Assembly: GCA_039656555.1 (NCBI GenBank)
Contig: JBDHLU010000001.1
Span: 406-64,405 of the forward strand
Origin: Gemmatimonadota bacterium
GTDB taxonomy: Bacteria > Gemmatimonadota > Gemmatimonadetes > Gemmatimonadales > GWC2-71-9
Direction: 5' to 3'
DNA: 64,000 nt
Shown here: positions 1 through 64,000 of the stretch, piece by piece
How positions within the stretch are numbered: position 1 is the first letter of the stretch
Layout: each line of letters opens with the position of its first letter
Notes under the pieces: generated by a model
Databases searched by the model: none
What the model was told of the DNA's origin: nothing
What the model saw: the letters and a program-made list of their open reading frames with translations, nothing else
Position numbers and translations under genes: made by a program

Positions 1-1
1 C

Positions 2-820
2 TACGGGCCGATGACCATGCGTCGAGGGCTGTACCTGTCGCGCAACTTGATCGCCATTCGATTAGGGATGCAGCTCGGGGTACCGGCAGTTGTCGGTGAG
101 GCGTCGCGTTTCGGGTTTTCCACTCCGATTCCCCGGTTCAATTCGATGTTCATTGGGTCTGCGTCGGTGATCCCGATCGAGATGGCCTCGGCGTACACGG
201 CGTTTGCGAGTCTCGGGACGCAGGCGGCACCGCGGGCAATTCTCCGCGTCGAGGACTCGCGCGGAAATATCGTGTGGGAGCCGCAGACGCGCCGTACGCA
301 GATCATCGACAAGGAGCACATGTACCTCGTCACCAACATGATGCGCGACGTGATCCGGCGTGGCACAGCGTTTGGTGCGATTTGGGCTCGGGGCGGTTTT
401 CACCAGGAGGCGGCCGGCAAGACCGGTACGACCAACGATGGAACCGACGTTTGGTTCGCTGGATTCACGCCGGATTTGGTCACCGTTGTGTGGATCGGGT
501 TCGACCAGCCGAAGAAGATCAAGGCCAACGCGCAAGGCGGCTTGCTCGCGGGGCCGGTGTGGGCGCGGTATATGAACGAGATCTACGAGCGTCGAGCTCC
601 CGCCAAGGCATGGCAGCGGCCGGAAGGGTTGATCGGCCGTCAAATCGATATCACTACGGGATACCTCGTCCATCCGCTGTGTCCTCGGCAGTCACGTGCC
701 TTCGAGTGGTTCATTCCCGGGACCGAGCCGACCGAGATTTGCCCTGTGCACAACCGCTTGGTCCCAGGGCTTTCGACGCCTCCCGACGATGCGGACGAGG
801 ACTCGACGCATCAGCACTAG
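2..820 (+). CDS. Class A penicillin-binding protein (PBP1A type), C-terminal transpeptidase part; 5' end lies outside the window
   Basis: Reading frame is open to the window edge. KTGTTND (KTG box), FAGFTPDLVTVVWIGFD and GGLLAGPVWARYM are typical of the class A PBP transpeptidase C-terminus. Confidence 0.85.
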   Translation, partial: YGPMTMRRGLYLSRNLIAIRLGMQLGVPAVVGEASRFGFSTPIPRFNSMFIGSASVIPIEMASAYTAFASLGTQAAPRAILRVEDSRGNIVWEPQTRRTQIIDKEHMYLVTNMMRDVIRRGTAFGAIWARGGFHQEAAGKTGTTNDGTDVWFAGFTPDLVTVVWIGFDQPKKIKANAQGGLLAGPVWARYMNEIYERRAPAKAWQRPEGLIGRQIDITTGYLVHPLCPRQSRAFEWFIPGTEPTEICPVHNRLVPGLSTPPDDADEDSTHQH

Positions 821-2072
821 CTCACGTCGGTCGTATCTGCGCCTCTCCGCACCGTTCGTTTGGCCGGCCGTAGGGCCGCTCATTCACGACGGTGCCGTGC
901 TCATCGGGCCCGCCGGAACGATCGACGAGGTGGGCCCCGCTGACGCCGTTCCGTCGCCCCCGGATGCGGACGTGCACACATTTGAGAGTTGCGTTCTGCT
1001 ACCCGGGTTGATCAACGCGCATACGCATCTCGAACTCCACGGTCTACGAGGGAGGGTCGAGGAGGCCGACTTCTTCAACTGGATCCGTGGCATCAAGGTC
1101 GCCAAGGAAGAATTGTCGGAAGAGGCCTTCGTTGAGGCCGCGCGTGCTGGTGTCCGCGACACCTGGCGTTGGGGAGTCACTACTGTGGCTGATACGGGCA
1201 CCAGTGGGGCGACGGTTTGCGCGCTGTCCGAACTTGGCGGACACGGTGTCTACTATCATGAGGCCATCACTCCAGATCCGTTGGCTGTCGAAGCCGTGTT
1301 TGCCGACTTCGAAGCCCGGGTAGAAGTGCTGCGCGAGATGGCGGGCGCCGGCGTCAGCGTGGGGGTATCGCCACACGCGCCCTACAGCGTTCATGAAGAT
1401 CTGTACCGGCGAGTCGTCGGTCTGGCGGATCGTGCGTCCCTTCCCCTGGCTGGACACGTCGCCGAATCGTCGGCGGAGACGGCCTTCGTGACCCAGGGAC
1501 AGGGCCCGTTTGCCGATCTTTGGCGGTCGAGGGGGCTCGACCTTCCTGAGCCACGCCGGAGCCCAGTGCAATTTGCCGCCGACCAGGGTCTCCTCCGACC
1601 CGAAACGCTCGCGATTCACGCGGTACAGGTGGACGACGAGGACGTGGCTCTTCTGGCTACCCACGACGCGGCCGTTGTTTCGTGCCCACGGTCGAATGTC
1701 CGGCATGGGCACGGACCTCCACCTCTTGCGCGATTGGTGGATGCCGGCATCCGCGTCGGGCTTGGGACTGATTCCATCGTCAGTGTCGGGTCCGTCGACA
1801 TGTTGGCCGAAGCGCGCGCGGCCTGCGCACTCGAAGGGATCACACCGGAGATTGCCCTCCACCTGCTCACGAGAGGGGCAGCTAGCGCACTCGGTCTCGA
1901 TCGGTCGACCGGGGCCATTGTGCGGGGGCTTCGCGCCGATCTGTGTGTGGTCGATGTTGCTGATGTGAGAGCTGGAGATGGAGCCGAGGCCGTGCTGCAC
2001 CACAGCGCGCGGGTTGCGGCAACCGTGGTCGGCGGTCGGTTCGTCTATCGGGGGAACTCAAGCGTAGTTTGA
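789..2072 (+). CDS. Amidohydrolase-superfamily deaminase/chlorohydrolase-like protein
   Basis: N-terminal HxH metal motif (LINAHTHLELH), SPHAPYSV, GHVAES and C-terminal GLGTDS. Start is ambiguous: ATG 789 overlaps the PBP end, and a later start around 860 is possible. Confidence 0.75.
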   Translation: MRTRTRRISTSSRRSYLRLSAPFVWPAVGPLIHDGAVLIGPAGTIDEVGPADAVPSPPDADVHTFESCVLLPGLINAHTHLELHGLRGRVEEADFFNWIRGIKVAKEELSEEAFVEAARAGVRDTWRWGVTTVADTGTSGATVCALSELGGHGVYYHEAITPDPLAVEAVFADFEARVEVLREMAGAGVSVGVSPHAPYSVHEDLYRRVVGLADRASLPLAGHVAESSAETAFVTQGQGPFADLWRSRGLDLPEPRRSPVQFAADQGLLRPETLAIHAVQVDDEDVALLATHDAAVVSCPRSNVRHGHGPPPLARLVDAGIRVGLGTDSIVSVGSVDMLAEARAACALEGITPEIALHLLTRGAASALGLDRSTGAIVRGLRADLCVVDVADVRAGDGAEAVLHHSARVAATVVGGRFVYRGNSSVV

Positions 2073-2333
2073 CACAGGGTGGCACACCGCGCTACGGGCA
2101 TGCATGGTCCCACTCATTCCCCTCCAGGTGAGCATCCTTGCCGGGCGGCAAAGTGCGCGGTTGCACCACCCCAGTGTCATACGGATCCTACGTGGGTGAG
2201 GGAACGCGGTTTCAGTAAACGCCCGCATTATCCTCTCCTACCCATTAGATGCACGTTCCAGACAATTGGTTTCATCGAGTCTAACTCGGGCCATTGCAGA
2301 GCTTTACGCGACGGCGTAGGTTTAGGCCCAGTG

Positions 2334-2368
2334 CCCGCCCGTTCAGCCGAGCGTGGCGGGATTTTGTG
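2334..2368 (+). terminator. Intrinsic-terminator-like hairpin (CCCGCC / GGCGGG stem, then ATTTTGTG) 23 nt upstream of the HNH gene start
   Basis: Stem 2334-2339 pairs with 2355-2360 and is extendable by 3-4 further pairs. T-run at 2362-2365. A GGGAG Shine-Dalgarno follows at 2379-2384. Confidence 0.45.
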
Positions 2369-2390
2369 CATGTGAATCAGGGAGCCTGGC

Positions 2391-2942
2391 ATGCGTTGTT
2401 TGACGCTGAACGCATCCTTTGAGCCGCTCACGCTCGTTCCCGTTCGACGCGCCCTTCGCCTCGTCATCGATGGCAAGGCCGAGATCGTCGAGTCGGACGG
2501 TAACCGCGTATTTCGTAGTGCCCATGTTACGGTTCCCCGACCCTCGGTCATTCGACTCCGCCGGTTCGTGCACGTGCCGCGGAAGTTCCGACGGCAGGTT
2601 ACGAACACCTTCCTCTTCGCTCGCGACCGATATCGGTGTCAGTTCTGCGGTCGACGCGATGTCGAATTGGGATTCCGCGAGTGTTTGACCCGAGACCACC
2701 TGGTACCGCTTTCACGGGGTGGATCCAATGCTTGGGCCAACGTGGTGACAGCGTGTTCGACGTGTAATACGCGCAAGGGAAACCGCCTAGTGGCTGAGTG
2801 CGGCATGCAGTTGCTCTCTGTGCCAGCCGAACCGCACTTCGTATACCTGACCTGGGCGGTTCGCAAGCTGACGGATGTGCAGTCGAAGTACATCCGGATG
2901 TTCTACGGTGAGGATACGCTGCGGCAGTTGGCTGGTCTTTAG
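2391..2942 (+). CDS. Small HNH endonuclease with PLMP-like N-terminal domain (IshB-like; no RuvC domain)
   Basis: HNH core CQFCG..(19 aa)..[30 protein letters not shown] (CxxC...DH...N...CxxCN). N-terminus is [37 protein letters not shown] sits 7 nt upstream of the ATG. Confidence 0.8.
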
Positions 2943-2954
2943 AGCCGGTCCTGA

Positions 2955-2998
2955 CCCATCCCCCTATCCCGTCATCCCACCATCCCACTATCTTATCC
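2955..2998 (+). repeat. 8-bp-periodic C-tract element, copy A (CCC at 2955, 2960, 2968, 2976, 2984); G-quadruplex-capable on the minus strand
   Basis: cccatCCCCCTATCCCgtcATCCCaccATCCCACTAtcttatcc has only one G in 44 nt. It shares CCCCCTATCCC and ATCCCACTA with copy B at 57289-57332. Confidence 0.7.
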
Positions 2999-3024
2999 AG
3001 CTACGGAAGTGTCGTGAGGACTGG

Positions 3025-4596
3025 TTGGACAGTTACAACTTGCTAGAGACCTTTGCCAAGCACGCCAAGAGGGCACCCGATCGTGAGTGTCTGGTGCTTG
3101 GCAACCGACGCCTGACGTACGGTCAGGTCCAGTCCGAGGTGGACGCGTTGGCGACGGCTCTGCACGACCTGGGGGTGACCCCAGGGACGCGGGTGGCCGT
3201 GGATCTACCCAACTGGCCGGAATGGGTGGTGCTGTTTCTCGCCGTCTCGAAACTCGGTGCGGTGCTCGTACCCCTGAACTCCTCGCTAGGCTATCACGAA
3301 CTCAAATACCTGTTGCGGCACACCGAGGCGATGGTCGCGGTGGTTGCGCAGAGGTTGGGCGACGTCGACTGCTTCGAGGTGTTCGAGGACCTCGAAGGCT
3401 CACTTCCTGACCTCCAGTACCTCGTCAGTGTGGGGATGGAGGACTCCTGGGCGGACGACCGGATCCATAGGTGGTCGGATTTGTTGGCCCGGGGACGCTC
3501 ACGGGATCCGGTGGCAGGCACGCTCACCGATCCGAAAGACCCCGCGGCGATCCTGTATACCTCGGGTACCATGGGGAAGCCGAAGGGGGTGGTGTTGTCG
3601 CTGGAGAGTCTGATCTTCACGGCAGACCGATCGGTCGATGCGCTCGAACAGTCGGCGGATGATCGCGTGCTTGTGGCGGTTCCCTTGTTTACTATCTTTG
3701 GGATCCATATCGTGCTCGGCGGACTCGTGAGTGGCGGGACCCTCGTGTTCCAGGAACGATTCGAGCCAGGAGCGGCCCTCGACTTGATCGAAGCGGAGGG
3801 CATCACGGTCTGCCACGGTGTGCCAACCATGTTCCAACTCTTGATGCGCGAGCCCTCATTCGAGAGTAGGAATCTGTCCACTGTCCGAACGGGCATTGCG
3901 GCGGGGAGCCCGGTCTCCCCAGACCTCGTGCGGAGAATTCGGCGGTGGAATGACGTGCAAATCGCCTATGGACTCACCGAAACGGGTCCGACGGTTTCGA
4001 TCACTCAGTTCGACGATCCGACTGAGTGCCGCGAATCCACCGTCGGGAGACCGATTTCGGGAGTGGAGGTGCGCGTGCTAGAAGTCATATCCGATGACGC
4101 GCACGGTACCAAGGCTGTTGGCGAGCTTGCCGTCCGCGGTCCGAACGTCATGACGGGATACCTCCGCATGCCGTCCGAGACCAAGAAGCTGTTCACGGAG
4201 GACGGATTCTTCGTGACCGGCGATCTCGCGTTCGTCGACGAGGCTGGATACGTCACGATCGTTGGAAGACGAAGGGCCATGATCATTCGTGGCGGCCACA
4301 ATGTCTTCCCCAGAGAGTTGGAAGATGTGCTCCGTACCCATCCGGCACTTGATGATGCCTGTGTGGTCGGGATCCCCAACGAAATACTCGGGGAGCTGAT
4401 CTGCGCGTGTGTCATTCCGGTGGAAGGAGCGATCATCACTGGGGAGGAGATCAAGGAATTCTGCCGCGAGCACCTTGCCAACTACAAGGTCCCGGATGCG
4501 GTCCGGTTCTTCGACACCTTCCCGATGACCGGGAGCGGGAAGGTGCAACGACTGGAACTGGAACGCGTTATGGGGCTGGAATTGAGTAATACGTGA
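3025..4596 (+). CDS. AMP-dependent acyl-CoA synthetase/ligase (fatty-acid-CoA ligase family)
   Basis: AMP-binding signature [13 protein letters not shown], plus YGLTETG and [19 protein letters not shown]. The ORF opens at 2875, but its first ~50 codons run through the C-tract repeat. In-frame TTG 3025 is proposed as the start (uncertain). Confidence 0.85.
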
Positions 4597-6272
4597 ACGA
4601 CAGAACTCCCAACATGGCGTCGCCAAGCGGCGCCGCCACCGTGCACGCCCCCAACGCAGCATTGATGATCGATTTCGACAACGTCACGTTGGGTATCCGA
4701 ACCGATCTGCAGAATCAACTTCGTGCGCTGATGAACTCCGAGATCATCAAGGGCAAGGTGGCGGTCCAACGCGCGTATGCCGATTGGCGGCGCTACCCTC
4801 AGTACATCGTGCCGCTATCGGAGGCATCCATCGATCTCATTTTCGCGCCGGCATTTGGTTCCAACAAGAAAAATGCGACCGATATCCGTTTGGCTATCGA
4901 CGCGCTCGAACTCGTATTCACGCGACCGGAGATCGGGGTGTTCATCTTGCTCTCGGGCGATTCGGACTTCTCGAGCCTGGTGCTGAAGCTGAAGGAATAC
5001 GGAAAATACGTAATCGGTGTCGGGATCCGCGAATCGTCGAGCGATCTGCTCATTCAGAACTGCGACGAGTATTACAGCTACAATGAGTTGACCGGATTCA
5101 CGAAAGAAAGTGACGTCGAACGCGTGTCGATGGATCCGTGGCAACTCGTCGTGCTCGCGGTGACGCAGATGAAGAAAGAAGAAGACGTGATGCGTTCTGA
5201 TCGTCTGAAGCAGGTCATGCAGTCGCTCGACCCCACCTTCGACGAAAAGAGCGCCGGCTTCAACCGGTTCAGCAAATTCGTCGTCGAGGCGCAGAATCGA
5301 GGAATGATCACGCTTACGAAACTCGACAACGGCCAATTCGCCGTCGATATCGGTGACAACGCCAATGTGTCGCCCGAGGACGAAGAAGCGTTCAAGCAAT
5401 CGAGTGGCCGCGGCGGAGGTCGTTCAAAGCGTCGTCCACGTTCTAGGGGGCCGGCCAAACGCAGCACGCTGCTCCTGGCCGAAGCGTTCGATCTTCTGCG
5501 AGAGGCATTGGTTCAGTTGGGGGCGACCGTCGAAGCGTCCGTAGATGCCGAGGCGGTGCACGAACGGATGTTGGAGCTGTTCTCCGGCGATGATGATCCG
5601 TTGTTCGAACGCCCACGGTTCCAACGACTCATGCGCCAAGCGCACGACGCCGATGTAATCGAACTGGTGAAGCAGGGCGACACCTACGCAATGCGATTGA
5701 GTACTGCCACACCGGCACCGGCCGCCAAAGTGGAGAAAGGCGAGGACTCAGGCGAAGCGACGAAACGCCCGCGCACGACGCCAAAGACCACGAAGGCCAA
5801 GACCACGAGAAAGAGGGCGCCAAGGCGTAAACCGTCAAAGACGGAGGAAGCGGATCAGTCACCGAACGCAGGAAAGAAGGACCAGCCTGCGGCCACTGAC
5901 CCGGTCGCGCCACGACAGTCGACCGGCTCCCGTTCGCTTGGGCCACGCCGCGGGAGTAGCCGGGGATCTCGAGGTGTGAAGGCTCCACCGAAGCAGGAGG
6001 AACCAAAGAGCGCGGAATCGGTGGGTTCGCCCAAACCGACTCCGGATCCCAAACCCACTCCAGAACCCAGATCCAAACCCGCCCCCAAATCCAAACCGGC
6101 CCCCAAATCCAAACCGGCCCCCAAATCCAAACCGGCACACACACAACGGGTCGACGGAGCTCCACGATCACCCATCGCCGGCGAGACCGCGTCCTCCGAA
6201 GAAGATGGTGGACTTCTCAAGCGCATGAGCGCCGCGATCCAGAAGGTGATGCGGGGTCCGGAGGACGAGTAG
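4593..6272 (+). CDS. NYN (LabA-like) domain protein with central OST-HTH/LOTUS-like region and Lys/Pro-rich basic C-terminal tail
   Basis: [21 protein letters not shown] and [27 protein letters not shown] fit the NYN/LabA fold. The C-terminal ~190 aa are K/P/R/T-rich. GTG 4593 overlaps the upstream stop (GTGA); ATG 4614 is an alternative start. Confidence 0.75.
6069..6140 (+). repeat. 18-bp tandem repeat x4 (AAATCCAAACCGGCCCCC) encoding (KSKPAP)n inside the NYN protein tail
   Basis: Units at 6069-6086 (2 mismatches), 6087-6104, 6105-6122 (identical to the previous unit) and 6123-6140 (diverges at its 3' end). Confidence 0.9.
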
Positions 6273-6316
6273 CCCGCCCACTCCCGAAGCAGTTCTTCGC
6301 GCGTGACACCGTAGGT

Positions 6317-6850
6317 GTGGCGCGCGATCTGCTTGGGTGCGTGCTCGAGACGACCCTAGGCGGTGCGACGACTGCTGGCCGGATCGTCGAGGTCGAGGCC
6401 TACACGGGCCCAGACGACCCGGCGGCTCACAGTTTCGGCAACCGCAAGACTGCGCGAAACACGTCGATGTTTGGCCCAGCTGGGTGTGCCTACGTGTACC
6501 GCAGCTACGGCATGCATTGGTGTGTGAACGTGGTGACGGAGCGTCGTGGGTACCCCACTGCCGTCCTGATTCGGGCACTCGAACCTCTGAGAGGGCTCGA
6601 GGTAATGCGGGAACGACGAGGGGTGGACCGGGACAGGTTGCTGTGTGCCGGGCCGGGGCGTTTGTGCCAGGCGCTTGCCGTCACCCGTGAACACGATGGC
6701 AAGCCGCTGCAACGTGGGCCGCTTCGGGTCCTCGGCGGCGAGCCAAAACCCGATATCGAAATCGGAGTGAGCGGTCGCATCGGGATTTCCAAGGCCAGCG
6801 ACTGGCCGTTGCGCTTCTACATCGTGGGGTCGCGCTGGTTGTCGCGCTAG
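6317..6850 (+). CDS. mpg: DNA-3-methyladenine glycosylase (Mpg/AAG family)
   Basis: VEVEAYTGPDDPAAHSFGNRKTARNTSMFGPAGCAYVYRSYGMHWCVNVV is the characteristic Mpg core. GTG start. Confidence 0.85.
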   Translation: MARDLLGCVLETTLGGATTAGRIVEVEAYTGPDDPAAHSFGNRKTARNTSMFGPAGCAYVYRSYGMHWCVNVVTERRGYPTAVLIRALEPLRGLEVMRERRGVDRDRLLCAGPGRLCQALAVTREHDGKPLQRGPLRVLGGEPKPDIEIGVSGRIGISKASDWPLRFYIVGSRWLSR

Positions 6851-7069
6851 AGCCCCCGCGGCGAGGGGTCACGATGGCCGATAGTCGATGGCCGACGGAT
6901 ATACTCCGTCCGCCCGCCCGCCAGTCCGCGGCTACAGCACCTCGTTTCGCGGCGCTACGTCGCGGAACTCCAGAAGCCCGGCATCAGACTACCGTCGATC
7001 GTCGCGATGGTCGGTGCGGCCGGCATCGGCGTGGTCGTCGGAAGGACGATCCCGTGAAAAAGGGCCCAT

Positions 7070-7279
7070 TTACAAAGGTTGTTTGTAAGCTCACAACGCC
7101 CGTTTGTCGGCTTACAGTCGCCGTTTGCAGCATTACACGCGGCGTCTGCGACCTTACAGTCGCCGTGTGCAATGCTGCAAACGGCGTATGTAACCTTCCC
7201 CACACCGTCTGCAACGTTACATATGCCGTTGTAATGCTTGCAAACGGCCAATGTCGGCTTACAAACACCGATTGTCGGC
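7070..7279. repeat. Array of ten exactly phased 21-bp degenerate direct repeats (approx. TTACA-N3-GCCGT-N-TGY-N4), non-coding
   Basis: The TTACA-class anchor recurs at 7070, 7091, 7112, 7133, 7154, 7175, 7196, 7217, 7238 and 7259, always 21 bp apart. GC is lower than the surroundings. An embedded 15-bp hairpin pairs 7180-7194 with 7216-7230. One extra out-of-phase unit lies near 7307-7330. Confidence 0.85.
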
Positions 7280-7497
7280 CGGGTTTCCTGTTCCCCTGAT
7301 TTCGTTGGCTTGCAAACCGTGTCGGTTCACTCATTCACAACCCTCACAGGGAAGTATCCTATGAGTCGCTTCCCCCGAACAGAGCCCGAGATAGCTACGC
7401 TTGCCCTCGTGGTCACGCAGGGACTTGCCGTGATTGGCTCTCCATTAGGCATGGTTAGTCGTAGAAGCGACCACCTGGCACGGGTACCAGCCACGCG

Positions 7498-8697
7498 CTA
7501 GATCAATCCGAGTTTCGTCCCGACTTTCTTGAACGCGGCAAGGGCTTCATCGAGGTGCTGGCGCGTATGAGCCGCGGACACCTGGCAGCGTACTCGGGCC
7601 TCTCCCTTGGGAACGACAGGGAACCCGAATCCTGTTACGAACACTCCCTCGTCCAACAACATGTCACTCATTTGGATGGCCTTCGCGGTCTCTCCGACGA
7701 TTACCGGGATAATCGGCGTGTCACCTTCCAACGGTTTGAACCCGAGTTCGAGAAGTTCCCCTCGAAAATATGCGGTATTGTCGCGGAGCGTTTGCACCCG
7801 TTCCGGATGGGCCCCCAGATAGTTGACGGCAGCTAGAGCGCTTCCAGCCACTGTACACGGTAATGCATTCGAAAAAAGCTGAGGGCGCGATCGTTGTGTT
7901 AGGTAGTCGCACAGCGCTTCCGATGCTGCCGTGAAGCCGCCAGCCGCACCGCCAAGTGCTTTGCCCAGGGTCGATGTGACTATGTCGATGTCCCCGAGTA
8001 CACCGGCGTACTCGGGAGTCCCGCGTCCACTTTTGCCCAAGACCCCGGTTCCATGCGAGTCGTCGACGGCGACGATGGCATCGTACTTTCGTGCCAACTC
8101 CAAGATGTCTGCCAATTTGGCGACATCGCCCTCCATCGAGAAAACGCCGTCAGTGAAGATCATTCGCGTCCGTGCCTCGGCGAATCCCTTGAGTTTCTCC
8201 TCTAGGTCGTTCATGTCGGAGTGCTTGTAGACGGCGGAGCGACACTTCGAAATAGATTTCGCCAGACGAATAGCGTCGATGATCGATGCGTGGTTGAACG
8301 CATCCGAGATGACGGCGTCGTCCGGGCCCAGCAACGTGGCGCACAGTCCCTCGTTGGCGTTCCAACACGATACGTAGGTCAAGGACCTTTCCGTGCCAAC
8401 CAGTTGCGCGAGGGCGCGTTCGAGTTCGCGATGGATGGTGAACGTGCCGCAGATGAACCGCACGCTCGACGTGCCGGCACCGAACCGGTCGATAGCCGCC
8501 TTTCCCGCCTCCATGATCTCGGGCATCGCTGAAAGTCCGAGGTAGTTGTTGCTCGAGAGGATGATGATGTCACCGCGTCCCTCCATCGTAACGCGCGCGT
8601 CTTGGGGCGAGTCCAAATAGTTGAACCGCTTGTACACGCCGTCGGTTTTGAGCTGCTCGAGTTCCGCCTGCAACCGTTGGTTTACTGAAGAATTCAT
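7498..8697 (-). CDS. kbl: Glycine C-acetyltransferase (2-amino-3-ketobutyrate CoA ligase)
   Basis: Starts MNSSVNQRLQAELEQLKTDGVYKRF. Class II aminotransferase/PLP features (SNNYLGL, DDSHGTGVLG, TLGKALGG). Its ATG overlaps the tdh stop (ATGA). The longer ORF to 9027 is an artefactual extension. Confidence 0.9.
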   Translation of the reverse strand: MNSSVNQRLQAELEQLKTDGVYKRFNYLDSPQDARVTMEGRGDIIILSSNNYLGLSAMPEIMEAGKAAIDRFGAGTSSVRFICGTFTIHRELERALAQLVGTERSLTYVSCWNANEGLCATLLGPDDAVISDAFNHASIIDAIRLAKSISKCRSAVYKHSDMNDLEEKLKGFAEARTRMIFTDGVFSMEGDVAKLADILELARKYDAIVAVDDSHGTGVLGKSGRGTPEYAGVLGDIDIVTSTLGKALGGAAGGFTAASEALCDYLTQRSRPQLFSNALPCTVAGSALAAVNYLGAHPERVQTLRDNTAYFRGELLELGFKPLEGDTPIIPVIVGETAKAIQMSDMLLDEGVFVTGFGFPVVPKGEARVRCQVSAAHTRQHLDEALAAFKKVGTKLGLI

Positions 8698-9734
8698 TGT
8701 CCGTCTCCGACCTCGAGGATGACCTTGCCGGCCTCGCCGGACCGGATGGCCTCGAGAGCGTCGTCGATGTGATCGAGGGTGAAGGTGTGGGTAACAACGG
8801 GCCGCGGGTCGAGCTGTCCCGATCCTAGAAACGTGCGCATCTGGTGCCACGTTTCGTACATCCGTCGGCCGATCACCCCGTAGATGGTAAGTCCACGGAA
8901 GATGACGTCTTCCGACAAGTGAATAGGGACGGCCCCTTGCGGAAGACCGAGCAAATTCACTCGTCCGCCGAGTCTGGCAGCCTTGAAGGCCTGTCCGATG
9001 GCGGTCGGGTTGCCCGACATCTCGCACACGAGGTCCGCACCTTCTCCGTTCGTTTCTTCCATGACGCGCGAGACGACATCTTCGTTTGCGGCGTTGAGCA
9101 ACACGTGCGCACCCATGCCTCGGGCGAGCGCCAATCGTTTTTCGTTAATGTCCGATGCAATCACACGGCTTGCCCCGCCGGCAATCGCAATTCCGACGGC
9201 AAAACACCCGATCGGGCCGCATCCGAGGATCAATACGGTTCCACCTGTGAGTTCGGGTGCGAGCACTGTGTGGAAGGCGTTCCCGATCGGATCCATGATG
9301 GCTCCAATAGTCGTCGGGATACCGTCGAGAGGCATGACATTGAGGGCCGGCATCGCGATGTGTTCTGCGAACGCACCGTCACGATCGACGCCGATGATCT
9401 GCGTACGCTGGCAAATATGCCCGTTACCAGTCCGGCACTGGCGACAATGTCCGCAGATGATGTGTCCCTCCGCCGTGACCAACTGTCCAATCTCGAACGA
9501 TTCCGTGACATCGGAACCGATTTCCACGATCTCCCCCGCGAATTCGTGTCCCACTACCACAGGGGGCTCGATGCGGCCTTGCGCCCATTGGTCCCAATCG
9601 GCGATGTGCAGGTCAGTCCCGCATACGCCAGCGTGGTGTACTTTGATGAGCACGTCATGGTGGCCACACGTCGGGCGATCGACATCGGTCACAGTGAGAC
9701 CAGGTGCCGCACGGTCTTTGACGATGGCTTTCAC
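8694..9734 (-). CDS. tdh: L-threonine 3-dehydrogenase (Zn-dependent MDR family)
   Basis: GVCGTDLHI, GHEFAGEIVEIG, Cys cluster CGHCRQCRTG and GCGPIG Rossmann motif. Operon partner of kbl. Confidence 0.9.
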   Translation of the reverse strand: MKAIVKDRAAPGLTVTDVDRPTCGHHDVLIKVHHAGVCGTDLHIADWDQWAQGRIEPPVVVGHEFAGEIVEIGSDVTESFEIGQLVTAEGHIICGHCRQCRTGNGHICQRTQIIGVDRDGAFAEHIAMPALNVMPLDGIPTTIGAIMDPIGNAFHTVLAPELTGGTVLILGCGPIGCFAVGIAIAGGASRVIASDINEKRLALARGMGAHVLLNAANEDVVSRVMEETNGEGADLVCEMSGNPTAIGQAFKAARLGGRVNLLGLPQGAVPIHLSEDVIFRGLTIYGVIGRRMYETWHQMRTFLGSGQLDPRPVVTHTFTLDHIDDALEAIRSGEAGKVILEVGDGQ

Positions 9735-10526
9735 TTAGAGGATGCCTTTGATGTACCCGCCGTCCACCTGGATCGTGGCACCAGTTAGGTAACCTGCGTG
9801 GTCGGAGACCATGAAAGCGACCATCGCCGCAAGTTCTTCGGGGTCACCAATCCGGCCGGCTGGAATCTGCGCCACCAGGTTTCGCTCGACTTCGTCGACG
9901 GAGATGCCACCTTTCTGGGCCATCACGTCGAAAAGCTCTGCAACGCGTTCGGTGCGCATGTAACCTGGACAAATAGTATTGATGGTCACGCCGTCGGTCG
10001 CGATTTCGTTGGAAACGCCCTTTACGAACCCGAGTAGTCCCGCTCTAGATGTGCTCGACAGCAGGAGTCCAGCAATAGGCTGCTTGGCGGCAACGCTCGT
10101 GAGACACACGATTCGTCCCCATCTACGCTCCCGCATGCCGGAAACGACCGCCCGGCAAAGGTTGATGGTAGAGAGCAGGTTGAGCTCTATGGCCCGCTGC
10201 CACGTTTCGGCGTCGGCTTCGTCAAACGTCCGTGCGGGCGGCCCCCCTGCATTGGCGAGGAGGATGTCGATCGGTCCCACAGCGTCGGATACGGCCTGCA
10301 CTAGTGTGGTAACAGCTTCGCCGTGGCTGACATCCGCGACGAAGGTCCCGGGTCTGGTACCGGTCTCACGTTCGACACGGTTGGCAGCGTTGTCCAGCCT
10401 GGTTTGGTCCCGGCCGTTCAATGCGACTCGGCACCCTTCCCGCGCCAGACGGGTCGCAATAGCCAATCCGAGTCCACTCGAGGAACCGCAGACGAGGGCA
10501 ATACGATCCTTGATATGTAGATCCAT
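9735..10526 (-). CDS. SDR-family oxidoreductase (3-oxoacyl-ACP reductase-like)
   Basis: MDLHIKDRIALVCGSSSGLGLAIA (TGxxxGxG-type motif), NAGG, and PGYMRTERV. Start is taken at the internal ATG 10526; the ORF extension to 10673 is not protein-like. Confidence 0.8.
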   Translation of the reverse strand: MDLHIKDRIALVCGSSSGLGLAIATRLAREGCRVALNGRDQTRLDNAANRVERETGTRPGTFVADVSHGEAVTTLVQAVSDAVGPIDILLANAGGPPARTFDEADAETWQRAIELNLLSTINLCRAVVSGMRERRWGRIVCLTSVAAKQPIAGLLLSSTSRAGLLGFVKGVSNEIATDGVTINTICPGYMRTERVAELFDVMAQKGGISVDEVERNLVAQIPAGRIGDPEELAAMVAFMVSDHAGYLTGATIQVDGGYIKGIL

Positions 10527-10636
10527 GATCTGGTTGGACCTTGAGGGTGTCCCCGTGGTAGAATGCGAGCGGGAATTTGCCGAGGTATGGGTGTCACAGC
10601 AAGGGCCCACAGTATTCCGACAAAGGTCGAGACTCA

Positions 10637-12232
10637 ATGACGATTTCGCGTCGTACGTTTGTTCAGCAGACATCGGCCGCCACTGCGGCGTCCGTGATCC
10701 TTCCCCAGGCCTCCGGCGTGGCGAACCAAAACTCGTCTGCCCAGGATGGCCCGTCGCTCAAGTTGCTGGCAATGTTGGGTCTCGATGCCGCGCGGTCCGC
10801 AGGCGCGACATACGCGGACATCCGAATCGTCGATCTCCGCACTCAGGCAGTCCGTACGCGAGATCAACGTATCACCGGGTTGAGCGACGACGAATCCCGC
10901 GGCTTTGGCGTGCGTGCGCTGGCCAATGGCGCGTGGGGTTTTGCCGCCAGTCCCACAATAGATCGCGAGGAAGTCGTGCGGGTCGCGCGTGAGGCGGTGG
11001 CGCAAGCACGTGCCAACAGCCGAGCCATTAAGACGCCCGTCACTCTTGCGCCGGTCAGCGCCTATCCGGACGGGTACTGGGAGAGCCCGATTGCTGAGGA
11101 CCCGTTTGCCGTGGCCCTAGAAGAAAAGATCGATCTGCTCCTCGAGGCGAATCGATCCGCACTGTCAGTGAAAGGCGCGCAGTTTGCGTCATCGGCGATG
11201 CAGTTCGTGCGGCATCGAACCACCTTTGCCTCGACCGATGGGAGCGTCGTCGAGCAAGTGGCGACCCGCTCCTATCCGACCATGTCTATCACGGCGGTTG
11301 CGCCTGACTACTCCGATTTCCAAACGCGGACATCTAGCGAAATTGCGCCGATGGGGTTGGGGTATGAGCACGTCCGCGATGCCAATCTGATCGTACGAGC
11401 GGAGCGGTGGGCCGAGCAAGCCGTGCAGAAGATCTCGGCGGCCCCCGTCGAACCGGGTACGTACGATCTCGTGCTCCACCCAAGCAACTTGTTTCTCACT
11501 ATCCACGAGAGCATCGGGCATCCGACAGAACTCGACAGAGCGCTGGGGTTCGAAGCTAACTACGCGGGAACGTCGTTCCTTTCCCCTCCGGAGGACATGA
11601 TCCAGCGATTTCGTTACGGACCCGAGTTCATGAACATCCAGGGTGACCGCACGCAACATGGTGCGCTCGCCACCGTGGGGTGGGACGATGAGGGGGTTCC
11701 ATCAGACAGTTGGCCGATCGTGAAGGACGGGGTCTTTGTCGACTACCAAACCACACGAGAACAAACGGGTTGGATCACAGGCCTTACGGGGATTACCCGT
11801 TCGCACGGGTGCTCGTTTGCTCAATCGTGGGATCGGGTCCAGTTCCAACGCATGCCCAACGTGTCCCTGCTTCCCGGTGAAGAGGGCTACTCGCTCCAAG
11901 ATATCATCGAAGCAACCGACAACGGCATCCTTGTCATTGGCCGTGGTTCGTATTCGATCGATCAACAGCGGTACAACTTCCAGTTTGGCGGTCAGGCGTT
12001 CTACGAAATCAAGGGCGGTCAATTGACGCGAATGTTGAAGGATCTTGCGTATCAAGGCACGACACCCGAGTTCTGGAACTCAATGGACATGTTGGGAGGG
12101 GCGGAGACATACGAGTTGGGAGGGACCTTCGGCGATTCGAAAGGGCAACCCGCGCAAGCCAATGCCGTGAGTCATGGCTGCCCGCCAGCGCGATTCCGCA
12201 ACGTCAAAGTCATCGATCCCAGAAGGGCGTAA
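10637..12232 (+). CDS. tldD: TldD-family metallopeptidase with twin-arginine (Tat) signal peptide
   Basis: The N-terminus MTISRRTFVQQTSAATAASVILPQASG is a Tat motif. HESIGHPTELDR (HExxxH) is the TldD signature, and the C-terminal GxC motif (SHGCP) is present. Confidence 0.85.
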   Translation: MTISRRTFVQQTSAATAASVILPQASGVANQNSSAQDGPSLKLLAMLGLDAARSAGATYADIRIVDLRTQAVRTRDQRITGLSDDESRGFGVRALANGAWGFAASPTIDREEVVRVAREAVAQARANSRAIKTPVTLAPVSAYPDGYWESPIAEDPFAVALEEKIDLLLEANRSALSVKGAQFASSAMQFVRHRTTFASTDGSVVEQVATRSYPTMSITAVAPDYSDFQTRTSSEIAPMGLGYEHVRDANLIVRAERWAEQAVQKISAAPVEPGTYDLVLHPSNLFLTIHESIGHPTELDRALGFEANYAGTSFLSPPEDMIQRFRYGPEFMNIQGDRTQHGALATVGWDDEGVPSDSWPIVKDGVFVDYQTTREQTGWITGLTGITRSHGCSFAQSWDRVQFQRMPNVSLLPGEEGYSLQDIIEATDNGILVIGRGSYSIDQQRYNFQFGGQAFYEIKGGQLTRMLKDLAYQGTTPEFWNSMDMLGGAETYELGGTFGDSKGQPAQANAVSHGCPPARFRNVKVIDPRRA

Positions 12233-12236
12233 CGGG

Positions 12237-13589
12237 ATGATGACCAGCATCATGACACGCGACGAGGCACGTGCCCTCGCACAGCGGATTCTCGAACAGA
12301 GTTCCGCCGACGAGGCGGAGGTGCGTATCAGCTCGGGTTTGGACGGCAACACCCGGTTCGCGGCCAATCAGGTGACAACGGCCGGCGATGCAAGAGATCT
12401 CGAGGCGACGTTGTTTGTCCGGTTCGGTACGCGAGCTGCCTCGGTGACCTTCAATCGGTTCGACGATCGGAGCATAGCTGGAGCTGCCGCGAAGGCTGAG
12501 CAGTTAGCGGTACTGGCTCCGGAAAATGACGAGCAAATGCCGGTGCTCGGACCACAGTCTTACGATACTAACGGCGCGTTCGCTGACGTGACCGTTGAGT
12601 TGAACGCTGGTGCGCGGGTCGATGCGGCTCGAGGTGTGATCGAGCGGGCTAGCCGGGAAGGGCTCCTCTCTTCGGGGTTTATTCAGCGGGTCGTCACCGC
12701 CTACGCCGTGGCGAATTCGGAAGGCCTGTTTGCGTACCATCGGTCCACGCTCGCGTCGTACACGACGACCGTTCGCACGCCGACCGCCGACGGATCCGGG
12801 TGGGCGGGGACGACGCACAACAATTGGACCCTCATGGATGCCCCGATCGTGCTCGCCGACCGAGCCATCGACAAGGCGCGCCGAAGTGTGGGGGCGGTGG
12901 CGGTCGATCCTGGTGCGTACACCGTTCTTTTGGAACCGACCGCGGTTGGCAACCTCGTCCAATTGTTGCGCGGCCCTCTCGATGCTCGGGCTGCAGCCGA
13001 AGGACGATCGATTTTTTCAGCAGTTGGGGGCGGAACACACCTGGGAACCCAGGTGATCGACGAACGACTTTCTCTCGTTTCTGATCCGTCTGATCCCCGG
13101 TTGCTCGATCGTCCGTTTACCGCAGACGGCCAACCCGTTGGCCGAACGCCGTGGATCGAGAACGGCGTGCTTACAAACTTGGCGACGAGCCGGTTCTGGG
13201 CCATGGATCAGGACCTCGACCCAGTCCCGGCACCACGTGGGATCATGTTGACTGGCGGGACCGGATCGATCGACGACCTTGTGGGGTCCATCGATAGGGG
13301 CCTCCTCGTGACACGTTTTTGGTATGTCCGTGGTGTCGATGCGAGGACGCTGCTCTACACGGGTTTGACGCGGGACGGTGTGTTCATGATTGAAGGCGGC
13401 GAGATAACAGGCGCGGTTCGCAACCTCAGATTCAACCAGAGTATTCTGGATATGCTCAACGAGGTGGAAGCGGTTGGTGAGACGGTTCGCGTCGTCGCTT
13501 CTGAATCTGGTGGGCTCGGGGCGCCGGTCGTCATGCCGCCCCTAGTGGTGCGCAACTTCCATTTCACCTCGACGTCCGAGGCCGTCTAA
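12237..13589 (+). CDS. pmbA: PmbA/TldE-family protein (TldD partner), no signal peptide
   Basis: Family-typical layout, with RFAANQVT near the N-terminus and C-terminal GGEITGAVRNLRFNQSILDML. Starts 5 nt after the tldD stop. Confidence 0.8.
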   Translation: MMTSIMTRDEARALAQRILEQSSADEAEVRISSGLDGNTRFAANQVTTAGDARDLEATLFVRFGTRAASVTFNRFDDRSIAGAAAKAEQLAVLAPENDEQMPVLGPQSYDTNGAFADVTVELNAGARVDAARGVIERASREGLLSSGFIQRVVTAYAVANSEGLFAYHRSTLASYTTTVRTPTADGSGWAGTTHNNWTLMDAPIVLADRAIDKARRSVGAVAVDPGAYTVLLEPTAVGNLVQLLRGPLDARAAAEGRSIFSAVGGGTHLGTQVIDERLSLVSDPSDPRLLDRPFTADGQPVGRTPWIENGVLTNLATSRFWAMDQDLDPVPAPRGIMLTGGTGSIDDLVGSIDRGLLVTRFWYVRGVDARTLLYTGLTRDGVFMIEGGEITGAVRNLRFNQSILDMLNEVEAVGETVRVVASESGGLGAPVVMPPLVVRNFHFTSTSEAV

Positions 13590-13598
13590 AGCGGCCGG

Positions 13599-14399
13599 TC
13601 AGGGGCGCCGGGCCACCAACCAGTTCACGCCCCCTCCAATCCCAATCTCCACTTCCCACCCCTCGTAGTCTCCAGCCAGTTTATCTAGGTCTATTTCGGG
13701 GAACTCGCTGCCTTCGTCAGGTGGCCGCAGGCAGTGAATACCTCCGGGCGGCGTCCGGTCCTTGAGCGTCCCGAGAAACCCATGACGGTCTTCGGGGTCG
13801 AGTCGTCCGAGAGCCCGAACATCCAAGACGGTGAGCGTGGGTCTTACGTCCGGGAACCACTCTCCAAGTGCCACGACGAGCGCCTGGAAATCGCGCGACA
13901 ATGACTCGGCTGCTGCTCGAGTCTCGATGGCCTCCACCGACCCCAGCTCCTGGTCGACGAACACCACAGGCCACTCGTGCGCCGCGAGGTAGAGCGCAAC
14001 GCCGCTGGCGGCCCCTCCGACGACGAGGGCCACCCCACTCACGGACGATCGGCCGAGAGTGGCAACCGGGGCCTGTGGGGGGATGTTCCAATGTGTGGGT
14101 TGGCGCTGTGCCTCACGGAGCCGGATATGACGGGTGCGCCAGCGGCGAAAGCTCGGCAGGTTTAGGCGACGCATGATTAGGCGGTCGACGTGTTCCAGGA
14201 CTAGCACCTCGGTGAGCAGCAGCTGTTCTTCCGGGCCGACTTCCAACTCTTTCACCGCCTCATCGGCGATCGCCATGAGTTCATCGCGTGAGAGTTGTTC
14301 CTTGAACTCCTCGATACGCTGGAGGAGCGACTCCTCATACTCCTGGCGGAGGGAAAGGCGTTGTGCCTGCCGGGTGTCGGAAGCGAATTCGCTCAACAT
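13599..14399 (-). CDS. Hypothetical protein (N-terminal helical region, C-terminal Rossmann-like GxGxG stretch VALVVGGAASGVA)
   Basis: Long ORF with good third-position GC and no recognisable catalytic motif. Convergent with pmbA at a 9-bp gap. Confidence 0.5.
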   Translation of the reverse strand: MLSEFASDTRQAQRLSLRQEYEESLLQRIEEFKEQLSRDELMAIADEAVKELEVGPEEQLLLTEVLVLEHVDRLIMRRLNLPSFRRWRTRHIRLREAQRQPTHWNIPPQAPVATLGRSSVSGVALVVGGAASGVALYLAAHEWPVVFVDQELGSVEAIETRAAAESLSRDFQALVVALGEWFPDVRPTLTVLDVRALGRLDPEDRHGFLGTLKDRTPPGGIHCLRPPDEGSEFPEIDLDKLAGDYEGWEVEIGIGGGVNWLVARRP

Positions 14400-14458
14400 G
14401 GCTCGGCGTGTATGACGACCTCGTGGAGCCCGAGTCTAACGGTTGCAAGCGGCATTGC

Positions 14459-14818
14459 TCAAGCGCGATCCGGCCGGAGCACGCGAGCGTCGTGGAGGTA
14501 CACGTGTTTCACCTCCCGTTGGGTACGTTCGGTGTTCACGTGGAGGAGGACGCGAATACATCTGCCGAGGCCTCCCGGCACATCCATCTCGGTGGCGCCA
14601 AGCAATGCCGTATCCGTCCAACCCATCTCGCGCGCGGCCCGGGCAGGGTATTCGCCCGACAGATCCTGGGTGACGGTAAAGATGATGCTGGCAACGTCAT
14701 CGATATCGATAGCATTGGCCTCCACCATGGCCTCGAGGAGTTCACGCGTGGCCCGGAGAACTGCCGTCGGGGTATCTTTCACAACTGTCGTTGCTCCCCG
14801 TATGCCTCGTGTAGCCAT
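14459..14818 (-). CDS. aroH: Monofunctional chorismate mutase, AroH type
   Basis: 119 aa. MATRGIRGATTV... with IIFTVTQDL and RVLLHVNT is characteristic of AroH-class chorismate mutase. The longer ORF to 15247 is an extension antisense to thiE. Confidence 0.8.
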   Translation of the reverse strand: MATRGIRGATTVVKDTPTAVLRATRELLEAMVEANAIDIDDVASIIFTVTQDLSGEYPARAAREMGWTDTALLGATEMDVPGGLGRCIRVLLHVNTERTQREVKHVYLHDARVLRPDRA

Positions 14819-14824
14819 GAATCG

Positions 14825-15451
14825 ATGACCTCCCATCCCGAATTGCGTTTGCTCGCGATCGCCGGTCCACCCCTGTTGGATCCTGCTCGCATGGTCGACG
14901 CCTGCCGCGCAGCAGAACAAGGTGGGGTGACCGCCGTCCAGGTGCGCTGGAAGGACGCCCCGGTTGGAGACCTCTTGCAAGTTACCACCGAGTTGGTACA
15001 AGCACTCTCGGTTCCAGTCTTTGTGAACGACAGGGCCGATGTCGCGTGGGCGGCGGGAGCCCGCGGCGTGCATCTCGGGGCCGAAGATCTTCCGGTAGAC
15101 CGTGTCCGCTGTGTATCTCCATCGCAGTGGTGCATCGGGACATCGGTAGGTGACGTCGATGAAGCGGCGGCCGCATGCCTGACGGATGCGGACTACTGGG
15201 GTGTCGGGCCCGTGTGCTCGACGTCGACCAAGGATGATGCTGGCCAAGCCATAGGTACGGTCGGATTCCGCCGCCTTGCAAGCATGGCCCCGCCCGGAAC
15301 CGTGGTGCTTGCCATCGGAGGGGTCGATGCCGATACGGCGCGGTCTGTGATGGGGGTCGGCGCGGACGGCATTGCGGTGAGTCGAGCGGTGTTTGGGAGG
15401 GGGGACATTACCCGGGCCGCAGCACGACTCTGGGCTATCGTCGCGCCATAA
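14825..15451 (+). CDS. thiE: Thiamine-phosphate synthase
   Basis: GGVTAVQVRWKD, VFVNDRADVAWAAGARGVHLG, TSTK, and LAIGGV...GADGIAVSRAVF. TTG 14843 is an alternative start. Confidence 0.85.
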   Translation: MTSHPELRLLAIAGPPLLDPARMVDACRAAEQGGVTAVQVRWKDAPVGDLLQVTTELVQALSVPVFVNDRADVAWAAGARGVHLGAEDLPVDRVRCVSPSQWCIGTSVGDVDEAAAACLTDADYWGVGPVCSTSTKDDAGQAIGTVGFRRLASMAPPGTVVLAIGGVDADTARSVMGVGADGIAVSRAVFGRGDITRAAARLWAIVAP

Positions 15452-15463
15452 CGATCGGTGACC

Positions 15464-16414
15464 CTAGCCGCCGTTTCTGATCTGGTTGATAGTGCGCCGG
15501 TGCTCGGCGAACGTCCGCGAGAATACGTGACGGCCGTCCCCCCGGGCGACGAAATACACGAAATCGGTTGCTCTTGGATACAGTGCCGCTTCGATGCTTG
15601 CGGTTGACGGCGAGCCAATTGGTCCGGGTGGCAGTCCGTCAATTTGATAGGTGTTGTATGGGGACTGGAGTAGATAGTCGCGTTCGAACAACCGGCGCCG
15701 GCGTCCCAATGCATAGATCACGGTCGGATCGGCTTGGAGTCGCATCCCCCGCCGCAATCGATTGTGGTACACCGACGAGACGTAACGTCGGTCTTCTTCA
15801 TGCCTTACCTCACCCTCGATGATCGAGGCGAGCGTGATCAGTTCGTGGAAGCTCAAACCGAGAGTGTCCAGGCGGGCGGTCCATTCGTCACGCCATCTCG
15901 ATTGGAACGTGCGGACTAATTGGTCGACCACATCGCCCGCGGTGGCGTCGAACCGCACTAGGTAGGTGCTGGGGTACAGATACCCTTCGAGGGTTGGAGC
16001 CGGTACACCGAGCCGAATTCTCCAAGTGGAGTCGCTGGCTGCCGCGATCATGTCTTCGTAGGGAATGCCTAGCTGCCGCTCCGCCTCGGTCGCAATTTCG
16101 GAGAGCATGAGGCCTTCGTGAATGACGAAAGCCCGGAGCGCCGGTTGACCTCTCACCAACGCCGCCAACGCTACCCGCGTCCCGGCCCCAGCCGGAAGTT
16201 CAAACGTCCCCGCCTTGATGGCCCGTGATCGACCGGAGATCGCCGAGTAGAATCGGAAGAATCCAGGGTCGGATACGATTCCGCGCGTGGACAGGGTCTC
16301 GGCTACCGCGGCAACCGTTGCCCCGCGCGGAACGGTGAACATGACGGACTCACCCTCGGGGGCCGGTGAGCAGGCGGCCAGGACACCGGCAAGCAATACC
16401 CACTTCAACCTCAC
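15464..16414 (-). CDS. mltG: Endolytic murein transglycosylase MltG (YceG-like)
   Basis: N-terminal membrane anchor, LASIIEGEV, LQADPTVIYA, SPYNTYQIDGLPPGPIGSP and YFVARGDGRHVFS. Confidence 0.9.
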   Translation of the reverse strand: MRLKWVLLAGVLAACSPAPEGESVMFTVPRGATVAAVAETLSTRGIVSDPGFFRFYSAISGRSRAIKAGTFELPAGAGTRVALAALVRGQPALRAFVIHEGLMLSEIATEAERQLGIPYEDMIAAASDSTWRIRLGVPAPTLEGYLYPSTYLVRFDATAGDVVDQLVRTFQSRWRDEWTARLDTLGLSFHELITLASIIEGEVRHEEDRRYVSSVYHNRLRRGMRLQADPTVIYALGRRRRLFERDYLLQSPYNTYQIDGLPPGPIGSPSTASIEAALYPRATDFVYFVARGDGRHVFSRTFAEHRRTINQIRNGG

Positions 16415-16839
16415 TTCGAGCGCTCCAGGAACTGTTGCAATATCACGGTCGCCGCGAGCGGGTCGACATCCTGTTTCCTGCCCCGGGTGCCGCCGCCCAA
16501 GTCTCTAACCGCGCGAAGTGCTCGACTCGTTGTCATCCGTTCGTCGATATACGATACTGGCAATCCGGTTTTTTCGGCAATGAGGTCGCCAATGACCCGG
16601 GCCTCGAGCGCCCGGTCTCCAACTTCTCCGTCTTCCGTAAGAGGTAGTCCTACAACGACAACCACAGGTTCGTACTCGTTCAGATACCCGTGAAGTTGTT
16701 TCATGGGAAAGCGCTTGCCAATCCTGCGGGTCAGGGTGGCCAACGGTTGCGCTATGGTGCGGGTGGGGTCGGAAACAGCTAGGCCGATGCGCTTGTCCCC
16801 GATGTCGATGGCAAGAACTCGGCCCTGCTCGTCGGACAT
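16411..16839 (-). CDS. ruvX: Holliday-junction resolvase-like nuclease RuvX (YqgF)
   Basis: VLAIDIGDKRIGLAVSD, VVVVGLPL and DERMTT. 4-bp overlap with mltG. Confidence 0.9.
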   Translation of the reverse strand: MSDEQGRVLAIDIGDKRIGLAVSDPTRTIAQPLATLTRRIGKRFPMKQLHGYLNEYEPVVVVVGLPLTEDGEVGDRALEARVIGDLIAEKTGLPVSYIDERMTTSRALRAVRDLGGGTRGRKQDVDPLAATVILQQFLERSK

Positions 16840-16848
16840 GTTTTGCGC

Positions 16849-18099
16849 CTAGCTCTGCTGCATCGTCTTGAAGAACTCGTCGTTGGTCTTTGCCCGCTTC
16901 ATGCGTTCCAAGAGGAATTCGATGGCTTCGACCGTGGGCATGTCCGCCAAGAAGTTGCGGAGCAGGTACATCTTGTTGAGCTCGTCCTTCTCGAGCAGGA
17001 GCTCCTCTTTTCGCGTGGAACTCCTCTGCACGTCGATCGCAGGATAGATTCTCCGGTCCGCGATGCCGCGGTTCAGGATGAGTTCCATGTTGCCGGTGCC
17101 TTTGAACTCTTCAAAGATCACTTCGTCCATCCGGCTTCCGGTTTCGATCAGCGCGGTTGCGATGATGGTGAGCGAGCCACCGCCCTCGATGTTCCGGGCG
17201 GCACCAAAGAAGCGTTTTGGTTTCTGCAACGCGTTCGCGTCGACACCACCGGACAAGATCTTCCCCGAATGGGGGATCACGACGTTGTGTGCGCGCGCGA
17301 GACGCGTAATGGAGTCAAGCAGAATGATGACGTCGCGGCCGTGTTCGACCAGCCTCCGTGCCTTTTCAATGACCATGTCGGCAACTTGGACGTGCCGGTC
17401 GGCCGGTTCGTCGAACGTCGAAGAGATTACTTCCGCCTTGACGTTTTCTTCCATGTCCGTCACTTCTTCCGGGCGTTCGTCGATCAGGAGCACGATCAGT
17501 TCGGCATCGGGGGCGTTCTCGGATATCGAGTTGGCGACTTTCTGGAGGAGGATCGTTTTCCCTGCCTTCGGGGGGGAGACGATCAACCCTCGTTGGCCGT
17601 AGCCGACCGGCGTGATGAGGTCCATGACTCTCATCGAGATGTCTCCGCTCTCTTGTTCGAGGTGGATGCGGCGATCGGGATAGCGTGGCCGAAGGTTGTC
17701 GAACGCGATCCGGTGTTTGGCTTTCTCCGGCTCTTCGGAGTTGACGCTCTCGACCTTCAACAACGCCAAATACCGCTCACCATCTTTCGGCGGCCTGACC
17801 TGACCCAGAATCGTATCGCCCGTGCGTAGATCGAACCGCTTGATCTGGCTAGGGCTCACATAGATGTCATCCGGCCCATAGAGGTAGTTCCAGTCCTGGC
17901 TGCGAAGGAATCCGTAGCCCTCGGGAAGTATCTCCAGCACGCCCTCGCCACGGAGGACGGTGTCACTGTCGAGCAGGGATTGCTCGATTCGAAAAATCAG
18001 ATCTTGCTTGCGGAGGCCGGAGTAGTTGGTGATGTTGAGTTCTTCAGCCATCGCATTCAGTTCTGCGACTGACTTCTGTTTGAGTTCAGCGATGTCCAC
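16849..18099 (-). CDS. rho: Transcription termination factor Rho
   Basis: N-terminal RNA-binding domain ([15 protein letters not shown]), Walker A ([12 protein letters not shown]), [10 protein letters not shown] and [24 protein letters not shown]. Confidence 0.97.
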
Positions 18100-18269
18100 G
18101 GCTCAGGAGATCTCCATAAGGAAGGAATTGCGGTCCCTGCGGTTTTTGAAATGTTGAACGCCCACCGAGGGCGGATAACTCAGAATCGAGGGTGGTGTGT
18201 CGGGGGTATCTGCTGGATGTGTAGCCGCGTACATCATACGGGGGGCTACGAAACCCGTCAAGAGGCAAT

Positions 18270-19394
18270 GTGAAGGAACTCGTTCCCTACTTCAGCTGGT
18301 GGCGTACTACCGTCATACGTGATCGCGAGATCGTGGATGCCGTGGTTGAGCCCGAGCACCGAGGATCTACCGAGTTTCAGGGGGCGCTCGACCGGTGGAA
18401 AGGACGGTGGTACTGGCTGGATGAAGACGGGGACGGTCGGATCATGCTGATCCGGATCTTGAAGCCGGCGAAGCGGGAGCGATGGGTGCTCCATTTTGCG
18501 CTGTTTGCCGTCACCTTCGTCACCGTCTTCTACGGCGGTGCCCTCCTCAATGAGGTGTTTGTCCCGTTGCCCTTCACGGTCGACCGGCTGCAAGAGGGGC
18601 TACGGTATTTGGGTGACGCGTTGAGCGGCTCCACAGAGCTGGCAGCTGCGCGAGATTTTGCCCTCGGGCTCATGGCGATCTTGCTCGCCCACGAAACCGG
18701 CCATTATGTCGTGGCCAAGTATTACAAGATCAACGCCTCGCCCCCGTATTTTCTTCCAGCACCGTGGCCCGTGAACTTCGTCGGGACGTTTGGAGCTTTC
18801 ATCCGTCTTCGGAGTCCGATCGTCGATCGGCGCCAGCTCTTGGACGTTGGGGCTGCCGGCCCGTGGGCCGGGTTCGTGGTTGCTGTACTCGCACTCGTCG
18901 TTGGCCTCCGGCACTCGTCGGTTACATCTATCCAGGGCGCCACCGAGCAGTTCATCGTCATTGGGGCGGATCTCCATCTTTTCCTCGGTAATTCGGCGCT
19001 TTTGGTCGGGCTTCGGGAATTGCTGATTGGTGAGGGAACCGTTCACCTGAGCCCCCTGGCTTTTGCGGGGTGGGTTGGTGTCCTCGTGACCATGCTCAAT
19101 CTGCTCCCACTTGGGCAACTCGATGGGGGCCATGTCGTGTACGCATTGTTTGGCGAAAAACAACGTGTTATTGGGACCGCCGCGTGGTTGAGTCTCTTTG
19201 GCTTGGGGTTTCTGCCGGGTCAGTGGTGGTGGTGGATCTGGGCCATCCTGATCTTGCTGCTCGGCCGTGGCAGGCTGGGCCATCCACAGGTGCTGGACCG
19301 GCATAGAAAATTGCCGCGGAGTCGGAGACCCCTGGGTTGGGTAACCGCACTCCTCTTCTTCGCCACGTTCACGCCGGTGCCCATTCATTACTAA
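18270..19394 (+). CDS. Site-2 protease family (M50) membrane metalloprotease
   Basis: HETGHY (HExxH) in a TM segment, NLLPLGQLDGGHV second motif, and multiple TM helices. GTG start. Confidence 0.85.
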   Translation: MKELVPYFSWWRTTVIRDREIVDAVVEPEHRGSTEFQGALDRWKGRWYWLDEDGDGRIMLIRILKPAKRERWVLHFALFAVTFVTVFYGGALLNEVFVPLPFTVDRLQEGLRYLGDALSGSTELAAARDFALGLMAILLAHETGHYVVAKYYKINASPPYFLPAPWPVNFVGTFGAFIRLRSPIVDRRQLLDVGAAGPWAGFVVAVLALVVGLRHSSVTSIQGATEQFIVIGADLHLFLGNSALLVGLRELLIGEGTVHLSPLAFAGWVGVLVTMLNLLPLGQLDGGHVVYALFGEKQRVIGTAAWLSLFGLGFLPGQWWWWIWAILILLLGRGRLGHPQVLDRHRKLPRSRRPLGWVTALLFFATFTPVPIHY

Positions 19395-19458
19395 AAGGCG
19401 TCACTGAAAGGCGTCGATGGTCGATCGACGATTGACGATCAGCGATTGCCCCATTCCG

Positions 19459-19486
19459 TTGCGTAAGTCCCATATTCGTATATATT
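19459..19486 (+). promoter_or_regulatory. Sigma-70-like promoter candidate (TTGCGT-N16-TATATT) followed by palindrome TTTGCGCAAA (19485-19494)
   Basis: -35 at 19459-19464 and -10 at 19481-19486, in an AT-rich patch about 28 nt upstream of ATG 19514. Confidence 0.35.
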
Positions 19487-19513
19487 TGCGCAAACCAGCA
19501 GGTCCCTAAGCAC

Positions 19514-19801
19514 ATGCCAGGATCCCCGGTTCGGTATGGCCAGACCGATCCGTCAGAACCCACTGTCCACGAACTACCCCCGTTACGGTACGAGGGCGAA
19601 ACCGTCATCGTTCGCATCGTCGTGCGCCGCGCGGAGGACTCATCGTGGCGTGCCCGTCTTCTTTTTGGCGGCGAAACGCCCGACGCCGCTCCCACCACGG
19701 CTGAGATTTTCTACGCAGAAACCGAGCAGGACCTCTGGGTGTGTGTGTACGACCTCCGCGAGCATCATCTTCGAGATCTCTACCGATCGGTGGCCGAGTG
19801 A
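19514..19801 (+). CDS. Small hypothetical protein (95 aa)
   Basis: ORF with a candidate promoter upstream. Its stop overlaps the GTG of the next ORF (GTGA). No recognisable motif. Confidence 0.45.
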   Translation: MPGSPVRYGQTDPSEPTVHELPPLRYEGETVIVRIVVRRAEDSSWRARLLFGGETPDAAPTTAEIFYAETEQDLWVCVYDLREHHLRDLYRSVAE

Positions 19802-19986
19802 ACGACGACGTCGAGCAGCGCATCCGCAAGCTGCGACACGATTTGGCGAACCCTCTGGCAGCGGTGCTGGCCGAAACCCAATTGATGTTGCTGGAAACCG
19901 AATCCTACGATGAGGAGACGGTTGCCTCACTAAAGGAGATCGAAGGGCTTGCGCGCCGGATGCGGGATTTGATCCAAAACGCGTAG
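19798..19986 (+). CDS. Free-standing HisKA/DHp-like domain protein (62 aa) with H-box RHDLANPLAAV
   Basis: VNDDVEQRIRKLRHDLANPLAAVLAETQLMLLE...LKEIEGLARRMRDLIQNA matches the two-helix HisKA pattern. His codon at 19837-19839. There is no ATPase domain. The ORF-track entry (19741) begins upstream; GTG 19798 is chosen because of the coupling. Confidence 0.5.
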   Translation: MNDDVEQRIRKLRHDLANPLAAVLAETQLMLLETESYDEETVASLKEIEGLARRMRDLIQNA

Positions 19987-20264
19987 CCAACCTTGCTGCA
20001 GGACCGCAACAGCGCAGCACATTCTCCTGTTTCCCCTCTCGAACTGCCCAGGAAACGCTGGATTGTTAGGAAAATGGGCGTTCCAGGCCTAGGCGCATTC
20101 TTTGCGCTGGTTTCACCATGATATCCTGAAACGGGCAGGCTGAGGGGCGACCGGTCCCATGGGCTTGTGATGTGGCGTGTCACGGGCCACGGTGGCTTCT
20201 TGACGGTACCTGTGCTGGACACCAAGTTCCCGTTTCCTCTCGGTAGCGCCGTTGGAGTGGCATT

Positions 20265-21632
20265 ATGGTATACCATAGCTCGACCAAACGCATTCTTAGT
20301 TGGCGACGTGTTGGCGTTCTTGCCGCCGGTGTTGTGGTGCTTGCTGCTTGTGCCGGCCGGCCAACCGAAGTGTCCCCAAATGAAATCCCGGAACTCGAGG
20401 CACGACTCGCGGATGATCCGGAAGACGGAGATGTGCTGTTGCGGTACGCGGCTGCACTGTTTTCGGCGGGTCGATGTGATTCCGCCAGTGTCGTAGCGGC
20501 GAGAGGGGCGCAAGCCAAACCCCGCAGCGCTCTCGCGCCGCTCGTGCTGGGGCAGTGCCTCGAACAGGCGAACGATTTTGACCAAGCTGTTGGGGTTTAC
20601 GGAGCGTTCTTGACGACGTTCCCGGAAGAGCGGGGAGCAGATGCGGTGCGTGCGCGCCAGATGTTGGCGTTGCGGGCGCGTGCTACACTCCGGGCACAGA
20701 ACGCGTTGGCACAGGAAGCGCAACTCGGTACTCAGGGTGGCGATCTACGCACCTTGGCGGTGCTGCCGATCGACATTGCGGGAGATTCGATATACCAGCC
20801 TCTTGGCCGAGGCTTGGCGCAGATCTTCACAGCCGACCTGGCCCTGTTGCAACAGTTCACCCTCGTTGAACGCATCCAGGTTCAGGCCCTCCATGACGAG
20901 ATCCGGTTGGCCGAAACCGGGCGCATCGATCAAGCTACGGCAGCTCGTATGGGCCGGATGCTGCAAGCCGGACGCATGGTGCAAGGCGCGGCGGCCATTC
21001 CGGACGAAGATGACGTTCAGCTGAACATGGCCGTGATAGACAACCAGGGTCAGGTGGACAGTCCTTCGGCTCGCCAGGGACGCCTGCGTGATCTCATGCG
21101 CATGGAAAAGGAAATTGTGATTGAACTTGCCGCTCAGCTTGGGTATCAGTTGTCCGAGGCTGAACGACGGGCGATTCTCGAGAACGGAACGCAGAACCTC
21201 GCGGCGTTCCTAGCTTATTCGAACGGGTTGGCTGCGGAAGACATCGGGGACTTCAGTGCCGCCGCCGCGTACTTCCAGCAAGCCGTCCAGAGCGACCCTG
21301 GGTTCCAACAGGCGCGTGAGCAGTTCCGCGCGAATGCCGCAGCTCCCGCGGTCGAGAACGCCACGGCCGGTCAAATCACCACGGTGTCAGCCGAAACCGT
21401 TCAGGCGCCGGACGTCTTCGGTGAGCCCGTGGCAGACGCCGTCAGTACTTCGGTGGCCGATGTCGCCGCGACTACATCTGAAGCTATCTCTGGGACATCG
21501 ACGGGTTCGACGTCTACGACTACGCAGCAGGCTACCCAAACCACGACATCGACGCCCAATCCGACGACGGTTATCAAGGGCGTGTCCCCGACGATCACCG
21601 GCGTGGTACGCGTCATCTTCCGCCTGCCGTGA
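20265..21632 (+). CDS. Lipoprotein with TPR region, CsgG/TolB-N-like domain and Thr/Ser-rich C-terminus
   Basis: Lipobox VVVLAAC. LAVLPIDIAGDS...LVERIQVQALHDEIRLAETGRIDQATAARMGRMLQAGRMVQG resembles the CsgG/LpoB-type fold. C-terminal run TSTGSTSTTTQQATQTTTSTPNPTT. Confidence 0.6.
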   Translation: MVYHSSTKRILSWRRVGVLAAGVVVLAACAGRPTEVSPNEIPELEARLADDPEDGDVLLRYAAALFSAGRCDSASVVAARGAQAKPRSALAPLVLGQCLEQANDFDQAVGVYGAFLTTFPEERGADAVRARQMLALRARATLRAQNALAQEAQLGTQGGDLRTLAVLPIDIAGDSIYQPLGRGLAQIFTADLALLQQFTLVERIQVQALHDEIRLAETGRIDQATAARMGRMLQAGRMVQGAAAIPDEDDVQLNMAVIDNQGQVDSPSARQGRLRDLMRMEKEIVIELAAQLGYQLSEAERRAILENGTQNLAAFLAYSNGLAAEDIGDFSAAAAYFQQAVQSDPGFQQAREQFRANAAAPAVENATAGQITTVSAETVQAPDVFGEPVADAVSTSVADVAATTSEAISGTSTGSTSTTTQQATQTTTSTPNPTTVIKGVSPTITGVVRVIFRLP

Positions 21633-22765
21633 CGATCATGCGCAGCGCTGCTCTCGTACTTGCACTCTCAGCGGGCTTCACGGCTGTCGCGCATGGCCAG
21701 GGTTTCGATTTCACTGGGCGAGCAGCGTACTTCGCTGAGAGCTATACGTTCGACGACGGGCTCGCCTACAAGACCGTTTCGGAATACACGTGGCCGGTCG
21801 GTCTCAATGCCTCGTTTGGGAGCCGGGTCGATCTGGCGCTGTCAACCGGCTATGTCATCGTCCGGCTCGAGTCCGCGGTCCCGGAACAACTCCCTGATCA
21901 GCGTCTGTCCGGGATCCTCGATACCGAAGCACGACTTTCATATAATGTGATTCCCGGCCGCCTGGTCATCTTTGGGACGGGGGTCATTCCCACGGGCATA
22001 CAGACGGTGAGTGCCGAGCAGCTGTCGATCTTGGGTGCGATAGCCAGTGACCTCATAGGGTTCACTGCTACCACGCTGGGTACTGGGGGAACGGTAGGTG
22101 GTGGTCTTGCCGGCGCGATGCCGGTCGGCAAGTTTGCACTCGGGGTCAGTGGTACTTATACGAATCCAATGTCGTACGTACCGGTGGTGGGTGATTCGAA
22201 AGCGCTCATCCCGGGGGCCGAACTCCGGGTGCGTGCAGGCCTCGAAGGTCCACTCGGACGGCGAACATATCTTCGAACGGCCCTCATCTGGGCCGGTCGA
22301 CAACAGGACGTAGTCGGCGATAGTACACAAAACGGCGTAGGCAACCGCATTATCGGGTATCTGTCGGTAAACCACGCGATGGGCCCTGGCACGATGACGC
22401 TCTTCGTGTTCGACGTGTTCCGCGGCGACCCCACGCTTGAAGCTGGTCTCGTGGGTGCCACGATCCTGCCTCGCGGTAATCTCCTGGCCATCGGTGGTCG
22501 CTACGATTGGCGACTCGGCCTCGAGACGACCGTGGCACCGCGGGTCGAGTTTCGCGTTTCGACCGCTGCCCCGTTTGAGGGAGACACAAAACTTCTCCTC
22601 GCCGGCCAATCGGTGCGATACGGCCTGGACATTCGACGACAGTTCGGCCGGTCTTTGATTGGCGCTCTCCAGGCAGACGGCCTTGGCGGGTTCATCATGC
22701 AGGCCGGTGAACGGGTCGGGATGAACGGGTACCGCGTTTCCGCACACGCGGAGTGGCGGCCGTAG
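21629..22765 (+). CDS. Putative outer-membrane beta-barrel protein
   Basis: Signal peptide MRSAALVLALSAGFTAVAHGQG, an alternating hydrophobic beta-strand pattern, and Gly/aromatic-rich composition. Its start overlaps the upstream stop by 4 nt. Confidence 0.55.
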   Translation: MTIMRSAALVLALSAGFTAVAHGQGFDFTGRAAYFAESYTFDDGLAYKTVSEYTWPVGLNASFGSRVDLALSTGYVIVRLESAVPEQLPDQRLSGILDTEARLSYNVIPGRLVIFGTGVIPTGIQTVSAEQLSILGAIASDLIGFTATTLGTGGTVGGGLAGAMPVGKFALGVSGTYTNPMSYVPVVGDSKALIPGAELRVRAGLEGPLGRRTYLRTALIWAGRQQDVVGDSTQNGVGNRIIGYLSVNHAMGPGTMTLFVFDVFRGDPTLEAGLVGATILPRGNLLAIGGRYDWRLGLETTVAPRVEFRVSTAAPFEGDTKLLLAGQSVRYGLDIRRQFGRSLIGALQADGLGGFIMQAGERVGMNGYRVSAHAEWRP

Positions 22766-22773
22766 CGAAGCTG

Positions 22774-25464
22774 TTAGTCCTGCCGTAGGGCGATAATCGG
22801 ATCCACACGACTCGCGCGCCATGCCGGAACTAGGCATGCGATTATGGCAATGACGCCGAGAAAAATCCCCACGCCACCCAACGTCAGTGGGTCGATCGGC
22901 CCCACGTTGAACAACAGGCCTGCGATGAGTCGTGAAGTCGCTACCGCCATGGACAACCCCACGATGATCCCGATCAGTGCCAGCTTCAGTCCGTGTCCCA
23001 AAACCAAGCGCTGCAGCTCTGCACGGCCGGCGCCGAGCGAGACCCGAACACCGAACTCATGTTGCCGTGTACTCACGCCGTAGGAGATCACGCCGTAGAT
23101 CCCTACGGCTGCCAACGTGAGCGCAAGGGCTCCGAACAACCCCATCATGACCATGTTGAACCGCTGTGGAGCCAGCGACGTGGCCAACAACGATTCGAAT
23201 GATGCAGCGTCAAACACGGCGAGCGCAGGGTCGATTTGGCCGATTTCGCTTCGCATGGTGGTGATGACCGTGCCCGGGTCCGTAGTGGTGCGCAGGATGA
23301 TGTCGAACCCGGAGAATGGCAGCTGTTGCATCGGTGCGTACACCGCCGGGCGCGAGAGCTGAGATAGTCCCATGAACCGTACGTCGTCGACGACCCCGAT
23401 GATCGTGCGCATCAGTCCCCAGAACTGCAAACGTTTGTTCAGCGGGCTCTCAGCGGGAAAATATTTGCGGGCCAGCGCGTTGTTGATCACGACGACCGGG
23501 GGAGCATCACCGCGATCGAGTGGACCAAAATCACGTCCCTCTAACAACGACGTCCCGACGGTCTTGAAATAGCCCGCGCTGACCGGTCGTATGCGTTCTT
23601 CCTCAACGCCTTCCTCCACGGTCATCGCTCCTCCCTCGATCGCGATACGTGTGGTCCAGCCAGGGTTCGTCGGTGCGTTGAGTGCGAGGGCCGCGTGACT
23701 CACGGACGGGAGTCGCGTCGCACGTTCGAGAACATCGGCGTAGAACGCTTTGACTTCGGGCGCGTCGGGCCAAGCCGTGAAATCCGATGGATAGCGGGTT
23801 GCAGGGAGGCCTACGGTGAGACGCACGAGGTTTTCGTGTCGAAACCCAGGATCGACCTGTGTGAGTTGCCACATGCTCCGAAGCAGCAAGCCCGACCCCA
23901 CGACCAACACGAAGGCGATAGCGATTTGCGCGACGGCCAAAGTTGTCCGGATGCGTCCCGTTCGGACCCCGCCTGAGGTGCGGCCGCCCTCCGCGAGTGC
24001 GTCAGTCAGTTTCGTCTTGGTTGCTTGGAGGGCCGGGAGAATGCCGAACGCGATGCCCGTCACCGCCGTTGCGATGAATGCGAACAGCAGCACACTCGGA
24101 CTGATGGCGATCTCGTTCAGGCGTGGCAGGTTTGCCGGAGCGATGGCCAAGAGAATCCGGATGCCGGCATACCCCATGGCAACCCCGACGATTCCACCGG
24201 CAATAGCCAGAGTTAGGCTCTCGACGAGGAGTTGCCTCACGATGCGACCGGTTCCGGCGCCGATCGCTGCCCGGACCGCAATCTCTCGCTTTCGCGCCGA
24301 ACCACGTGTGAACAAGAGGTTCGCGACGTTTGCGCACGCGATGAGCAGTACCAGGGTGACGGCGCCCATCAGGAGCCAGAGTGCTGGTTGCACGCCGCCG
24401 GTGATCGTGAATTCCAGGGGATCGACCGTGGCACCACGCCCAATGTTGTCATTCGGATACGCGCGCTCGAGATCAGCCATAATCCTGGTCATGTCAGCCC
24501 GCCCTGCCTCGAGCGCGACGCCATCGCTCAAACGCGCGATAACGCCGAGATTGTGTTGACCCCGCATCGTCGTCGTCTCATCGTATTGCAGCGGGACCCA
24601 AACGCCCACGTCGGGGAGAAACTGAAAGCCGGGGGGCATCACGCCCACGACCTCGTAGGTCACCTCGTTGAGTTCGATGGTCCGGCCAATGACACCCTCG
24701 TCGCCGCCAAAACGCGATTCCCACAACCCATGGCTGAGCACGGCCACCATGGCGCCACCGGGGTGGTCTTCTTCCTCGAGGAAACCTCGACCGATCGATG
24801 GACTCCAGCCGAGAGTGGGGAACAGCGAGTGCGTTACCTGCGCTGCGGTGAGTCGATCGGGATCCTTGACGCCGTCACTCAAGGTGGGATTGAAACCGGT
24901 CCAGGCCGCCATCGACTCGAATGCGCGTTGGGTGGCGAGGTAGTCGAAGTAATCCGGCCCTGAGCTGCCTTCGCGCTGGGTGTTGTTGAACCGATCGCTT
25001 TGCGACACGACGACGAGCTCGTGGGCGTTGGGATAGGGCAGCGCACGCAAAATGACGCCGTGGACGATAGAGAACATTGCCGTGTTGGCGCCGACGCCGA
25101 GCGCAACCGTCAATATCACGACGAGGGAGAAACCGGGTTGTTTGACGAGCGTCCGGAGGGCAAAGCGAATGTCTTGGGCAAGGTTCATGATCAGGCTCTT
25201 CCGGCGTGCGGGTGGTGTTGTGGAGTGCACCCTCGATGCATGAGCATTTGCGGGCCGAAACCGTTCGAGTACTCCGCCAACGGTCAGATTGGCGAGTTGG
25301 ATCACCAGTTCCACATGGGCGGTAACGCTGCCACGAGTGTTCAGGTCATCGATGTAGGTATCGGTGATCGTCGCGCTGAGTTCGTCTTCGTACCGATCTC
25401 GAAAAGGCCCAGGGTAGAACCGGGAGAGAAGCCGCGCAATGCGTGTAATGCGGGAGGTGAGCAT
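22774..25464 (-). CDS. ADOP-type duplicated FtsX-like ABC permease (MacB-like periplasmic domain + FtsX, twice)
   Basis: 896 aa with two FtsX-type 4-TM modules and the N-terminal prefix LLSRFYPGPFRDRYEDEL typical of PadR-linked ADOP permeases. Confidence 0.8.
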   Translation of the reverse strand: MLTSRITRIARLLSRFYPGPFRDRYEDELSATITDTYIDDLNTRGSVTAHVELVIQLANLTVGGVLERFRPANAHASRVHSTTPPARRKSLIMNLAQDIRFALRTLVKQPGFSLVVILTVALGVGANTAMFSIVHGVILRALPYPNAHELVVVSQSDRFNNTQREGSSGPDYFDYLATQRAFESMAAWTGFNPTLSDGVKDPDRLTAAQVTHSLFPTLGWSPSIGRGFLEEEDHPGGAMVAVLSHGLWESRFGGDEGVIGRTIELNEVTYEVVGVMPPGFQFLPDVGVWVPLQYDETTTMRGQHNLGVIARLSDGVALEAGRADMTRIMADLERAYPNDNIGRGATVDPLEFTITGGVQPALWLLMGAVTLVLLIACANVANLLFTRGSARKREIAVRAAIGAGTGRIVRQLLVESLTLAIAGGIVGVAMGYAGIRILLAIAPANLPRLNEIAISPSVLLFAFIATAVTGIAFGILPALQATKTKLTDALAEGGRTSGGVRTGRIRTTLAVAQIAIAFVLVVGSGLLLRSMWQLTQVDPGFRHENLVRLTVGLPATRYPSDFTAWPDAPEVKAFYADVLERATRLPSVSHAALALNAPTNPGWTTRIAIEGGAMTVEEGVEEERIRPVSAGYFKTVGTSLLEGRDFGPLDRGDAPPVVVINNALARKYFPAESPLNKRLQFWGLMRTIIGVVDDVRFMGLSQLSRPAVYAPMQQLPFSGFDIILRTTTDPGTVITTMRSEIGQIDPALAVFDAASFESLLATSLAPQRFNMVMMGLFGALALTLAAVGIYGVISYGVSTRQHEFGVRVSLGAGRAELQRLVLGHGLKLALIGIIVGLSMAVATSRLIAGLLFNVGPIDPLTLGGVGIFLGVIAIIACLVPAWRASRVDPIIALRQD

Positions 25465-25468
25465 CGGG

Positions 25469-25828
25469 CTACGCCTGCTCGGGTTGCAGTAGCTTCTTCA
25501 CGCGTGCGGCGTGGAGCGCGGCAGCGAGTCGTTGCGCCTCCGAGACGGCCACCCTACGCCCGAGCTTCGTCAACCGATAGGTTCTGCGTCGCCCGTCCCG
25601 GTTTGCAGGTTGAGTCGTGGCCGTAACTTCTTCGATATGTCCCTCGGTGAGCAGGCGATCGATGGCGCGGTACAGAGTGCCGGCACGAAGGCGCGTTCCG
25701 GTCCGGGCCTCAACTTCCTGCATAACGCCGTACCCGTGCCGCGGTTGATCCGCGAGGGCAATAAGGATCTCAAACACAACCGGTGTAAGCGGCAGATGCA
25801 TGCGGGTATCTGGATCGTCGTAGGGCAT
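25469..25828 (-). CDS. PadR-family transcriptional regulator
   Basis: LTPVVFEILIALADQPRHGYGVMQEVEARTG..LRAGTLYRAIDRLLTEGHIE is a PadR winged helix. It lies 4 nt upstream of the ADOP gene. Confidence 0.88.
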   Translation of the reverse strand: MPYDDPDTRMHLPLTPVVFEILIALADQPRHGYGVMQEVEARTGTRLRAGTLYRAIDRLLTEGHIEEVTATTQPANRDGRRRTYRLTKLGRRVAVSEAQRLAAALHAARVKKLLQPEQA

Positions 25829-25936
25829 TCCTCGTCGCTCCCATTATTCACCTTGAGAATATACTCCTAAGGAGACTAGTGGTCCAGCGGTCGCCCGCCG
25901 TCTGTCATCTGCTGTCCGCCCCGTGAATATTCCCCC

Positions 25937-26992
25937 ATGCGAATCGACGACGTGATATTGGCGGTCGACGCCCACGCGTGCGGTGAACCTGGAAGGGTGA
26001 TCGTCGGCGGCATCCATGATGTACCCGGCGAGACGATGTTCGAGAAGAAGCAATACCTCGAACGGCACGACGCGCTTCGCCTCTTGATGTTACGCGAGCC
26101 GCGTGGCTATCCGGCGCTGTGTTGCAATGTGGTATTGCCTCCGACGTGTCCCGAAGCGGATGCAGGGTTCGTCATCATGGAGCAGTCGGAGTACCCTCCC
26201 ATGTCCGGATCCAACATCATTTGCGTGACAACGGTCTTGATCGAAACCGGAATGGTTTCCGTTTCCGAACCCGTGACCGACCTAGTGCTGGAGGCGCCAG
26301 CCGGGCTCGTGCCGGTCCATGCGGAGGTGCGGGAAGGCAAGGTCACGAAGGTGACGTTCGACAACGTGCCTGCGTTTGCGGTGCACCTCGATGCGTCGCT
26401 CGACGTGCCATCACTTGGCGCGGTAACGGTTGACGTGGCCTATGGGGGAATGTTCTACGTAATCGCCGAAGCCTCGCAGTTCGGCCTCACACTGGACCCC
26501 AGTGAGGGCAGGGACATCGTGCGGATCGGCGAACTTCTGCGGCATTGCGCGAACGAGCAACTAGAGGTCCGTCATCCAGACAATCCAGACATCGGGGGCG
26601 TGACGATCTCTCAACTTTCCGCAGCACCATCTCTCGGGACGTCCGGCAGGAAAAACGCCGTGGTCGTATCAGCAGGTCCGATCGACCCTGCCCGACCGGA
26701 GAGGGCATCCGGGGCGCTCGATCGGTCGCCGTGCGGCACGGGGACGTGTGCGAAGATGGCAACACTCTATGCGCGAGGCGAACTCGCAGTCGGCGGTACC
26801 TTTCGTCACGAGGGCATCCTTGGTACCGTCTTCGAAGGGCACGTAACCGGAACGGAAACGGTCGGGCCGTATGTCGGGATCCGATCGTCTCTGAGTGGGC
26901 GGGCATGGATCACTGGAAAGGCGGGATACGTTCTCGATGCCGGTGATCCGTTTCCAGAGGGATATAGAGTGGGGGATCTATGGGGGAGTTAG
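25937..26992 (+). CDS. Proline racemase / hydroxyproline epimerase-dehydratase superfamily protein with Ser/Cys catalytic pair
   Basis: DAHACGEPGRVIVGG. The first catalytic position reads PMSGSN (Ser codon 26204-26206); the second reads DRSPCGTGTCA (Cys codon 26732-26734). Confidence 0.85.
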   Translation: MRIDDVILAVDAHACGEPGRVIVGGIHDVPGETMFEKKQYLERHDALRLLMLREPRGYPALCCNVVLPPTCPEADAGFVIMEQSEYPPMSGSNIICVTTVLIETGMVSVSEPVTDLVLEAPAGLVPVHAEVREGKVTKVTFDNVPAFAVHLDASLDVPSLGAVTVDVAYGGMFYVIAEASQFGLTLDPSEGRDIVRIGELLRHCANEQLEVRHPDNPDIGGVTISQLSAAPSLGTSGRKNAVVVSAGPIDPARPERASGALDRSPCGTGTCAKMATLYARGELAVGGTFRHEGILGTVFEGHVTGTETVGPYVGIRSSLSGRAWITGKAGYVLDAGDPFPEGYRVGDLWGS

Positions 26993-27151
26993 GGGCCGTA
27001 GACCGTCAATCGTCAGGATCAGTGCGCTGTCAGAGCAATCGATTGCGCTGGGGAATCACCCGGTCGTGTTTCCTGATTTCACAGCCGGGAAATGGGTGAC
27101 GGCGAACCCGGATTTTGGGTTCTCCGACGAATTCTAAGGGAGGACGGCTGT

Positions 27152-28057
27152 ATGACGAGCCCTCGGAGTGTGGTGTTGCTCATCGCCCTCGCAGCGTGTG
27201 CGTCACCGGTGCCGAGAGTGAAGAGGGTTCTCGTCATTGGGATCGATGGCGTTAGGGTAGACATACTCGCCGAGGCGGCGACCCCTATAATGGATTCACT
27301 GATCGCATCCGGGTCCTTTACCACGTCCGCACGCAACGTGCTGCCCACCGTATCCGGGCCGAACTGGTCGAGCATGATGACTGGTGCGACCCCGGATAAG
27401 CACGGGGTACACTCGAACAATTTTTCCGACAACGCGTATGACGAGTTTCCCGATTTCTTGACTCGGCTCGAACGCATCGATGAGGCGTTTGAGACCGTCG
27501 CGATCGTGGATTGGCCGCCCTTGGGCAGCACCGCCGCCGGAGGCCCATTGTTTGGCGACTCTGTCGATTTCCGCATCCTGGTGAATGGCGACGAGCTAGA
27601 TTACGAGGTGGCCGATTCTTTCGTCACACGCGAGGCGGTCCGCGCGTTGGAAACGCAAGATCCGCACGCCATGGTGGTTTACCTAGGTAACGTAGATGTA
27701 GTAGGTCATGAGCACGGATCGCTCTCACCAGAATATCGAGCCTCGATCGAAACTGCAGACGCCCAGGTGGGTGCTATCCTCTCCGCGTTGCATGCCCGCC
27801 CAACGTATGTTATGGAAGACTGGTTGCTTCTCATGAGCACCGATCATGGCCGTAGCGACGACGGTGGTCACGGTGGTGAATCAGAACTCGAACGGGCGAT
27901 TTTCTACCTTACCAGTGGCCCATTTGCAGCGGCTATCGAACCCGACGCTGCGGTGACCTTGCTAGATGTAGCTGTCACGGCCATGGTTCATCTGGGTGTT
28001 GCAATCGATCCATCTTGGCAATTGGATGGCAAGGTGGTCGGATTGCGCCAACGGTGA
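27152..28057 (+). CDS. Alkaline-phosphatase superfamily nucleotide pyrophosphatase/phosphodiesterase-like lipoprotein
   Basis: Lipobox LIALAAC, GIDGVRVD, PTVSGPNWSSMMTG (Thr nucleophile context), DVVGHEHG and STDHGR. A strong AAGGGAGGA RBS lies before ATG 27152. Confidence 0.75.
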   Translation: MTSPRSVVLLIALAACASPVPRVKRVLVIGIDGVRVDILAEAATPIMDSLIASGSFTTSARNVLPTVSGPNWSSMMTGATPDKHGVHSNNFSDNAYDEFPDFLTRLERIDEAFETVAIVDWPPLGSTAAGGPLFGDSVDFRILVNGDELDYEVADSFVTREAVRALETQDPHAMVVYLGNVDVVGHEHGSLSPEYRASIETADAQVGAILSALHARPTYVMEDWLLLMSTDHGRSDDGGHGGESELERAIFYLTSGPFAAAIEPDAAVTLLDVAVTAMVHLGVAIDPSWQLDGKVVGLRQR

Positions 28058-28066
28058 GGCTGGCCG

Positions 28067-29293
28067 ATGAGCAATACGCTGTCCGAGCCTCTGCTTGGGG
28101 AACTGGTACACCGTTTCCAGAATGAGTTCGGGGACACCCGAGGTCTCCATGTGGCCTGGGCGCCCGGCCGGATCAATCTCATCGGCGAACACATCGACTA
28201 CAATCATCTCCCCGTGCTTCCAATGGCCATTCAGCGGGGTACGTACCTCGTCTTCAAACCGCGCGACGACCCTCGCGTGCGCATCACGAGTTCTAACTCC
28301 AGATTTGAACCGCGATCATTCGATATTGCCGAGGTAATCCAACCATACGAGAGCGGTGATTGGGGGAACTACGTCAAGGCGGCGGCGCAGACGGTCGCGG
28401 TCCGCTACTCGGTTGCGACGGGCTTCGATGGGCTCGTGCATTCGACGCTCCCCATCGCTTCGGGTCTGAGTTCGTCGTCCGCGCTCGTTGTGGCTGCAGC
28501 CCTGGCATTCCTGACAGGTGAATGCGACGATTGTCATCCGTTCGATCTCATGGAGGCGCTCGCGGAGGGTGAGCGGTACGTGGGCGTGCAAGGTGGAGGC
28601 ATGGACCAAGCGGTCATTCTCGGTGCCCGCGAAGGCGCAGCGACACATGTCTCGTTCGCACCGCTGCAGATCGAACTCGTGTCCATCCCTAGCACTTGGC
28701 AGTTCATCGTTGCCCATAGCCTCGAGGACGCACCTAAATCCGAAGGGGCGATGCTGGTTTACAATGAGCGGACGGAAGAGAGCCATGGGGCTGTGCGCAC
28801 AATGGTCGAGGCATTTGGGTTGGATGCTACGGTAGGCGAGTACCAGGCATTGATCGACGAAGTGGGGCCCGATCGTTTGTTGCGAGAAGCGGAACGACGG
28901 CTCGATGCTATCCAACTTCGCCGGCTACGCCACGTCGTGACAGAAACCGATCGCGTGTTCGAAGCCGTACGCATGCTCTCACAGGAAGATCTCTCGGGTT
29001 TTGGGCCACTCTTGTGCGACTCGCATAGGAGTCTTCGAGATGATTATGACGTAAGCACGGCGGAACTCGACGAGTTGGTCGAAACGGCGGTGGCAGCTGG
29101 GGCCGTCGGAGCGCGGCTGACGGGCGCTGGACTCGGTGGGTGCGTGATTGCGTTGTGTGATGCCGCGAACGCACCTCAGGTTGTAGAGGGCTTGACTGCC
29201 CGCTTCTACGATCGCCGGGAGTTCGACGCCGACCTCGATGATGTGTTGTTCACCGTGGCTCCGTCCGAGGGCGCCCGAGTATTGAGCCTGTAG
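28067..29293 (+). CDS. galK: Galactokinase (GHMP kinase)
   Basis: Galactokinase signature GRINLIGEHIDYN, GHMP motif SGLSSSSALVVA, and GARLTGAGLGGCVIAL. Confidence 0.88.
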   Translation: MSNTLSEPLLGELVHRFQNEFGDTRGLHVAWAPGRINLIGEHIDYNHLPVLPMAIQRGTYLVFKPRDDPRVRITSSNSRFEPRSFDIAEVIQPYESGDWGNYVKAAAQTVAVRYSVATGFDGLVHSTLPIASGLSSSSALVVAAALAFLTGECDDCHPFDLMEALAEGERYVGVQGGGMDQAVILGAREGAATHVSFAPLQIELVSIPSTWQFIVAHSLEDAPKSEGAMLVYNERTEESHGAVRTMVEAFGLDATVGEYQALIDEVGPDRLLREAERRLDAIQLRRLRHVVTETDRVFEAVRMLSQEDLSGFGPLLCDSHRSLRDDYDVSTAELDELVETAVAAGAVGARLTGAGLGGCVIALCDAANAPQVVEGLTARFYDRREFDADLDDVLFTVAPSEGARVLSL

Positions 29294-29299
29294 GCTAGC

Positions 29300-31069
29300 C
29301 TACTCGAACGAGATCATTGGAATGGTCTTGAAAAGACCAAGTGCCGCGACCGCCGTTCCCGTCAAGAGCACCATTCCCACGCCCACATTGCCGTAGAGTA
29401 GGTAGCCGGTTCCGAACAGCGCCGTATAGACGACGGTGCACCCGAGGAACCACGCCAGGAGGGCGGGGGCCAACTCGGCACCGGCGTTAGAGCCGGAGTC
29501 GATTTTGACGGCTCCTCGCCAGCCAGCCTCGAACGGCCGAATGCGATCGTAGAAAGATTGCAGCGTTTGGGTGTCGGCCGGTGGCGTGAGCCATGTGACC
29601 GCGAGCCACACGATCGTTGTGAGACCCACGGCCAGCACCAGCTGGAACGAGGGGTCGATCGGTGCGAACCCCAATCTTTCGTGAGCAACCTGGAAATAGA
29701 TCGCGATGAAAAGCGAGATGATCATGGCAGATAACTCGCTCCACGCGTTGATCCGCCACCAGAACCATCGTAACAGAAAGATCAATCCCGTACCGGCGCC
29801 GATCTGGAGAAGTATCTGGAACGCTTGCAAGGCGTTCTCGAGCCATAACGCCACGATTGATGCCAGGACGATCAAGGCCACAGTGGATACTCTCGCTACC
29901 ATGACGTAATGCGCCTCGGTTTTCGATGAATCCACGAACCGGCGATAGAAGTCGTCGACGATGTACGACGCTCCCCAGTTCAGGTGTGTACTGATCGTCG
30001 ACATGTAAGCGGCTGCCAATGATGCGACGACCAGACCGAGGAGCCCGTGCGGTACGAACACCAGCATTGCAGGGTACGCCAGATCGTGACGCACGATAGA
30101 CGAATCCAAGTGGGGGAAGCGTTCGGCCAATGCTGCGAGATCGGGATATACCACGAGTGAACACAGCGCCACGATGATCCACGGCCAAGGGCGCAGTGCG
30201 TAGTGTGCGATGTTGAACCACAACGTAGCGCGCATCGCCTCGCGTTCGTCGCGTGCGGCCAACATGCGTTGCGCAATGTATCCGCCTCCGCCTGGTTCGG
30301 CACCCGGATACCAGATGCTCCACCACTGCACGCTGATGGGAATGATGAAAACCGCGGCAGCGGTCTTCCAGTCCGAGAAATCCGGCAGAAAGGCTAACTT
30401 GTCGGCTACCGCGGGGTTGGTCATCAAGTTGGCCAAGCCGCCCACATCAGGGTGGGCGAGGGCGTAGTACGCTGCGGCAATCGACCCGACCATGGCGATG
30501 ACGAAAAGCAACAGGTCGGTGACGACGACGCCCCACAGGCCCGTCGTCGCCGAGTACAGTACCGTGAGCGTCCCGGCAACGAGGACTGTGGTCTTTTCAT
30601 CCACGCCGAGAAGGACGCCACTGATCTTCACTGCCGCCAGCGTGACCGTGGCCATAATCATCACATTGAAGAACACGCCGAGGTATAGTGCCCTAAATCC
30701 GCGGAGGAACGCGGCGGGGCGTCCCGAATACCGGAGCTCGTAGAAACCGACGTCGGTGAACACGCCCGACCGTCGCCAAAGCTTTGCGTAAAAGAAAACC
30801 GTGCACATTCCTGTGATCAGAAACGCCCACCAAAGCCAGTTTCGGCTCACGCCGCCCGTTCGGACCAGGTCGGTCACCAGGTTCGGTGTATCGGTCGAGA
30901 AGGTGGTTGCCACCATCGAGGTACCGATGAGCCACCAGGGGAGTGACCGCCCCGAGAGGAAATACTCCCTGGTGCCTGCGCCGGCGCGGCGGACGAACAA
31001 CAACCCGACCACGACGACCACGACGCCATACAGGGCCATGACGACCCAATCACTTGTGGCGAGTTGCAT
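29300..31069 (-). CDS. Sodium:solute symporter (SSS) family transporter
   Basis: About 13 TM helices and the REYFLSGRSLPWW motif near the N-terminus. Start is taken at MQLATSDWVVMALYG (ATG 31069); the ORF extension to 31276 is not protein-like. Confidence 0.85.
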   Translation of the reverse strand: MQLATSDWVVMALYGVVVVVVGLLFVRRAGAGTREYFLSGRSLPWWLIGTSMVATTFSTDTPNLVTDLVRTGGVSRNWLWWAFLITGMCTVFFYAKLWRRSGVFTDVGFYELRYSGRPAAFLRGFRALYLGVFFNVMIMATVTLAAVKISGVLLGVDEKTTVLVAGTLTVLYSATTGLWGVVVTDLLLFVIAMVGSIAAAYYALAHPDVGGLANLMTNPAVADKLAFLPDFSDWKTAAAVFIIPISVQWWSIWYPGAEPGGGGYIAQRMLAARDEREAMRATLWFNIAHYALRPWPWIIVALCSLVVYPDLAALAERFPHLDSSIVRHDLAYPAMLVFVPHGLLGLVVASLAAAYMSTISTHLNWGASYIVDDFYRRFVDSSKTEAHYVMVARVSTVALIVLASIVALWLENALQAFQILLQIGAGTGLIFLLRWFWWRINAWSELSAMIISLFIAIYFQVAHERLGFAPIDPSFQLVLAVGLTTIVWLAVTWLTPPADTQTLQSFYDRIRPFEAGWRGAVKIDSGSNAGAELAPALLAWFLGCTVVYTALFGTGYLLYGNVGVGMVLLTGTAVAALGLFKTIPMISFE

Positions 31070-31131
31070 AGGAGCTCGAAGGGGATGGCGGGTGGAAGAA
31101 TAGAACGCACCGGCCGAACGCGCCAGCATTC

Positions 31132-33441
31132 TTGACGTCCCAGCTGCCAGGCGTACGTTCGCGCGAGAGACCTGCAAAAGGGGGTTGTGTGTCACGACGC
31201 GTGGTGGTGCTCGTATGTTTGACGGTCTTCGTTGCAGCCTGCGATCGGCAGGATTTCGATCAACTTGCCGCATCATCGCTCGCCCAGATTGACGGCGAGA
31301 TCAGGCTGGCCGGGTTGGAATGGCCGGTGGAAATCCGGCGGGATCCATGGGGTATCGCCCATATCTACGCCGAAACGGTGGAAGACCTGTTCTTCGCCCA
31401 GGGATTCGTGGCCGCACAGGATCGACTCTGGCAGCTTGAGGTGTGGCGCCGGGTGGGTGAGGGGCGTCTTTCGGAAATCGTCGGACCGGAGACTGTCGAG
31501 CGCGATCGGCTTGCGCGGCTGCTCAAGTACCGTGGTGATATGGATGAGGAATACGAGAGCTATCACCCAGAGGCCAGGACGATCATATCGTCCTGGGTGC
31601 GCGGGGTGAACGCGTTCATCGAGGTCTCGCGAGACAACCCGCCGGTCGAGTTCAAGTTGACGGGCATCGACCCCGAACCCTGGGCTCCGGATGTGCCCAT
31701 CATGCGCATGGCAGGACTTCCGATGACCAGCAACGCACGAAACGAGTTGCTGCTTGCACGGAACGTCGCGCGTCTAGGCCTTGAAGAAGCGAACCGGCGC
31801 GACGAACCCGATCCGTTCCAGCGCCTGCACGTGCCTGATGGTCTCGATGTGTCGAGCATCCCGCCCGAGGTCCGTGAGATTCTGAACACCGGGTATCAAC
31901 CCGTGCCGCGTATTCCTCTGGTGGGTGAATATGCGACGTGGGAGATCGACGAGGATGCACCACCGCAGGGTTCGAATAACTGGGTCGTGAGTGGGACGAT
32001 GACCATGACCGGCAAACCGCTTCTTGCCAACGATCCACATCGGTTCTTATCCAACCCGTCGCTGAGGTACCTGGTGCACTTGAACGGTCCCGGGTGGAAC
32101 GTGATAGGTGCCGGCGAACCGGCATTGCCGGGTGTTGCCATCGGCCATAACGAGCACATTGCCTGGGGTCTTACCATCGTAGGTATCGATCAACAGGACA
32201 TCTTCGTCGAGGAAGTCAATCCGGCGAATCGCAATGAGGTGCGTTGGCGTGGTGAGTGGGAGCCGCTCCGAATCGAGATCGATACCATCCGCATCAAGGA
32301 CGAAGACCCTCGAGTGGTCGAACTCAAGTTCAGCCGGCACGGCCCCATCATCTTCGAGGACACTGTCAACAGTCGCGCCTATGCCTTCAAGTCTATTCTG
32401 GCCGAACCGGGGACGGCCGGATATCTCGGGTCGCTGCGTGTGGACCAAGCTACTAATTGGGATGAGTACCTGAGCGCGATGGACCACTGGCTCATGCCGT
32501 CCGAAAACATGATCTACGCGGACACTGCTGGAAACATCGGCTGGCAGGCGGCCGGGCTTACCCCTATCCGGTGTTGTGGTTGGGTCGGTCGATTGCCGGT
32601 GCCGGGTACGGGGGAGTACGAGTGGCGTGGTTTCAGGCCGATGCAAGAACTCCCGCGCGAATACAATCCCCGTCGCGGGTATATCACGACGGCGAACCAC
32701 AACATCATGCCGCCGGGATACGATCCGCCGCTGGGATACGATTGGTCGTCACCGCTGCGGTATTTGCGGCTCGATGATGTGTTGTCGGACAGTGGTGGGT
32801 TTACGGTCGCAATGTTCAAAGCGCTTCAGCAGGACGTATACTCCAGTGCAGCACATGAAGCTGTGCGGGTGTTCCGGAATTGGGAGGCTTCCGACGCTCA
32901 GGCCGAACGGGCTCGGCGTGTCCTTGTGGAATGGGACGGCTGGCTGCGTGCGGACGGAAGCGCGGCGGCGATCTACCGAGCGTGGAGGGACACCGTGGAT
33001 CAACGGGCGCTCGATCCAAGAGTCGATGCGCCAACGCGACGTCAGTTGGCCGAAGATGCACTTCGCTATGCGGTCAATCGGTTGGAGAGCGAGCAGGGCT
33101 CGGATTGGAACGCGTGGCGATATGACCGGCTACGGTACACGCGGTTTCCCCATTGGGTGACCAAAGCCTACGACATTCCGCCGGTACCCCGGCCGGGTGA
33201 CCGCACGACTGTCAATCTTACTGGGCAATCCGGAGCGTCGTTTCGTGAAATCATCGATCTGTCTGATTGGGACAACTCCGTGGGCACCAATGTGCCAGGT
33301 CAATCGGGTCAGCCCGGTAGCCCGCACTATGACGATCTTGTGTCGTTCTGGGAGAACGGTGAATACTTCCCGTTGCTGTTCAGTCGTGAGGCGATCGTGG
33401 AGAATACTGCGAATCTGCTAACGCTCCGGCCCGCGAACTAA
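31132..33441 (+). CDS. Penicillin acylase family (Ntn hydrolase, S45) protein, probable lipoprotein
   Basis: GIAHIYAE, FAQGFVAAQDRLWQLE, the beta-chain N-terminal nucleophile context QGSNNWVVSG, and NVPGQSGQPGSPHYDD. Start is TTG 31132 or GTG 31189 (VSRRVVVLVCLTVFVAAC lipobox). Confidence 0.85.
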   Translation: MTSQLPGVRSRERPAKGGCVSRRVVVLVCLTVFVAACDRQDFDQLAASSLAQIDGEIRLAGLEWPVEIRRDPWGIAHIYAETVEDLFFAQGFVAAQDRLWQLEVWRRVGEGRLSEIVGPETVERDRLARLLKYRGDMDEEYESYHPEARTIISSWVRGVNAFIEVSRDNPPVEFKLTGIDPEPWAPDVPIMRMAGLPMTSNARNELLLARNVARLGLEEANRRDEPDPFQRLHVPDGLDVSSIPPEVREILNTGYQPVPRIPLVGEYATWEIDEDAPPQGSNNWVVSGTMTMTGKPLLANDPHRFLSNPSLRYLVHLNGPGWNVIGAGEPALPGVAIGHNEHIAWGLTIVGIDQQDIFVEEVNPANRNEVRWRGEWEPLRIEIDTIRIKDEDPRVVELKFSRHGPIIFEDTVNSRAYAFKSILAEPGTAGYLGSLRVDQATNWDEYLSAMDHWLMPSENMIYADTAGNIGWQAAGLTPIRCCGWVGRLPVPGTGEYEWRGFRPMQELPREYNPRRGYITTANHNIMPPGYDPPLGYDWSSPLRYLRLDDVLSDSGGFTVAMFKALQQDVYSSAAHEAVRVFRNWEASDAQAERARRVLVEWDGWLRADGSAAAIYRAWRDTVDQRALDPRVDAPTRRQLAEDALRYAVNRLESEQGSDWNAWRYDRLRYTRFPHWVTKAYDIPPVPRPGDRTTVNLTGQSGASFREIIDLSDWDNSVGTNVPGQSGQPGSPHYDDLVSFWENGEYFPLLFSREAIVENTANLLTLRPAN

Positions 33442-34319
33442 CTCAATCCGTCACGGAGCACGTCGGGATATGTCCCTCCGGCGATGAGTCCGTGAATCCG
33501 CTCGGTAACTGCCGGCCGGTCGGCGCGATACGTCATTCCAAACCCCGCTTCTCCACCGCCCACAACATGGACGCGGCACTGACCGGTCTGCAGTTGTTCG
33601 TTGATGGCGGCGCCAATGAGGAATTCCTTCTCGGAGTCGTCCGAGGCGGCTTCACGGAATCGATCGAACTGTTCCGCCAACGGCTCGAAGAGTGACTCGG
33701 CGAACCCCCATAGATTCATCGAAACCATTTCAGACCCCGACAACGCGACGGCGTTTCCATCCGTTGCCCGCCCGACATAGCCGTTGCCGGATGGCATGAT
33801 ATCCCTTATTTCGAAAATCGATTGCAGTGACCCGTCCTCGGCGATTTCGCACACCGCGCGTGAAACGCCGCCATCCTTGGACATTGGCGTGGTGCTCAGG
33901 CGATACGCCACGAGTGCATGGTGCCCGGGCTGAGTGGCGAAGGAGTTCCTGAGTTTTGTGAATCCTTCTGGCGGGTACCAATCGTCGGCATTGACGACGG
34001 CAAACGGACCTGAAACGGCATTGCGTGCCGACAGTATCGCGTGTCCGGTACCCCACGGGCGTGGCCGGTGAGGCCGCGGAGCGTTTTGGTATGCGTATAG
34101 CACCGTGAGGTCGTCACCCCAGATATCTGTCACATGCCTATCAAACTCTCGTTCCACATCCTTTTGGATAACGAGTACGGTTCTCCGGTACCCCGCACGG
34201 AGCGCATCGTAGATTGTGTAGTCGAAGAGTGCCTCGCCGTGTGGGCCCACCGGAGTAAGTTGCTTCCCTCCGCCAAAACGGGACGAGATGCCGGCGGCGA
34301 GAACGACGAGCGTTGGCAT
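33438..34319 (-). CDS. Nucleotidyltransferase (sugar-1-phosphate NTP-transferase family)
   Basis: The N-terminus VVLAAGISSRFGGGKQL is the GxGxR NTP-transferase signature. 4-bp overlap with the convergent acylase gene end. Confidence 0.7.
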   Translation of the reverse strand: MPTLVVLAAGISSRFGGGKQLTPVGPHGEALFDYTIYDALRAGYRRTVLVIQKDVEREFDRHVTDIWGDDLTVLYAYQNAPRPHRPRPWGTGHAILSARNAVSGPFAVVNADDWYPPEGFTKLRNSFATQPGHHALVAYRLSTTPMSKDGGVSRAVCEIAEDGSLQSIFEIRDIMPSGNGYVGRATDGNAVALSGSEMVSMNLWGFAESLFEPLAEQFDRFREAASDDSEKEFLIGAAINEQLQTGQCRVHVVGGGEAGFGMTYRADRPAVTERIHGLIAGGTYPDVLRDGLS

Positions 34320-34458
34320 GTAACTCTCTTTCGTTGTTCGCGAATGCTACGTGGCGCCATGATATGGTCAAGCACGGGAACACGATAACCAGACCGTCGG
34401 GTGGCGGTTCTGCGAGAGGACGCGTGCGGATACATTCCACCACTTCTTAGCGCAGGGT

Positions 34459-34911
34459 ATGCTGATGACAACGGTGACATTGGCCCAGATTGCGGACGGG
34501 GTCTCGTTTCCCGAACGCGCCACTTCCGGCGCGTTCGGACATGACCTTGCCACGATTCAAGAGGAGCGCATTGACGGCCACGAAACGCGCGTCCTTCCCT
34601 GCGGTTACCAATTGGCTCACGATCTGCCGTACGATGATACGGGTGGGCTCGCTATGCTCGTTCTACCCCGGTCCAGCTTGTCGCTAAAACATGGACTGAT
34701 TCTGCCCAACTCACCGGGACTGATCGATGCGGACTATAGCGGGCCAATTGGGATCATCGTGCACAATCTGCGTGACGATCCGGTTGTACTCTCGGCGGGT
34801 ACCCGGATTGCGCAGGCGGTGTTCGTCGAGTTGAAATTCCCGCGGCTGCAGGCGGTAGACAAAGTTGATCCGACCCGGAACCGTGGTGGGTTCGGTTCTA
34901 CCGGAGACTGA
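34459..34911 (+). CDS. dut: dUTP diphosphatase
   Basis: SGAFGHDLA, PRSSL, NSPGLIDADYSGPIGIIV and the C-terminal RGGFGSTG motif. Confidence 0.9.
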   Translation: MLMTTVTLAQIADGVSFPERATSGAFGHDLATIQEERIDGHETRVLPCGYQLAHDLPYDDTGGLAMLVLPRSSLSLKHGLILPNSPGLIDADYSGPIGIIVHNLRDDPVVLSAGTRIAQAVFVELKFPRLQAVDKVDPTRNRGGFGSTGD

Positions 34912-34922
34912 CGGGCAGAGGG

Positions 34923-35366
34923 CTAATCGGTGGGGGCGGGATCCCATAGGTGAGTGCGACCATCGCAGCATGTGGAGAAGAGCACGAGGCGTGTCCCGTC
35001 AAACCCCACGCCATGTTCCCTCACGCCGAGAATGTCCTCGTCGTACACGAGGCGCGGAGGGATGAACTCGTCGTCCAGGTCTTGACCTGGAACGAACATG
35101 TATCGAGCGGATTCCTCGACGTCCCCGTCTCGCAACACCTCCACGCGCGTCGGTGTGATGACCAGGCGTCGAGCGTAACCGACGTCCTCCGGTGTTAGCA
35201 CGTCACCCGAGCCGCCTTCTTCCGTGCGGACCCAATCCCAAGTGCCGAAGAGCTGTTCTTCGATAGGCGGCGTGGTTGGTTCGGTGGCGCATGCGGCCCC
35301 GGTTACCAGGATAGCAGCGACGAGCAAAGCTCGCCGAGCGTGTAGTCTCGGTCGCAAAAACTGCAT
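34923..35366 (-). CDS. Hypothetical lipoprotein
   Basis: Signal plus lipobox LVAAILVTGAAC. No other recognisable motif. Confidence 0.5.
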   Translation of the reverse strand: MQFLRPRLHARRALLVAAILVTGAACATEPTTPPIEEQLFGTWDWVRTEEGGSGDVLTPEDVGYARRLVITPTRVEVLRDGDVEESARYMFVPGQDLDDEFIPPRLVYDEDILGVREHGVGFDGTRLVLFSTCCDGRTHLWDPAPTD

Positions 35367-35577
35367 CTCTTTCCAGGAGGTCCGAAGGGGTCAAACTGCT
35401 CACTACTGAGACGTACTACCCTTCAAGGATATCAATGTTCCGTCGGCGCCAGCAACGTTTTTTGTAACGGAGCTCCCTGGCGTCCGGGAACCTCGTGTCG
35501 CACCTTCCGGTATTGGAAATACTAGTCACACGTTCCACGAACCAGCCTCAAACCCGGGTGGGCATCTGAAGCAGACG

Positions 35578-36381
35578 GTGTTGGTGTTGTCGTGGGCGAC
35601 GATCGGCGTCGGAATCGCCATTGTCGCGCCTCAGGTTGTTCTAGCTCCCCTGCGGGGAGAACCTGCGGTACAGGATGCGCGTGCAGAACCCGATCGAGGT
35701 CGTGCATTCTATTTCACGAGAGTCATCTACACGGATTGGTACCAATCCCAGGGTGGTCGTGGACGGTTTGGCCGCGGAAGCTGGTCGGTCGACTGGCCCA
35801 AGGCGGATATCCAATTCGTCATGGGCCTCACGCACCTGACCAACCTCGATGCTTACGAGGAAGACAACCTCATCAGGTTCGACGACCCTGAAATCCGTAG
35901 GTTCCCGTTTGTCTATGCCCTCGAGGTGGGATACATGAATCTCACCGACAGCGAAGTGCTGGGCCTGCGCGAATACCTCATGGCGGGCGGGTTCCTCGTT
36001 ATCGACGATTTCTGGGGGTTGCGGGAATGGTACAACTTCGAGCAGCAGATGTACCGTGTGTTTCCCGAGTACCCGATCGTCGACATTCCGATGGACCATG
36101 CTGTGATGCACGCGTTCTATGAGATTGATGAGATTCTTCAGGTGCCCGCCAGGGGCCGCGGTATTAATTTTGGCAGGCCCACGTGGGAAGACCCGTCAGA
36201 TACCGTTCCACGGGTGCGTGGAGTGTTCGACGATGAAGGCCGACTGATCGTCATCATCAACTACAATACCGACTTGGGTGACGCGTGGGAGTGGGCGGAG
36301 GACCCGTGGTATCCACTCGATAAAGCGAACTTTGCCTACCAACTCGGTGTCAACATGATCGTGTATGCGATGACGCACTGA
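35578..36381 (+). CDS. DUF4159-like protein, paralog 1 (N-terminal TM/signal)
   Basis: DWPKADIQF, PFVYALEVGYMNLTDSEVLGLREYLMAGGFLVIDDFWG, IINYNTDLGDAWEW and C-terminal NMIVYAMTH. Clear paralog of 42276-43055. Confidence 0.7.
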   Translation: MLVLSWATIGVGIAIVAPQVVLAPLRGEPAVQDARAEPDRGRAFYFTRVIYTDWYQSQGGRGRFGRGSWSVDWPKADIQFVMGLTHLTNLDAYEEDNLIRFDDPEIRRFPFVYALEVGYMNLTDSEVLGLREYLMAGGFLVIDDFWGLREWYNFEQQMYRVFPEYPIVDIPMDHAVMHAFYEIDEILQVPARGRGINFGRPTWEDPSDTVPRVRGVFDDEGRLIVIINYNTDLGDAWEWAEDPWYPLDKANFAYQLGVNMIVYAMTH

Positions 36382-38657
36382 TGTTCGAATTCTTCTTCAA
36401 GTATCGGCCGATCGTGTTTCAGCAAGGTGACCTGGTATTTGAGTCACCCGTGCCGATCTGGGTCCTCGTGCTCGGCGGTATGGTGTTGGCCGGCGTCGGT
36501 GTTATGACGTACGTGAAAGGCCGGCGTGGACTCGAGCGCCGCAATCGCATCATTCTGAGCGCTCTTCGAATCGTGACCATTGCGGTACTCGTGTTTGCGC
36601 TCTCGCGACCCATGCTCGTGATCGCCACCATCGTTCCCCAACAGAACTTCCTCGGCATCTTGATCGACGATTCTCGCAGCATGGGTATTACCGATCGTGG
36701 CGACGAACCGCGCGGCCAGTTCGTGTACGACCAGTTCGGACCGGAGGGGAGCCAGTTACTTTCGGCCCTCTCGGATCGTTTCCAGTTGCGTTTCTTCAAG
36801 TTTTCCGAATCGATGAATCGGTTGGGTGACGTGAGCGAGTTGACGTTCGCCGGTGCCCGCACGGACCTGGCTACGGCACTAGACAAGGCGCGCTTGGAGT
36901 TGGCCGCCGTGCCCTTGGCAGGATTGGTCGTCGTGACCGACGGCGCCGATAACGGTGACGCTTCGCTTTCGGAGGCGATCTTACAGCTGCAGGCGGACGG
37001 TGTCCCGGTTCACACGATCGGTCTGGGCACGGAACGCTTCGCGAAGGATATCGAGATCAGCCGCATCGAGGCTCCGCGACGAGTCCTTCTGGGCTCTGCG
37101 GTGGCCGTCGATCTGACGGTCAACCAATCTGGTTTCGACAGGCAAACAGTGAAACTCGTTGTCGAGGACGAGGGACGCATTCTTATGACGCAGCAGGTGG
37201 AGCTTCCGAGCGGTGGCGAACCCACGACGGTACGCGTGCACTTCAATGCTGACGAAATAGGATCCCGTTTGTTCAAGTTCTCGATTGCCCCAGCGGATGA
37301 CGAGGTCGTGCGGGAGAACAACGAACTCGAGACCCTCATTCGGGTCGATGACTCCCGCAAGAACATTCTCTACTTCGAAGGGGAACCGCGTTGGGAGATT
37401 GGGTTTCTGCGCCGGGCCGTCGCCGACGACGAGAACGTGCGGCTGTTGGTGATGATGCGAGCGGCGGAAAACAACTTCCGCCGATACGGTGTGGAATCGC
37501 CGGATGAACTCGAGGCCGGGTTTCCCCGCACACGCGAGGAACTCTTTCGATATGACGGCCTGATTTTGGGCAGCGTCGAGGCTTCGTTCTTCACACCCGA
37601 CCAGCTTCGAATGATCGCTGAGTTCGTAGAGGTCCGTGGAGGTGGGCTGCTCACCCTCGGTGGGCGGTGGGCGTATGCCGAGGGGGGGTATGCCGGGACG
37701 CCCGTAGGAGATGCTTTGCCCGTTGTGCTCGAGCGACCGGCTGAATCGGAAGGACGGTTCTTTGCGGAACTCGACGTGCGTCCGACGCCGTTCGGACTCA
37801 CCCACCCCGTCACCCAGCTGGGCCCGACGCCGGAAGAATCTAAAGATCGCTGGTCGGAGCTTCCTGCCCTCTCGACGCTCAATCTCATTCGGGAAGTGAA
37901 ACCAGGGGCAACGACGCTGCTCACCGCACGGGCCGCCGGGGTATCCGGCGACGTCGTGGTGCTGGCATACCAGCGCTACGGTCGTGGCAAGTCGATCTCC
38001 TTCGTGGTTCAGGACGCGTGGTTTTGGCAGATGCACGCCGACATCCCGCTCGAGGACATGACTCACGAAACGCTGTGGCGGCAGATGTTGCGTTGGTTGG
38101 TGGACGGCGTGCCCGATCATGTCAGCGTCGTCACGGAAGCAGATCGCGTATCACCGAATACCCCGATGACCGTCACCGCGGTGGTCACCGATTCTGGGTT
38201 CTTGCACTTGAACGGAGCGGAGGTGGTGGCGACCATCACTGGCCCATCAGGGACAAGCCAAGACGTTCCCCTCGAATGGACGGTCCGAAGGGACGGTGAG
38301 TATCGGGGGGTGCTGACGCCGACCGAACAGGGACGGCACGAAATCCAAGTCACGTCTCGCTACAACGGCGCTGTGGTTGGAACTGGGACTTCGCATGTCG
38401 AAGTTGGAGACCTTGGAGCCGAGTTCTATGGCGCGGAGATGCAAGCGGATGTGTTGAAGCATGTCGCAGCTGAAACCGGCGGCCGATTCTACACACCCGA
38501 GACGGTCGAGACGCTTCCCGAGGATGTGAGTTTCACGGAAAGCGGAACTTCGGTGTTCGAAGAGCGCGATCTCTGGGACATGCCGATCGTCTTTCTGCTG
38601 CTCGCGGCGACGCTCGGGGCCGAGTGGATCTACCGGCGGCAACGGGGTCTGCCGTGA
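36381..38657 (+). CDS. Membrane protein with vWA/MIDAS domain and GATase1-like (DUF1355-type) domain, C-terminal TM anchor
   Basis: Two N-terminal TMs, MIDAS LIDDSRSMG, VVVTDGADNGD, EVRGGGLLTLGG, and the C-terminal TM IVFLLLAATLGAEWIYRRQRG. The start overlaps the upstream stop by 1 nt. Confidence 0.7.
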   Translation: MFEFFFKYRPIVFQQGDLVFESPVPIWVLVLGGMVLAGVGVMTYVKGRRGLERRNRIILSALRIVTIAVLVFALSRPMLVIATIVPQQNFLGILIDDSRSMGITDRGDEPRGQFVYDQFGPEGSQLLSALSDRFQLRFFKFSESMNRLGDVSELTFAGARTDLATALDKARLELAAVPLAGLVVVTDGADNGDASLSEAILQLQADGVPVHTIGLGTERFAKDIEISRIEAPRRVLLGSAVAVDLTVNQSGFDRQTVKLVVEDEGRILMTQQVELPSGGEPTTVRVHFNADEIGSRLFKFSIAPADDEVVRENNELETLIRVDDSRKNILYFEGEPRWEIGFLRRAVADDENVRLLVMMRAAENNFRRYGVESPDELEAGFPRTREELFRYDGLILGSVEASFFTPDQLRMIAEFVEVRGGGLLTLGGRWAYAEGGYAGTPVGDALPVVLERPAESEGRFFAELDVRPTPFGLTHPVTQLGPTPEESKDRWSELPALSTLNLIREVKPGATTLLTARAAGVSGDVVVLAYQRYGRGKSISFVVQDAWFWQMHADIPLEDMTHETLWRQMLRWLVDGVPDHVSVVTEADRVSPNTPMTVTAVVTDSGFLHLNGAEVVATITGPSGTSQDVPLEWTVRRDGEYRGVLTPTEQGRHEIQVTSRYNGAVVGTGTSHVEVGDLGAEFYGAEMQADVLKHVAAETGGRFYTPETVETLPEDVSFTESGTSVFEERDLWDMPIVFLLLAATLGAEWIYRRQRGLP

Positions 38658-39634
38658 GGCGGTTTGCGCTCGTGTTGTTGCTGCTGAGTATCGGCACGGC
38701 AGCCCACGCGCAAACCTATTTGGTCGTCGTGCACGGCATAGGTGGCGAACCCAAATTCAAGGATCGCTTCCGGGCGCTGTCTGCATCGCTTATCGATGCG
38801 GCGACCAACCGGTACCATATCGATCAGGACCGGATCACCTACCTTGCCGAGTCCGATACGCTCCCAGGCGCCTCTGCGCGTTCGACCAAGGCAAACATCG
38901 AACGAGTGTTCGGCGAGCTCGGAGCGACGGTCGAGGCGGACGCCCGCATCTTCATCGTCTTGATTGGTCACGGAAGCGCCGTGAGCGGTTCTCCCGTGTT
39001 CCAAATACCTGGGCCTGATATTTCTGCCCAAGACTTTGCGGTCCTCCTCGTACCTTTTGCGACGCAGGAAATCGTGTTTATCGCGTTGTCCAGCGCGAGC
39101 GGCGGGTTCATTCCAGTGTTATCCGGGCCACGCCGAACCATCGTGACCGCGACCAAGTCTAACTTCGAGCGCAACGAGACGATCTTCCCAGTCCATTTCG
39201 TTGCCGCTCTGGCCGGGGAGGACGCCGACATAGACCAGGATGAGCGTTTGTCGTTGTCGGAAGCGTTCCTGTACGCCCGGCGGGAAGTAGAACGCATCTA
39301 TCAACAAGAGAACCGTCTCCAGACCGAACATGCGATGCTAGACGACAACGGGGATGGAGAAGGAACGGGCGAACTCAGCGACACGACCCTCGATGGCCGG
39401 TCCGCCCGCATGATGTTCTTCACTGACCAAGAATCTGTGATTGCCGCGGTGGATGATCCTGACCTGGCACGTCTCCTGAAGCAACAACGGGCGCTCGAGG
39501 AGGATCTTGCCACGCTCCGCGCGCTGAAGAACGAGATGGCCCCGGACGCCTACGAGAGCAACCTCGAGTCTCTCTTGCTCGAGATTGCCCAAGTGGGGCG
39601 TGCCATTCGTGAACGCGAAGGAGCGGGAACGTGA
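38654..39634 (+). CDS. Secreted legumain/C13-fold (caspase-like) protein with His retained and catalytic Cys replaced by Ser
   Basis: IFIVLIGHGS aligns with legumain VFIYFTDHGS. VFIALSSASGG aligns with VFYIEACESGS, putting Ser (codon 39092-39094) where Cys is expected. His codon at 38969-38971. Signal peptide present. GTG 38654 overlaps the upstream stop (GTGA). Confidence 0.6.
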   Translation: MRRFALVLLLLSIGTAAHAQTYLVVVHGIGGEPKFKDRFRALSASLIDAATNRYHIDQDRITYLAESDTLPGASARSTKANIERVFGELGATVEADARIFIVLIGHGSAVSGSPVFQIPGPDISAQDFAVLLVPFATQEIVFIALSSASGGFIPVLSGPRRTIVTATKSNFERNETIFPVHFVAALAGEDADIDQDERLSLSEAFLYARREVERIYQQENRLQTEHAMLDDNGDGEGTGELSDTTLDGRSARMMFFTDQESVIAAVDDPDLARLLKQQRALEEDLATLRALKNEMAPDAYESNLESLLLEIAQVGRAIREREGAGT

Positions 39635-42279
39635 GGTTGTTTCTCGCGCTCGGGTTGATGACTTGCATGACTTGCATGACGGGCGTTGCGGGTGCCCAGG
39701 ACGTTACGAGTGCTCGGCTCGCCTACCAAATGGGTGAGTACTCTGACGCGATACGGGAGTACCGACAGCTCGTGAGCCGGCATCCCTCCAATGGTGAGGT
39801 GGTTCGCGGTCTCGTGCGAGCATTGATGGTGGTGGGACGTTACGACGAGGCTATCGAGGCCGGCTTCGATGCACCGGCCGAAGCCGCGGTGTACAACCCT
39901 CTTGGTGAGGCCCTGATGGCCCGCGGGCGATGGGCCGAAGCGGAGAAGGCATTCCAGGCCGCTCTGCAGGATGCTCCCGACAGCCTGACGGCACGCCTCA
40001 ATCTCGCGCTGTTGGCGGAACGCCGGGGTGACCTCGACGAGGCGGCCAGAGGGTTCGATCGTTTTATCGACGTATACAACGCGAATCGCGCGCGGCTCAC
40101 GGTGGAGGAGTTGGTTGCCGTTGCGACTGCGGTCACACATTTGGGGCGCGACAACCCAAATCTCTTCCACGACGCGACACGAGCGTATCAGGAAGCATTG
40201 ACGAGGGATCCTGACTACATGCGTGCCGAGGTCATGCTGGGTCAGCTCTTCCTCGAGAAGTACGATGGATCCGAGGCCAGGACGAGCTTCGATGCGGTCA
40301 TCACGCGGAATCCGAACGATCCGGCCGCTCTCATCGGTATGGCCAAGGCGTTGCGGTATGCCAACGAGCCGGGCCACGTAGAGCTGGCGGAGCAAGCCTT
40401 GGACGTCAATGGAGCATATGTTGAGGCCTTCGTATTCCTCGCCATGTATCGCCTCGAGGTGCAGGAGCGTGACAAGGCAGAAGAGTTGATCGACCGTGCC
40501 CTGGCGATCGATCCTCGCTCACTTGAAGCGCTTTCGGTACTGGCGGCGCTCCGGTTCATCGAGAACGATCATGGGGCATTCGACGACGTCGAACGCAGGG
40601 TGTTGAATCTCAACCCGCGCTACGCGGACTTCTACAACACGGTCGCGGACGCGGCGGTGCGAGGTCGCCTGTACGAAAAGGCCGCTGGGTTCGCGAACGA
40701 AGCTATCGAGATCGATCCGAAATCCTGGCGGGCCTACGGCTTGCTGGGGATCAATCAGCTTCGCACCAGCATGATGGATTCGGGTCGCATCAACCTCGAG
40801 AAGGGCTTCGAGGGAGATCCGTTCGACGTGTGGACGAAGAACACGCTGGATCTTCTCGACAATCTCGACGAGTATGCGCTCATCGAGTCGGATCACTTCG
40901 TCTTTGCGATCGAAACGCCCGAAGCCGAACTACTGGCGACTTACGTAACCGCGGTGGCGGAGGATGCGTACGAAGTGTTCTTGGCGAAGTACGGGTACAC
41001 TCCGCCGCAGCGCATCCGCGTCGAGATCTTTCCAACTCGCGCGGATTTCTCGGTGCGCACGATCGGGATCACCGGCCTGGGTGCACTCGGGGTGAGCTTT
41101 GGATCCGTCATCGCGATGGACGCGCCGGCAGCCTACGTGCGAAGCGGCATGACTGGAGACCAAGCGTATTTCAACTGGGGGTCGACCCTGTGGCACGAGA
41201 TCGCGCACAGCTTTCATCTCGGAATGAGCAATCATCGTGTGCCGCGGTGGTTCACGGAGGGGCTTGCAGTATATGAGGAAAGGCAAGCGCGCCCGGGTTG
41301 GGGTGACGGGCCGACGCCGGAGTTCCTCGTGGCCTATCGCGAGGGCAAGCTCTGGCCGATCAGCGAACTGGAGAATGGATTCGTGCGCCCACGGTATCCT
41401 CAGCAACTTCTCTTCTCGTACTATCAATCGTCGCTCGTCAGTGAGCTGATCGCTCGGGACTACGGCGAGGCCGCATTCCGCCGGTTGCTGGCGTCGTTCC
41501 GATCGGGGGCGTCCAACGCGGAGGCCTTTGAGCGGGCTCTCGGAGTCTCCCTCGATCGGTTCGATGAACTGTTCGATGAATTCGTGCATACAAAGTTCGC
41601 GGACGAATTCGATGCGTTGCGTGCCTATTCTCTGGATCCAGAAGAGCAACCGTCCGAAAGCGAGATTGCCGCGAGGGCCACGGACGATCCCGACGACTTC
41701 CTGGCGCAACTCACGTATGGCGTACACATGCTCGAGGGTGGCAGTGCCGAACTCGCGATTCCCTATCTCGAACGTGCGAGACAGTTGTTCCCCAGCTACG
41801 CGGGCGCCGGATCGCCGTACTGGTTTCTTGCGGCCGCCAAGCGGCGCACCGGTGACCTCGAAGGGGCCGCCGCTGAACTAGAGGCGCTGCTCACGCGAAA
41901 TGCTGGGCACTATGGCGCGGCGGTGGAGCTTGCGACGATCCAGGATTCTTTGGGTAATGCGGAGGGCGTGGGGTGGGCATTGGATCGCGTGATGTTCGTC
42001 TATCCCTACGAGGCCGAAGCACACATGCGACTCGCCGACGTCGCGGCGAATCTCGAGGATTGGCCAATGGCGATTCGCGAGCGACGTGCGCTTGTCGCGC
42101 TCGACCCGGTCAACCGTGCCCGTGCGTTGTACCAGTTGGCGATGGCGTATTACGATGCGGGAGACACGGGGGCTGCCAAGAAGACGGTATTGGCGGCGCT
42201 GGAAACCGCCCCCAATTTTGCGGAGGCTCAGGATTTGTTACTCGACATCATGGAACGCCGCCCGGAGTCTGAGCGTTGA
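39631..42279 (+). CDS. Secreted TPR-repeat protein with embedded MA-clan HExxH metallopeptidase-like domain
   Basis: Signal peptide and multiple TPR-like helices on both sides. WHEIAHSFH (HExxH at 41194-41208) is followed by WFTEGLAVYEE. GTGA overlap with the upstream gene. Confidence 0.7.
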   Translation: MRLFLALGLMTCMTCMTGVAGAQDVTSARLAYQMGEYSDAIREYRQLVSRHPSNGEVVRGLVRALMVVGRYDEAIEAGFDAPAEAAVYNPLGEALMARGRWAEAEKAFQAALQDAPDSLTARLNLALLAERRGDLDEAARGFDRFIDVYNANRARLTVEELVAVATAVTHLGRDNPNLFHDATRAYQEALTRDPDYMRAEVMLGQLFLEKYDGSEARTSFDAVITRNPNDPAALIGMAKALRYANEPGHVELAEQALDVNGAYVEAFVFLAMYRLEVQERDKAEELIDRALAIDPRSLEALSVLAALRFIENDHGAFDDVERRVLNLNPRYADFYNTVADAAVRGRLYEKAAGFANEAIEIDPKSWRAYGLLGINQLRTSMMDSGRINLEKGFEGDPFDVWTKNTLDLLDNLDEYALIESDHFVFAIETPEAELLATYVTAVAEDAYEVFLAKYGYTPPQRIRVEIFPTRADFSVRTIGITGLGALGVSFGSVIAMDAPAAYVRSGMTGDQAYFNWGSTLWHEIAHSFHLGMSNHRVPRWFTEGLAVYEERQARPGWGDGPTPEFLVAYREGKLWPISELENGFVRPRYPQQLLFSYYQSSLVSELIARDYGEAAFRRLLASFRSGASNAEAFERALGVSLDRFDELFDEFVHTKFADEFDALRAYSLDPEEQPSESEIAARATDDPDDFLAQLTYGVHMLEGGSAELAIPYLERARQLFPSYAGAGSPYWFLAAAKRRTGDLEGAAAELEALLTRNAGHYGAAVELATIQDSLGNAEGVGWALDRVMFVYPYEAEAHMRLADVAANLEDWPMAIRERRALVALDPVNRARALYQLAMAYYDAGDTGAAKKTVLAALETAPNFAEAQDLLLDIMERRPESER

Positions 42280-43055
42280 GGCCGCCAGGGCGAATCGGAT
42301 CGATGCTGGTGGTTTGCGCGCTGATTGCAACAGTGACATCGGGGTTGGAAGCCCAGCGGCGCCGGGGAAGTTTCAATCAGGATGTGCAACAATTCAATGT
42401 TCCCTACGATGGGACCTTCACGTTTCTCAGGCTCCGGTATGCGCCGCTTTCGGCGTGGGGAAGGCGTGGAGGAGGCGAGCCGCAGTGGGCGCATGATTGG
42501 CCCAGGGCCGAGCGTCACGTGGCCACCATGTTGGAAGAAATCACGACGATCGAACCCAATCTCGAGGGCTCGAACATCTACGACGCCGACGATCCGGAAA
42601 TCTTCAAGTTTCCCGTCGTGTACATCTCCGAACCAGGATACTGGTCCCTCAACGAAGAAGAGAAACTGAATCTCAGGAACTATGTCCTCAAGGGTGGGTT
42701 TCTCATCTTTGATGACTTTGCCGGACCGGATTGGTATAACTTCGAGGAGAAAGTTGGGCAGCTACTTCCCGGGGTGTATCCTGTCCGGTTGGATGCGACG
42801 CATCCAATTTTTCATTCCTTTTTTGAAATAGAGAGCCTCGACGGATTTGTCCATCCGCTGCGGGGTATTCCGTCGGAATTCTACGGGTTGTTCGAGGACA
42901 ATGATCCCAACAACCGTATGCTCGCGATCGTCAACTACAACAACGACATTGGCGAAGCTTGGGAATGGTCGGACGTGGGTTGGATTCCGATCGAGATTAC
43001 GAACGACGCGTACAAACTCGGTATCAATTACTTCGTGTACGCCATGACGCACTAA
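42276..43055 (+). CDS. DUF4159-like protein, paralog 2 (signal peptide)
   Basis: HDWPRAERH, PVVYISEPGYWSLNEEEKLNLRNYVLKGGFLIFDDFAG, IVNYNNDIGEAWEW and C-terminal NYFVYAMTH. TTG 42276 overlaps the upstream stop; ATG 42303 is an alternative start. Confidence 0.7.
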   Translation: MRPPGRIGSMLVVCALIATVTSGLEAQRRRGSFNQDVQQFNVPYDGTFTFLRLRYAPLSAWGRRGGGEPQWAHDWPRAERHVATMLEEITTIEPNLEGSNIYDADDPEIFKFPVVYISEPGYWSLNEEEKLNLRNYVLKGGFLIFDDFAGPDWYNFEEKVGQLLPGVYPVRLDATHPIFHSFFEIESLDGFVHPLRGIPSEFYGLFEDNDPNNRMLAIVNYNNDIGEAWEWSDVGWIPIEITNDAYKLGINYFVYAMTH

Positions 43056-43067
43056 CTCTGGAGACCC

Positions 43068-44096
43068 ATGACCACGGAACCCCTGGCGCTCGAGACCGCT
43101 GACGACATTGCCCTAGCTGACAAGCTCAAGAACGGGCGTCGCCAGATATTGGACGAGTTACACAAAGTCATCGTTGGGCAGGAGTCGGTCGTCGACGAGG
43201 TCTTGTTATCCCTTTTCGTTGGCGGGAACAGTCTCATCATCGGTGTGCCGGGGCTTGCCAAGACGCTCTTGGTACATACCGTCGCGCAGGCGTTGGATCT
43301 CAAGTTCTCTCGCATACAGTTCACGCCAGATCTCATGCCGTCGGACATCACCGGTACTGATCTGGTGCAGGAGGATGTCGAGACAGGGCAGCGCAAAATG
43401 GTCTTCATGCCCGGTCCCGTGTTCGCCAATATCGTGCTTGCGGACGAAATCAACCGAACGCCGCCGAAGACCCAGGCGGCCTTGCTCGAGGCCATGCAGG
43501 AGCACCGGGTCACGGTCCAAGGGCGCACGTACGTGCTTGAAGAACCATTCTTCGTGTTTGCCACTCAGAATCCGATCGAACTCGAAGGCACGTATCCATT
43601 GCCTGAGGCTCAGCTCGATCGATTCATGTTCAACATCATCATTGACTACTCACCGGAGGATGAAGAACTCGAGGTTGTGCGTCGGACGACAGCTATTCAA
43701 AAGGAGGCACTCGTTCCCGCCGTCACGGGCCAGGATATCATCGACTTCCAGGAACTGGTCCGTCGCGTCCCCGTATCCGAACCGGTGCTGCGGTATACGC
43801 TCACCATGGTGCGTACGACTCGGCCGAACGCCAATGGCGCCCCGGACTTCATCAACGAGTGGGTGCAATATGGGGCCAGCGTAAGAGCAGCGCAGTATCT
43901 CGTGCTGGGCGCCAAGGCCAGGGCTCTGGTGAACGGGCGGTACCACGTGACCTACGAAGACATTCGGGCCCTAGCTCATCCGGTACTGCGCCACAGGATT
44001 CTCAAGAACTTCCACGCCGAATCGGAACGGATCACGACAGACCAGATCGTCGACCAGTTGCTCGAGGCCGTACCGCAGCCAACCTCTGGCATGTGA
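43068..44096 (+). CDS. MoxR-family AAA+ ATPase
   Basis: Walker A GVPGLAKT, Walker B VLADEINRTPPKTQAALLEAMQE, ATQNPIE and LPEAQLDRF. GGAG RBS upstream. Confidence 0.92.
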   Translation: MTTEPLALETADDIALADKLKNGRRQILDELHKVIVGQESVVDEVLLSLFVGGNSLIIGVPGLAKTLLVHTVAQALDLKFSRIQFTPDLMPSDITGTDLVQEDVETGQRKMVFMPGPVFANIVLADEINRTPPKTQAALLEAMQEHRVTVQGRTYVLEEPFFVFATQNPIELEGTYPLPEAQLDRFMFNIIIDYSPEDEELEVVRRTTAIQKEALVPAVTGQDIIDFQELVRRVPVSEPVLRYTLTMVRTTRPNANGAPDFINEWVQYGASVRAAQYLVLGAKARALVNGRYHVTYEDIRALAHPVLRHRILKNFHAESERITTDQIVDQLLEAVPQPTSGM

Positions 44097-44992
44097 GTAG
44101 CCCCGCTCGTTTTCTCGATCCGGTAGCACTCTCTAGGATCTCCAACCTGGAGTTGTTGGCCCGTACTGTGGTAGACGGGTTCATCTCAGGGCTCCACCGC
44201 TCCCCGTACCTAGGGTTTTCTGTGGATTTTGCCGAACACCGGCCGTACACTCTGGGGGACGACATTCGGCGTATCGATTGGCGCGTTTTTGGGCGAACGG
44301 ACCGCTTATTCGTCAAGGAATTCGAGGCCGACACCAACGCGAATCTGAACGTCCTGTTCGATGTGAGTGGATCGATGCACTATGGAAGCGGTCCAATCAC
44401 GAAAGTAGAATACGGCAAATACCTGGCTGCCTGTCTCACATACTTCTCGCGGAAACAACGCGATCGTGTCGGGATCGTGACCTTCGATGACGACATCATT
44501 GACTACGTTCCCCCATCGGCGAAGCACCTGGAAGTGGTGTTGCATACGATCGACCGGATCCAACCTCGTGAACGCGAAGGTGGGTTTGGACGGCCGCTCA
44601 ACAAGATCGCCCAGATGCTCACGCGACGGAGTCTGCTCGTGGTGATCTCCGACTTGTACGAAGATCCGGATGTGATCATCCGAGCACTTTCCCATCTGCA
44701 TCACAAGGGCAACGATGTCATCGTGTTCCACCTCTTAGATCCAGCGGAAGTGGAGTTCCCGTTCGAAGAGGCCGCCCAGTTTCAGGATCTCGAAAGCGGC
44801 GAGCGCATGCCGGTCGTACCCGATAAGTTGCGCGAGGAGTACCAAAGGCATATCGAAACACACCTCGACACGCTGAAGCGGCGTATGCTGCAGAACGAAA
44901 TCGACTACTGTTTTGTCCAGACGTCGCAACCACTGGACCATGCATTGTTCGAATACCTCTCGCGGCGTGAACGGATGAGCAGGGTCAGATGA
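44093..44992 (+). CDS. DUF58 (vWA-like) protein, MoxR partner
   Basis: GLHRSPYLGFSVDFAEHRPYTLGDDIRRIDWRV is the DUF58 signature. MIDAS-like FDVSGSM. GTG 44093 overlaps the moxR stop (GTGA). Confidence 0.85.
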   Translation: MSSPARFLDPVALSRISNLELLARTVVDGFISGLHRSPYLGFSVDFAEHRPYTLGDDIRRIDWRVFGRTDRLFVKEFEADTNANLNVLFDVSGSMHYGSGPITKVEYGKYLAACLTYFSRKQRDRVGIVTFDDDIIDYVPPSAKHLEVVLHTIDRIQPREREGGFGRPLNKIAQMLTRRSLLVVISDLYEDPDVIIRALSHLHHKGNDVIVFHLLDPAEVEFPFEEAAQFQDLESGERMPVVPDKLREEYQRHIETHLDTLKRRMLQNEIDYCFVQTSQPLDHALFEYLSRRERMSRVR

Positions 44993-47070
44993 GCTTGTCT
45001 TTTCTGGCGCCAGCGTTCTTGGCCGGACTAGCTCTCATCTCCATTCCAATCTTGGTGCACCTCACGCACAGAGAGAAGAAGCAACCAGTGCTTTTCCCGT
45101 CGCTGATGTTCTTGCGGCGTGTGCCGTTCCGCACGGCCAAGCGCCAGCGCATTCGGCACTGGGTGTTGTTCTTGATGCGCGTGACCGCGATCGCACTCAT
45201 CGTTGCGGCGTTTGCGCGCCCGTTGCTCGATACGTCGACGCTGGGGCTCGCGGTTGTCGGGCAATCGCGCGAAGTGGTCGTCCTCCTTGATCGTTCCTAC
45301 AGCATGACGTACGGCGATCGGTGGGAGCGGGCGACGGGCGCTGCCGCCGCCGTGATTGACGGTTTGGGACCCGGTGATCGCGCGATGCTCGTTGCGTTTG
45401 CCGACAAGGCCGAAGTGATGACCACCGCTACCGCAGATCCAATCTCGTGGGGGGCGGCAATCGACAGGGTTGAGCCGGGTGGCGGGAGAACTCAATTGGG
45501 ACCGGCGGTTCAGCTTGCCCGTGATTTTCTCGAAGCTTCGGAACTGGCTATCCGTGAGTTGGTGCTCATTACCGATTTTCAACGCATTGCCTGGGACGGT
45601 ACGGACGCCGTACGTCTGCCGGGTGGCACGCAGATCCGAGCAGTCAACGTTGGCGATTCCAGTGCCACTAACGTTGCCGTCGCCGACGTTGCGATCCAGC
45701 GTTCCCGCGCGGGGGCCCGTGATCAAGTTCGCATCTCGTCCCGTGTGGTGAACCCGAGTGGGGTGGCCGTGACCCTGCCTGTTGCACTTACCCTGGACGA
45801 AGAGACGATCGAGACCCAGGAGGTAACAGTCCCGGCCTCTGGGGCGATCGTTGTGTCGTTCACGGCCCAGATGGTGCCAGACCGGGTTGCGTTGGGACGT
45901 GTCACCGTCGTGGCGGACGACGTGGCCGCCGACAACGTGTTCCATTTCGTGGTGGCGCCGATCGTTCCAGTTCGTATCCTCGTGCTTACGAGTCCGGCCG
46001 CGCGCGCCAGCGATGTGCTCTATGTACAGGAGGCTCTCGCGATCGGTAGCGATCCGCCGTTCGACGTGCAGATAAAGCGCGCGTCCGATTTTCGTGCCGC
46101 CGACTTGGATGGGTTGGACGCGGTTATGCTGGCCGATGCACCTCCCCCACAGGGAGCGAACGGGCAGGCCCTCGAGGGCTGGATCCGTGCCGGCGGCGGT
46201 CTCCTCGTGGCGTTGGGGCCACGGACCGGGCCCGGCGCGTGGCCGCCGGACGGGCGTGCGCTCATTGGTGGTGCCCCCGGAAAGGTTGTTGACCGTTTGG
46301 ACGACCGCGGCGCCACACTCTCCATCTTGAGCTATGAGCACCCGGTGTTCGAGCCTTTCGCGAAGCCGAGGAGCGGGGATTTTTCGGTGGCGCGATTCCT
46401 CCGATACCGTGAGTTCACCCCGGCCCCAGATCCCACGGGGGAGTCACACCGCATGTTGGTGCGTTTCGATGATGGTGGCCCGGCGATGTTCGAACGGCGC
46501 CTAGACCGAGGCAAGGTCTTGGTCTGGACCGGCGGAGTCGCCAATCTGTGGAGCGATCTCCCACTCAAACCCGTGTTTCTCCCCTTTATCCACCAAGTCG
46601 CGCGGTATCTTGGCTCCTACCGCGAGGAACGGGCGTCACACACCGTGGGCGCAGTGGCCCATATCGACGAAGCCAAAATGGCCGGCGACGACGCCGGCGA
46701 GATCGTAATCGAATCCCCGGCCGGAGACCGCGCTGCCGTGGTGGTGGATGGGAGTATCCCGGTGACATTGGATCAAGCGGGCTTCTACACAGCCCGACGG
46801 CTGGCCGGGGGTACCAATGAGGGTGTGGTCGTGGCAGCTAATCCCGACCCACGGGAAGCGGATCTGGCCATGGTCTCCACAGACGAGGTTCTCCTAGCTA
46901 TCCAGCCTGACGATGCTGCCGGCGAACGTACCGAAACGCTCGCGGCATCCCTCACCGCTGGCCAGAAGGAACGTCGGCAGGCACTTTGGTGGTATCTCTT
47001 GATAGCCGCTGGGGCTTTGTTACTCATGGAATCAACCCTTGCCCACCGCACCGCGGACGTGGTGAGGTAG
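44989..47070 (+). CDS. BatA-type protein: N-terminal double-TM aerotolerance-regulator domain + vWA/MIDAS domain, C-terminal TM
   Basis: The N-terminus MSLSFLAPAFLAGLALISIPILVHL is BatA-N type. MIDAS LLDRSYSM. C-terminal TM WWYLLIAAGALLLMEST. ATGA overlap with the DUF58 gene. Confidence 0.8.
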   Translation: MSLSFLAPAFLAGLALISIPILVHLTHREKKQPVLFPSLMFLRRVPFRTAKRQRIRHWVLFLMRVTAIALIVAAFARPLLDTSTLGLAVVGQSREVVVLLDRSYSMTYGDRWERATGAAAAVIDGLGPGDRAMLVAFADKAEVMTTATADPISWGAAIDRVEPGGGRTQLGPAVQLARDFLEASELAIRELVLITDFQRIAWDGTDAVRLPGGTQIRAVNVGDSSATNVAVADVAIQRSRAGARDQVRISSRVVNPSGVAVTLPVALTLDEETIETQEVTVPASGAIVVSFTAQMVPDRVALGRVTVVADDVAADNVFHFVVAPIVPVRILVLTSPAARASDVLYVQEALAIGSDPPFDVQIKRASDFRAADLDGLDAVMLADAPPPQGANGQALEGWIRAGGGLLVALGPRTGPGAWPPDGRALIGGAPGKVVDRLDDRGATLSILSYEHPVFEPFAKPRSGDFSVARFLRYREFTPAPDPTGESHRMLVRFDDGGPAMFERRLDRGKVLVWTGGVANLWSDLPLKPVFLPFIHQVARYLGSYREERASHTVGAVAHIDEAKMAGDDAGEIVIESPAGDRAAVVVDGSIPVTLDQAGFYTARRLAGGTNEGVVVAANPDPREADLAMVSTDEVLLAIQPDDAAGERTETLAASLTAGQKERRQALWWYLLIAAGALLLMESTLAHRTADVVR

Positions 47071-47090
47071 CCGCGAGAAGGAGCGACGTG

Positions 47091-50000
47091 ATGCTAGGTC
47101 TGTTTCATGAACCGCCTCCGCGCCCAACTGATTACAAATCGATGCTCGATATCATTCGGAGTGTCCGCACCCGGTGGCGCCTTCGCATTTTGCTTCGCGG
47201 GGTGGCCATCGTCTTCACAGTGGGCTTGGTCATCTTTCTGGTGGCCTCAGTTGGGTTGGAACAATTCCGCTTCTCTTCCGGTGCCGTCGTTGCATTCCGT
47301 ACTCTGGCGTATGTGTCTATCGGTGCGCTGATCTGGTTCTACCTCGTCAAGCCTCTATTCCGCAGGGTCTCCGACGAACGTGTGGCTCTGTATCTCGAAG
47401 AACACGAACCCTCACTGGAAGGGCAGGTAACCACCGCAGTGGAGTTTGGCGGCGTTCCTGGGATCGACGAGCGCGTGAACCTTTCGCCTCTGCTGGTGGA
47501 CCGCATGGTCCAACACGCTGTACGTGCCTGCAGCAAGATCGACGACGGCAAGCGAGTCGACCAGCGAGGGCTCCGTCGATCATCGGGTTGGTTGGCCGGG
47601 GCCACGCTAGTGAGCGCCGTACTGTTTCTGATGAGCCCGGAGGTCGTTCGTAATAGCGCACCGTTTTTGCTGCGACCGTTTGGAACTGGTGTGGGCAGTT
47701 CCCCATACTCGATCGCGGTGACACCCGGCGATACGACGATGCCCCGAGGGGCCGATCTCAAGATCACGGCGAATCTCGTGAACTTCAATGCGGACGCCGC
47801 GTATTTGTCGGTGCGAAACGGCGACGACCAAGATTGGCAGCGTTGGCCCATGACGCTGGATGCCGAAACGGGCACATTCGACTTCTTGATGTTCAGCGTC
47901 CAGAACGACGCGGAATTCCAGGTGGAGGCGAGCGGCGTGCGTTCGTCGAGCTTCCGCGTCAGTGTGGTCGATCTTCCTTACGTTGACCGGATGGACCACG
48001 AGTACCGATTCCCCGTGTACACTGGCCTCTCGCCCCAAACGTTCGAAGACGCGGGTGATATTGCGGCGCTTCGCGGCACCTCGGTGCTCTTGTCGATCAT
48101 GCCGACGATTCCCGTAGCGGCCGGCGCGGTCGTCGTTGACGAGCAGGATACCATCCCACTGGTGCAAGAGGCCGACCGGCTAACGGGTCAACTAAAGGTG
48201 AGTCGTAACGCGTCGTATCGTGTGCTCCTTACGAGTATCGATGGTGTCGAAGTCGTCGGCTCACCTGATTACTTTATCGACGCACTCGACGACCAAAGAC
48301 CAGCCATCAGGTTCAAGACCCCCGGGCGCGACATGAAGGTGACGAGCATCGATGAGGTGTTTACGGAGGTCACTGCCGAAGATGACTACGGCATTGAGAT
48401 GGTCGAATTCCTCTTTTCGGTAAATGGGGGCGAAGAACAGGTAATCACCCTGTTTGGACCGGGCGGATCCCGGTCGAATCTGACTGCCGGGCACACATTG
48501 TACCTCGAGGAGTTTGGCCTTCAGCCTGGTGATGTCGTGGCCTACTATGCCCGTACCCGGGATACGCGCCGCGTGGGCCAGCCACAAATGACCACGACGG
48601 ATATCTATTTCCTTGACATCCGTCCGTTCGATTGGCGATATCGGCAGGCCGAGCAGCAGGGTGGGGGCGGCGGCGGTGGGGAGCCGGCGATGAGCCCCGG
48701 GGAGTTGTCGCGACGGCAGCGAGAAATCGTCGCGGGGACGTTCAACCTCCGCCGGGATTCGCTCGACTACACGGTCGACGAACTTCGGGAACACCTTACG
48801 ACGCTGGCGCTTTCCCAAGGGCGGTTGCGGGAAGAAGTCGAAACGCTCGTGCGACGCCTCGAGGGGCGTCGGGTGGTGGAACTTGATTCGACATTCACCA
48901 CGGTCGCAGAGGAGCTTCCCAAGGCCATCTTGGCGATGGAAGAAGCCGAGGAACAACTCGGGCGGCAGCGGGCCGGCGACGCGCTTTCGCCGGAACAAGT
49001 GGCCTTGCAGCATCTCATGCGTGCCGAAGCCGCCTATAGGGAACGTGAAGTGAGCCAGGGTGGTGGTGGCGGTGGTGGTGGTGGTGGGCAAAATGCCACT
49101 GCTGAGGAACTCGCCGACCTGTTCGATCTCGAACTCGACAAGCTCCGGAATCAGTATGAGAGTGTCGAGCGTAGCGAACGGCAGCAGGTGGCCGAACAGG
49201 TCGACGAGACTCTGGAGCGTCTTCGTGAACTCGCAAGGCGCCAACAACAAGAAAATGAGCGGATGCGCGCGCGCGCGCAGAACCTGAACGCCGGTGGCGG
49301 GGGTGGTCAGGGGCAACGGAGCCTGGCCGATGAAACGGAGGAGTTGGCCAGGCAACTCGAGCGCCTGTCACGAGAGCAGCGACGTCCCGAACTCATGGAA
49401 ACGGTGCGTGAACTGCAGCAGGCTTCCGAGGCCATGCGCCGTGCGGCTGCCAACAATCAAAACGGGGGAGCGCAGGGTCAATCAGCCTTGGATCAACTTC
49501 GAGAAGCCCGACGACTGCTCGAAGAGAACCGGTCGGCCGGCCTTCGCCAGGAAGTTGATGACGCGTTGCGTCGCGCCGAACGGCTGGCCCAGGAACAGCG
49601 TGAGATGGCCGACAATGTGTCCCGGCTGCCGGACGAACCGGCGGCCCGTGATCGCGAACGGTTGCAACAGCTCGTCGCACGGAAGACAGAGATGGCGTCG
49701 GAGGTCAACGACCTCGAGGCTGAAATAGATCAGTTGTCTCGTGACGCTCGCAGCGAGCAGCCGGACGCGTCACAGCAATTGCGCGACGCAGCTCGAGAAA
49801 TGCGTGACACCCGTCTAGGAGACAAGATCATGTATTCGCGGGGAGTCATGCAGGCCCGGTCGAACGAGTACGCGGAGAACTTCGAGAATCAGATCCAAAA
49901 CGATCTCGATGGACTAGAAAGGCAGATACGCCAAGCGCGTGACGCGATCGGCGAATCACGGGATCAACGGCTCGAGGAAGCGCTCGACGAGGCCCGTGAC

Positions 50001-50624
50001 CTGGTGAATGCCCTGGAATCGATGGATGAACGCATGGAGGCTGCCCAGCAACGGAGCTTGGAACAGTCTGATCAGCAAGGGCAGCAGGGCCAACAAGGCC
50101 AACAAGGCCAACAAGGCCAACAAGGCCAACAAGGCCAACAAGGCCAACAAGGCCAACAAGGCCAACAAGGGCAGGGAGGACAGCAAGGGCAGCAGGGAGG
50201 CCAGGCCAATGATGGTACGGGCGGCGGGACTCCCGGTGGAGACCCGGTTCGCGGTGACGGACAGATCTCTCCGGATGATGCTCGTCAGTTTGCCCAAGAA
50301 ATGCAGGTGCGCAGGCGAGAGTTGGAATCGCTCCGGGAGCGGTTGATGGAGGCAGGCGTCGACGTTGGTGATCTAGATGACGTCCTGAGGCGGATGCGGG
50401 CGTTGGAAAATCACCGTGAAATCGGTGAGCCGCGCTCGCTGGCCGAACTCAAGGAGGCCATTATCCCCGGCCTCAAGGAGTTCGAATTCAAGTTGCGGAA
50501 GGAAGCGGGCGGGATCCAAGAGGACGTATTCCTTACGGGTTCGGGTGAGGTTCCGGAGGAATACCGCAAGCTGGTCGAGGAGTACTACAAGAACTTGGCG
50601 AAGCGCGGAGGCGGTGGGAACTAG
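47091..50624 (+). CDS. Large membrane-anchored coiled-coil / low-complexity protein (DUF4175-like), 1177 aa
   Basis: GAAGGAG RBS 7 nt before ATG 47091. Two N-terminal TM helices and VALYLEEHEP. The C-terminal half is E/R/Q-rich coiled coil interrupted by Gly runs (GGGGGGG, GGGGGGGGG, GGGGG) and a (QQG)n block. Confidence 0.7.
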   Translation: MLGLFHEPPPRPTDYKSMLDIIRSVRTRWRLRILLRGVAIVFTVGLVIFLVASVGLEQFRFSSGAVVAFRTLAYVSIGALIWFYLVKPLFRRVSDERVALYLEEHEPSLEGQVTTAVEFGGVPGIDERVNLSPLLVDRMVQHAVRACSKIDDGKRVDQRGLRRSSGWLAGATLVSAVLFLMSPEVVRNSAPFLLRPFGTGVGSSPYSIAVTPGDTTMPRGADLKITANLVNFNADAAYLSVRNGDDQDWQRWPMTLDAETGTFDFLMFSVQNDAEFQVEASGVRSSSFRVSVVDLPYVDRMDHEYRFPVYTGLSPQTFEDAGDIAALRGTSVLLSIMPTIPVAAGAVVVDEQDTIPLVQEADRLTGQLKVSRNASYRVLLTSIDGVEVVGSPDYFIDALDDQRPAIRFKTPGRDMKVTSIDEVFTEVTAEDDYGIEMVEFLFSVNGGEEQVITLFGPGGSRSNLTAGHTLYLEEFGLQPGDVVAYYARTRDTRRVGQPQMTTTDIYFLDIRPFDWRYRQAEQQGGGGGGGEPAMSPGELSRRQREIVAGTFNLRRDSLDYTVDELREHLTTLALSQGRLREEVETLVRRLEGRRVVELDSTFTTVAEELPKAILAMEEAEEQLGRQRAGDALSPEQVALQHLMRAEAAYREREVSQGGGGGGGGGGQNATAEELADLFDLELDKLRNQYESVERSERQQVAEQVDETLERLRELARRQQQENERMRARAQNLNAGGGGGQGQRSLADETEELARQLERLSREQRRPELMETVRELQQASEAMRRAAANNQNGGAQGQSALDQLREARRLLEENRSAGLRQEVDDALRRAERLAQEQREMADNVSRLPDEPAARDRERLQQLVARKTEMASEVNDLEAEIDQLSRDARSEQPDASQQLRDAAREMRDTRLGDKIMYSRGVMQARSNEYAENFENQIQNDLDGLERQIRQARDAIGESRDQRLEEALDEARDLVNALESMDERMEAAQQRSLEQSDQQGQQGQQGQQGQQGQQGQQGQQGQQGQQGQQGQGGQQGQQGGQANDGTGGGTPGGDPVRGDGQISPDDARQFAQEMQVRRRELESLRERLMEAGVDVGDLDDVLRRMRALENHREIGEPRSLAELKEAIIPGLKEFEFKLRKEAGGIQEDVFLTGSGEVPEEYRKLVEEYYKNLAKRGGGGN
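50088..50168 (+). repeat. Perfect 9-bp tandem repeat GGCCAACAA x9 (encodes QQG repeats) inside the large coiled-coil gene
   Basis: 81 bp of uninterrupted identical 9-mers, flanked by degenerate QQG/QGG codons that use different synonymous codons. Confidence 0.95.
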
Positions 50625-50659
50625 GGCCTCTACGCACTTCAGGCTGCCACGGGCATGTT

Positions 50660-52306
50660 GTGGGCCTTGCGCCTGTTGCGACAACCCACATCTTTGTCAG
50701 TTCGCAGCTTTCTCCAACACGGGAGCCCCCTCTGCGCCAACTCCGAATTGGAGTCATCGATCTCGTAACCAAGGGCCCGAACAAGTCGCTTTACGGCTGG
50801 GTGATGCACGCGAACACGGCGAGCATTATGCCCCAGGTCGTATCCACATGGTGCGAGCAAGACGGACACGACGTCACGTTCATTTGTTACACTGGGCGGG
50901 AGTCGATTGCAGACGAGCTGCCCGATAATGTCGACCTTGTCTTCATCAGCTCATTCACGCAAGCAGCGCAGTTGTCGTACGCCATCAGCGCGATGTGCCG
51001 GGCCCGCGGGGCGGTCACGGTGCTGGGCGGACCGCATGCGCGCTGTTATCCCGAGGACGCTGCGAACTACTTCGACTATGTCGTTGGATTTGCCAACCAG
51101 GGGATCATCCGTGACATCCTGAACGAATGTGGCGAGCACCGACCGCTCGGTATTCAACTCTCGGCCCCGGCACAACCGGAGACGTTACCGGGGGTCGAAG
51201 AGCGCTGGAAGTTCACCGAGAAGGCGCTTCAAAAAGCACCGCTCATCAAGATCGTACCGATGATCGGGAGCCTGGGCTGCCCCTATACGTGTAGTTTCTG
51301 CATCGATTCTGTAGTGCCATACCAGCCGTTGGACTTCGAAGTGTTGAGCAACGACTTGCGTTTTCTGCAGACGAAATTCAAGCGGCCGATAGTCGGATGG
51401 CACGATCCCAACTTTGGGGTTCGCTTCAATGATTACATGGACGCGATCGAGGATGCCGTGCCCGCTGGGTCGGTCGATTTCGTTGCCGAGAGCAGCCTAG
51501 CCCTGCTCGGGGAAGACCACTTGAAGCGACTGCAGCGCAACGGATTCAAGGCGATCCTTCCCGGAGTCGAGTCCTGGTACGACTTGGGGAACAAGTCCAA
51601 GACGGGAAAACGTGAGGGAATAGACAAGGTCCATCAAGTCTCGGAGCATATCGAATTGATCCATGAGTACATCCCGTATATCCAGGCCAATTTCGTGTTG
51701 GGATTGGACAGCGACGCTGGGGATGAGCCATTCGAGCTGACCAAGCGATTCATCGATCTTTCTCCAGGCGCGTTTCCGGGGTATTCCTTGCTATCAGCGT
51801 TTGGCCGGGCGGCCCCGCTCAATCTGGAATACCAGCGGAACGATCGCGTGCTTCCGTTCCCGTTCCATTTCCTGAACAACAATCACGCCATGAACGTGAA
51901 ACCGGCCAACTACTCATGGCCGGAATTCTACGATCACGTAATCGACCTGACGCGGTATTCGTTCTCGTGGCGTGCTATCGCGCGACGCTTCCGCGCCGTA
52001 CGAACCGCGATTCCACGTTGGATGAACGTCGTACGCGCTGTGTCGTCGGAGGGATTCGGTCGGTTGAAGTACTATCGAGAAGTCCGCCGTCGTCTGGACG
52101 AAGACCTGCCGCTCCGGCGCTACTTCGAGGGCGAGACCACCGATTTGCCAGCGTTCTTCTACGATCGTGTGAAACACGACCTCGGGACCATGTGGGAGTG
52201 GTTACCGAAGGGTGCGCTGTTCCACGACCCCAATGCCTACTTGAACGCCGAGGCTTCGGCGGCGCTCACGCCGCTCACGATCAAGGCGAGCGCACCGACG
52301 GGATAG
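50660..52306 (+). CDS. B12-binding-domain radical SAM protein
   Basis: N-terminal Rossmann-like B12-binding-type region (RIGVIDLV...DLVFISSF...VLGGPH). Radical-SAM cluster motif GCPYTCSFC (CxxxCxxC). The exact start is uncertain; 50660 is the only upstream in-frame ATG. Confidence 0.75.
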   Translation: MGLAPVATTHIFVSSQLSPTREPPLRQLRIGVIDLVTKGPNKSLYGWVMHANTASIMPQVVSTWCEQDGHDVTFICYTGRESIADELPDNVDLVFISSFTQAAQLSYAISAMCRARGAVTVLGGPHARCYPEDAANYFDYVVGFANQGIIRDILNECGEHRPLGIQLSAPAQPETLPGVEERWKFTEKALQKAPLIKIVPMIGSLGCPYTCSFCIDSVVPYQPLDFEVLSNDLRFLQTKFKRPIVGWHDPNFGVRFNDYMDAIEDAVPAGSVDFVAESSLALLGEDHLKRLQRNGFKAILPGVESWYDLGNKSKTGKREGIDKVHQVSEHIELIHEYIPYIQANFVLGLDSDAGDEPFELTKRFIDLSPGAFPGYSLLSAFGRAAPLNLEYQRNDRVLPFPFHFLNNNHAMNVKPANYSWPEFYDHVIDLTRYSFSWRAIARRFRAVRTAIPRWMNVVRAVSSEGFGRLKYYREVRRRLDEDLPLRRYFEGETTDLPAFFYDRVKHDLGTMWEWLPKGALFHDPNAYLNAEASAALTPLTIKASAPTG

Positions 52307-52312
52307 TAAGGG

Positions 52313-54112
52313 TTACCGGCCGGTAAGAATCCCTTGCCGAATCCGCCTGGTTTTGCCGCTCGCGGTTGGGTCTTCCTGAAGCCGGTAGCTCACGACCTCT
52401 TCATAACGCAGTACCCCTGGTAGGGTCAGCGTTTCCTCGTTTCGTAAGACGGTGATGTCGAGTGCCGTGCCGCCCGGCGCGTTGCCAAACCGCATTTGAA
52501 ACTGCTGGGCAAACGAGGGGTCGTTTACTTCGATGCCACCGATCTGCAATAGGTAGTCGTCTTCTTCGACGCCGGCGTCATCCGCCAAGGATTCCGGAGT
52601 CACTTCAACGATTTTGACTCCCGCCGAATCCGAGATCATCCCCATCCCGAAGGCGGGTACCGTGGCAGAGTCCACCAAGAGGCGCAAGCCGGCCAGGGCG
52701 AACGTCCGCTGATAGGGAAATGGATCGCGCCCGTCGATGTACCGTTCATGAAACTCTTGCACGTCGAGGCCTAAGGCAACGAGCTCGACCGCTTCCCAAA
52801 ACTGCGCCGTGGTGAACCCGGCGCCCGCCTGGTACGTGCTCTCGTACAACGCGCGCATGACGTCGTCGAGCGACGCGAGGTTGTTGGAAGCATCCCGAAT
52901 CAGGATGTCGAGAAGGAGCCCGGCGAGCGATCCCTTTGGGTAGTAGACATACGCCGTTCCGTCGACGGGATCGATCCACGTGTTGAGTGAGGCATCCTCC
53001 AGTGCGACCGTCCGTGTCGAGCCGACCTCGTCGATCTTTGCTGCTGTGAGTTGATAGAAGCTTTGAGGCGGGATGATCTGCCCCCTGACCAACGCAATAT
53101 CGGCGTAGTAGTCCGTGATTCCCTCGCTCATCCAGAGGAGTGTCGTCTCCTGAGTTTGGCTGTAGTCGTACGGAACCATTTCGGCGGGGCGCAGTCGTTT
53201 CACATTCCAAGCATGGAAGATTTCGTGCGCCGTAATCGATGCGAGCAACGGGTTTCGAATAAAACCGGGGTTGTAGATGCCGACGTGGGAGTTCGAGTGT
53301 TCGAGCGCCGACCCTCCAGGAGTTTCTTCAGTGAAGATGAGCAGCGTTGTATAGGTATCCCAGGGCGTCTCACCGAAAACATCGTGCATGGGCGGCATCA
53401 TCTGATGGATCTGTTCCCAGAGCAGTTCACGCCCGGGCCCCTGCATTGCCTGGGCAGGGTAGGTGGCAAGCCGGTTCCAAACACCGTCCACTTCGGCAGA
53501 GTCGACATCGATGCTGCCGATGAATACAGGCATGTCAACGAGTTCGTGATAGTCCACGGCAGTGAAGCCGCCCTGCCCGTTCGAGGTAAATCCCGAGGCA
53601 ACAAGCCAATCGGGTTCCGTAGTGAACGTGATGGTCGAAGCGAATGCTAGGTCATGCCCCTCCGGATACAGGAACACGTTCGTCCCGTTGAACATTACGA
53701 AGTCACTTTGCGCCCACGCCATAGCGTTGTCTAAGCTGTCGGCCCGATAGTCGAAACTCACGGCCAGCGATTGGTTCCCGTCAGGATGAATGCGCCACGT
53801 GTCGTAGTCGGCCTTGTCCCACCGCAGGTTTCGATCTTCGCCCGTCACCGTAAAGTCCAGAACGTTGCGGGCGAAATTTGAGATCTGGTAGGCACCAGGG
53901 GTCCAGGCTGGGAGCGAGAGCAATACGGCAGCGTCGCCCGACGTCTGGAAATGCATATCTACGTGGAGTGTGCCGGCTTCTGCCGTCTCACGGTCAAAGC
54001 GCACCGAGTAGGCGATATTGGTGACGGGGGCCGATACGGGCGTCTGTGCCTGCCCGGCGCTGGATAGCGCTACGATCAAAACGGCGACGGCTGACTGGCT
54101 GAATCCGAACAT
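52313..54112 (-). CDS. M61-family (glycyl aminopeptidase-like) metallopeptidase with C-terminal PDZ domain
   Basis: Signal peptide, HEIFHAWNVKRLRP (HExxH), MSEGITDYY, and a C-terminal PDZ-like region GMGMISDSAGVKIVEV...DDYLLQIGG. Confidence 0.8.
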   Translation of the reverse strand: MFGFSQSAVAVLIVALSSAGQAQTPVSAPVTNIAYSVRFDRETAEAGTLHVDMHFQTSGDAAVLLSLPAWTPGAYQISNFARNVLDFTVTGEDRNLRWDKADYDTWRIHPDGNQSLAVSFDYRADSLDNAMAWAQSDFVMFNGTNVFLYPEGHDLAFASTITFTTEPDWLVASGFTSNGQGGFTAVDYHELVDMPVFIGSIDVDSAEVDGVWNRLATYPAQAMQGPGRELLWEQIHQMMPPMHDVFGETPWDTYTTLLIFTEETPGGSALEHSNSHVGIYNPGFIRNPLLASITAHEIFHAWNVKRLRPAEMVPYDYSQTQETTLLWMSEGITDYYADIALVRGQIIPPQSFYQLTAAKIDEVGSTRTVALEDASLNTWIDPVDGTAYVYYPKGSLAGLLLDILIRDASNNLASLDDVMRALYESTYQAGAGFTTAQFWEAVELVALGLDVQEFHERYIDGRDPFPYQRTFALAGLRLLVDSATVPAFGMGMISDSAGVKIVEVTPESLADDAGVEEDDYLLQIGGIEVNDPSFAQQFQMRFGNAPGGTALDITVLRNEETLTLPGVLRYEEVVSYRLQEDPTASGKTRRIRQGILTGR

Positions 54113-54304
54113 GTAGGTACCTCGGTACTCCTAAAGAGGTTGGCGTCTCTGTCATATCCAGTTGCGCGGTAATTACCCGACTCAGCGGGTCGAGTTCAAG
54201 GGGGAGCATGCGGAAGCAGCGACGACGCGGTTGGGCTTGGTGGGGCTGATCTAGGGCCAGCTTGTCTATTGCCGCGTCGGCGAGCCGTATAGGTGCCTTA
54301 GGGG

Positions 54305-54799
54305 CTACTCGTCCGTCGATTTGTCCTGGTCACTAATCTCTTCGACTTCAGCCTCTTCTACGTCATCGCTGGTGGAACGAGACCATATCTTGCTGATTCC
54401 ATCTTCGATCCAGTCCGCGACATCATCGGCTGCATCCATGATGCGTACTGCAGCATCGCGCAGCGACTGTGGGATCTCGAAGTTCATCTCGGTTGAGGCC
54501 GCAGATTCGTCGGATTTCTCGCTGGTGTCTTCTGTTTTTTCGGTCTGTTCGTCGATCATGGGTGACATAACCTCCCTGAGAAGCTTGTCGGCCTTCTTGC
54601 GGTTCGCCGGGGTATTGGCGCCCACCGTACGCGACCGTCGCTTGCCGTCTTCGGTCCATTCGATCCGGACCCTGCCGTTGATCACATAACGCCGGCCGAC
54701 AGCAGGCGGTTCGCCTACCGTGCGAGAATAACGTGGATCCCGTTTACCGGCCATGAGATCCCTACGGTCGCCCATCCGGAAAGTGTCACACAGTTGCAA
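54305..54799 (-). CDS. Hypothetical protein with basic N-terminal half and strongly acidic C-terminal half
   Basis: RYVINGRVRIEWTEDGKRRSRTVGANTPANRKKADKLLREV loosely resembles integrase Arm/AP2-type N-terminal DNA-binding modules. The C-terminus is D/E/S-rich. Start is ambiguous (54799, 54775 or 54754). Confidence 0.4.
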   Translation of the reverse strand: MQLCDTFRMGDRRDLMAGKRDPRYSRTVGEPPAVGRRYVINGRVRIEWTEDGKRRSRTVGANTPANRKKADKLLREVMSPMIDEQTEKTEDTSEKSDESAASTEMNFEIPQSLRDAAVRIMDAADDVADWIEDGISKIWSRSTSDDVEEAEVEEISDQDKSTDE

Positions 54800-54864
54800 C
54801 TCGGGCGTGACGGGTACGACTGGTGATTGTAACAGCGACAGTCTGAGCAGAGAGGCATTCTGCG

Positions 54865-55259
54865 ATGACCGATTCCAAGGGTGAGAAGATCCTCCTGCTT
54901 GCCCGGGACGACGTCAAGGGCGTCGTATTCGAACGCCTTACCAACGAGGGGTTCGTTATTGGGGCAATATCGTCGGATGCCGAAGGAAGAATTCGTGGCG
55001 GCGATCGTGGATCTGGCGAAAGGCGGGCCCGATTTCGTTCGGCGCACGCTCGAGAACGAAGATGCGGCGCTTGTCGGGGACTACGCTGGATCCGAAGGTG
55101 GTGAGTGCGTTAGGCCGGGCCGTCGCACGCCACAAGACATTAGTTTTTGGGACGGTCGAGGGGCAACGGATAATGGGCCTGGCGGACTCGGTACCGAGAG
55201 GTCAACTTCGTGGATCCCACGTGCGTATGCTCGATACCCCCTCCAAGGACCAGTCATGA
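54865..55259 (+). pseudogene. Candidate frameshifted small gene (three protein-like segments in three frames) ending in ATGA coupling with the Vgb-like gene
   Basis: Three consecutive segments in different frames: 54865-~54980 (MTDSKGEKILLLARDDVKGVVFERLTNEGFVIG), ~54977-~55095 (MPKEEFVAAIVDLAKGGPDFVRRTLENEDAALVGDY) and ~55085-55259 (LDPKVVSALGRAVARHKTLVFGTVEGQRIMGLAD). Each has GC-rich third positions. The stop TGA 55257-55259 overlaps ATG 55256. Confidence 0.3.
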
Positions 55260-56314
55260 GAGCGTTGATCCTCATTGTAGTCGGTGCCGGGACGATGTTC
55301 GCTTCCTCGCAGCAGACCGCGCCAACGGTAGACGAATGGGAAGTCCCGTTCAAGATGGACTCTGCGGGCGTTCTCTACGACGAGTTCCCGAGCACGCGGC
55401 AAGAGGCGACGCGCCCCCGGGATCCGTACGTCCACCCTGACGGTCGCGTGTTCTTCTGTGGACAGGCGGGAAACTACATCGCGTCGCTCGACCCGGCGAC
55501 TGGTGAGTTCGTACGCTACGAGCTGCCGGACGGCACGTATCCCCACAACCTCATCATCGACGAGGATGGGATCGTGTGGTACGCGGGCAACCGCGATAGC
55601 CACATCGGGAGGCTGGATCCGGAAACCGGTGAGGTCACGAAGATCGTAATGCCCGACCCGGACGTCCGAGATCCACACACCCTCACCTGGGATAAGAACG
55701 GCGACATCTGGTTTACGGCGCAGTTTTCGAATTTTGTCGGGAAACTCACGGTCGCGACGCTCGAGGTGCAGCTGATCGAGGTTCCTACTGAGCGCGCTCG
55801 TCCGTATGGGATCGTGATGGGTGCCTCCGGCCTACGTCCGTGGATCGTGTTGTTTGGCACGAACAAACTTGCCACGATCGATCCAGAAACCATGGAGCTT
55901 ACGGAGTTTGTATTACCACGGCCCGAAACGCGCCCGCGCCGCATCGCGATGACGACGGACGGTCACGTGTGGTACGTTGATTTTGCCGGAGGGATGTTGG
56001 GGCGGTTCGATCCCGAGACCGAAGGTGTCCGCGAATGGGCTACGCCTGGTGGTCCCGAATCTCGACCGTACGCGCTAATGAACGACGATAAGGATAGGTT
56101 GTGGTTCTTCGAGGGCAAGCGGGGCGTCCCGGTCCAGATGGTTGGGTTTGACGCGACCACCCAGAAGTTTATCGGTTCAACGCCGTTGGAGAGCGGTCCA
56201 GGCACGGTGCGGCATGTCTACTTTCACCAGCCGACCAACGCGATCTACTTCGGTGCCGATGCGAACACCGTCGGGCGCGCTACGCTGCCGCCCGTGCGGG
56301 TGCTCGTACCGTAG
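55256..56314 (+). CDS. Vgb-like (streptogramin-lyase-type) beta-propeller repeat protein, secreted
   Basis: Signal peptide MRALILIVVGAGTMFASS. Repeated blades of type PH.L..D.DG.VW(Y/F)....(N/S).IGR(L/F)DP.TGE. The ORF-track entry starts at 54881, but the protein-like region starts at 55256. Confidence 0.7.
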   Translation: MRALILIVVGAGTMFASSQQTAPTVDEWEVPFKMDSAGVLYDEFPSTRQEATRPRDPYVHPDGRVFFCGQAGNYIASLDPATGEFVRYELPDGTYPHNLIIDEDGIVWYAGNRDSHIGRLDPETGEVTKIVMPDPDVRDPHTLTWDKNGDIWFTAQFSNFVGKLTVATLEVQLIEVPTERARPYGIVMGASGLRPWIVLFGTNKLATIDPETMELTEFVLPRPETRPRRIAMTTDGHVWYVDFAGGMLGRFDPETEGVREWATPGGPESRPYALMNDDKDRLWFFEGKRGVPVQMVGFDATTQKFIGSTPLESGPGTVRHVYFHQPTNAIYFGADANTVGRATLPPVRVLVP

Positions 56315-56343
56315 GCAAACACATGGTTAGGGAGAGAACACAT

Positions 56344-57243
56344 ATGAAATTGGCGTACGCGGTTGCGGTCGTTGGTATCTGTTTTTTGGCGGCACCTGCC
56401 GCCGGTGAAGCTCAGCGAGATTTCTCAGATGTCGTTATTACGGTAACGCATGTCGCAGGCGGCGTGTACATGCTGGAGGGTAGTGGAGGGAACATCGGTC
56501 TGCATGTGGGCGATGACGGAGCGTTTGTGGTGGACGATCAATTTGCCCCGCTCACCGATAAGATTATGGCTGCGATTCGAGAGGTCACCACCCAAGATGT
56601 GGAGTTCGTGATCAATACCCATTGGCACGGCGATCACACGGGCGGCAACGAGGCCATGGGCAAGTCCGGCGCGCTTATCGTTGCGCACGAGAACGTGCGC
56701 AAGCGGATGAATCCGGCGGAGTTCAAGAACCTCATTGGCAATTCCAACCAAGCGCCGCTCGGGGCGCTGCCAGTGGTCACGTTCACCGAGATGGTCACGT
56801 TTCATTGGAACAACGAGACGATGCACATCATCCACGTCGACCCCGCCCACACCGACGGAGACGCAATCGTCCACTTCGTCGACGCGAATGTGTTTCATAT
56901 GGGCGATCTGTTCTTCAACGGGCGCTACCCGTTCATCGACGTGAATAGTGGCGGCAACGCCGACGGCGTGATTGCGGCAGCAAACCGAACGCTCGAACAC
57001 GTCAATGCCGAGACCAAGCTCATTCCCGGGCACGGCACCCTGGCAACGCCGGACGACCTACAGGCTTACCGCGACATGCTCGTGGCAGTCCGCAGCAACG
57101 TGGAAGGACTGGTGCGTCAGGGGATGAGCGAGGACGAGGTGGTTGCGGCAGCCCCAACGGCCGAGTTCGATGAGGAGTGGGCGGCAGGGCGGGACCCCAG
57201 CGGGTTCGTTCAGGCGATGTATCGGGCGGTGACCGGCAACTAG
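56344..57243 (+). CDS. MBL-fold metallo-hydrolase, secreted
   Basis: Signal peptide, THWHGDHTGGN (HxHxDH), PAHTDGD and PGHG. AGGGAGAG RBS before ATG 56344. Confidence 0.85.
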   Translation: MKLAYAVAVVGICFLAAPAAGEAQRDFSDVVITVTHVAGGVYMLEGSGGNIGLHVGDDGAFVVDDQFAPLTDKIMAAIREVTTQDVEFVINTHWHGDHTGGNEAMGKSGALIVAHENVRKRMNPAEFKNLIGNSNQAPLGALPVVTFTEMVTFHWNNETMHIIHVDPAHTDGDAIVHFVDANVFHMGDLFFNGRYPFIDVNSGGNADGVIAAANRTLEHVNAETKLIPGHGTLATPDDLQAYRDMLVAVRSNVEGLVRQGMSEDEVVAAAPTAEFDEEWAAGRDPSGFVQAMYRAVTGN

Positions 57244-57288
57244 GGGGATCCAGGAGGTTCCCCTTTGATCCTCTTTCTGTAGGCACCT

Positions 57289-57332
57289 CCCCCTATCCCA
57301 CTATCCCGCTATCCCACTAGCTTACCTACCCC
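57289..57332 (+). repeat. 8-bp-periodic C-tract element, copy B (CTATCCCR x3.5); G-quadruplex-capable on the minus strand
   Basis: ccCCCCCTATCCCACTATCCCGCTATCCCACTAgcttacctacccc, with C-tracts at 57289, 57297, 57305, 57313 and 57329. It lies between the MBL stop (57243) and the dehydrogenase ATG (57354). Confidence 0.7.
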
Positions 57333-57353
57333 GACATACAAGGATCCGGAGGA

Positions 57354-58427
57354 ATGCCTTCATACAAGATTGGCGTGCTTGGTGGGGACGGGATCGGCCC
57401 CGAGGTCACGGCAGAAGCGCTCAAAGCTCTTGAAGCAGTCTCGGAGCTGGAAGACTTCACCTATGAGTTGGTCGACTACCCGCATAGTGGAGAGCATTAC
57501 CTCAAGACCAAGGAGCTCGTGACCGATGACCTGATTGATGAGTGGCGCACGCTGGATGCTGTTCTTCTTGGGGCCATTGGCCACCCGGACGTGGAACCAG
57601 GATTGGTGGAGCGATCGGTCATTCTTGGGCTTCGTTTTGGTCTCGATCTCTATATCAACCTCCGCCCGATCAAGCTCTATACCGAAGCGTTGTGCCCCCT
57701 CAAAGGGAAAAAACCGGAAGACATCGACTTCGTGGTCGTTCGGGAGAATACCGAAGGGATGTACTCTCAGATTGGTGGGCACCTGAAGAAAAACACGCCG
57801 GACGAAGTTGCATTGGTCAACGGAGTCTATACGTGGAAAGGTTGCGAGCGGGCAAGCCGGTATGCGTTCGAACTTGCCGCAACAGGCAAGACCGCGGGAC
57901 GTACAGGGCGCGTCACGTTGGTGGACAAGCACAATGCCATCCGGGCGCATGATATATGGGAACGTGCGTATAACTCTGTGGCAGATGACTTTCCTGACAT
58001 AGAACGGGACCATGCCTACGTCGATGCATGCTGCATGTGGATGATTAAGAACCCCGAATGGTTCGACGTGATCGTCACTACCAATCTCTTCGGTGACATC
58101 ATCACGGATATTGGTGCCATGCTCCAAGGGGGTATGGGAATCGCGGCGTCGGGAAACATTCACCCGGGGCAGACTTCGATGTTCGAGCCGATCCACGGAT
58201 CAGCGCCCAAATACACGGGCAAGAACATCGCGTGTCCGCTCGGCGCTATTGCCTCGGTATCCATGATGTTGGATTTCTTGGGTGAGATCAGCGCGGCCAA
58301 ACGCATAGATGGGGCGATGGAAGCACTGCTCACGAGCGGTAAGGTCAGATCGGCGGATGCGCGGAGTGGAATCGCAACAGATGCGATGGGCAATATGGTG
58401 GTCGATTTGATTAGGCAGGCGACGTAG
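57354..58427 (+). CDS. Isocitrate/isopropylmalate dehydrogenase family protein (LeuB or tartrate/D-malate dehydrogenase type)
   Basis: YKIGVLGGDGIGPEV, LRFGLDLYINLRP, VVVRENTEG and NLFGDIITD. Substrate cannot be assigned by eye. Confidence 0.85.
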   Translation: MPSYKIGVLGGDGIGPEVTAEALKALEAVSELEDFTYELVDYPHSGEHYLKTKELVTDDLIDEWRTLDAVLLGAIGHPDVEPGLVERSVILGLRFGLDLYINLRPIKLYTEALCPLKGKKPEDIDFVVVRENTEGMYSQIGGHLKKNTPDEVALVNGVYTWKGCERASRYAFELAATGKTAGRTGRVTLVDKHNAIRAHDIWERAYNSVADDFPDIERDHAYVDACCMWMIKNPEWFDVIVTTNLFGDIITDIGAMLQGGMGIAASGNIHPGQTSMFEPIHGSAPKYTGKNIACPLGAIASVSMMLDFLGEISAAKRIDGAMEALLTSGKVRSADARSGIATDAMGNMVVDLIRQAT

Positions 58428-58516
58428 GCGGGAAGTGTCAACGGTTCCTGGTAGCCGAGCGTAGTACCCGGCGATATCCTTCCTTTCTTGCCATAAACCG
58501 TTCAGGAGTAGCGCTT

Positions 58517-61276
58517 ATGTCCTCTCGTGTGTTCGCACGATGGGTGGGGACGGCCGCCGCTGTAGCCCTTCTTGGGGTGGCGCGCCCGGCCGACGCACAG
58601 CTTACCTCGCCATCGCACTACGCAATCACGAATGCCCGCATTATCACTGGCACCGGCCAGACCATCGATGGGGGCACAATTCTGATGAAGGACGGCCTCA
58701 TCTCGGCCGTTGGAAGCAACGTCGACGTTCCGGCGGACGCGTGGACGATCGACGGAACCGGGATGACGGTCTATCCTGGCCTGATCGACGCGATGTCCAA
58801 CGTAGCGGTACCCGAATCGATGCTCCGCCCGGCTGGTGGTGGTGGGTTCGGGTTCGGCGCCGGAGGCCCCGGCGGTCAGGGTGGCCGGGACATCGAGCAG
58901 GCCCCCCATTCCTGGGGTCCTGAGGACCGCCCCGGTACGCTCTCATGGCTGAACGCGGCTGACGAACTCGATACTGAAGATGACGATATCGAGTCCTGGC
59001 GGAACGCAGGGTTCACGACAGCGATTGTATCGCCCGAACGGGGCTTTTTCCCCGGGCAGGCGGCCGTCATCAATCTTGCGACCGCTGGGCGACCGCGAGA
59101 GATGGTGGTAAGGACGCCGGTTGCTCTCCGAGTGAACCTCAACAGCGGGCCTGGCTTTCCCGGCTACCCAGGATCACTAATGGGTGCCATTGCGTACGTG
59201 AAACAGGCGTTCTTCGATGCGGCCCACTATGGGCAAGCGTGGAGGATCTACGAAGAGTCTCCCTCGGGTCTCGAACGCCCCGAATGGGATCGCGCACTGG
59301 AGCCGCTGCGGATGGCGCAAGAGACGCAGATGACGGTGTTGTATCCCGGCAATTGGGCGCGAGAAGTCAAGCGGGTGTTCGACATCGCGCGACAAACGGG
59401 AACCAATCCGGTCGTGTATGGAGCGCAGGAAGGGTATCGAATGGCGGACGAGTTGGCAGCCGCCGCGGTGCCGGTGCTGCTGAACGCCTCGTGGCCCGAG
59501 CCCCCCCGCAACGCGAATCCGGATCAAGACTATCCGTTGAGCACATTGCGGTTCCGTGATCGTGCACCAACCACACCAGCGGAGTTCGAACGCGCCGGCG
59601 TTAAGTTCGCGTTCTATTCGGGTGGAGCTGACCCCAGCAAACTCATGCGCAATCTGCGCAAGGCCATTGCGATGGGTTTGTCTCCGGAAGCAGCGTTGCA
59701 CGCGCTCACCATGGCTCCGGCTGAGATTTTCGGTGTGAGTGAGGTGGTGGGCAGCCTGCAAGAGGGGAAGATCGCGAACGTGGTGGTGACGGACGGTGAT
59801 CTATTCACGCGCGGTACGAACGTGAAGATGGTCTTCGTCGATGGCCAGAAGTTCGAAGTGCCGGAAACCAAAACGGCAGCCAGGCCCGGTAGGCGGGGAC
59901 CTGGAGCGCGCGGTGGCGACACGGAGGCAGAAGAGACCTCGGAAGAGAATTTTGCTCCTCCGATTCCGATGACGGTCGATAGAGGTGTCATCGATCCAGC
60001 CGACGTCACGATCATTCGCAATGCCACGGTCATGACGGTCTCCAACGGTACGATGGAAAATACCGACGTGCTGATCCGGGACGGAAAGATCGCGGAGATT
60101 GGGCAAAACCTTTCCGCTCCAAACGGCGCGAAGGTAATAGATGCGACCGGGAAGTATGTGACGCCCGGGATCATCGACGCCCATTCACATCTAGCGGCTG
60201 ACGCAATCAATGAGGGTTCCGTCAACGTGTCGGCGATGGTCGGGATCAAGGACGTGTTGAATCCCGATCAGATCGGGATCTACCGTGCGCTCGCCGGGGG
60301 TGTAACCAGTGCCAATATTCTCCACGGCAGTGCCAATCCAGTCGGCGGCCGCAATGCTGTGGTCAAGTTCCGGTGGGGGAGTGATGCCGACGCGATGTAC
60401 ATGGAGGGCGCACCCGAGGGAATCAAGTTTGCCCTCGGTGAGAACACAAAACGTGACCGGAACCCGGATCGCTATCCGGCAACCCGGATGGGTGTGCAGG
60501 ATGTGATTCGCCAGGTGTTCGTGGAGGCGCGCCAGTACCGGAAGGATTGGCAGGAATACGACGCGGCGCGTGCCCGGGGTGAGACGGTGATCCCCCCACG
60601 GGTGGATCTCAAACTCCAAACGATGGCGGAGATCCTGGAAGGTACTCGCTTGGTGCACGCGCATTCCTACCGTGCAGACGAGATCCTGCAACTGATCCGT
60701 TTGGCCGATGAGTTCGGCTTCAGGATCGCCACGTTCCAGCACGTACTGGAAGGCTACAAGGTAGCCGACGAGATCGCGGCGCACGGAGCTGGTGCATCGA
60801 CGTTCTCCGACTGGTGGGGGTACAAGGTCGAGGCCTACGAGGCCATTCCGTACAATGCAGCCTTGATGACCGAGCGGGGCGTCACGGCGTCGATTAACTC
60901 CGATAGCGGTGAAGAGATTCGCCACCTGAATCAGGAAGCAGCGAAGTCAATCAAGTGGGGTGGTTTGACCGAGGACCAGGCCCTTGCGCTCGTGACGCTG
61001 AATCCGGCAAAGCAACTGGGTGTCTCGGATCACGTAGGGTCGCTCGAGGTCGGGAAGGATGCCGACATCGTCATCTTCAACAATCACCCGCTCAGCGTCT
61101 ATGGCGTAGTCGAACAGACGATCATCGACGGTCAGGTCTACTTCGATCGTGAAGTGGATCTGCAGCGACGGGATGCCTTGGAAGCAGAGAAGAAGGCGCT
61201 CATGGACAAGGAAAAGGGCAGCACACAGCGTCCACGCGTCACCACTGACGACGCCGGGCAGGAGGAGCTCAACTAA
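58517..61276 (+). CDS. Large secreted amidohydrolase-family protein (two amidohydrolase-like modules)
   Basis: Signal peptide. VYPGLIDA followed later by TPGIIDAHSHLA (HxH), HAHSYRADE, and C-terminal GSLEVGKDADIVIF. Gly-rich insert at ~58829-58887. Confidence 0.8.
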   Translation: MSSRVFARWVGTAAAVALLGVARPADAQLTSPSHYAITNARIITGTGQTIDGGTILMKDGLISAVGSNVDVPADAWTIDGTGMTVYPGLIDAMSNVAVPESMLRPAGGGGFGFGAGGPGGQGGRDIEQAPHSWGPEDRPGTLSWLNAADELDTEDDDIESWRNAGFTTAIVSPERGFFPGQAAVINLATAGRPREMVVRTPVALRVNLNSGPGFPGYPGSLMGAIAYVKQAFFDAAHYGQAWRIYEESPSGLERPEWDRALEPLRMAQETQMTVLYPGNWAREVKRVFDIARQTGTNPVVYGAQEGYRMADELAAAAVPVLLNASWPEPPRNANPDQDYPLSTLRFRDRAPTTPAEFERAGVKFAFYSGGADPSKLMRNLRKAIAMGLSPEAALHALTMAPAEIFGVSEVVGSLQEGKIANVVVTDGDLFTRGTNVKMVFVDGQKFEVPETKTAARPGRRGPGARGGDTEAEETSEENFAPPIPMTVDRGVIDPADVTIIRNATVMTVSNGTMENTDVLIRDGKIAEIGQNLSAPNGAKVIDATGKYVTPGIIDAHSHLAADAINEGSVNVSAMVGIKDVLNPDQIGIYRALAGGVTSANILHGSANPVGGRNAVVKFRWGSDADAMYMEGAPEGIKFALGENTKRDRNPDRYPATRMGVQDVIRQVFVEARQYRKDWQEYDAARARGETVIPPRVDLKLQTMAEILEGTRLVHAHSYRADEILQLIRLADEFGFRIATFQHVLEGYKVADEIAAHGAGASTFSDWWGYKVEAYEAIPYNAALMTERGVTASINSDSGEEIRHLNQEAAKSIKWGGLTEDQALALVTLNPAKQLGVSDHVGSLEVGKDADIVIFNNHPLSVYGVVEQTIIDGQVYFDREVDLQRRDALEAEKKALMDKEKGSTQRPRVTTDDAGQEELN

Positions 61277-62571
61277 TGAAACTCACACGCATACTGTCGA
61301 GTGCCGCCGTTGTTTCGGCGTTCGTGGCGGCACCGGCGATAGGTCAAGAGACGATTGCGATCCGCGGTGCGAAAATCACCACGATGGCCGGTCCAGTCAT
61401 CGAATCCGGCACAGTCGTTATTCAGGATGGGTTGATTACGGCCGTAGGCGCCAATGTCTCCGTGCCCGCAGGGGCCAGAGTCATCGACGGAAGCGGACTC
61501 GAGGTCTATCCGGGTATGTTCGATGCGGTCACCCAACTTGGCCTCACCGAAATTGGTGCGGTGGCCGTGACCAACGACCGCATGGAGTTGGGCACTTTCA
61601 ATCCCCATCTTCTTGGTAGGACCGCGGTGCATCCCTCATCGGCACACATTCCAGTCGCTCGCGCTAGCGGTATCACGCACGCGGTCGCTGCACCTGACGC
61701 TAGGAGTGGTGGGATTGGTGGTCAGGCGTCGCTCATGCACCTCGATGGGTGGACGATCGAAGAGATGCTGATCGACGAATCGGTCGGATTCATCGTGAGC
61801 TGGCCGAGCCTCCGTGGTGGTGGCCGCCGGTTCGGCGGGTTCGGTGGCGGCCGTAGTGGCGGGAACTACGAACAGCAGCTCGAACGGTACGATGCCGCCG
61901 TCGATCAACTCGACGAGTGGCTCACCCAATCGCGACAGTACGATCAGGCTGTCAAGGCAGGATCGGATCTGCCCCGTGACCTACGCCTCGAGGCGATGGG
62001 TAGGGTCATCAGCGGAGACCGCCCGTTGCTCATCAATGCGAGCACCGTCAAGCAGATGCGGGATGCGATCGCGTTCGGCGAACGGAACAACGTTCGTATC
62101 GTCCTACTCCGTGCCACGGAGGCGTACAAAATGGTCGCTGAACTTGCCGCGGCCAACGTCCCCCTGATCATTGGGCCCACGCAGTCCATGCCGCGAGACG
62201 AGATCAGCTACGATCAGATGTACGGCATGCCTGGCGTGTTGTACGACGCTGGGGTCAAGTTTGCGCTCGCGACATTTAACGCATCGAACTCGCGCACACT
62301 GCCCTACGAAATCGGCTCAGCCGTGTCGTTCGGTTTGCCGCGAGACGAAGCGTTGAAGGCGATTACGATCAACGCGGCCGAGATCTACGGTTTCGGTGAC
62401 CAGCTCGGGTCGATCGAAGAAGGCAAGATTGCCAACCTCGTGGTAACTGATGGTGATCTTCTGGAGATCGCGACGCAAGTGAAGTTCTTGATCATCAACG
62501 GCGTTGACGTCGGTCTCGACAACAAGCACCTCGAGTTGTACGAGAAGTATCGGTCGCGGCCGAGGCCATGA
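61276..62571 (+). CDS. Amidohydrolase-family protein (degenerate metal site), secreted
   Basis: Signal peptide, VYPGMFDA, and C-terminal GSIEEGKIANLVVTDGD. Gly/Arg-rich insert at ~61811-61865. The start overlaps the upstream stop by 1 nt (TAATG). Confidence 0.75.
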   Translation: MKLTRILSSAAVVSAFVAAPAIGQETIAIRGAKITTMAGPVIESGTVVIQDGLITAVGANVSVPAGARVIDGSGLEVYPGMFDAVTQLGLTEIGAVAVTNDRMELGTFNPHLLGRTAVHPSSAHIPVARASGITHAVAAPDARSGGIGGQASLMHLDGWTIEEMLIDESVGFIVSWPSLRGGGRRFGGFGGGRSGGNYEQQLERYDAAVDQLDEWLTQSRQYDQAVKAGSDLPRDLRLEAMGRVISGDRPLLINASTVKQMRDAIAFGERNNVRIVLLRATEAYKMVAELAAANVPLIIGPTQSMPRDEISYDQMYGMPGVLYDAGVKFALATFNASNSRTLPYEIGSAVSFGLPRDEALKAITINAAEIYGFGDQLGSIEEGKIANLVVTDGDLLEIATQVKFLIINGVDVGLDNKHLELYEKYRSRPRP

Positions 62572-62574
62572 TAG

Positions 62575-62625
62575 TCGATAGCAAGGCGGGGACGAGCATG
62601 GTGCTCGTCCCCGCCTTGCTATCGA
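62575..62625. terminator. Perfect 23-bp-stem hairpin between convergent genes (bidirectional terminator candidate)
   Basis: TCGATAGCAAGGCGGGGACGAGC (62575-62597), loop ATGGT, GCTCGTCCCCGCCTTGCTATCGA (62603-62625). No U-tract. Confidence 0.7.
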
Positions 62626-62643
62626 CCCTCGACGATGGACCAC

Positions 62644-63303
62644 CTACGGATACAATCGCACCACCCTCCACCCATCCCCGTCCCCATCCCTCTCATACCG
62701 CAATCGGTCGTGCAACCGATTGAGCTTCCCTTGCCAAAACTCGATGCGTTTCGGAATGAGTCGAAAGCCGCCCCAAAAAGGAGGTAGAGGAATGTCATTG
62801 CCGGGGTACTTGGCATCGAACTCCTTCACGCGTTTTTCGATTTCCGCCGGCGTGCTCAGCACTCTGCTCTGCTCCGATGCCCACGCTCCAATACGACTCC
62901 CGCGGGGCCTAAACTTGAAGTAGGCAAAGGATTCATCTTCGGTGAGCTTGTCTATCGAGCCCTCTACCCGAACCTGACGCTCCAGGATTGGCCAATGCAT
63001 GACGATGGCGGCTCGTGGGTTGTCGGCGAGTTCATCGCCCTTTCGACTCTCGTAGTTCGTAAAGAACGCGAACCCTCTTTGGTCGGCACCCTTGAGAAGC
63101 ATCATGCGAGCCGACGGGATTCCTTCGGCGGTTGCCGTAGCGAGGGTCATCGCTTCAGGAAGGAGGATGCCGGCGTCCTTTGCTTCTTCAAACCACTTGT
63201 TGAAGAATACGATCGGATCGTCCGATGGCGTTAGTTCGGGAAGCCCCCTTGTGACTCCCCGGCCCATCGTGAATACCGTCCTGATCTTCGCAAGCAGCGA
63301 CAT
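62644..63303 (-). CDS. pdxH: Pyridoxamine 5'-phosphate oxidase
   Basis: PNAMTLATA-type region (EAMTLATATAEGIPSARMMLLKG), FFTNYESRKG, and the C-terminal signature RIEFWQGKLNRLHDRLRY...RLYP. Confidence 0.9.
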   Translation of the reverse strand: MSLLAKIRTVFTMGRGVTRGLPELTPSDDPIVFFNKWFEEAKDAGILLPEAMTLATATAEGIPSARMMLLKGADQRGFAFFTNYESRKGDELADNPRAAIVMHWPILERQVRVEGSIDKLTEDESFAYFKFRPRGSRIGAWASEQSRVLSTPAEIEKRVKEFDAKYPGNDIPLPPFWGGFRLIPKRIEFWQGKLNRLHDRLRYERDGDGDGWRVVRLYP

Positions 63304-64000
63304 TACGATTTCGGAATGTCTTTCTTGGGGTCGATGAACGGCTTTTCGACAACGGTGATATCGACGTCACCATCTGGTACGGAGGCCGTTAGCGTAGTCC
63401 CAAGTTCTGCGTACTCGATGGGGACCATGGCGTACCCGATATTCTTTTTGAGACGCGGCGAATACACCGCCGAGGTGATGTAACCCACCTCGGTTCCATC
63501 TGTCGATACCTGCCACCTTGTCATGTTGAGGTCTAATGCGTCGCCTGCAATCTCGACGCCGACCAGTTTGCGCGACACTCCGCTCGCCTTGATCTTCGCG
63601 AGGGCGTCCTTGCCAATGAAGTCATCTTCTTGCTTGAGATTTACCAGCCAACCCAATCCGACCTCATAGGGATTCTCGTCGAGGGTGATGTCGATGCCAT
63701 AGTTGAGAATCCCTGCTTCGATTCGGCGGATGTCCGATGGGCCGGTTGGCGCGATGTTGTATGGCTTGCCCGCCTCCATTACGCGCTCCCACAGATCATC
63801 GCCTTTGGAACCGTCGCGGAGATACACCTCGTAGCCAATCTCACCGCTCCAACCCGTCCTCGTGATCACCACCGGGATGCCGTCGAGTTCGGTTTCCAGG
63901 AAGTAGTAGTACTTGAGATCGAGCACCGCTGGGCCAAACAGCGCCGACACGACCTCTCGAGATTTTGGTCCTTGTATCTGCATGGGCGACACGTCGGGCT
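63303..64000 (-). CDS. GcvT-family aminomethyltransferase-like protein, C-terminal part (5' end outside the window)
   Basis: ITRTGWSGEIGYEVY, NYGIDI, GVEIAG and GYITSAVYSPRLKKNIGYAMV are typical of the GcvT/DmdA-type folate-binding fold. The frame is open to the window edge. Confidence 0.8.
   Translation of the reverse strand, partial: PDVSPMQIQGPKSREVVSALFGPAVLDLKYYYFLETELDGIPVVITRTGWSGEIGYEVYLRDGSKGDDLWERVMEAGKPYNIAPTGPSDIRRIEAGILNYGIDITLDENPYEVGLGWLVNLKQEDDFIGKDALAKIKASGVSRKLVGVEIAGDALDLNMTRWQVSTDGTEVGYITSAVYSPRLKKNIGYAMVPIEYAELGTTLTASVPDGDVDITVVEKPFIDPKKDIPKS

Follow-up and report, generated by a model that had tools for sequence, protein, structure and literature searches.

The 183-aa HNH nuclease encoded near the start of the window, that is, of the whole 64,000-nucleotide stretch of Gemmatimonadota DNA that was analysed, is predicted to have an IshB-like architecture, and the interval formed by its gene and upstream region is best explained, with reasonable probability, as three separate units and not as one RNA-plus-nuclease module. 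The first would be a vertically inherited chromosomal gene for a protein with a PLMP-fold domain and an HNH domain. The second would be the nuclease mRNA, made from its own promoter, with its 5' end some 4 nt ahead of a GC hairpin and short U-tract, which are followed by the Shine-Dalgarno sequence and the ATG. The third would be a lineage-restricted cloverleaf RNA that probably either closes the upstream transcript as part of its 3' UTR or is a separate small RNA. The original prediction had described a single 318-bp structured leader as a possible cis-encoded RNA partner of the nuclease. All the sequence strings that it quoted occur in the window where it placed them, and the elements to which they belong have fared unequally. 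The coding unit is the following:

2391-2942, + strand: HNH nuclease gene, 183 aa, with an N-terminal domain at residues 1-56 followed by the HNH domain (open reading frame and translation)

The N-terminus and HNH core that had been quoted for this open reading frame are both present in it. The core residues of the HNH domain are C83, C86, H103, N117, C122, C125 and N126, of which the first four are invariant and the last three nearly invariant in an alignment of 55 family members, and the domain is predicted to be catalytically intact. The only Pfam models that match the 183-aa protein are HNH_5, HNH and HNH_4, in agreement with the earlier claim that it has no RuvC segment, and no TAM-interacting domain is found among them either. 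The NCBIfam model guided_IscB covers the HNH segment only, with 47 bits for a cut-off of 175. The best sequence match of the HNH core to a solved structure is the Gme HNH nicking endonuclease of Geobacter metallireducens (PDB 4H9D; E = 1e-8, approximately 40% identity over 66-75 residues), which differs from the window protein in being a 112-aa stand-alone domain without a PLMP-fold N-domain or C-terminal helices. The HNH domain also resembles those of IscB and Cas9, and a Foldseek search with the model of the full protein returned Cas9, IscB and Gme HNH.

The AlphaFold2 model of the full protein (pLDDT 92.5) gives the N-terminal domain the topology beta1-beta2-alpha-beta3-beta4, in agreement with the PLMP domain of DtIsrB, which is made of four antiparallel strands and one helix (PMC9581776); the domain modelled in isolation has a pLDDT of 90.5. 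As the DtIsrB PLMP peptide retrieved a single protein in a homology search, fold comparison took the place of a PLMP profile. When the isolated domain was compared with the PDB by Foldseek, the best nine matches were all IscB or IsrB chains (probability 0.95-1.0, TM-score 0.54-0.61, best rmsd 2.3-2.5 A), followed by the N-domain of IF3, and the domain superposes on the PLMP domains of OgeuIscB, TbaIscB, HfmIscB, OrufIscB and DtIsrB. The PLMP-type N-terminus that had been proposed is therefore supported at the level of the fold, and it is not recovered at that of sequence profiles. Thus, Pfam RRXRR (PF14239), which is recorded for a relative of the DtIsrB PLMP domain, matched none of the 55 family members (E <= 10), a profile of the N-terminal domain found no IscB or IsrB in the PDB, and an hhalign comparison with the PLMP domain of DtIsrB gave a probability of 8% (P = 0.004), with EPL aligned to PLMP and a further segment to RKARLLIRDGLA, but genuine PLMP domains scarcely detect one another by such tests, DtIsrB finding TbaIscB at E = 0.008 and missing OgeuIscB. 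The sequence EPLTLV stands where the literal PLMP motif would be expected. The model points to a PLMP-fold N-domain joined to an intact HNH domain without RuvC.

In the descriptions given by later papers, through which the set is known here, IshB proteins have approximately 180 residues and a PLMP-type N-terminal domain followed by HNH, and they are functionally uncharacterised, no function being reported in those descriptions (PMC10734217, PMC11610941, PMC13284715). The window protein would belong to this set by its architecture, with its length of about 180 residues, its PLMP-type and HNH domains, and its lack of both RuvC and a TAM-interacting domain. It departs from IshB as so described in that its gene is fixed, single-copy and highly conserved, with a predicted promoter of its own and stable neighbours, and in that its locus has no transposase, IS ends or omega-RNA match and the protein is missed by RRXRR. 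Compared with IscB and IsrB, it lacks RuvC, the bridge helix and the TAM-interacting domain. It has been suggested that IshB-type proteins may represent an early step on the way to IscB and Cas9 (PMC13284715).

When 185,579 GTDB species, each represented by one genome, were scanned, 188 relatives of the nuclease were obtained, the best 80 of which come from 80 different Gemmatimonadota assemblies and are 68-87% identical to it; the best 120 matches of a protein-database search are 75-96% identical. Between species of Gemmatimonadota the gene is 70-98% identical and syntenic, with genes for AMP-binding and NYN proteins downstream and, upstream, those for a PBP and for an amidohydrolase or ArgH. 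Stable synteny across species, a single copy within the window and the lack of a transposase beside the gene in every locus for which the neighbours were inspected do not fit carriage of the IS200/IS605 type, and the nuclease gene is a vertically inherited, single-copy chromosomal gene, not the cargo of an insertion sequence. An IshB-like protein is thus encoded here, throughout a phylum, by a fixed and strongly conserved chromosomal gene that is apparently regulated separately, and it is not the cargo of a transposon; this speaks for a cellular function in the metabolism of DNA or RNA. These orthologues form a tractable set for asking whether a PLMP domain can bind RNA when no RuvC scaffold is present.

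The elements closest to the gene are predicted to be those of its own transcription and translation, and they are preceded by a spacer:

2176-2276, + strand: spacer seen in alignments, with a GGTTTC hairpin region, TAGATGCA at 2246-2253 and TTGGTTTCA at 2266-2274
2282-2322, + strand: predicted sigma-70-type promoter of the HNH gene, conserved in relatives
2282-2285, + strand: conserved TAAC block
2294-2299, + strand: -35 element TTGCAG
2304-2307, + strand: conserved TTAC inside the 17-nt promoter spacer
2317-2322, + strand: -10 element TAGGTT
near 2329-2331, + strand: predicted transcription start, placed from the promoter
2334-2344 and 2349-2360, + strand: arms of a GC hairpin, with a T-run extending to 2368 (fold and positional enrichment; tail ATTTTGTG)
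2380-2384, + strand: Shine-Dalgarno sequence GGGAG, 6 nt before the ATG at 2391; GGAG or GGGAG occupies the same place in relatives

The HNH gene is predicted to be transcribed from this conserved promoter, the hexamers of which lie 17 nt apart and keep the canonical positions in the relatives. Of 153 loci, 70 have the arrangement TTGCNN-17-TANNNT between -85 and -107, compared with none in three control sets, and the logo of the relatives shows that TTG and positions T1, A2 and T6 are almost fixed while the inner -10 positions are free. With 6 matches out of 12 to the E. coli consensus, the window promoter is missed by a generic scan. In a clade typified by L018 the gene has another, longer 5' UTR. 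The promoter bears on two helices of the original prediction, GGGCC/GGCCC and TACGC/GCGTA, which overlap the conserved -35 and -10 regions and whose pairing is broken in three relatives (L082, L166 and L001); they are not supported, with the caution that a long 'structured leader' may conceal a promoter in a GC-rich genome. A sigma-54 reading of the TTGCA box was discarded on inspection, as there is no GG 12 nt upstream. The inverted repeat TTAC-N8-GTAA that overlaps the -10 element might be a LexA-type operator; a scan of the window found 9 matches where 5.9 are expected, and a literature search for a LexA motif of Gemmatimonadota gave no result.

The GC stem and T-run at 2334-2368 hold up. 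In the window they form an 11-bp GC stem with one bulge, followed by AUUUUGUG, and resemble an intrinsic terminator. A strong hairpin with a T-rich tail lies within 100 nt upstream of the start codon in 52 of 134 distinct relatives, as opposed to 0-10 of 134 in controls and 33 of 670 shuffles (roughly 5%), and the enrichment is confined to the + strand. It begins 0-24 nt after the -10 element in the relatives, and about 3-5 nt past the predicted transcription start in the window. The mean MFE z-score of 49 5' UTRs is -0.86, versus -0.08 for a coding-sequence control. Covariation of the hairpin in a fixed register was not significant in the sequence alignment, and an RNAalifold consensus of 38 5' UTRs predicted no pairs. 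A consensus terminator scan made no call at 2334-2368 because the T-run has only four T, where the scan requires 5 T in 8.

Because the promoter precedes the hairpin, the latter would lie at the 5' end of the HNH mRNA and would not be the 3' terminus of a long RNA. The alternative that it is the terminator of the upstream operon, the cloverleaf motif then lying in a long amidohydrolase 3' UTR and the HNH promoter being weak or irrelevant, has only a slim chance of being correct. It would account for the facts that the motif begins 5-8 nt past the amidohydrolase stop codon (at 2072) and that the window has no other terminator-like structure between that codon and 2334. However, the promoter and the hairpin are both kept in L003, L006 and L009, where the upstream gene is that of a divergent EamA transporter and the promoter is the sole conserved candidate of the intergenic region, which also speaks against the hairpin as a mere terminator of an amidohydrolase 3' UTR. 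The hairpin is found behind ArgH and behind a pilin-like gene cluster as well and, being present behind different upstream genes, it travels with the HNH gene.

As part of the nuclease mRNA, the hairpin would act in cis. Intrinsic attenuators close to a promoter are known, as are stem-loops that stabilise an mRNA at its 5' terminus, for instance the ompA 5' hairpin, and the window resembles both in having a GC hairpin near the predicted 5' end, a U-rich stretch next to it, and the Shine-Dalgarno sequence downstream. It differs from them in that its 5' UTR has no room for an antiterminator fold and its U-tract comprises four U followed by a conserved GUGUA. Most likely, the hairpin would be a leaky attenuator that keeps a potentially toxic nuclease at low levels and stops read-through from upstream genes, so that in the window it may serve as an insulator as well; a 5'-terminal stabilising stem-loop would come a close second. 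It has also been considered that the hairpin might be a candidate site for the PLMP domain of the protein itself, for autoregulation of the translational or attenuation type, which we regard as unlikely. The PLMP domain of IsrB contacts a terminal hairpin and the Shine-Dalgarno sequence, and a role in the control of expression has been suggested (PMC9581776); the PLMP fold of the window protein is confirmed by model comparison, and many relatives carry the hairpin 20-45 nt upstream of the start codon, its CCCGCC/GGCGGG base being partly conserved and its tail reading UUUGUGUA. The proposal is, however, one of pure analogy, and it has to contend with the lack of a counterpart of the hairpin in L171, L004 and L008, with the other 5' UTR of the L018-type clade, and with distant family members in phage-like contexts, which have no 5' UTR whatever.

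Farther upstream lies the third unit, for which a fold with four helices is proposed:

2080-2168, + strand: cloverleaf-like RNA motif of approximately 90 nt (nhmmer profile, pair counts and covariance model R1)
2080-2091 with 2156-2168, + strand: helix P1
2096-2098 with 2109-2111, + strand: helix P2
2112-2116 with 2129-2133, + strand: helix P3, with the conserved, C-rich loop core UCCCCUC
2136-2142 with 2147-2153, + strand: helix P4

Among 12 sequences, 85.6% of the cells of this motif are paired, compared with 35-47% when the partners are slid, and compensatory changes are found at 11 pairs, which points to a real, conserved structured RNA. Both the long stem (2077-2092 with 2155-2171) and the nested hairpin (2138-2151) of the original prediction belong to the motif and share its covariation support. 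The pseudoknot of that prediction is not supported, since the proposed partner GAGGGAA (2198-2204) is missing outside the window's subclade and lies in a segment of 51 nt (approximately 2175-2225) that is deleted in L081, the closest relative of the window. Covariation supports part of the structured leader, which as a whole is a composite of motif, promoter and hairpin. The covariance model R1 retrieved new copies outside its training set in L166, L172, L169, L170, L168 and L171. No Rfam family, the HEARO/omega-RNA models included, gave a relevant match in the window region (E <= 10) or in six related loci (E <= 1), and ARAGORN found no tRNA or tmRNA.

It could be argued that the pairing potential of this region is a mere by-product of its high G+C content and that no functional element lies upstream of the gene. 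Single-sequence folding gives unremarkable values, no better than those of shuffles (z = -0.85 over the entire region, -0.58 over the motif, -1.73 over the 5' UTR), but such z-scores are uninformative in this GC-rich DNA. Conservation within the intergenic region is highest in the motif, the promoter and the hairpin, and the covariation of the first and the enrichment of the other two over controls make this explanation very improbable. A small conserved open reading frame in 2073-2390 was rejected, given the 1-nt indels that separate the window from a relative with 98% identity.

The motif is present in 14 of approximately 170 Gemmatimonadota HNH loci, and since all loci were gathered via the HNH gene this count refers to HNH loci only; it is gone from more than 90% of the orthologous loci that retain the gene, the promoter and the hairpin. 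It lies directly upstream of the HNH gene and co-oriented with it in 13 of the 14 bearing loci, which have two different upstream genes, for the amidohydrolase or for ArgH, and this adjacency is compatible with a functional link to the nuclease. In L021 it is found 3.9 kb from the HNH gene, with the pilin-like gene cluster between them. Neither a promoter or terminator of its own, nor a guide-like variable 5' segment, nor an IS end was identified for it. A dispersed repeat or MITE was ruled out by its single copy in the window and the lack of others in the loci.

A structured RNA and a Shine-Dalgarno-proximal hairpin upstream on the same strand recall the omega-RNAs (HEARO, RF02033) of IscB and IsrB, and a single terminator-capped transcript of 250-290 nt had been proposed by analogy. 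That proposal is not supported, as a conserved promoter separates the motif from the hairpin and the motif is lost from most loci. Omega-RNAs have 200-300 nt, abut the open reading frame, with co-transcription as far as its start, and occur family-wide, whereas the motif has about 90 nt, is separated from the gene by the promoter and has no Rfam match. The motif (perhaps extending to about position 2276) might still be a cis-encoded RNA cofactor, a small analogue or relic of an omega-RNA that was kept in some lineages and elsewhere lost, diverged or moved. Its covariation and its co-oriented adjacency behind two upstream genes would agree with this, as would the contacts of the IsrB PLMP domain with omega-RNA hairpins beside the Shine-Dalgarno sequence (PMC9581776) and a commentary that lists IshB loci among those encoding omega-RNAs (PMC11610941). 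Nevertheless, the loci without the motif keep a protein that is 70-85% identical, the sampling is skewed to HNH loci, and the motif loops show no co-variation with the HNH 5' UTR, so that a cofactor of this kind appears improbable. The preferred reading of three separate units implies that the motif would not be an obligate partner of the nuclease.

The loop core of P3 is anti-Shine-Dalgarno-like, being complementary to ribosome-binding sites of the GGAGG type. C-rich, anti-Shine-Dalgarno-like hairpin loops are known from small RNAs of the CcsR/'cuckoo' and RoxS/RsaE types, which the motif resembles in this feature and from which it differs in its overall fold, a cloverleaf of four helices in which a single loop is C-rich, and in having no Rfam match. 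An action of the P2, P3 or P4 loops as anti-terminator or anti-Shine-Dalgarno on the HNH 5' UTR was rejected, the predicted duplexes having -14.75 kcal/mol for cognate and -14.43 kcal/mol for non-cognate pairs. To our knowledge, few regulatory RNAs have been described in Gemmatimonadota, and the motif of approximately 90 nt is a candidate for a new RNA family of this phylum.

There is a small chance that the nuclease is a domesticated IshB-type protein, a core gene product of the whole phylum, that is still partnered with RNA through its PLMP domain, by way of either its own Shine-Dalgarno-proximal hairpin or the cloverleaf RNA. If so, it would represent a minimal and possibly ancestral form of the RNA-protein partnership of IsrB, IscB and Cas9. 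Between the cloverleaf motif and the promoter, short blocks of the spacer are common to the window and to distant motif-bearing loci.

A PLMP-HNH gene that is fixed in the chromosome and regulated separately lies here beside an undescribed structured RNA motif, and the locus offers two useful leads, a domesticated IshB-type gene and a new RNA motif. The features considered are the following, in window coordinates:

2080-2168: cloverleaf RNA motif, helices P1 to P4
2294-2299 and 2317-2322: promoter hexamers
2334-2360 plus ATTTTGTG: 5'-UTR hairpin, starting about 4 nt past the predicted transcription start
2391-2942 (+): HNH gene, 183 aa, with an HNH core that starts CQFCG
Flanking genes: penicillin-binding protein, amidohydrolase (stop at 2072), AMP-binding enzyme and NYN/OST-HTH protein

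The sequence strings quoted in the original prediction are all present at the positions it gave. The only Pfam models that match the 183-aa protein are HNH_5, HNH and HNH_4, and a PDB sequence search retrieved HNH domains only (Gme HNH 4H9D, IscB and Cas9). The NCBIfam RNA-guided IscB model matched the HNH segment only, at 47 bits for a cut-off of 175. A 55-member family alignment shows little or no variation at the zinc-binding Cys, the catalytic His or the catalytic Asn. An AlphaFold2 model built from that alignment is confident over the full length (pLDDT 92.5), and in it residues 1-56 form beta1 (2-6), beta2 (12-17), a helix (18-26) and a beta3/beta4 hairpin (30-56), which is the published topology of the DtIsrB PLMP domain (PMC9581776). 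When the N-domain was modelled in isolation (pLDDT 90.5) and compared with the whole PDB, its top nine matches were IscB or IsrB chains only (7XHT, 9K30, 8DMB, 9K2Z, 9LIQ, 7UTN, 9NVU, 8CTL and 8CSZ), with probabilities of 0.95-1.00, TM values of 0.54-0.61, best rmsd of 2.3-2.5 A, and approximately 60 residues aligned at 18-23% identity. The next match was the IF3 N-domain, a remote relative already reported for PLMP (PMC9581776). Via its N-domain, the full-length model matches IsrB as well, a protein devoid of HNH.

Tests of the PLMP assignment at the sequence level failed or were weak. Pfam RRXRR, the model on record for a DtIsrB PLMP relative, matched none of the 55 family members, an N-terminal profile search retrieved no IscB or IsrB chain, and hhalign against the DtIsrB PLMP peptide gave the expected register with low probability. 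Since bona fide PLMP domains scarcely find one another by sequence, the fold result was given more weight. The predicted IshB architecture, a PLMP-like N-terminus followed by HNH alone, is supported. In the papers accessible, IshB figures just as a nickase by prediction or as a state that may be ancestral, without experiments (PMC10734217; PMC13284715), and a commentary states that omega-RNAs are also encoded at IshB loci (PMC11610941).

While the protein shares the IshB architecture, its gene differs from OMEGA elements in genomic behaviour, as neither an IS context nor omega-RNA features were found when looked for. By its relatives, the window's organism belongs to the Gemmatimonadota. Among one genome per GTDB species (185,579 species), 188 relatives were found, the best 80 of which come from 80 different Gemmatimonadota assemblies, with 68-87% identity; the best 120 protein-database matches show 75-96% identity and are nearly all 183 aa long. 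AMP-binding and NYN genes lie downstream in many species, and the upstream neighbour varies (amidohydrolase, ArgH or a divergent EamA transporter). The window contains one copy of the HNH gene, and no transposase was present among the flanking genes of any examined HNH locus: the gene is not transposon cargo. At E <= 1e-10 the wider family numbers 3,412 cluster representatives (50% identity), and its members at 40-45% identity occur in chromosomal as well as phage-like contexts, without TnpA. At that identity, loci L163 (P0161) and L165 (P0181) have the PLMP-like plus HNH architecture within phage-like arrays of numerous small unknown ORFs, RecA and a Gp80-like protein, one HNH copy overlapping the preceding gene; the family thus extends beyond cellular core genes.

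Some details of the neighbourhood may be added. A C-rich gap with about five ATCCC-like repeats (CCCATCCCCCTATCCCGTCATCCCACCATCCCACTATC) follows the HNH stop codon (2943-3010) and precedes the likely start of the AMP-binding gene. In some relatives an inserted YjbQ-family gene separates the HNH gene from the AMP-binding gene (L171 3575-3994, L012 4408-5115). In the NYN plus OST-HTH/LOTUS protein (4593-6272), whose synteny with the HNH gene is kept in many species, the C-terminal tail is long, of low complexity, and contains tandem PKSKPA repeats.

The 318-bp region before the HNH gene, originally taken for a single omega-RNA-like leader, is composite. A conserved motif at 2080-2168 was located by profile search and then by a covariance model. 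Its outer stem P1, which encloses hairpins P2, P3 and P4, is the long stem of the original prediction, and P4 is the nested TTGCC-GGGC-GGCAA hairpin; the P3 loop core UCCCCUC is conserved. In eight sequences, 87% of cells pair versus 37-47% with slid partners, with compensatory changes in ten pairs. The covariance model then found untrained copies (L166, L172, L169, L170, L168 and L171), and in twelve sequences the figures were 85.6% versus 35-47%, with 11 compensatory pairs, which bears out both predicted helices. Other proposed pairings did not hold: the pseudoknot partner GAGGGAA lies within 51 nt deleted in the 98%-identical L081 and is unconserved outside the window's subclade, and the GGGCC/GGCCC and TACGC/GCGTA helices overlap the promoter and lose pairing in L082, L166 and L001. 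No Rfam family matched the motif or the upstream region, and of roughly 170 HNH loci in Gemmatimonadota only 14 carry the motif. The omega-like reading of this composite region fails.

The cloverleaf follows an amidohydrolase gene in the window's clade and ArgH in L083, L012, L096 and L171. That it keeps preceding the HNH gene with either of these two genes upstream, together with the RNA contacts documented for the PLMP domain of IsrB (PMC9581776), keeps alive the idea that it is an RNA partner of the protein. However, all loci were gathered through the HNH gene, and the linkage is therefore no fair test of partnership. In L021, the motif lies 3.9 kb from the HNH gene, with a 3.8-kb cluster of pilin-like genes between (929-3770; prepilin-type, with N-terminal methylation motif), showing that motif and HNH promoter are separable. 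Because most orthologues lack the motif, which also argues against partnership, because such a 3.9-kb displacement is possible, and because no covariation links its loops to the HNH 5' UTR, the cloverleaf is best read from these comparisons as an element separate from the HNH gene. The upstream transcript may end with it, or it may be a small RNA whose loop resembles an anti-SD sequence. ArgH-type loci have an extra GC hairpin immediately before the motif (L083 ~2090-2116, L012 ~3590-3618, L096 ~2080-2106; for example GGGGAGCGA-ttccgg-TCGCTCCCC), with stems that vary from locus to locus; it may serve as terminator for ArgH or add a fifth helix to a longer RNA.

Closer to the gene, 70 of 153 loci, and none of three control sets, have TTGCNN-17-TANNNT at a distance of 85-107 nt upstream of the start codon; TTG and T1/A2/T6 are conserved, and the inner -10 positions are free. 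With a divergent EamA transporter gene upstream in L003, L006 and L009, the HNH gene of these loci must be served by a promoter of its own, for which this motif is the sole conserved candidate. Further blocks with ~11-nt spacing are conserved in about 50 loci (TAAC ~-46, TTGCA -35, TTAC ~-24, GTA -12; window 2282-2322). A TTAC-N8-GTAA inverted repeat, perfect in L010, L016 and L019, overlaps the -10 and could be a putative operator for some regulator. The clade of L018, L022, L023, L025, L028 and L038 has a different layout over about -150 to -1, with TTGCNN-17-TACGAT ~140 nt before the start and a longer 5' UTR (~110 nt) with its own hairpin; the cloverleaf is absent there though the amidohydrolase gene is directly upstream.

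Of 134 distinct relatives, 52 have a strong hairpin with a T-rich tail within the final 100 nt ahead of the start codon, compared with 5/134 on the reverse strand, 0-10/134 in other regions and 33/670 shuffles; the hairpin is missing in a few relatives (L171, L004 and L008). The 5' UTRs fold more stably than shuffles (mean z -0.86; coding controls -0.08). A fixed-register helix on a sequence-based 5'-UTR alignment showed no significant covariation, and RNAalifold predicted zero pairs, so that positional enrichment, not covariation, argues for the hairpin. That it is merely the terminator of the amidohydrolase 3' UTR is ruled out as a general explanation by the EamA-type loci, which have the promoter motif too; in the window it may have this added role.

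Comparative data, with predicted transcript ends, suggest a working model in which the nuclease gene would be an autonomous transcription unit of promoter, 5'-terminal hairpin with short U-tract, SD and ORF. With the hairpin a few nt from the predicted 5' end, there is no room for an alternative fold, and we infer a constitutive cis element. It would most likely act as a leaky attenuator and insulator holding the nuclease level low, or alternatively as a 5' stabiliser. By an attractive analogy, the PLMP domain might bind this SD-proximal hairpin of its own gene. The clearest terminator-like hairpin of the window is a perfect 14-bp GC palindrome at 62585-62615 (GGCGGGGACGAGCA-TGG-TGCTCGTCCCCGCC), identical on both strands; other canonical intrinsic terminators are few in the 64 kb.

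Follow-up and report, generated by a model that had tools for sequence, protein, structure and literature searches.

Phased 21-bp repeat arrays upstream of fn3-family genes in Gemmatimonadota and an orphan copy between mpg and kbl

Why should a bacterium carry ten tandem 21-bp repeats between two housekeeping genes? This question is raised by a locus of a Gemmatimonadota bacterium, from which a stretch of 64,000 nucleotides (the window) was analysed. Two things have to be asked of it: does the array belong to the place where it was found, and is it read as protein, as RNA or as duplex DNA, or is it a substrate of recombination?

The array in the window

Ten phased 21-bp units with the consensus TTACAAACGCCGTTTGTAAGC occupy positions 7070 to 7279, between mpg (PF02245), which ends at 6850, and kbl (PF00155), which ends at 7498; tdh is the third neighbour. 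The initial annotation had given these gene ends and had described ten units all in phase, and both descriptions were borne out by our analysis, as were the series of pentamers and the example units, which were correct as first written. Its statement that there is no phase slip holds for the phase as such, but unit 8 carries a compensated -1/+1 indel (GCCGT-TGTAATGC). Autocorrelation of the array reaches 0.59 at lag 21 and 0.58 at lags 42 and 63, against 0.13-0.31 at other lags (mean identity there ~0.24), and the periods reported by TRF are likewise 21, 42 and 63. Allowing up to two mismatches, the motif TTACANNNGCCGTNTGY occurs nine times in the window, with eight of the nine occurrences inside the array; shuffled sequences contain it 1.8 times on average, and none of 100 shuffles reached nine. 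We found no second copy of the array within the 64-kb window. The drop in GC content to about 50% that had been noted is seen as 52.4% for the array versus 59.9% for the window.

Taken column by column, the consensus of the ten units is a perfect 19-bp palindrome followed by GC, with T2, C4, A5, T15 and G16 nearly invariant. Because TTACAAACGCCGTTTGTAAGC is palindromic, TTRCA and TGYAA half-motifs alternate along the array, and for the same reason both strands stay open in frames that would give Cys-heptad peptides. Two further features of the initial annotation need revision. The sequence at about 7307-7330, taken there for an extra unit, is none: in alignments it corresponds to the spacer that follows the array at related loci. 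The 15-bp hairpin formed by 7180-7194 and 7216-7230, with one G-T pair, is present in the window as stated, but it is not conserved in other arrays. A longer imperfect inverted repeat (7112-7193) sets units 3-4 against units 5-6, the 37 nt of 7112-7148 being 86% complementary to 7157-7193.

Insertion site and native locus

The surroundings of the array show that it did not arise where it now lies. An 8-bp direct duplication, CGCGCTAG, flanks the intergenic segment: the left copy (6843-6850) contains the mpg stop codon TAG, and the identical right copy (7494-7501) contains the stop codon of kbl (CTA on the plus strand). In L001, the closest relative, ...CACGCTAGACC... stands only once; there the mpg TAG overlaps the kbl CTA, so that the two genes abut; an outer-membrane-like gene lies between them in most other relatives. 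Since CGCGCTAG flanks 643 bp in the window and occurs once at the empty site of L001, we conclude that the array sits on an insertion with an 8-bp target duplication, by which both stop codons were rebuilt, and that the point of insertion is exactly the overlapping stop codons of mpg and kbl. The 643-bp segment (6851-7493, plus strand) is missing in L001 and at all 80 related kbl loci, none of which carries an array at this site. For the mpg and kbl proteins of the window no exact record was found; the best kbl match is 85% identical, and the organism belongs to the Gemmatimonadota. The initial annotation had named absence from close relatives with the same flanking genes, together with the lack of a transcript or binding protein, as grounds to dismiss the array. 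Such absence was indeed found at this site, but as an argument against the array it is misleading, since conserved members of the array family lie at other places in those genomes.

What was inserted can be read from left to right. Positions 6944-7057 (plus strand) are a 3' stub of a 240-aa membrane coiled-coil gene, namely its last 37 codons and TGA. In a tblastn comparison 6944-7054 matches residues 204-240 of the protein of locus L131 with 51% identity (E 8.5e-8), and by direct reading the differences between the stub and locus L088 are conservative or synonymous; no ATG, GTG or TTG stands 5' of the membrane helix in this stub. The array follows, and after it a shortened spacer (7280-7360, plus strand) with a Shine-Dalgarno-like GGGAAG at 7349-7354, which aligns with the ~150-nt spacer of L088 and L086 across a large internal deletion. 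Positions 7361-7429 (plus strand) hold the first 23 codons of an fn3-family gene: the encoded MSRFPRTEPEIATLALVVTQGLA is 83% identical to residues 1-23 of P0001. From there the open reading frame diverges up to 7501 and ends by running into the kbl stop. The 46-aa ORF at 7361-7501, of which the initial annotation had asked whether it is translated, is thus the 5' stub of an fn3 gene and no separate gene. The window copy is an orphan: two pseudogene stubs flank the array and the intact genes are absent. The outermost parts of the insert, 6851-6943 (93 bp) and 7429-7493 (65 bp), have no match in any sequence compared and no credible further homology to membrane or fn3 genes. We found no terminal inverted repeats; the ends are not complementary and are not common to other orphans. 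A MITE or other non-autonomous transposon was rejected on this ground: the target duplication is present (8 bp), but terminal inverted repeats and conserved ends are absent.

The native locus of the family was reached with a two-unit DNA pattern, which led to 49 metagenome loci, several of them with true array relatives. L088 and the window have in common the sequence left of the array, the array itself and the start of the downstream ORF (M.RFPR.EP.IA.LALVVT). In L086 this ORF is complete, with 203 aa and a C-terminal fn3 domain; it belongs to a family of more than 500 homologues of ~201 aa, and those with a source name all come from Gemmatimonadetes. A 21/42-bp periodicity was found just upstream of the fn3 gene in 8 of 8 loci examined. 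Just 5' of the array, most of these loci have either an ECF sigma gene or the 240-aa membrane coiled-coil gene. The order ECF sigma gene, ~550-bp gap, fn3 gene is seen in L086, L130, L134 and L135 (L130 and L134 being two loci of one genome), and the order membrane gene, array, fn3 gene in L131, which is from the same MAG as the empty site L001 and whose 240-aa protein has N- and C-terminal membrane helices and a coiled coil. Related arrays also follow a sigma gene and a zf-HC2 anti-sigma gene and precede a lipoprotein gene in L089, and precede merB in L110. Aligned three ways, the arrays of the window, L088 and L086 match as orthologues unit for unit. Outside fn3 loci, no arrays were found in ~700 kb of other Gemmatimonadota DNA. 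In viral contigs the array pattern had no match; they yielded only one fn3 homologue, again at a contig end, and contigs often end at arrays. The fn3 and membrane proteins were compared with PHROGs, PADLOC, PDB and a fold search, where only the fn3 domain and weak matches of coiled-coil type appeared.

These comparisons show a conserved Gemmatimonadota array family with a defined native position upstream of an fn3 gene. The window array shares the traits of the family, 10-15 tandem 21-bp units and the same near-invariant columns; the native position, from the 3' end of a membrane, sigma or anti-sigma gene to the 5' end of the fn3 gene, is present in the window as stubs only. Hence the array does not stand alone in a common type of spacer, as had first been supposed, but is an orphan fragment of a conserved locus. 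It is not the only one. Other orphans lie beside the tmRNA gene (L088, L136-138), beside a PIN/RHH pair (L139), and between a PadR gene and an IS (L140, L141). Their homology to L086 always starts at the start of the array and stops between 42 nt 5' of the fn3 ATG (L139) and fn3 codon 23.

Constraint on the repeat units

Which property of the units has been kept during evolution? Across orthologues, T2, C4, A5, T15 and G16 show 0-2 changes in 32 comparisons, G9, T13 and G20 show 4-6, and the remaining columns 8-17. The invariant columns place a CA:TG step every 10-11 bp. Arrays of the CCGAAGCTTCGG type can be aligned to the window type via the common AAGCTT and ACGCCGT, and the L131 and L130 arrays keep the same positions constant but fill them with different bases, namely G4 G5 and C15 C16. 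The mirrored triplets have thus been switched together between lineages, ACA:TGT versus CGG:CCG. Within units the conservation is asymmetric: the mirror images of TTRCA and CGT have changed more than these motifs themselves.

A Cys-heptad repeat protein (xVCxLTx), possibly metal-binding or RiPP-like and read on the plus strand from GTG 7054 or from a mirror frame on the minus strand, is the reading of these units to which we give almost no weight. On either strand the frame runs through the whole array without a stop, and the period is a multiple of 3; the GTG overlaps the TGA of the upstream stub, although such a GTGA overlap after a TGA would arise by chance three times out of four. Similar ORFs have been called in public data (P0126, P0137, P0139, P0140), and in L110 an ORF of this type ends 4 nt before merB. 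It was the substitutions between orthologous arrays that led us to reject the coding reading. For the pairs among the window, L088 and L086, rates at codon positions 1/2/3 are 0.18/0.22/0.16, 0.33/0.30/0.26 and 0.38/0.33/0.29. The three codon-position classes are equal, therefore no coding pattern is seen in any frame of either strand, and the differing codons are overwhelmingly non-synonymous: 6-8 synonymous versus 31-42 non-synonymous on the plus strand in the three pairs, and 8-10 versus 29-39 on the minus strand. The initial annotation had judged coding unlikely from the third-position GC content, and this judgement now has the substitution patterns behind it. Furthermore, few columns are better conserved than those at the wobble positions of the supposed Leu, Thr and Ala codons; in L131, L130 and L135 the positional orthologues would be translated as VPKLRH, which lacks Cys, in place of VCKLT; several arrays contain units of 20 or 22 bp; and a stop codon lies in that frame in the first L131 unit, as seen by direct reading. 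Database searches agree. Pfam and NCBIfam gave nothing above threshold for the ORFs of both strands (best Dicty_CTDC, E 0.046, 14 bits versus a cut-off of 27), and a word-indexed search of 5.8 billion proteins gave no homologue. An exhaustive phmmer search with the array ORFs returned 66 matches, most of them junk ORFs over unrelated repeats and four of them array relatives. No maturase-like ORF stands out among the listed neighbours, of which mpg and kbl were scanned against Pfam.

Selection on the array itself can be judged in one pair other than the window copy, the orphans L088 and L136. These two are close relatives, with 97.7% identity in the neighbouring gene and 98% in the tmRNA. The core of the array (228 bp, 11 units) is 96.5% identical, against 85-87% for the rest of the module (Fisher p 2e-5), which shows that an orphan array can be under purifying selection. 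The core is exactly inverted between the two loci, bounded by TTTGCAGGCC(T/C)GCAAT at palindromic unit junctions. In L089, the strand opposite to the upstream genes is the one that carries the asymmetric CGT side of the units. From the inverted core of L136 and the strand of L089, that is, from one inversion event and one differently oriented locus, it follows that array orientation is not fixed.

Is the array then read as RNA? The sigma promoter TGAAACC-N16-CCGTA stands 28-38 nt upstream of the starts of four array-linked sigma genes, and no promoter of sigma type was found between the sigma gene and fn3. Because of this, the array in its native place is probably crossed by the sigma-fn3 transcript and would be part of that mRNA. 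The half-sites of the array might themselves have served as -35 elements of the neighbouring ECF sigma; this was rejected, as arrays of both types go with one and the same promoter, and half-sites within a unit are spaced by 11 nt, not 16. If the array acted within the mRNA, linear motifs (UURCA, CGU.UG) or a loose structure would bind an RNA-binding protein or an RNase; the array would then set the translation, processing or stability of fn3, and the orphans would be sponges made by read-through transcription. We regard such an RNA role, the main rival of the reading preferred below, as doubtful, though worth keeping in mind. The presumed place of the array in the mRNA is in its favour, and so are the asymmetric conservation within units and the orientation relative to fn3, which is mostly one. 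In addition, the special unit of L130 and L134 retains a 6-bp GC stem in which a G-C pair became G-U, as far as direct reading goes. Dinucleotide shuffles fold much less stably than either strand of the array (z -8.9 and -7.5), but these large values come from the repeat consensus and not from selected helices. When inter-unit complementarity is compared with column shuffles, the window array gives z -4.4 and four other arrays give -1.7, +1.8, -0.2 and -2.0, so that structure exceeds the column-shuffled controls in the window array only. A long hairpin as the functional unit was rejected for this reason. Hairpins within each unit were rejected as well, since polymorphic pairs inside the arrays do not covary: A:C is as frequent as G:U, and the R3/Y17 pair in L088 is Watson-Crick in 4 of 15 units, G:T in 5 and A:C in 5. 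Only two base pairs per unit are constant. No consistent strand preference was observed either, the antisense strand being stabler by 20-25 kcal/mol in L131, L135 and L130, and the L136 core is inverted and yet conserved. Rfam gave nothing at E<=0.01 for the window, the best overlaps being with miRNA-precursor models (E 0.07-0.8, far below gathering scores), and nothing except tmRNA at five related loci.

The lack of R3/Y17 covariation, the lack of excess complementarity in four of five arrays and the varying orientation favour duplex DNA over a hairpin. The explanation that we prefer, with a confidence somewhat short of an even chance, is that a putative factor recognises the invariant bases in duplex DNA, and that the array would be a roadblock or insulator in its native place and an extra or decoy site in orphans. 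The initial annotation had proposed a protein-binding array with all sites on the same DNA face; its phased and conserved cis-element stands, and binding is the best reading of it. DNA-level binding, the roadblock role and the decoy role are what we infer from the pattern of conservation. The ten sites of this non-coding cis-element are direct, with two helical turns each. A sequence-specific factor would read T2, C4, A5, T15 and G16 in every unit and would coat one face of the helix, and the occupied array would gate read-through into, or expression of, the downstream gene, a role proposed because no promoter of sigma type was found between the sigma gene and fn3. The orphan in the window probably still binds the putative factor as an extra or decoy site. 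Some findings speak against binding to duplex DNA: no DNA-binding gene other than that of the ECF sigma was found to accompany the arrays, the half-sites of the array differ from this sigma's own promoter, the asymmetric conservation within units would suit a strand-specific RNA motif too, and in its native place the array is probably transcribed.

Recombination, known systems and significance

The distribution of orphans raises another question: could the array be kept for recombination instead? A quasi-palindromic array might be a substrate of inversion and illegitimate recombination, either a switch or a fragile, self-propagating minisatellite, and this would cover the orphans, the inversions and the inverted duplication in the window with no need of a binding factor. 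Several observations fit: the 228-bp core is exactly inverted between L088 and L136 with inverted repeats at palindromic unit junctions, orphan fragments with similar limits lie in at least four unrelated contexts, the window insert has its 8-bp duplication, excess inverted complementarity is found in the window array only, and assemblies break at arrays. However, no gene for a recombinase or transposase travels with the arrays, save that of an unrelated IS which has split fn3 in L140, the insert has neither terminal inverted repeats nor conserved ends, and no promoter-like site was found inside the window array. The absence of arrays from the ~700 kb of other Gemmatimonadota DNA indicates that they are not spreading freely. 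The invariant columns and the 96.5% identity of the orphan core point to selection on the sequence and not to neutral turnover. Recombination thus accounts for orphans and inversion while leaving the constraint on columns unexplained, and we consider it unlikely as a reading of the array.

Phased tandem arrays of sites are known in kind; what is new is the context. Partition centromeres consist of tandem repeats, for example 10 x 11 bp in parC of R1, 20-bp repeats in parC of pSK41 and 12 x 43 bp in sopC of F. Like the array, they have about ten head-to-tail repeats with a period of whole helical turns and partial dyad symmetry in each repeat, and for both a cooperative protein filament on one DNA face is thought of. 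The array differs in that its unit sequence is unrelated and that it lies among chromosomal housekeeping genes, natively in a locus from a sigma or membrane gene to fn3. No parA, parM, adaptor, partition NTPase or centromere-binding gene was found at the window flanks or native loci. The suggestion of an iteron array or origin finds no support: rep and par genes are lacking, the genes on either side have housekeeping functions, and the insert has no intact gene and no AT-rich stretch. Operators of ArgR have paired ARG boxes, 18-bp palindromes 3 bp apart and thus 21 bp from centre to centre. The array has the same spacing (a 19-bp palindrome and 2 bp) with sites on the same side; in contrast to such operators it has 10-15 sites instead of two, does not lie at a promoter and is conserved asymmetrically in each unit.

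The REP/BIME elements of enterobacteria occur as hundreds of scattered copies; they can influence the stability of mRNA and bind proteins such as gyrase and IHF. They resemble the array in having palindromic units within or at the ends of operons and between convergent genes, whereas the arrays are strictly tandem and phased and are not dispersed (0 in ~700 kb). Invertible DNA switches such as fimS and hin come to mind as well, since between two related genomes, L088 and L136, a ~230-bp segment with 16-bp inverted repeats stands in opposite orientations, though no such inversion was seen for the window copy, and the array is natively upstream of a gene; unlike invertons, it has no recombinase nearby and no promoter detected inside. 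A CRISPR array was rejected, as the units are contiguous and have no unique spacers. Each of the nearest analogues (centromeres, multi-operators, REP/BIME, invertons) therefore has at least one defining feature that the array lacks, and our search of the full-text literature found no description of such arrays. A bolder proposal would be that the arrays are a new class of cis-element: orientation-independent sets of 10-15 phased 21-bp sites, on which a filament, placed between an ECF sigma, anti-sigma or membrane coiled-coil gene and a downstream fn3 or other gene, would act as a regulated roadblock or insulator, with a reader that co-evolves with its sites (ACA:TGT and CGG:CCG), and with fragments that spread and are kept as extra or decoy sites. 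We offer it tentatively, as a possibility well short of probable.

In practical terms, the arrays break metagenome assemblies and are a source of spurious 'Cys-heptad' ORFs in public protein sets. A 210-bp bait with defined invariant bases gives an experimental handle on them. The orphans indicate that arrays can move and persist away from their genes, which bears on the spread of regulatory DNA. Gemmatimonadota are abundant in soil and sediment and have almost no molecular genetics; if our reading is true, a selected non-coding array tied to an ECF sigma and to an fn3 family of 500 members would be a new regulatory device of sigma signalling in this phylum.

Periodicity and contexts of the arrays

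In four arrays that together represent both sequence types, ACA:TGT as in the window and CGG:CCG as in the related loci L130 and L131, we found that a super-period of 63 bp, corresponding to three units, outscores the 21-bp period (window 7143-7270; L130 5729-5850; L131 1137-1258; L135 3708-3881). Elsewhere in the window, a 9-bp tandem repeat, CAAGGCCAA, is present at 50076-50170 with 10.6 copies and a 95% match. On the reverse strand of L110, TTACATCGACCGTTTGTAAGC units form an array directly 5' of merB and a mercury-transporter-like gene (oriented coordinates 483-853 and 857-1923). Its units are almost identical to each other, one of them being 20 bp long, and the leader and array of L110 recur in a different context in L081, a locus from the same metagenome.

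Contig ends and the surroundings of the fn3 genes

Genes of the fn3 family, which normally follow the array, were mostly found on contigs of 1-3 kb whose ends fall just 5' of the gene; in L132 and L142, for example, the contig stops 30 and 48 nt, respectively, before the fn3 ATG. The arrays are break points of metagenome assemblies. Directly 3' of the fn3 gene, tRNA-like structures were noted in two loci: in L086 (2755-2847) a 94-nt 'tRNA-Cys' that has a long extra arm and is truncated where the contig stops, and in L134 (3384-3483) a 100-nt structure with a 4-base anticodon.

An ECF promoter motif

Four of the ECF sigma genes upstream of arrays share a conserved promoter, TGAAACC-N16-CCGTA, located 28-38 nt upstream of the gene starts in L086, L130, L134 and L135, and this promoter is presumably autoregulatory. 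The motif is also matched by TGAAACCGCGTTCCCTCACCCACGTA at about 2214 on the minus strand of the window, with no sigma gene downstream of it there.

The kbl-mpg junction

The window array lies between kbl and mpg. When 14 kbl-mpg gaps were inspected, 11 of them (L008, L010-L013, L016-L018, L021, L026 and L029) were found to encode a signal-peptide protein (WYWGAQGG...GGHWLIT). Upstream of kbl, three of these relatives also carry tandem repeats of 15 bp, CGCTTGGTGGCCTTG, in as many as 17 copies (L021 2143-2261; L026 2029-2279; L029 2030-2288). On the mpg side of this junction in the window, the TAG stop of mpg is followed by 68 further open codons in the same frame (6851-7057); read-through would append a C-terminal membrane helix, and the open frame is probably due to chance. 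Upstream of mpg, a long ORF (4593-6272) has a low-complexity repeat tail at about 5990-6130. The signal-peptide gene is absent from the junction both in the window and in L001, its closest relative, which makes the kbl-mpg junction a variable spot.
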